Source: an uncultured virus (IMG/VR IMGVR_UViG_3300049576_000013)
Lineage: Duplodnaviria; Heunggongvirae; Uroviricota; Caudoviricetes
Direction: 5' to 3' (one strand)
Virus record (IMG/VR): IMGVR_UViG_3300049576_000013
DNA length: 20,000 nucleotides
The notes under the pieces are model-generated. The model was not told the origin of the DNA and did not search any database. It saw only the letters and a list, made by a program, of their open reading frames with translations. How positions within the stretch are numbered: the first letter of the stretch is position 1; the number at the start of each line of letters is the position of its first letter. Positions 1 to 20,000 of the stretch are shown here, piece after piece. The position numbers were made by a program, and so were the translations under genes.

Positions 1-3000
1 GGTCAGCGGTGTCCAGCTCTCCGCGCAGCGTGGAGTCGATGTCGGCCAATTCCTCCTTGTTGAAGGAGATCTCCGACTCCATGCGCTGGATGCCCTCCTG
101 CGGGGTGATCTTCCCGCTGGAGATGTCATCAATGATCTCGTTGGTAGCCCGCTTCGGGGACCCGTCCCGCATCTTGATGTCGGCGTCGTCCCACGCCTGC
201 TTGAACTCGTTCTTTCGAGGAGCGTTGTCGATCGGCGTCACCGTACGGCTCTCGAAGTCGCCAGCGGGAGGCTCCTCGGCGGCCTCGACGACGCTCTTGC
301 TGAGTCGGATGTCCTCCCCGTCCCGCTGGAGCGTGAGCCCAGGACGGACGATCTGCACGTCCGCGCCTTGGCGGACCTTGCCGATCGCCTCGTGTTGCTT
401 CGGGTCGAACTTGGCCCGGTCGCCGGCCTTGCCGTACGGGGTGATGCCTTCAAGGTCGAGCAGCTTGGCCATCTCGGCGCGGGCCTTGTCCCGGTCGCCC
501 GACTCGATGGCGGAGATGACGGGGCCGAGGTCGAGCCCGCCGGTCGGGCGCGGTGAGGGGTCGTCGATGGCGATGTTGTGCCGGTCCTGATTACCGATGG
601 AGATAGCGGCGTCGCGGTCCGCCTGGGTCAAGGCCGCCTGCTTGTTCTCCGGAACGACGCTCGTGCCGCGATCCTTGGCGTGCAGGCGCAGGATTGCTGC
701 ATCGATCTCGTGGCGGTTGGTGCTCTCGCCGAGTTCTTCGCGCAGGTCGGCAAGGGCCACCAGCTGCGTGTCGCCGGGCCGGGCCTTGCGCCCGTTGCGC
801 GCCAAGACCGCTACGTAGGCCGCCCGCACACGGTTCTCGACGACGATGTCACGGTCCGCACCCCGTTCGGCCGCCGCACGCAGCCGGGACAGGACAGCCC
901 GGTCTGACGCTCCGTTGTGCAGGATCTCGTCCAGCTCGCCGGCGGCAGTCGAGAGCTTGCGGGCTGAGTCGATGGCGGACTGACGGTCGCGGGCGGACTG
1001 CTCGAGGTCGCCAGCCAGGTCCTCGGCATCCTGGAGTTCGGCGAACTCGCGCTCGAGTTTCTTCCGCTCGGGCGAGGGACGCCGGTGCCCCGCCCCGGAG
1101 TCCTGGCGGTAAGCGAGGTTCTTCGCGAACCAGTCGCGCCGATCGTCAATGGACAGCCCCTTCGGGAGCTTGAGCTGGACCTCGCCGCCGCCTGAATACC
1201 GGCTGGCCAGCTTCGCCAACTCGCCGGCGTTGAGATCGGCGATCATGTCGCTGATCTTCTGCTGCCGCTCGGCGCGGTCAGCTCCACGGACGCCAGTCAG
1301 GCGCTCAACCAGCGCATCAAAGTCGGCCGTTTCGGGCTTCAATGGAAGCCCGGAGGAGCGCTTGGTGACGGACTGCTCCCCCAGATCTGGCACTACGACC
1401 AGGGTCTGCGACGGGGATAGACCAGCTACCCCACGAGCACTCTGGTTGATGTTCTCGACCGGATTGCCTTGCTCATCGGTGCCACTGATCCGGATACGCC
1501 CGTTGGTGTCACGATCCACTGAGGTGATGGTGACGATCTTGCCGCCAGTGCGCCGATTGGTGGGCTTGTTCTCCGGAGTGAGCCGTACCCGCATGCCCGG
1601 TTGAAGACGCCCAGCCGTGATCTTCCCGGCCGCAGTGCCAGGTGCCGCACCCGGAACGGCGACCTTGGCCGCCTTCTTAACCGGAGGCGCCTCGGGGACT
1701 CGTGGCTTAGCCCCCTCGGTACGCCGCCCCCGAGTCGACATCTCCTCCAGGATCGTGTTGATGAGCCCGTCCCGGCGCATCTTGTTGATGCTGGTGGCTG
1801 GGGCGATGTCGTTCTCTTTGGCGAAGGCGCGGAGGTCGGCGACGGTCGGCCTCTTGCCACCGAACAATTCCGTGATCTGCTGCTCTTTGTTGGTCGTCGA
1901 CCCAGGCTCAGCTGGAAGGTCCTTGAGCCCTCGAAGCTCCTTCTTCAGCTGATCCTTGGTCATCCGGGAGAGCGGGATGCCACCTCGCTCGGCGGCCAGG
2001 CCACGTTTCTTTGCCTCGGCGTACAGCTCCGCCTTGGTCATCTTGTCCAGGTCATCCCCAGACTCGGGTGCCGCCTTCGCCGGGGAAGCCTTCTTAACCG
2101 GAGCAGCCTTCTTGGCCGCCGCCTTCCGTGGGGCCGGCTTTGTAAGCTGGTCGGCAACCCTGTTCAGGTGGTCGTCTTCGCCACGATCATTTCGAAGGCG
2201 CCGCGCCCCTTCTGCCCGGGAGATCCGCTTACGACGGACCATGTCCATGACGACATTGAGGCCAGTCAGCTCAAACTGGCTCAGATCGCCCTCTTTGATG
2301 CCGGCAGCCTCTAACAGCGGCAGGTACACCTCGCGATTGGCAGTGTCGGCTTCCTCGTTACTTTCGGCAACCCGAGCGTTAGTGCGCTTGGCAGCGGCAC
2401 GCCCTGTTTCGGCAGCAACCTCCCGGGATTGCTCCTGCTCCCGATCAACTTTCTGTTGCTGAGCATCTGTGGGCCGAGTCGCTGCTGCCTTCTTCGCGTT
2501 GCCTCGGTCCTGGCGCCGCTCCTCGGGCGTTGGCCTGATGCCGGGGGAGCGGCGGGCAGGCTTCTTCTCCTCGACTGGGGCCGGCAGGTTGTACTGCTCC
2601 CGGATCAGGTCCCGGAGTTGTTCCTGGGCACGGATGTCATCAGCCAGTTCCTCATCACCCTGGCCAGCCTGGAGCTTGCGCTGGTTGACAGCAATGTCCC
2701 GCTCCAGCTCCCGGACCGAGTCTCGCGGGTCCTTCTTCCCGGTGGCGATGCCCTCGTAGGCGTCGTTGAACTCCTTGCGTCGCGACCCAGCCGAAGGCGC
2801 AGGGATGTTGGCCTCGCGCACGGCGTTGCGGATGTCTACGATCCGTGGAGTCGGTGGCTCTGGCTCCGGTGTAGGGACTGTCTCTTGCCCTATTGCGGGG
2901 GCCGGAGCGGAACCGGGGGCAGGGCCACCGACTGCTCGTGACACCACTGGTTCAGTACGCGGCGGTGGGGTGCCCGGCGGTGCGGGCACCTGCTGCTGCC

Positions 3001-3856
3001 CAGCCCCCTGGGGCATAGCCTGCTGCCGGGCCTGCTCCCGCTGCGCCGCCTCCGCTTCGACCTGGGTGTCGGACTGGATCCGCATCTGGTTCTGCTGAGA
3101 TTGGGTGACTTGGGCGACGCCAGCCTCACGCTGCTCCACGCCGGGCCCAGCGCCAGGGGCGGGGCGCCCGATCGGTTCCGGCGTCTCACCAGGTGTCCGG
3201 TCGGTGGCCACGGCCATGACGTAGTAGCCGCCGGCCCCGTCCGGCGTCACCTTGGTGATGCGGTACTCCTGGTCCCGGTCCAGGATCACTTCCCGGTCCC
3301 CGGGTCCGTCGCCGGGGATGATGGCCTGGGTGCCCTTGGGGACCGCCACAGTCATCAGGATGCCGGTGTTCTGCCCCAGTGGGGTGCCGATGTTGGTGGA
3401 CCCGTAGCCCCGGTCCCCGATCAGCTTGCCGGTGAAGTCTTCGATACCCCCCTCATCCAGGCCCATGGTTTCGGGGGTGAGCCCGAACGCTTCCGGAGTC
3501 ACACGACGGGACACGATGATGTCGTCCGGCAGAGTGACCTTGTTACGGTCCATCATCTGCACGAACTTCTTGGTTGACGCATCCATATCGCCGCGTCGCA
3601 GGGCCTGGTTCGCCGCCGGGTAGTCAGCGGCGAATCGTGGCATGTCTAACCCGCCGCCACCTCGGGGCTTTCGGTTGAAGACGTACTGAGCCGCCTGTTG
3701 GTCGCTGCTGAACGTGCGGGGGTTGAACTTGGCCAGGATGTTGGTGATCGCGTCCACGACACCGGCGGCCATCTTCCACTTGCTACGGAAGCGGCCGTTC
3801 TTGTCGCGGGGGTGCAGCAGTTCCTCGCGAGTACCCCACGAATCACCAAGTCCCAC
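1..3856 (-). CDS. Giant multi-domain (polyvalent) virion-associated protein with N-terminal VIP2-like ADP-ribosyltransferase domain; 3'-truncated by the window edge (>1285 aa)
   Basis: Not in the ORF track because there is no stop in the window. Manual translation from GTG at 3856 (3 nt after the protease stop) stays open to position 2. It begins MGLGDSWGTREELLHPRDKNGRFRSKW. ART-like segment: LPDDIIVSRR...GKLIGDRGYGSTN...LMTVAVPKGTQAII...DREVILDRDQEYRITKV. This is followed by a Q/P-rich linker, a KAAAKKAAPVKK tract, two Rho-N/HeH-like motifs and a GrpE-like FDPKQHEA segment. Confidence 0.9.
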   Translation of the reverse strand, partial: MGLGDSWGTREELLHPRDKNGRFRSKWKMAAGVVDAITNILAKFNPRTFSSDQQAAQYVFNRKPRGGGGLDMPRFAADYPAANQALRRGDMDASTKKFVQMMDRNKVTLPDDIIVSRRVTPEAFGLTPETMGLDEGGIEDFTGKLIGDRGYGSTNIGTPLGQNTGILMTVAVPKGTQAIIPGDGPGDREVILDRDQEYRITKVTPDGAGGYYVMAVATDRTPGETPEPIGRPAPGAGPGVEQREAGVAQVTQSQQNQMRIQSDTQVEAEAAQREQARQQAMPQGAGQQQVPAPPGTPPPRTEPVVSRAVGGPAPGSAPAPAIGQETVPTPEPEPPTPRIVDIRNAVREANIPAPSAGSRRKEFNDAYEGIATGKKDPRDSVRELERDIAVNQRKLQAGQGDEELADDIRAQEQLRDLIREQYNLPAPVEEKKPARRSPGIRPTPEERRQDRGNAKKAAATRPTDAQQQKVDREQEQSREVAAETGRAAAKRTNARVAESNEEADTANREVYLPLLEAAGIKEGDLSQFELTGLNVVMDMVRRKRISRAEGARRLRNDRGEDDHLNRVADQLTKPAPRKAAAKKAAPVKKASPAKAAPESGDDLDKMTKAELYAEAKKRGLAAERGGIPLSRMTKDQLKKELRGLKDLPAEPGSTTNKEQQITELFGGKRPTVADLRAFAKENDIAPATSINKMRRDGLINTILEEMSTRGRRTEGAKPRVPEAPPVKKAAKVAVPGAAPGTAAGKITAGRLQPGMRVRLTPENKPTNRRTGGKIVTITSVDRDTNGRIRISGTDEQGNPVENINQSARGVAGLSPSQTLVVVPDLGEQSVTKRSSGLPLKPETADFDALVERLTGVRGADRAERQQKISDMIADLNAGELAKLASRYSGGGEVQLKLPKGLSIDDRRDWFAKNLAYRQDSGAGHRRPSPERKKLEREFAELQDAEDLAGDLEQSARDRQSAIDSARKLSTAAGELDEILHNGASDRAVLSRLRAAAERGADRDIVVENRVRAAYVAVLARNGRKARPGDTQLVALADLREELGESTNRHEIDAAILRLHAKDRGTSVVPENKQAALTQADRDAAISIGNQDRHNIAIDDPSPRPTGGLDLGPVISAIESGDRDKARAEMAKLLDLEGITPYGKAGDRAKFDPKQHEAIGKVRQGADVQIVRPGLTLQRDGEDIRLSKSVVEAAEEPPAGDFESRTVTPIDNAPRKNEFKQAWDDADIKMRDGSPKRATNEIIDDISSGKITPQEGIQRMESEISFNKEELADIDSTLRGELDTAD

Positions 3857-3859
3857 GGT

Positions 3860-6160
3860 TTACCCCACAGGTGCAGTCGTTGCCGGGCTGGGTGCTGGCG
3901 GCGGAGCCTGAGCAGTCGGAACGGGAGCCACCTCACCGGGCTCCTCAGGGCCACCCTCGGGGTTCTCCACAACGGAGAACTGGGCATCGAGTTGACGGTT
4001 CAGCATCCCCGCCTCGTCAACGGGGGCGGAGGCGGTAGGTGGTGCAGCCGTACCACCTACCGCCGGCTCCTCGGCCGCAGCTGCCGCCAGAAGGGAGAAC
4101 CGGGCGGCCCGCTCCCGCTGCTGGTAGATCTGCTCGTCATCGATCAGGTCCAGCAACCGAGCCCGGCGGTCCTCCCGCGCCTCCTGTCGCCCGATCTCCT
4201 CACGCACCATGGCGGCCACCAGGTTCATGTCCAGGATGCCGGTGGGCGGCACCTCGGGCTCCAGGTCCCCGCCTGGCTCCAGGCTGCCAGCGGCTACCAG
4301 GGCCAGTCGGTCGTCGCCGTCCATGGCGTACACCGGGAAGGCGGGGACGTTGACGGCCAGGGCAGCGGTCAGCTCCAGGTTGCCTTCGACTCGCCGCCAG
4401 TCGCCGGAGATGGGGCTGCGACGGAGCTTGGCCACCTTGGCTGGGGTGGCTTCGGGGACGATGGCACCGGCCACCCAGACGCCGTACTCGTCCTCGCCGG
4501 CCCGGACTACGGCGACCTCATCGCCGGTGTTGTCGTAGTGGAGGGCGGCGGAGCTGTAGCCGAGGTTGATGTCAGCGTGCCGGGTGTCCATAACGATCTT
4601 CCCGACCCGTACGGTGTCACCTTCGGCGGTCACCACACTGCCCAGGTGGAACGGGGCGTAGCCCTTCTGGGAGCGGGGCGGCAGGACGCATTCGCGGCGG
4701 GCAACGAAGTCACGGTGGCACTCGTCCCAGGCGGCGATGTGACCAAACACTTTCCCGTCCGCCGTGACGGTCAACGGCGTCTTCCCCGCCAGACTGGGGT
4801 TCTGGAACCACTGAGCCGGGGGCTGAACCGGGTAGTCGGACATGGCGTATTCATCCCTCTGATCGATGGACATCTGGACCCCGGGCTGAGCCGAACGATC
4901 CCAGGGGGCGCGGATAGTGGCGTCGTTGAACTCCTGCGCCATCACGGGATAGATCTCACTGATGACGCGACGCAGAGCGCCCTTGTCCGGTTCTGGGACG
5001 TTAGGCAGGCCGCCATGAGCGCCGGACAAGAGCGCAGCCGCAGCGTAGATGGCGTGATAGATCAACGTCAACTCACCGTTGATCACGTCACCTACCGGTA
5101 GGCGGTACGAGGTCGTGTCCGTCTCCGGCATCCGGGTGTCGTGCCACATGAATGCGCGCCGCAACTTAGCGACATCCGGACCCTGAGGCGTCGCGGCCCA
5201 GGCGGCGATCCGTTTGACTGCGTCGTCATTGTCAAAGACCGAGTTGCGAGGAGCCAGCGGGAGCCCTCGCCATCCGGACGGGTTGACCGCGAACGAGTCC
5301 TCCGCATCCAGATCCGTTGTGAGCCGATCGCCACAGCCGCAGTCGTCACTATCAAGGTCAGCGGTGTAGTCGGGGTCGTCATCCGGCCAGTCACCGTCCG
5401 TGTCGAAGGTGTACAGGTGCATCCCTGAGAAGGCGGGGATGGGGACCAGCGTGGCCCCTCCGATGGTGAACCGCATCATGTGTTCGGCCCCAGTCTCGGG
5501 GTTCATGGTAGCGACGACCCGGCCACCAGGATCCACGCTAGAGCCAGCGACGCCCATCTCCATGAGGTACCGAGCCTTGGCTGCCTCGGGGATGATCTCC
5601 TCGTCGAGGAAGTCGCCCCAACCCCAGGCGAAGTCACGTTCCTGCTCATCGGGACCGTAGGTGATGCCGAGAATCCGGCCCACCGTCATGGCCCCCTCAT
5701 GTCCCTGGGCCGTCTTCTGGCGCCAGTCCAGGGGGAGCGGGAGCATGCGATGACTCAGCGAGTCCGGCTCAAAGATGCGAGTCCGTCGCGGCTCCCCGGT
5801 GGGGACGCTGAACGGAGCCAGGGGGCCAGCCCAGGCGTACTTGCCCAGCTTCGGCTGCCGCTCCAGCAGCTTGGTGGCAGCCACCAGGGCGTCCCGGCTG
5901 TACTCCTGGTCCCCACCAAGCAGGGAGGAGGCAGCGCTGAGGCTGTGCCCGTGCCCTTTGCCGGGCGCCGCCCCCAGCCGCTTCTGGTGAAGAATGTTGC
6001 AGAGCCCCTCCGGATTCGTGGGGAAGTATTTCCGCAGGTTCCGGACGCAGCGGTTGAAGTCGTGAGGCATGCCCCAGCGGATCTTCGCTGCCCCCTTGCC
6101 GGTTAGCCAGTACCGCTGGAGCTGGAGGGGCATGCCACGGGCCGGGTTCGGGTCGACCAT
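3860..6160 (-). CDS. Capsid maturation protease-like multi-domain head protein (766 aa)
   Basis: Start moved to ATG 6160 (TAATG overlap with the MuF stop, GAGAGGGG RBS). Motifs typical of actinophage head-maturation proteins: YWLTGKGAAKIRWG..DFNRCV, LPLPL.W...GHEGA..VGRI, GHIAAW..CH, HYDNTG, GEDEYGVWVAG, SGDWR...LELTAALAVNVPAFP. Lies after portal and MuF. Confidence 0.8.
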   Translation of the reverse strand: MVDPNPARGMPLQLQRYWLTGKGAAKIRWGMPHDFNRCVRNLRKYFPTNPEGLCNILHQKRLGAAPGKGHGHSLSAASSLLGGDQEYSRDALVAATKLLERQPKLGKYAWAGPLAPFSVPTGEPRRTRIFEPDSLSHRMLPLPLDWRQKTAQGHEGAMTVGRILGITYGPDEQERDFAWGWGDFLDEEIIPEAAKARYLMEMGVAGSSVDPGGRVVATMNPETGAEHMMRFTIGGATLVPIPAFSGMHLYTFDTDGDWPDDDPDYTADLDSDDCGCGDRLTTDLDAEDSFAVNPSGWRGLPLAPRNSVFDNDDAVKRIAAWAATPQGPDVAKLRRAFMWHDTRMPETDTTSYRLPVGDVINGELTLIYHAIYAAAALLSGAHGGLPNVPEPDKGALRRVISEIYPVMAQEFNDATIRAPWDRSAQPGVQMSIDQRDEYAMSDYPVQPPAQWFQNPSLAGKTPLTVTADGKVFGHIAAWDECHRDFVARRECVLPPRSQKGYAPFHLGSVVTAEGDTVRVGKIVMDTRHADINLGYSSAALHYDNTGDEVAVVRAGEDEYGVWVAGAIVPEATPAKVAKLRRSPISGDWRRVEGNLELTAALAVNVPAFPVYAMDGDDRLALVAAGSLEPGGDLEPEVPPTGILDMNLVAAMVREEIGRQEAREDRRARLLDLIDDEQIYQQRERAARFSLLAAAAAEEPAVGGTAAPPTASAPVDEAGMLNRQLDAQFSVVENPEGGPEEPGEVAPVPTAQAPPPAPSPATTAPVG

Positions 6161-6885
6161 TAGCGTCCCCTCTCGTTCAGAATCGTGAGACTGCACCGGC
6201 AGTTGATCACACTCTCCGGAGGACCGGAAGGGTCGCCGGGAAACATCAACGGCCATCCATCGACGTAGAACGGGTACATTACATCAATCACCCGGCCATC
6301 TACTTCCCGATGCGATCCCCGGACCCGGCTATCGTCCCGGGTGTCCCACCGCTTCTGTAGCACTCGACCAGAAAGTCGAGACTGCTCCACTCCTGCGGCG
6401 AGAGTGCCGGCGCCATAGGCCCGAGTCGTCTCAGTCTGAGCGATTGTGCGAGCCCGAGCAGGCCACCGCTCGGAGGCGGTGTAGCTGAGGACCCGTTCGA
6501 CTCGTTGAGCCACCTCATCAGTGTCAGCACCACCATTCACGGCATCTGTGATCTCCGCGAAGATCAGGTTCGCTACCTCGTCCGGGATACGGACCAGGAA
6601 GTTCTCCGTCTGCGCCAACTGAGCCATGACGAAGGCGTGCCGAGACACCGGAGCCACATCAGAAGCCTGACTCCAGGCGTTCATGGTGATGCGCCCAATG
6701 ACGGTGAGGATGCTGTCCATTTCCGTCACCCAGTCCGACTGGACGCGGTAGACCCGGCTGGGATCGGGTTGGGTTCGGTACTGGCGCCACGGTGCCATGA
6801 CAGCGTCCTTGGCCTTCGCAAGCCAACGGCGAAGGGCCTGGCCCACCACCCCGGCCAGATGCTGCTCATCACTGTCACGCCCCAT
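6160..6885 (-). CDS. MuF-like (phage Mu F / SPP1 gp7 family) minor head protein
   Basis: RARTIAQTETTRAY, KRWDTRDDSRVRGSH, FPGDPSGPPESVINCRC are hallmark MuF motifs. Start overlaps the portal stop. Confidence 0.9.
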   Translation of the reverse strand: MGRDSDEQHLAGVVGQALRRWLAKAKDAVMAPWRQYRTQPDPSRVYRVQSDWVTEMDSILTVIGRITMNAWSQASDVAPVSRHAFVMAQLAQTENFLVRIPDEVANLIFAEITDAVNGGADTDEVAQRVERVLSYTASERWPARARTIAQTETTRAYGAGTLAAGVEQSRLSGRVLQKRWDTRDDSRVRGSHREVDGRVIDVMYPFYVDGWPLMFPGDPSGPPESVINCRCSLTILNERGR

Positions 6886-8776
6886 CGAGCAAACCTCGCC
6901 GTCGCAGGTACTCGCCGAGGAGCTGAACGGTGTGAGCCTGCTCCCGAATGAGCAGCGTGAAGCAGTAGTCGTGCAGAGCGTCCTTCAAGGCACCTGTGTC
7001 CAGCTCAGGGTCGACCGCCTCGGCCAGGACCGATAGGTGGTCCCAGGCGCCGTCGAGGAGCTGGGTGGCGTGCGGCGGCGTAGCCACCTTGATCCGGGTG
7101 TGCAGTTCGTAGGCCGGCACATCAGGCCAATGGTTGCGGTTGGCCCGGTTGAGGAGGCGGCGGCCAGCCCGCTCCAGGGCACGGAGGCAGGTGGCGTTAG
7201 CCAGCACGAAGGTGTTTACTGATGCCGGCACGGAGGCGCTGGCCGTGACGCCAGAAGGTACGTCGGGGGGGCCGCCTGGGGCGTTTTGAGCCTCCGTGGC
7301 CAGGGGCATGGGGCCACCTGCGGTCGGGGAAATGCCAGTGGGTGGCGCTGGCGGCGGCGGTGGCCCCGCCCCTGGCGTTCCCGGCGCCGGTGCAATGACG
7401 GTGTTGGCGGGCAAGATTTCTTCGGTGTACCCAGCCACCTTTCGAACGGCTGGGTTCTGGAGTAGGGCCGGGTCCCGGAGCATCAGCTCGCGGGTGAACC
7501 GCATCAGGTCTTCTTCGTCGCTGGGTGCATCGCTGATCTTGTAGTCACCAGCGAGAAGCACGGTCTCCCGACTAACCAACCCCTTCTCGTACATCTCCCG
7601 GGTGTCCTTCAGGCGCTCCGGGCGCACGGTGAGGGGGGCAGTGTCATACCAGAAGACGTACTTGTCCGGGTTCTCCTTGATCGCCTTCAGGGCCGGTTGC
7701 AGGTACGCCGTGGTGAGTGCGTCACAGATCCGTACCATGAGGGGGACAATGTGGACATTGATCTGCCCCTCGACGATTTGCCAGGCTCCCCAGTGATTCG
7801 CCTCCCCGGCCCCCGTGAGGATGGACGGTTCAATGTCCATGGCCAGGGCCAGCCGCCGGATCGCCTCAGCGCGGAGGTCGAGTGCCTGACGAGACAACTC
7901 CCCGCCGAACTGCACCAGGTTGATCTTCCCCAGCGCCTCCATCGGCATCTCCATGACGATGGGAGCAATCCCAGCCGCAGTCCCTTCACCCTGGAGTGAG
8001 GCGGACCCAGTCCGCACCAGGATGTCAGTCAGATTCTCTGAGGCGGACAGGGTGGGGTCTTCCTCGCTGAACGACACCTCCTTAGGGATCGGCAGCAAGC
8101 CAGCGGAGAACAGCCGGGAGTCGATCTGGGCGAACACGTAGCGGGTCAGTCGCTCGATCTCCCACAGCATCGGAAGGCCAGCCTTGGTGGGCGAATCAGC
8201 CCATAGTGCCCGGCGCGGATGGGGGGTCCACACCCGGATGATCAGATCCTTGCGAGGGTCAATCATCTCCTTGGTGCCGTCCGGATTGAGTTGCGCGATG
8301 TTGGAGCCCCACCGCTTCAGTTCAGATGTGGAGACGATGCTCCACTCATCGGACTCAGGGTTGCTGGCACTGCGTCCGACGATGAAGGCTTCCCCGGCCA
8401 CGCTCAGATTGATGCCGAGCATCCGCAACGCCTCGGCTTTGGCCGGGGGGCCGCCGAACAAGGTGTCAGCCAGGCCGGCCACCTTCTTCTTGGTGACCTC
8501 CTTCTGCACCCGGCCGTTGTCGTCTACCTCGGCCACATAGATACGGACCCGGGAGCACGCTGAGCCCACCCAGTTGGCAATGAACCGAAGCTCGCCCACG
8601 ATGTCGTAGAGGCGCCACGCCTCGGTCTGCCAGGTGTCGTCACCGAACTTGTACTGGCGCCAGGCCAAGCCATCCATCTTGATGCGAGCAGCCGAGGCAA
8701 TGAGGCTTTTCGGTGCCTCGTGGGGCAGTGGCTCCTCAACGGGCTCAATCTCTCGACGCCTGCCCCAGCGGGCCAT
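6875..8776 (-). CDS. Portal protein
   Basis: 633 aa between terminase and MuF. WQTEAWRLYDIVGELRF..NW...SR, RVWTPHPRR...ADSP and NHWGAWQI motifs resemble actinophage portals. Pro-rich C-terminal extension. Confidence 0.85.
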   Translation of the reverse strand: MARWGRRREIEPVEEPLPHEAPKSLIASAARIKMDGLAWRQYKFGDDTWQTEAWRLYDIVGELRFIANWVGSACSRVRIYVAEVDDNGRVQKEVTKKKVAGLADTLFGGPPAKAEALRMLGINLSVAGEAFIVGRSASNPESDEWSIVSTSELKRWGSNIAQLNPDGTKEMIDPRKDLIIRVWTPHPRRALWADSPTKAGLPMLWEIERLTRYVFAQIDSRLFSAGLLPIPKEVSFSEEDPTLSASENLTDILVRTGSASLQGEGTAAGIAPIVMEMPMEALGKINLVQFGGELSRQALDLRAEAIRRLALAMDIEPSILTGAGEANHWGAWQIVEGQINVHIVPLMVRICDALTTAYLQPALKAIKENPDKYVFWYDTAPLTVRPERLKDTREMYEKGLVSRETVLLAGDYKISDAPSDEEDLMRFTRELMLRDPALLQNPAVRKVAGYTEEILPANTVIAPAPGTPGAGPPPPPAPPTGISPTAGGPMPLATEAQNAPGGPPDVPSGVTASASVPASVNTFVLANATCLRALERAGRRLLNRANRNHWPDVPAYELHTRIKVATPPHATQLLDGAWDHLSVLAEAVDPELDTGALKDALHDYCFTLLIREQAHTVQLLGEYLRRRGLLDGA

Positions 8777-9081
8777 TAGCTACCCCACTTGTTCAGAAGA
8801 CCAGCCACCATTGAGGCAGCGGGGATCGCCAGTATGGCCAACACGATCCCTTCCAGCGTCCAGCCGGTCATAGCAAGGACGGCCAGCGGCATGACGAGGA
8901 GGCTGATCCAGATGGAGGTGCACCACGGGCAGTGGGCGAAGTAGGCAGTCTTCGATTCTTCACCGAATCGCTTCACGACCCAACGTCGGATGCCGATCGT
9001 TATCTCGTCGTCAACGAGGAGACGCGTCAGTCGCGCGACTGCGAGCATCCCTACAAGGAGCGATACGATCAACACCCCCAT
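8776..9081 (-). CDS. Small two-TM membrane protein (DUF1360-like)
   Basis: LAVARLTRLLVDDEIT..IR...CPWCTSIW motif and hydrophobic helices. Stop overlaps the portal ATG (TAATG). Confidence 0.8.
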   Translation of the reverse strand: MGVLIVSLLVGMLAVARLTRLLVDDEITIGIRRWVVKRFGEESKTAYFAHCPWCTSIWISLLVMPLAVLAMTGWTLEGIVLAILAIPAASMVAGLLNKWGS

Positions 9082-9131
9082 AGCCTAAAGGTGAAACTCC
9101 TGCAAGGGGTAGACGCCACTTAGGTGGGGAC

Positions 9132-9160
9132 TTGCCCCCCAGGGGTCCCTGTGCTAGTGT
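9132..9160 (+). promoter_or_regulatory. Sigma70/SigA-type promoter in front of the pentamer array
   Basis: TTGCCC-17 bp-TAGTGT with extended -10 TG. Shares GGACTTGC and TCCCTGTGCTA.TGT with the promoter at 15889-15916. Confidence 0.6.
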
Positions 9161-9161
9161 C

Positions 9162-9614
9162 TGACAGGTCACGTTCCCCTGACCTGTCACATCCGCCCCA
9201 CCCTCTTCGATCCTGCCCGGATCCGACAACCCATACCCACCCCGTATCGAGCCCGACAACTCCGACTATCCGGCTCACCTCGCCACGACCTCTCTACCCA
9301 GCCCAGTTCGACTGCCCGACGCTGGCCCCCTCGTTCCAGCTCCTTAACGACACGCCGGACCACATCTGACCCGGCCGATTGACCGACCGCACCACACCAG
9401 TCCTCTTCGACGTCTCAGGCCGTTTCCACTCAGGCCGACATACCCACTCCGCCCAACTCACCTCGATTGACTTGCCAGTTCACGTCGCCCCGTCGCCCGG
9501 CCGACATGTCATCTCGCTCCAACTCAGACCGGAACAGGCCCGACGCACCAGCCCCACCCCCTCCAATCCGATCCGACAGCTCATGCCCACCCGCGCCCAC
9601 TCAATACAAACGAC
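9162..9614 (+). repeat. Non-coding array with 5-nt periodicity: 14 units of YGAC-NNN-(YCNNN)n-N0-2
   Basis: YGAC anchors at 9162, 9180, 9224, 9263, 9286, 9309, 9348, 9380, 9408, 9436, 9468, 9502, 9541, 9574 and 9611. By manual parse, 65 of 67 pentamers have C at position 2 and 60 of 67 have a pyrimidine at position 1. Confidence 0.85.
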
Positions 9615-11028
9615 TAAGGTCATACGCACTCTGGTCCATATGCAACTCGTAGCGGCTCGGATCACCGAGCCGCATTTTTTTGCGCTCACCAGACATGAGA
9701 TGGATCGAGGCGTGGACGAGGGCGTCCATCCGGTCGGGACTCTCCCGAGTAGACGTGGGGTCATAGAGAACCATCTGATTCTCCAGTTCATCCCAGGTGC
9801 CCACCATGTGCAGGCGCCCTTGCTCTGAGCGCATAGCCACTGGTTCAGCTCGTGTCTTCTTGCCGTGCTTGGCGTGTACCGGCTTCATCGGTGGCGTGGT
9901 ACCGCGCGGGAACATCCCCAGCTCCACGCACTCCTGATAGGCGTCTTGAAGCACCTCGTGGAGGTACCGCTTCCCTAGGTTCTCCTCATATACCAGGATG
10001 TCGGCGGCGAACTCAGCCACCGCCCGCCAGGCAGCCAGAGCCGCTGCTCGTCCTGACTCACTGACAGTTCGATCGGCCAGGACGTAGTGGTGATTGTCCT
10101 TGTCCCGGCCCACCACCACGATGCCGGTCTGGGCATCTTCACCGGTCAGGTTGGGGTCCATTCCGACCACGGTGGAGATCAGCACCTCGGGCACTGTGTT
10201 GAGCCGATACTTAACCAGGTCCATGCGCCGGAACAGTCCACCGCCGGTCAGCTCCAGTAGCTTGCCGTACAGCTCCTGCTCGCCCAGCGCCGTGCCGGCG
10301 TAGCGGATCTTCAGCTCGGCCAGGGCGTGCTTGGACAAGTTGACTGCGTTGTCGAAGGTCGAGCCAGTGATGATATGAATGGTGCCGTCATCCCGGGCCA
10401 ACCACTCCATCAGGAGTTTGATCGGTTTCGGTGTGGTGGTGACGAAAGCACGGGGGTGGTCGTTGATCAAGTCAGCTCTGAGGGCTGGCAGCAGGCCCTC
10501 ATACCAGGTCTCGTAGGGCTTGACCCACTTCGCCATCTCGTCACAGAGCACACCTGCGGCGTTGTACCCACGTCCCGTATCTGGATCATCCGCCCCCTCC
10601 AAGTAGATCTTGGAGCCGTCAGGGAACAGGACCATGGGGCGAGGACTCTGCTTGTAACGGTGATCGATGCGGCGCCGCTGAAGAACGTTCAGGATCCCAC
10701 TGGGACCTTCGGCATTGATGGTGCGGGCATCGGCCAAGGTGTCGGCGACCACCAACCACTCCGTGGGCACACCAGACCGGTCATAGGGGTGGCGGAGGAC
10801 TCGGTCTACAACCCATTCGGACCCAGCCCTGGACTTCCCAGCCCCTCGGCCAGCCATGTAGAGGTAGACCAACTCGTCACCCTCGGGCGGTATCTGCTCC
10901 GGCCGGGCGACGTACCACCATTCTCCCCGGTTCATTTCCATGAGCGCTTGTTCAGGGAGTCGACTGATGAACTCGACCCGCTCGGAGACAGGGAGCATGG
11001 CCAGCCGCTGCTTCATGGACAGGCCCAT
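9601..11028 (-). CDS. terL: Terminase large subunit
   Basis: Walker A AGRGAGKS, Walker B VLCDE, TTTP coupling motif, RNase H-like nuclease VVGMDP...ESPDRMDA. Likely start is ATG 11028 (or 11037); the ORF-track extension to 11415 overlaps the divergent gene. Confidence 0.93.
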   Translation of the reverse strand: MGLSMKQRLAMLPVSERVEFISRLPEQALMEMNRGEWWYVARPEQIPPEGDELVYLYMAGRGAGKSRAGSEWVVDRVLRHPYDRSGVPTEWLVVADTLADARTINAEGPSGILNVLQRRRIDHRYKQSPRPMVLFPDGSKIYLEGADDPDTGRGYNAAGVLCDEMAKWVKPYETWYEGLLPALRADLINDHPRAFVTTTPKPIKLLMEWLARDDGTIHIITGSTFDNAVNLSKHALAELKIRYAGTALGEQELYGKLLELTGGGLFRRMDLVKYRLNTVPEVLISTVVGMDPNLTGEDAQTGIVVVGRDKDNHHYVLADRTVSESGRAAALAAWRAVAEFAADILVYEENLGKRYLHEVLQDAYQECVELGMFPRGTTPPMKPVHAKHGKKTRAEPVAMRSEQGRLHMVGTWDELENQMVLYDPTSTRESPDRMDALVHASIHLMSGERKKMRLGDPSRYELHMDQSAYDLSRLY

Positions 11029-11145
11029 GGCGATCATGTTAAGCCGATTCTTGTCAGCCCCCCCCTCTAGGCTCTGTCTCGGTGGGTCAGGGAGGGCTAC
11101 CCTGTTGGGCATCTCCCCTCGGATCTGCCAGGAAGAAGGACTGCC

Positions 11146-11562
11146 TTGTCGCAATCGGACATCGAACTGGGGCGCGAAGTGGTGCGGTCCGGGAAGCTCC
11201 AGGAGCTCCGATCGCAGCTGGGACTGAGCCGCAACGCCATGGCGGAACTGCTTCACACCGCTGCCCTGACCTACACGTCCTGGGAGAAGCGGCCAGAGAC
11301 CAACCTGTGGCCGAGCACTGCCGAGAAGGTGGGTCGCTTCTACCGAGTGGCCACGGAGGAGATCTTGCTGATGACTCAAGCCGGTCTCAAGGTGAACGAA
11401 CTGATGCCGTTCCATCTAGTGGCCACCCAGCTAGGACTGCCTCAGGAGACCCTGTTCGGAATGTACCGAGATGGACTAATTGAGGCCGTGGACGGAGGGA
11501 TTCTGGGGCTGTGGGTGGAGCGGGAGCAGTTGGAGCGCTACCGAGCGGGCGTGTGGACCTGA
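11146..11562 (+). CDS. Helix-turn-helix DNA-binding protein (XRE-like N-terminal HTH plus a second HTH-like segment)
   Basis: LQELRSQLGLSRNAMAELL...TYTSWE is an XRE pattern; second segment is MPFHLVATQLGLPQETL. TTG start with GAAGGA RBS. Confidence 0.8.
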   Translation: MSQSDIELGREVVRSGKLQELRSQLGLSRNAMAELLHTAALTYTSWEKRPETNLWPSTAEKVGRFYRVATEEILLMTQAGLKVNELMPFHLVATQLGLPQETLFGMYRDGLIEAVDGGILGLWVEREQLERYRAGVWT

Positions 11563-12338
11563 CCTTCACGGAGCTGGGGGACGACGTACCGAGGGACCCG
11601 TTCGCTGACATGATCAAGGCCGAGCTGCTGGAAATCATCAAGTGGGCGGATCGGCAAAACCCCCGGGCCCAGCAGAAGCTACCCGGCCCCTCCGAACTAG
11701 GTGACCCGTGTGACCGCCGGCTTGGTTACCGCCTGGCCGATGTGCCCGCCGTCAACACGGAGTTCGACCCGTGGGCAGCGATCGTCGGCACCGCCGTCCA
11801 CTCCTGGCTGGAGTCAGCTTTCCAGGCGTGGATGGCTGGGCCAGGGGCTCCGCTGTGGTCCACCGAGACGGAGCTGTGGATCGACGACTTCGTCCTGGGA
11901 CACTCCGATTTGTACAGTCACGAGTATCGGGCCGTCATCGACTGGAAGGGTGTCGGCCCCGATGTGATGAAGAAGTTCCGCAAGGAAGGGCCGCCCGAGG
12001 GGTACAAGATCCAGACACACCTGTACGGGTATGGCTACCAGCGGAGGGGTTTCCCGGTCGAGCGGGTGGTGTTAGCCTGCTTCCCTCGGGCCGGTTGGAT
12101 CAAAGACATGTACGTCTGGGCCGACCACTACGATCCCAGCATCGCCGAGGCAGCGCTGTCCAGAATGTACAAAATCGCACAGGATCTTGTCTCCTTGGAC
12201 ATATTGAAGGAGAGCCATGGGCACCGGTGGGAGCAGCTTCCCGCAACCCCGAGCAACAGCTGCGCCTGGTGCCCGCTCTACGATCCTGGCCGTGACCTCG
12301 AACGGGGCGCGGACGCTACGGGCTGCCCGGGGAGGTGA
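11553..12338 (+). CDS. Cas4-like / PD-(D/E)XK exonuclease with Fe-S cysteines
   Basis: PSELGDPCDRR, GTAVH, GHSDL...VIDWK, QTHLY, CAWCP...C. Start placed at GTG 11553, overlapping the HTH gene end (inferred). Confidence 0.85.
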   Translation: MDLTFTELGDDVPRDPFADMIKAELLEIIKWADRQNPRAQQKLPGPSELGDPCDRRLGYRLADVPAVNTEFDPWAAIVGTAVHSWLESAFQAWMAGPGAPLWSTETELWIDDFVLGHSDLYSHEYRAVIDWKGVGPDVMKKFRKEGPPEGYKIQTHLYGYGYQRRGFPVERVVLACFPRAGWIKDMYVWADHYDPSIAEAALSRMYKIAQDLVSLDILKESHGHRWEQLPATPSNSCAWCPLYDPGRDLERGADATGCPGR

Positions 12339-12340
12339 AC

Positions 12341-12550
12341 ATGACGCAGGGAACTGAGGAGTGGTACGTCGCGATGGCCGACGCCATCAAGGCCCGGGAG
12401 CGCGCTGAGCTCGGGATCAAGCGTTGGCAGGAGAAGCTGGACGAGGCCGAGGCCACCATCGCGGATCTGGCCAGCGAGGCACGGGAGGAGATCCCGACTA
12501 CCGCAAATGTGACAGTCGACGCACAGGAGCAGGCACCAGCACAGGAATAG
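12341..12550 (+). CDS. Small acidic coiled-coil hypothetical protein
   Basis: GGAGGTG RBS before ATG 12341; fills the operon gap. Confidence 0.7.
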   Translation: MTQGTEEWYVAMADAIKARERAELGIKRWQEKLDEAEATIADLASEAREEIPTTANVTVDAQEQAPAQE

Positions 12551-12562
12551 GAGCAAGGGAAC

Positions 12563-13207
12563 ATGTTCGACGAACCGGACTCTGGCGGATCAGGCGGGCG
12601 ACTGCGCCCAGCGGACTGTGTCGGTCACCTGCTGTTGGTGTGGGTGATCGACTACATCGAGCACTCGCCCACCCAGTTCACGCAGCCGGGCAAGCCCAGC
12701 GACGCGGTAGTGGTGGACGTGGTGGACCTGGACATGGTGGGTGACGATGGTCAGCCCGGCATGCTGGTCCGCAAGGAATGGTGGCGCCCGGGGCGACTGG
12801 TGCGTGACCTGAAGGGGCGGGTGGGCCGGCCCAACCCGATGCTGCTCCAAATGACTCGGGGAATGGCCTCCCCGGGCAAGCAGGCCCCGTTCGAAGTTGT
12901 CTCCATGCTTGGCTCTCCGCAGGCAGTTCAGCGGGGCGAGGCGTGGCGCCTGGCCCATCAGGACTTCGTGCCGTCGAAGCCTGACCCGATGCCGAGCTAC
13001 CAGCAGCCTGTCGTCGTGCCCTACGAGCAGCAGCAGTCTGCACAGAGCTGGGTGCCGGCCTCCCCTCAACCGCCGCAGCAGACACTGCCGCCGCCCCCGG
13101 CTCAAATGAGCCATGATCAGCGCGCCACGATGCTGGAGCGGCTGGCGCTACAGGCACAGCAGGGGCGGGATCGTCTCCCCCGCCAGGAAGAGGAACCACC
13201 GTTCTGA
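12563..13207 (+). CDS. Probable ssDNA-binding protein
   Basis: Beta-rich N-terminal domain, Q/P-rich linker, acidic EEEPPF tail typical of SSBs. Located between the exonuclease and primase. Confidence 0.6.
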   Translation: MFDEPDSGGSGGRLRPADCVGHLLLVWVIDYIEHSPTQFTQPGKPSDAVVVDVVDLDMVGDDGQPGMLVRKEWWRPGRLVRDLKGRVGRPNPMLLQMTRGMASPGKQAPFEVVSMLGSPQAVQRGEAWRLAHQDFVPSKPDPMPSYQQPVVVPYEQQQSAQSWVPASPQPPQQTLPPPPAQMSHDQRATMLERLALQAQQGRDRLPRQEEEPPF

Positions 13208-13217
13208 TCAACAGAAA

Positions 13218-13256
13218 GTGACGGGGCCCCCGACCTACCTCCAGGGGCCCCGTCGC
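13218..13256 (+). terminator. Stem-loop downstream of the SSB-like gene
   Basis: GACGGGGCCCC...GGGGCCCCGTC 11-bp inverted repeat; no U-tract. Confidence 0.5.
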
Positions 13257-13280
13257 ACCATCCAACACAGAGGAGAATCC

Positions 13281-13409
13281 ATGCTGCGCCGATCGTACGG
13301 TATGTGCGGTAGCGAGCTGCGGACCCTCTTGCAGAAGATGGTTGAGCCCTCTGGCCTCCCGCGCCTAGTGGGCGCAGAATGTCAACACCAGGTACCAGCT
13401 GACTGCTGA
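13281..13409 (+). CDS. Possible 42-aa small protein
   Basis: AGGAG RBS 5 nt before the ATG; no recognisable motif. Confidence 0.3.
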   Translation: MLRRSYGMCGSELRTLLQKMVEPSGLPRLVGAECQHQVPADC

Positions 13410-13449
13410 CGCCGGCCAGAGGGCTCCCTCCACCAACAAAGGAGATGTA

Positions 13450-15885
13450 GTGACCATAGCAGATGTGGCACGACAGTGGCAGGCCAGCGGCGTCTCGGTC
13501 GTGCCCATCCTGGCCAACGGCACCAAGCGGGCGGCCGTGGAGTGGGCCGCCTACCAAGCCCAGCCGCCCACCCTGGACCAGGTCAACGAGTGGTGGGGCA
13601 ACGGTCGCAGTTACGGCCTGGCCCTGATCTGCGGTGCCGTGTCAGGCAACCTGGAGATGCTGGAACTGGAGGGACGAGCCACTGGTGGTAACGCCCTCTC
13701 GGTCATCTCGGCCACCATCGCCGACACGGAACTGGCCGACCTGTGGGACTGGTTGACCGGCCCCAGTGGCTACATGGAGTGGACCCCCAGCGGCGGGATC
13801 CATCTGCTGTACCGAATCAGTGACCACCCGGTACCGCCGAACACGAAGATTGCCCGCAACGAGCTCAACGAAGTCCTAGCCGAGACGCGTGGCGAAGGTG
13901 GCTACGTCGTCGTAGCCCCCACTACTGGCCTGTGTCACCCCAGCGGGGAGGCGTGGCAGTTGCTGGCTGGCGAGTACGGTCACCTCCCGGTGATCACCTG
14001 GGACCAGCGGGAACTGTTGCACGCAGCCATTAAGCTGGCCCTCGACTGTGCCCCAGCTCCCGTAGAGCGCCCCCCTGCGCCGGCACCTCTCCCCCGAATC
14101 AACGGCGCGGGGGGGTCTACGCCCGGTGACGAATTCGAGGCGTCCACCGACTGGGCGGAGATCCTGGTACCGCACGGCTGGACGCTGGAGTCGCGGCGGG
14201 GCATGGAGCGGCACTGGACGCGGCCAGGCAAGGAACGGCGGGAGGGGAGCTCAGCCACTACCGGGCGAGCCCAGGATCGGGATCGTCTCTACGTCTTCAG
14301 CACCTCGACGATCTTCGACAACGAGGTCCCGTACACCAAGTTCGGCGCGTACGCGCTACTGAACCACAATGGTGATCACGCTGCGGCGGCTCGGGAGTTG
14401 CGTCGACAGGGCTTCGGCTCCTCGGTAGCCCCAGCCTCCCTAGGGGAGATTGCCCTCTCCTCCGAGGAATCTAGCGAAATCCCCCCAAAGCCGGCATATG
14501 ACTTCAATGACTCAGGCAATGCGCACCATTTGCACGATCGGATAAAAGGTACATATCACTGGGTGCCTGAGACCAAGGACTTCCGCCACTGGGACGGCAA
14601 AGTGTGGTCACAGGACAAGCACCAAACCATCCTGGCCACCGCCACGACCATGACCCAGGAGTTCCGCGATCAGGCTGGCCTGGACGGGGACGAGAAGGCG
14701 GCCAAGTGGTGGATCCGGTCAGGGAACCGGGATCCGTTGCAGGCCATGGTGCGGCTACTCCAGTTCCGGCCCGGGATGTCGGTGTCAGCCAACGAGTTCG
14801 ATGTGAATCGACACCTTGTGACCGTCCAGAATGGAACCCTCGACCTGGACACTGGCGAACTACTCCCCCACGATCCTCGCCACCTGCTCACGAAGGCGAT
14901 GGCAGCCAACTTCCGGCCCGGGGCGGAGTGTCCTGAGTTTGAGAAGTTCATGGAGCGTGTGATCCCCGACGCCGGCATGCGTGCGTATGTACAGAGGTCC
15001 CTCGGCTACACGCTTCTAGGCGACGCTGACCAGCGAGCCATGTTTCTCGTGTACGGACCCTCGGGGACCGGGAAATCTACCCTAATGAGCATTATGTCCG
15101 AAGTGTTCGGCGACTATGCAGGGACTGCGCCCAGCGGCACACTACGGGCACAGGTACGCGAGCAGGGTCCATCGAATGATTTGCACTCACTTCGGGGGCG
15201 CCGGTTCGTATCCACCAGCGAGACCAACGAGGGCACGCTCTACAACGAGGATCTGATCAAGCGCCTCACCGGCCGGGACCGGGTAGTGAGCCGGGATCTG
15301 TATGAGAAGAACCAGGAGTGGACGCCCGTCTGCACACTGTGGCTGGCTACGAACCATCCGCCTCGGTTCACTACCGACGACGACGCCATCTGGCGCCGGA
15401 TCAAGCTGATCCCCTTCAACACGGTCCTGGTGGGCGACGGCGAGGTTCATGACTTCGCTCGCTCGGTCCTGGCCGAGGAGCGGGACGGCATCCTGAACTG
15501 GCTTCTGGCTGGCCTCCAGGACTTCCGGGCCAATGGCCTGGGTGAGCCACCGGCCATCGTGGAGGCGGTGCAAGAGCAGCGGTTGCAGTCAGACCCAGTG
15601 GCCCAGTTCCTGGCAGACAAGCTGGAGGACGGGATGCTGGTCCTTGGCCAGGAGCACACGATCAAGATCACTGACCTGTACTCGATCTTCACCGAGTGGG
15701 CTCGGCAGGTCGGTGAACGAGCCATGGGCAGTCGTCGGTTCAACCAACGAATGCGAACCAGGGACTTGGACGTGAGCATGGTCCGGACTGGGCAGATGAT
15801 GTACTGGTCGGGGATCGGGCGAGCCCCAGGGGCCTCGCTCTTGGGCACGATGCAGACCGGGTGGGGGTTGCCGCAGATCGAGTAG
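13450..15885 (+). CDS. Bifunctional primase/polymerase (Prim-Pol) fused to D5-like/P4-family SF3 helicase
   Basis: N-terminal GVSVVPI...K...W, LALICGAVSG, TPSGGIHLLY, ETRGEGGYVVVAP. D5_N-like segment NDSGNA...WDGKVW. Walker A GPSGTGKS, SET, IKRLTG, ATNHPP, AIWRR. GGAG RBS before the GTG. Confidence 0.93.
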   Translation: MTIADVARQWQASGVSVVPILANGTKRAAVEWAAYQAQPPTLDQVNEWWGNGRSYGLALICGAVSGNLEMLELEGRATGGNALSVISATIADTELADLWDWLTGPSGYMEWTPSGGIHLLYRISDHPVPPNTKIARNELNEVLAETRGEGGYVVVAPTTGLCHPSGEAWQLLAGEYGHLPVITWDQRELLHAAIKLALDCAPAPVERPPAPAPLPRINGAGGSTPGDEFEASTDWAEILVPHGWTLESRRGMERHWTRPGKERREGSSATTGRAQDRDRLYVFSTSTIFDNEVPYTKFGAYALLNHNGDHAAAARELRRQGFGSSVAPASLGEIALSSEESSEIPPKPAYDFNDSGNAHHLHDRIKGTYHWVPETKDFRHWDGKVWSQDKHQTILATATTMTQEFRDQAGLDGDEKAAKWWIRSGNRDPLQAMVRLLQFRPGMSVSANEFDVNRHLVTVQNGTLDLDTGELLPHDPRHLLTKAMAANFRPGAECPEFEKFMERVIPDAGMRAYVQRSLGYTLLGDADQRAMFLVYGPSGTGKSTLMSIMSEVFGDYAGTAPSGTLRAQVREQGPSNDLHSLRGRRFVSTSETNEGTLYNEDLIKRLTGRDRVVSRDLYEKNQEWTPVCTLWLATNHPPRFTTDDDAIWRRIKLIPFNTVLVGDGEVHDFARSVLAEERDGILNWLLAGLQDFRANGLGEPPAIVEAVQEQRLQSDPVAQFLADKLEDGMLVLGQEHTIKITDLYSIFTEWARQVGERAMGSRRFNQRMRTRDLDVSMVRTGQMMYWSGIGRAPGASLLGTMQTGWGLPQIE

Positions 15886-15888
15886 GAC

Positions 15889-15916
15889 TTGCACCTACCC
15901 CTCCCTGTGCTACTGT
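15889..15916 (+). promoter_or_regulatory. Sigma70-type promoter for the ParB-like pair
   Basis: TTGCAC-16 bp-TACTGT with extended -10 TG. The first 15 nt of the spacer (CTACCCCTCCCTGTG) are identical to the promoter at 18941-18968. Confidence 0.65.
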
Positions 15917-15949
15917 GGGGCTACATCACCCATACAGAGGGGAGGTTGA

Positions 15950-16747
15950 GTGACCTTCATAAACATCGACGCGATCATGACCAGCCGCAAGCTGGAACCT
16001 GGCGATGACGTGTCTGAGCTGGCGAAGCACATCAGCAACAGTGGCCTCCAGTTCCCGGTACTGATCGATCGCGGACACAACCTTATCGACGGGCTTCGTC
16101 GTATCGAGGCTCATCGCCTGCTGGGTCGCACGCAGATCGAGGCACTGGAAATAGCCAACTCGCTGGAGCTTATGCCGCACCTGCGTGCGGTTAAGCAGCA
16201 TGGCCACCTCGCCATCAATCATCAGACCTACGAGCGCAAGTGGGCGCTCTACCAGTCCGTGATGTCCCTGTACGGGGCGACCAGGTCCCTGCTGACCAGG
16301 GGGCAATCTAGCAACCTGAGAGGACGGGGCGCCAAATTCTCGGTCACTAGTGACATAGCCGAGGTCCTGGATCTCAGCAACCCCACTTTGCACGCGTTCG
16401 TTGCGCTCTTTCGCATGCGTGACAAGCCCCAACTTAACCAGGAGAAGGTTGAAACTGCCATCGCCATGCTGGAGAACGGCGAGCTGACCGTCCACGCCGC
16501 CCTTGGACGGATGCGACGCGGGTTAATCCCGCGTGGCCACGTCAACAACCTGGCTGAGCAGCGACAGGCGTTGCAGTCCATCTCGGCATCGCTGGGTGGA
16601 CTTGGGCATGTCCTCAACCAGATGGGACGGCTGAACCCTCGGCTGTCTCGCGAGGAGGTGGAGGCTCACCTCGACAGCATGCGACAGTTCCAGACCACAC
16701 TACGCAGATTCGTGAAAACCTACACAGAGGAGAACAAAAACCGATGA
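15950..16747 (+). CDS. ParB-like N-terminal domain protein
   Basis: ELAKHISNSGLQFPVLID...LIDGLRRIEA ParB/Srx motif; GGGGAGG RBS. Confidence 0.8.
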   Translation: MTFINIDAIMTSRKLEPGDDVSELAKHISNSGLQFPVLIDRGHNLIDGLRRIEAHRLLGRTQIEALEIANSLELMPHLRAVKQHGHLAINHQTYERKWALYQSVMSLYGATRSLLTRGQSSNLRGRGAKFSVTSDIAEVLDLSNPTLHAFVALFRMRDKPQLNQEKVETAIAMLENGELTVHAALGRMRRGLIPRGHVNNLAEQRQALQSISASLGGLGHVLNQMGRLNPRLSREEVEAHLDSMRQFQTTLRRFVKTYTEENKNR

Positions 16748-17577
16748 CTGATCAGGTGCCTACGGTGCTGGCGGACAAGCCTTACACCACCGAGGATGTT
16801 CCAGTCAACAAGCTCGATGTGGACCGCCGCGTGCAGCGAGAAGTGCTGAAGGAGCGCAAGGTCCAAACCATCGTCAAGGAGTTCAACCCCGCAGCGTTCG
16901 GCATCATCACCGTTTCGCGTCGCAGGGATGGTGGGATGTACATCGTCGATGGGTGGCACCGAGTGGAAGCCATGCGCCGACTCACTGACAACGAAGGCTC
17001 CGTCCCGTGCCATGTCTTCGACGGCCTCTCCATCGAAGAGGAGGCATCCGTCTTCCTTGACGGCAACTTCCGGGAGACGCCCAACAAGATGGACAAGTTC
17101 AAGGTCCGTCTGACCAAGGGCGAGCCGAAGGCGACCAAGATCGATCAGCTCACCAAGGCGTACGAGTGGCAGATCAGTGCCACCCCGACCAACGGCAACA
17201 TCGCCGCCATCGGTGCCCTGGAGCGGCTGTACGACCTCTCCGAGCGCTTGGAGATGGAGCCGCACCTGATCCAGATCGTGCTCATCACCATCACCAGGGC
17301 GTGGGGTCACGAGCGGCAGGGTGCCCAGTCGGTACTGCTGGAGGGTCTGGGTCGGCTGTGGGCCGCGTACACGTCGAAGATCAGCCTGGACCGTCTGGTC
17401 GAGACCCTGCGCAACTACCCGGACGGGCCGCACGGCCTGCACCTGGCCGCCTCCCAGGCGTCCCGGGCACGGGGCCTGAAGGTCCCCATGGCGGTGGCGG
17501 ACATCGTCACCGAGCGGTACAACAAGGGCCTCGGTGCCAACAGTCGGCAGCGGCTGCCGATCTGGAACCAGCGGTAA
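16744..17577 (+). CDS. ParB-like nuclease-fold protein (DUF6551-like)
   Basis: LDVDRRVQR...FGIITVSRR...YIVDGWHRVEA...EEEASVF..N pattern; ATGA coupling to the upstream gene. Confidence 0.8.
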   Translation: MTDQVPTVLADKPYTTEDVPVNKLDVDRRVQREVLKERKVQTIVKEFNPAAFGIITVSRRRDGGMYIVDGWHRVEAMRRLTDNEGSVPCHVFDGLSIEEEASVFLDGNFRETPNKMDKFKVRLTKGEPKATKIDQLTKAYEWQISATPTNGNIAAIGALERLYDLSERLEMEPHLIQIVLITITRAWGHERQGAQSVLLEGLGRLWAAYTSKISLDRLVETLRNYPDGPHGLHLAASQASRARGLKVPMAVADIVTERYNKGLGANSRQRLPIWNQR

Positions 17578-17819
17578 TGGCCCAGCTACCCGGCGGGGAT
17601 TGGCTCATCCAGCAGACCGATGGGGTGGTCCGCCTGTTTCATCGCTACACCGAGGAACTGATCGTGGAGTTCGAGGCTGGTTACGACGACGCCGTTGCCA
17701 AGGCCCAGGCCACCATCCACGCCAGTGATCGACTGACCGAGGAGCAGAAGTGCTTCGCCCATTTCTGGTCCGGCTACTTCTACGCACATGCCACCGCTGC
17801 CACGATGGTGATCCGCTGA
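17577..17819 (+). CDS. Hypothetical protein (80 aa, MAQLPGGDWLIQQ...)
   Basis: TAATG coupling with the upstream stop; ends just before the terminator. Confidence 0.7.
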   Translation: MAQLPGGDWLIQQTDGVVRLFHRYTEELIVEFEAGYDDAVAKAQATIHASDRLTEEQKCFAHFWSGYFYAHATAATMVIR

Positions 17820-17820
17820 C

Positions 17821-17869
17821 GACACACAGAAGCCCCCTACCTGGATCAGGTAGGGGGCTTCTGTGTGTC
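17821..17869. terminator. Bidirectional terminator
   Basis: Perfect 23-bp inverted repeat GACACACAGAAGCCCCCTACCTG-gat-CAGGTAGGGGGCTTCTGTGTGTC, filling the gap between convergent stop codons. Confidence 0.9.
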
Positions 17870-18511
17870 CTAGGCGTTGGCGGTCGCGGGCATGGCTCGC
17901 ATCTGCTTCACCAGCGTGCTGACGTAGTTGTAGCTGAGACCGGTCTTCTCGACCAGCTCGTGTACGTCCGCCTGCGGGTACTTGGCGAGGAACATGGCCA
18001 CCTTCTCCCGGCCGGTCACCTTCGGCTCCTGCGGCGGCTTGGGGGCCGGCAGGTTCTTCTCCACCTCGGCCGCCGTCTTACCGGTGGCCAGGCGGGACTT
18101 GATGTCCCTGATCTGCGCCTCGATCTCCAGGACCAGGATGGCACAGACGAGCATGAAGCAGTCGATAGCGATAGGCAGGGTGTTAGCGGTCAGAAGATCG
18201 CCAGTCTCCCGGTGGAAAGCATCTCGCTGGTGGAAGAACGAGTTCAGCCCCATGAGGAACGCCAGGATGCTCAGGACGCCATAGAGCATGACCTTAAAGC
18301 TCCAGTGACGTTCCCGGGCCAGCGGGTTACGCGAAGCAACCTCGAAGGCCAGGAAGAACAGGACGGGTGGGCCGAGGGCGATGATCTGGGCTTCGAGGGT
18401 CGGGCGTGCATTGAGCACGTTGCCGGCCGCCGAGCCCGCCAGGCCCAGGACGGTGAGTCCCAGCAGCACCCAGCGGCGCCACTTCAGCTCCTTCAGTTTG
18501 TTGGGCAGCAT
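17870..18511 (-). CDS. Four-TM membrane protein (DUF2637-like) with C-terminal HTH
   Basis: Four hydrophobic segments (SAAGNVL, PPVLFFLAFE, SFFH, LPIAID) and a C-terminal VHELVEKTGLSYNYVSTL HTH; AAAGGGG RBS. Confidence 0.75.
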   Translation of the reverse strand: MLPNKLKELKWRRWVLLGLTVLGLAGSAAGNVLNARPTLEAQIIALGPPVLFFLAFEVASRNPLARERHWSFKVMLYGVLSILAFLMGLNSFFHQRDAFHRETGDLLTANTLPIAIDCFMLVCAILVLEIEAQIRDIKSRLATGKTAAEVEKNLPAPKPPQEPKVTGREKVAMFLAKYPQADVHELVEKTGLSYNYVSTLVKQMRAMPATANA

Positions 18512-18599
18512 TGATTTGTCCCCTTTCAGGGTGGTTAAAGTGATTGGTCCGGGGCAGCGGGAACACTCGATCTACCGCTGAAGCTCACCGGTACGTGGA

Positions 18600-18628
18600 A
18601 CAGTACCCCAGGGGGGGGTGGGTGTCAA
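18600..18628 (-). promoter_or_regulatory. Near-consensus sigma70 promoter for the 17870-18511 gene
   Basis: TTGACA-17 bp-TACTGT on the minus strand. Confidence 0.75.
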
Positions 18629-18719
18629 GGGTGGGGCGAGGGGAATCAGGTTCGCAGCCTGCGCGCCCAGCCAGCCCAGCGCGCTGATCCCTCTTCTTAC
18701 CTGGCTGTCCAGGCCCCAG

Positions 18720-18935
18720 ACGCAGAACCGCGCCGCCCTCGGTGCCAGTACACCATGGGAGGGTGGCGCGGTCCTCGCCCGCGTACTGCGCCGGGCGTGA
18801 CCCCGGCTACGGGAGTTCAGTGCCCGGCCCCGGTCGCAATCAGGGGTGCGCTCACAGGGGCCGGGCCGGTGCCCGAGCAGTTGGGGGAACTTTTCAACCG
18901 CTGGGGTAGTCCCCCAACCGGAGTGTCCCGGGCAA
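18720..18935 (-). ncRNA. Candidate structured small RNA (~215 nt, four hairpins)
   Basis: Lies directly downstream of the promoter at 18941-18968. Four consecutive stems, the last terminator-like. No credible ORF. Confidence 0.6.
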
Positions 18936-18940
18936 CGTCA

Positions 18941-18968
18941 ACTCTACCACAGGGAGGGGTAGTTACAA
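18941..18968 (-). promoter_or_regulatory. Sigma70-type promoter for the candidate sRNA
   Basis: TTGTAA-CTACCCCTCCCTGTGG-TAGAGT; the spacer matches that at 15895-15910 at 15 of 16 positions. Confidence 0.65.
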
Positions 18969-19145
18969 GGGGTCGTCTGGGTCCGCCTTCCGCATCCCCA
19001 GCGTGGCCTGGAAGCCAGCGCCGCAGGCCAGCCACAAGGCGATGACACTGAGCACGTTCAGGTTCCTGGTGCTGTCCAGGAGCCAGATGAAGGTGACGAT
19101 GCCCCAGGCCACCACCAGGACCAGGGTGATGGTCCAGAACCACAT
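18963..19145 (-). CDS. Small two-TM membrane protein (60 aa)
   Basis: Two hydrophobic helices and a charged C-terminal tail; RBS weak. Confidence 0.55.
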   Translation of the reverse strand: MWFWTITLVLVVAWGIVTFIWLLDSTRNLNVLSVIALWLACGAGFQATLGMRKADPDDPL

Positions 19146-19147
19146 CC

Positions 19148-19197
19148 AAAAGGCCCCGCTACCAAGCCACTGTCTCCAGCGGTTCAGGGCGGGGCCT
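19148..19197 (-). terminator. Intrinsic terminator-like hairpin
   Basis: AGGCCCCGC...GCGGGGCCT followed by TTT on the minus strand, 13 nt after the stop at 19211. Confidence 0.6.
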
Positions 19198-19210
19198 CGT
19201 GGGTTCAGGA

Positions 19211-19510
19211 CTACTCCTCGACAGGCGGAGGCGGCGGGGTGTCCGAGCCATCGGCGTCGCCTACGGCCTCGTCGAGGGCCGTGAGAGCGGCACTGGCCTG
19301 ATCCAGAGCGGCCTGGCCAGCGGGGGTCAGGTTCTCCCGCTCGGCGTTCAGGGTCTCCAGAAGGGCCGTGAAGTCCGCGTGGACATCCTCCACGCGGGCG
19401 GTCAGGGTGTTCAGCTGCTCAGCAGCGGTGGCCATGATGTCCTCCAAGACGGCAAGCCGGGACGTGATCGGAGTCAGGTCGATCACCGCTACGGGTGAGC
19501 AGCCGCACAC
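19211..19510 (-). CDS. Acidic helical hypothetical protein (alternative in-frame start at 19435)
   Basis: AGGAGGAGGT RBS before GTG 19510 and GGAGG before ATG 19435. Amphipathic helices and a PPPPPVEE tail. Confidence 0.75.
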   Translation of the reverse strand: MCGCSPVAVIDLTPITSRLAVLEDIMATAAEQLNTLTARVEDVHADFTALLETLNAERENLTPAGQAALDQASAALTALDEAVGDADGSDTPPPPPVEE

Positions 19511-19537
19511 GTGGGACCTCCTCCTGTCAAGGTCAGC

Positions 19538-19993
19538 TTACCCAGCGTGGGGGAGGTGTGAACCCTCAGCGGGCCAAGGCGTCGAGGAGACGGCGCCAGA
19601 AGGACCTAGGAGGGGGCGTGAGGACTGACTTACCTTCCCTTGTCGCATGAATTCCAGCATGGCAGCTTCGCCTCGCTGCCGAGCCTCTGTCTCCTCCCGT
19701 TGGGCAATGGTCCGCTGGACCCTGCACGGCCAGGGCTCTTTGCACATCTGACAAGCGATCTTACCCGGCCAGGTGGGATCAAGGATCCGATCACCCTCAA
19801 TGAACCGCACTGTGTGCTGGGTCAGCTCGAAGGGGTGGTGGTTCTTCTTCAGGAGGGCGCGGACCTTGTGGTCCCCCAGTAGCCCCTCCCATCCCCCATC
19901 CCCCACAGCGTCCGGCCCGGACAAGGGTGACACGTCACCCTCCCCATGATCCACAACACCCTCAGAACCATGATCCATATCCATACTCATCAT
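19538..19993 (-). CDS. Hypothetical protein with putative Zn-binding H...CxxC...WPC motif (start uncertain)
   Basis: HHP...CQMCKEPWPC motif, of a kind common in small actinophage proteins; the N-terminal ~40 aa look doubtful. Confidence 0.55.
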   Translation of the reverse strand: MMSMDMDHGSEGVVDHGEGDVSPLSGPDAVGDGGWEGLLGDHKVRALLKKNHHPFELTQHTVRFIEGDRILDPTWPGKIACQMCKEPWPCRVQRTIAQREETEARQRGEAAMLEFMRQGKVSQSSRPLLGPSGAVSSTPWPAEGSHLPHAG

Positions 19994-20000
19994 CCCGTAA

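Follow-up and report, generated by a model that had tools for sequence, protein, structure and literature searches.

The window analysed here, the whole 20,000-nt stretch of DNA, is a high-GC (about 63%) tailed-phage segment. Its minus strand encodes a terminase large subunit (terL), a small DUF1360 membrane protein and a portal protein (Table 1), together with a MuF-like protein and further large ORFs, while the plus strand from 11511 onwards encodes a PD-(D/E)XK exonuclease, a Prim-Pol/D5 primase-helicase and ParB-like genes. The terminase and DUF1360 genes are separated by a 520-nt gap, and in this gap sits a non-coding array with a five-base period, the last unit of which overlaps the terL stop codon (9601-9603). 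A megablast search of the array region against cultured phages gave no match. Two observations concern the flanking genes themselves. At its N terminus, the terL product has about 130-160 extra residues, a stretch that its homologues do not cover, and a small-terminase gene is absent upstream of terL, where a divergent promoter gap (11416-11510) comes next. Downstream of the portal and MuF genes, residues 96-209 of a 1285-aa open-ended ORF (2-3856, minus strand) match a PHROG labelled ADP-ribosyltransferase exoenzyme toxin (1.7e-10); judged by this match, the segment may be a MuF-associated cargo domain.

Table 1. Features of the array locus in the window, and members of a 171-186-aa protein family found in relatives.
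Feature	Position	Strand	Description
Portal protein	6875..8776	-	phrog_776 1.2e-149
DUF1360 small membrane protein	8776..9081	-	Pfam PF07098 4.3e-07; phrog_781; first gene past the array in the late direction
Promoter-like block	9082-9105	-	TTGNNN, 12-nt spacer, TANNCT-like hexamer; ends at the DUF1360 ATG
Promoter-like element	9132..9160	+	-35 TTGCCC (9132-9137), 17-nt spacer, -10 TAGTGT (9155-9160); directed into the array
Period-5 array	9162..9614	+	units YGAC + NNN + (YC NNN)n; same grammar in relatives
Perfect inverted repeat, 10 + 10 nt, 8-nt gap	9162-9171 / 9180-9189		starts one base after the -10; overlaps units 1-2 of the earlier parse
Terminase large subunit (terL)	9601..11415	-	Pfam Terminase_6N 1.3e-18, Terminase_6C 5.7e-08; PHROGs; 3' end overlapped by the far end of the array
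Intrinsic terminator	9652..9681	+	9-bp stem (8 G-C pairs), 4-nt loop, then A + T7; antisense within the terL 3' end
171-186-aa family members	L044:5494-6054, L037:12428-12943, L040:3822-4355		

A sequence-only reading of this DNA had parsed the array on the plus strand into 14 units, each composed of YGAC, three further bases and n pentamers (n = 2,7,6,3,3,6,5,4,4,5,5,6,5,6). This parse was reproduced exactly and yields 67 pentamers with C at position 2 in 65/67; a recount also agreed on a pyrimidine at position 1 (60/67) and on mixed bases at positions 3-5. About a dozen units are well formed, with lengths of 23-39 nt each and starts at 9224, 9263, 9286, 9309, 9348, 9380, 9408, 9436, 9468, 9502, 9541 and 9574. 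Units 1 and 2 (9162-9223), however, overlap the inverted repeat and may not be guides. YGAC occurs 19 times in the array region, more often than the 14 units require, since some sites lie inside units.

Independently of any hand parse, C is found at +8, +13 and so on from each YGAC to the next in 62/68 cases (0.91), compared with 0.46 ± 0.06 in dinucleotide-preserving shuffles, of which 0/2000 reach the observed value; this is in keeping with the earlier proposal that the phase is set by YGAC. The lag-5 identity of the array is 0.395 versus 0.309 ± 0.020 in shuffles (z = 4.4; 0/2000 as high), and it was matched at any lag from 2 to 30 in only 2/2000 shuffles. When all 450-nt windows of the 20 kb were ranked by their lag-5 score, six of the top seven overlapped 9100-9900. 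The comparison with shuffles that the sequence-only reading had proposed thus came out in favour of the period, which confirms that the five-base-periodic array is real. Read on the minus strand, the grammar becomes (G R N N N)n G T C R, and it is GTCR that fixes the phase. The pattern (GRNNN)≥3 GTCR has 13 minus-strand matches in the window, 12 of them within 9223-9602, and 15 on both strands taken together versus 1.8 expected from block shuffles. Across 17 window units, G occupies positions -5, -10 ... -25 from GTCR in 78-100%, followed by a purine, the other three positions being free.

The earlier proposal of a promoter ahead of the array was supported by an alignment of seven relatives that carry an array at the terL-portal site, in which the -10 hexamer is conserved as TANNNT in 7/7 and a TTGCCC-like -35 is present in 5/7. 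Relatives in which this site has no array are also devoid of the element; in the window, it went undetected in a simple sigma-70 scan. Judged by its position, the inverted repeat that follows is a candidate operator, or could form a 5' hairpin of the array transcript; in the relative L002, a different inverted repeat occupies the equivalent place. The terminator stem is kept in L002, with a T5 run. The array promoter stands back-to-back with the promoter-like block that points in the portal direction. This block is conserved in all relatives, and its 12-nt spacing is unusual for a sigma-70-type promoter. An Rfam search returned nothing relevant, the sole match being a sub-threshold sRNA over the terminator (E 0.083); because no hammerhead was found, processing by interspersed ribozymes is unsupported here.

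With the portal protein, we retrieved 26 viral loci. Arrays of the same grammar and of about 80 to 520 nt are present at the terL-portal site of L002, L009/L010/L011, L013, L014, L025 and L012, and the site lacks an array in L004/5/7, L018/19/22/23, L017/20/21/24 and L026. L002, with 95% portal identity, carries an array of about 520 nt which shares with the window the flanks and the first unit, the remaining units being unalignable. In 47 units from six relatives, G is found at the phase-1 position in 81-97% at -5 to -25 and in 72% at -30, again followed by a purine and three free bases. The larger arrays have unit lengths that are quantised at 28/29, 33/34 and 38/39 nt, with C at +8 ... +33 in 83-100%, and in 28- and 33-nt units the last fixed C is also the first base of the next CGAC; these quantised lengths fit the view that YGAC marks unit boundaries. 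Guide content is hypervariable. A comparison of 348 guides from 67 sources showed that practically none are shared between phages, and cross-source pairs with three or fewer mismatches were found only between the window and G003 (3 of 18) and between L090 and L093 (2 of 15), besides identical guides in three source pairs, which we took as near-duplicate records. The locus comparison suggested by the sequence-only reading therefore revealed a grammar that is kept and variable bases that are entirely different.

These comparisons bear on the trivial possibility that the array is low-complexity DNA, whether selectively neutral, biased in composition or produced by slippage. Its strong C bias (209 C vs 80 G) is the point in favour, but we find this explanation hardly credible: the phase is tied to a mark of 4 nt, units come in discrete lengths, none of the dinucleotide shuffles attains the observed signal, and phages that share 50-95% protein identity keep the grammar but differ at the free positions. 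As for the site itself, L016 has a tRNA-Met gene (L016:5210-5284) in the terL-portal gap in place of the array, which marks the gap as a hot spot of accessory insertion; an Ig-like gene is also found in the gap in L012, L014 and L025.

Six relatives are near-complete (G002, G006, G007, G008, G009 and G010). Arrays occur at at least five sites in G002 (about 3430-3700, 10800-10900, 46200-46440, 51480-51700 and 55260-55370; L028-L030) and at five sites in G009 (L040-L043), and they amount to 0.8 kb in G008 and 1.8 kb in G010, while G006 and G007 have none. All arrays of G002 and of G009 share one genomic orientation regardless of the direction of the flanking genes. One of the G002 arrays (51480-51700; L030:11480-11700) lies in frame inside the primase-helicase ORF, in the linker between Prim-Pol and D5_N; it is C-rich on the coding strand, and its phase-1 G is present in 7/7, 6/7, 7/7 and 5/5 per unit. 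The possibility that the 859-aa ORF crossing this array represents two genes was ruled out, since it aligns to the window primase as one protein. The window primase shows a 52-residue alignment gap where the linker of the G002 primase carries the array.

Clustering of all called proteins from the six genomes identified one gene family that is present in 4/4 array-bearing relatives (G002, G008, G009, G010) and in 0/2 array-less ones. A tblastn search agreed on its presence in the former four and did not find the gene in the window or in G003, G004, G005, G006 and G007. The statement of the sequence-only reading that no RAMP/Cas7-like gene is recognisable in the window thus holds, and the gene, which encodes a RAMP protein as set out below, adjoins the main arrays of the near-complete array-bearing relatives. 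It lies in their early region, directly 3' of the main array and on the strand on which the array is C-rich; between the array and the RAMP ATG there is nothing but a ribosome-binding site, and the array is closely preceded by the end of another gene. In three of the four RAMP-bearing relatives (not G002), a gene of a 171-186-aa family without Pfam match (Table 1) is found immediately before the main array, and by its position it is a candidate accessory (vap-like) gene.

The link to this gene helps to judge whether the array could act at the level of DNA without guide function, as a pac or small-terminase binding site, a GTC priming hot spot, or a G-quadruplex or i-motif tract. In favour of such an element, the array adjoins the terminase gene, the arrays of one genome share strand orientation whatever the local gene direction, and GG-N3 repeats could form two-tetrad quadruplexes. 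We nevertheless consider a DNA element very improbable, given that arrays occur at several other sites with the largest beside the RAMP gene, that their presence or absence tracks this gene, and that hypervariability between 95%-identical phages would not be expected of a binding site. A Rho-binding (rut-like) sponge RNA, T7-type GTC priming, Chi-like sites and a diversity-generating retroelement were also considered and rejected, as none explains the RAMP link or the quantised units.

The RAMP protein of the relatives has 233-243 aa. Its family comprises 991 homologues at E ≤ 0.001 among 1632 candidates; among the matches listed, none has a Pfam domain and all are unnamed or termed 'hypothetical protein'. 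Searches of Pfam, NCBIfam and PHROGs with the RAMP and with its upstream partner family returned nothing, as did a PDB sequence search with the four-sequence family profile (A1), and no other G002 protein matched a Cas or RAMP family. A structural model built on 37 sequences (pLDDT 76, pTM 0.69) was matched by Foldseek to type VII Cas7 (E 2.5e-07) and Csm3 (9.7e-07) with a probability of 1.00, and by VIA-align to type VII Cas7 (Z 11.0, rmsd 4.5, 143 aligned) and to Csm3 (Z 10.2 and 9.7). The best 30 VIA-align matches are without exception CRISPR RAMP proteins of the Cas5/6/7 type, fusions with a Cas7 domain included. According to the model, the partner found in relatives folds as a stand-alone Cas7-type RAMP outside any CRISPR-cas locus; the search for a Cas7-fold partner by structure prediction and Foldseek that had been suggested earlier was thus successful in array-bearing relatives. 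The protein has a C-terminal G-rich loop, NGLGASRSQGYG, which aligns with the G-loop of the Vipr protein of phage SUSP1; in hhalign, the G-loop region alone was aligned, with a probability of 0.35% and E 0.17.

When modelled in three copies, the RAMP reached a self-association score of 0.59, compared with 0.00 for the best of three controls, with a head-to-tail interface, agreement between runs in at least 73% of contacts and a partner pLDDT of at least 73. This mark is reached by 20/30 proteins solved as one-chain pairs and by 1/23 solved as single chains; Cas7 filaments have already been solved, so the pass may reflect likeness only. The earlier idea of an RNA coated by a protein oligomer fits the Cas7 fold of the relatives' RAMP and its modelled head-to-tail self-association.

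VIPR was described in 2026 as a lone minimal RAMP (Vipr), usually with an accessory gene, and vrRNAs (bioRxiv 10.64898/2026.04.26.720920). The likeness to VIPR that the sequence-only reading had noted, with a different consensus, is borne out in that the literature confirms the system and the consensus here is YC/NNN, not GGY/NN. According to the accessible text of that preprint, VIPR is a CRISPR-related RNA-guided silencer of phages, with silencing of rival elements shown for GGY/NN systems, and vrRNAs consist of 9-16 YNNGG repeats and a 3' tail, in which NN read DNA and one base is skipped. The same text catalogues 667 systems, confirms only types II, III and V by small-RNA sequencing, and mentions repeats of the forms NNNGG, YNNNG and NNNNG as well as arrays that abut ('staggered') or are interspersed with ribozymes. 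Further preprints report, in their accessible parts, that one protomer binds one repeat (10.64898/2026.04.26.720927), that solo vrRNAs are carried by vipr-less phages and satellites, including in the SUSP1 family (10.64898/2026.10.15.759431), and that non-GGY motifs lie beside Vipr-like folds (Evo-PIN/COMPASS; bioRxiv 10.64898/2026.10.21.760802).

The system resembles VIPR type II, as represented in those texts by Escherichia phage SUSP1 and a Pseudomonas fulva prophage (Vipr, vap1 and vrRNAs), in that it is phage-encoded, has a lone minimal RAMP with a G-loop and advances in 5-nt steps with fixed and hypervariable parts. The SUSP1 locus consists of a promoter, vrRNA1, vipr (195 aa), vap1 and vrRNA2-4, all on the same strand; likewise, an array here lies beside and co-oriented with the RAMP gene and further arrays lie away from it, the window array being a distal one. 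In contrast to the published description of type II, each step has two fixed bases and three free ones (YC/NNN or GR/NNN), where GGY/NN has three and two, C takes the place of G as the fixed base on the gene strand, and units comprise 5-7 steps and a 4-nt mark instead of 9-16 steps followed by a structured pseudoknot tail tens of nt long. The RAMP is longer than SUSP1 Vipr (see above), to which it has no significant sequence similarity, and the G-loop residues reported for SUSP1 to read G1 and G2 (D177 and W178; 10.64898/2026.04.26.720927, accessible part) are A and S at the aligned positions.

A canonical GGY fixed part is thus absent, the third position not being pyrimidine-specific. Since the accessible preprint text allows a related consensus (NNNGG, YNNNG, NNNNG), the non-GGY pattern excludes the canonical types but not the VIPR family. 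An invariant structured 3' tail is absent as well, with only the 4-nt YGAC/GTCR mark between units; as far as their description goes, 'staggered' arrays also seem to be without separate tails (10.64898/2026.04.26.720920). Compared by text description, the minus-strand NNNGR pattern and the abutting of units without spacer resemble the 'staggered' NNNGG/YNNNG/NNNNG variants, and the C shared at the joints of 28- and 33-nt units recalls the '1 nt overlapping' wording used for them. The Evo-PIN/COMPASS clusters (10.64898/2026.10.21.760802) are similar in their period of 5, their non-GGY fixed parts and their place beside a Vipr-like fold; the motifs named in the accessible text are of the trinucleotide/NN form (GAC/NN, CAC/NN, WGT/NN, TGH/NN) with about 10 repeats, and YC/NNN is not among them. 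Arrays away from, or without, a vipr gene are shared with the solo vrRNAs (10.64898/2026.10.15.759431, accessible part), with the difference that the gene is lost there, whereas the relatives studied here keep it and scatter extra arrays.

The best structural matches of the RAMP, type VII Cas7 and type III Csm3/Cmr4, form the backbone of class 1 CRISPR systems, a filament along the guide with a fixed step, and the modelled head-to-tail self-interface is a further likeness. Unlike in CRISPR, there are no CRISPR repeats or other cas genes, the step is 5 nt rather than 6 nt, and fixed bases lie inside the guide. The only repeated elements of the array are the 4-nt mark and the 2-nt fixed pair, and the only cas-type gene in the window is the Cas4-like PD-(D/E)XK exonuclease, which is typical of phage replication modules.

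The orientation of arrays relative to the RAMP gene was examined in 50 viral loci encoding the RAMP, which were retrieved with the family alignment. At least three (NNNYC)≥5 runs on the same strand were present in 38/50 loci, mostly ending 19-90 nt before the ATG, compared with at least three opposite-strand runs in only 4/50. The fixed base on the RAMP gene strand is probably C. A canonical terminator just 3' of the array was found in 4/80 cases on the C-rich strand and in 0/80 on the G-rich strand, and in G002 the C-rich strand is the sense strand of the neighbouring genes in 4/5 arrays, one of them within a plus-strand ORF. By analogy with SUSP1 and from the operon packing, the C-rich strand is expected to give the RNA of this clade, and we judge it probable, from the arrangement of these loci, that the functional RNA of the window array is the C-rich plus strand.

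Alternatively, the same VIPR-type array could have its functional RNA on the G-rich minus strand, as (GRNNN)n with a 3' GUCR, transcribed by read-through of the late operon or from an unseen promoter and ordered, like the published guides, as repeats followed by a 3' tail. In its favour, published vrRNAs are G-based with the constant part 3' of the repeats, and NNNGG, YNNNG and NNNNG repeats in abutting 'staggered' arrays are reported (both in the accessible text of 10.64898/2026.04.26.720920); the phase of the G-rich strand is anchored to GTCR on its 3' side, and as the G-rich strand is the terL-portal sense strand at the window site, read-through could also yield a G-rich RNA. We regard a G-rich guide as unlikely, because it is the C-rich strand that is co-oriented with the RAMP gene and with the neighbours in G002, and because no space is left for a divergent promoter between the array and the RAMP ATG. 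The window promoter and terminator both lie on the plus strand, and L012, L014 and L025 have a terminator hairpin on the late sense strand before the array and a portal-direction promoter after it. The G-rich RNA would also be heavily folded (-173 kcal/mol, z -1.62), compared with a weakly folded C-rich RNA (-82.7 kcal/mol, z +1.85).

Taken together, the grammar, its recurrence in relatives, the co-occurrence with a RAMP of Cas7 fold and the strand co-orientation argue for a VIPR-type system, and we consider it likely that 9162-9614 is a distal guide-RNA array of such a system, situated between terminase and portal. By comparison with the relatives, this phage would encode its RAMP elsewhere in the genome. 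The array could also be an orphan ('solo') one, in a phage that has no RAMP gene and redirects or borrows the RAMP of a co-infecting relative: solo vrRNAs exist in the SUSP1 family (10.64898/2026.10.15.759431, accessible text), the window contains no RAMP gene, and promoter, array and terminator form an autonomous cassette. We find an orphan array distinctly improbable, as the gene is present in all four near-complete array-bearing relatives and the window spans structural and replication parts only, whereas the relatives' RAMP gene lies in the early region.

For the preferred reading, a distal guide array with its RAMP encoded elsewhere, we propose the following working model. The array would be transcribed on the plus strand from its own promoter, antisense to the late terL-portal genes, and transcription would end at the terminator within the terL 3' end. 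The C-rich, weakly structured transcript would be cut at or near each YGAC, giving RNAs of about 28-39 nt. The RAMP, encoded next to the main array, would polymerise on this RNA with one protomer per pentamer, holding the YC pair and exposing the NNN triplets. A rival mobile element whose DNA carries a matching gapped sequence would then be recognised by the 15-21 exposed bases and silenced, by comparison with GGY/NN VIPR. Beyond the window, we lean slightly towards the view that this RAMP clade uses a mirror VIPR code, in which guides are C-rich and start with CGAC, YC is held and three bases are exposed per 5-nt step, with scattered promoter-array-terminator cassettes that run antisense to late genes and, in one lineage, sit in frame in the primase.

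The gapped-pattern search for targets that the sequence-only reading had suggested gave no support for recognition of related phages. We searched both strands with 188 guides of at least six triplets, allowing 0, 1, 2 or 3 skipped bases, against 0.87 Mb of related phage DNA in which arrays were masked, and matches were no better than those of a reversed-order control. Nor had a previous search of 0.52 Mb with 104 guides shown any enrichment. One 15-of-15 match at skip 3 was dismissed, as it is within chance for the number of tests.

While the kind of system is known from the 2026 preprints, its 2+3 code, short CGAC mark, abutting units, C-rich orientation and scattered arrays are unusual. VIPR has been characterised for GGY/NN guides, and the known code would be broadened by a large clade whose steps combine two fixed with three free bases and seem to be anchored on C. 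If the mirror code is true, a different targeting rule is predicted, because three read bases per step cannot follow the xNN codon-wobble logic unchanged. Such a code would be intermediate between GGY/NN VIPR, with 2 of 5 bases exposed, and CRISPR Cas7, with 5 of 6 exposed, and would bring a form lying between the two into the debate on CRISPR origins. The scattered arrays, of which one runs antisense within a late operon and another is embedded in a coding gene, are relevant to the spread and expression of such arrays.

These points are made bench-testable by a cultured carrier. A tblastn search of 50,697 phage records found one cultured phage with the RAMP, Microcystis phage Mae-JY09 (PP395641.1, L102), in which the RAMP gene (37713-38459) is followed by a same-strand CGAC(NNNCC)n array and then by a hairpin. 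The G+C content of Microcystis hosts is low; that of the Mae-JY09 record is 72%, which seems high for a Microcystis phage.
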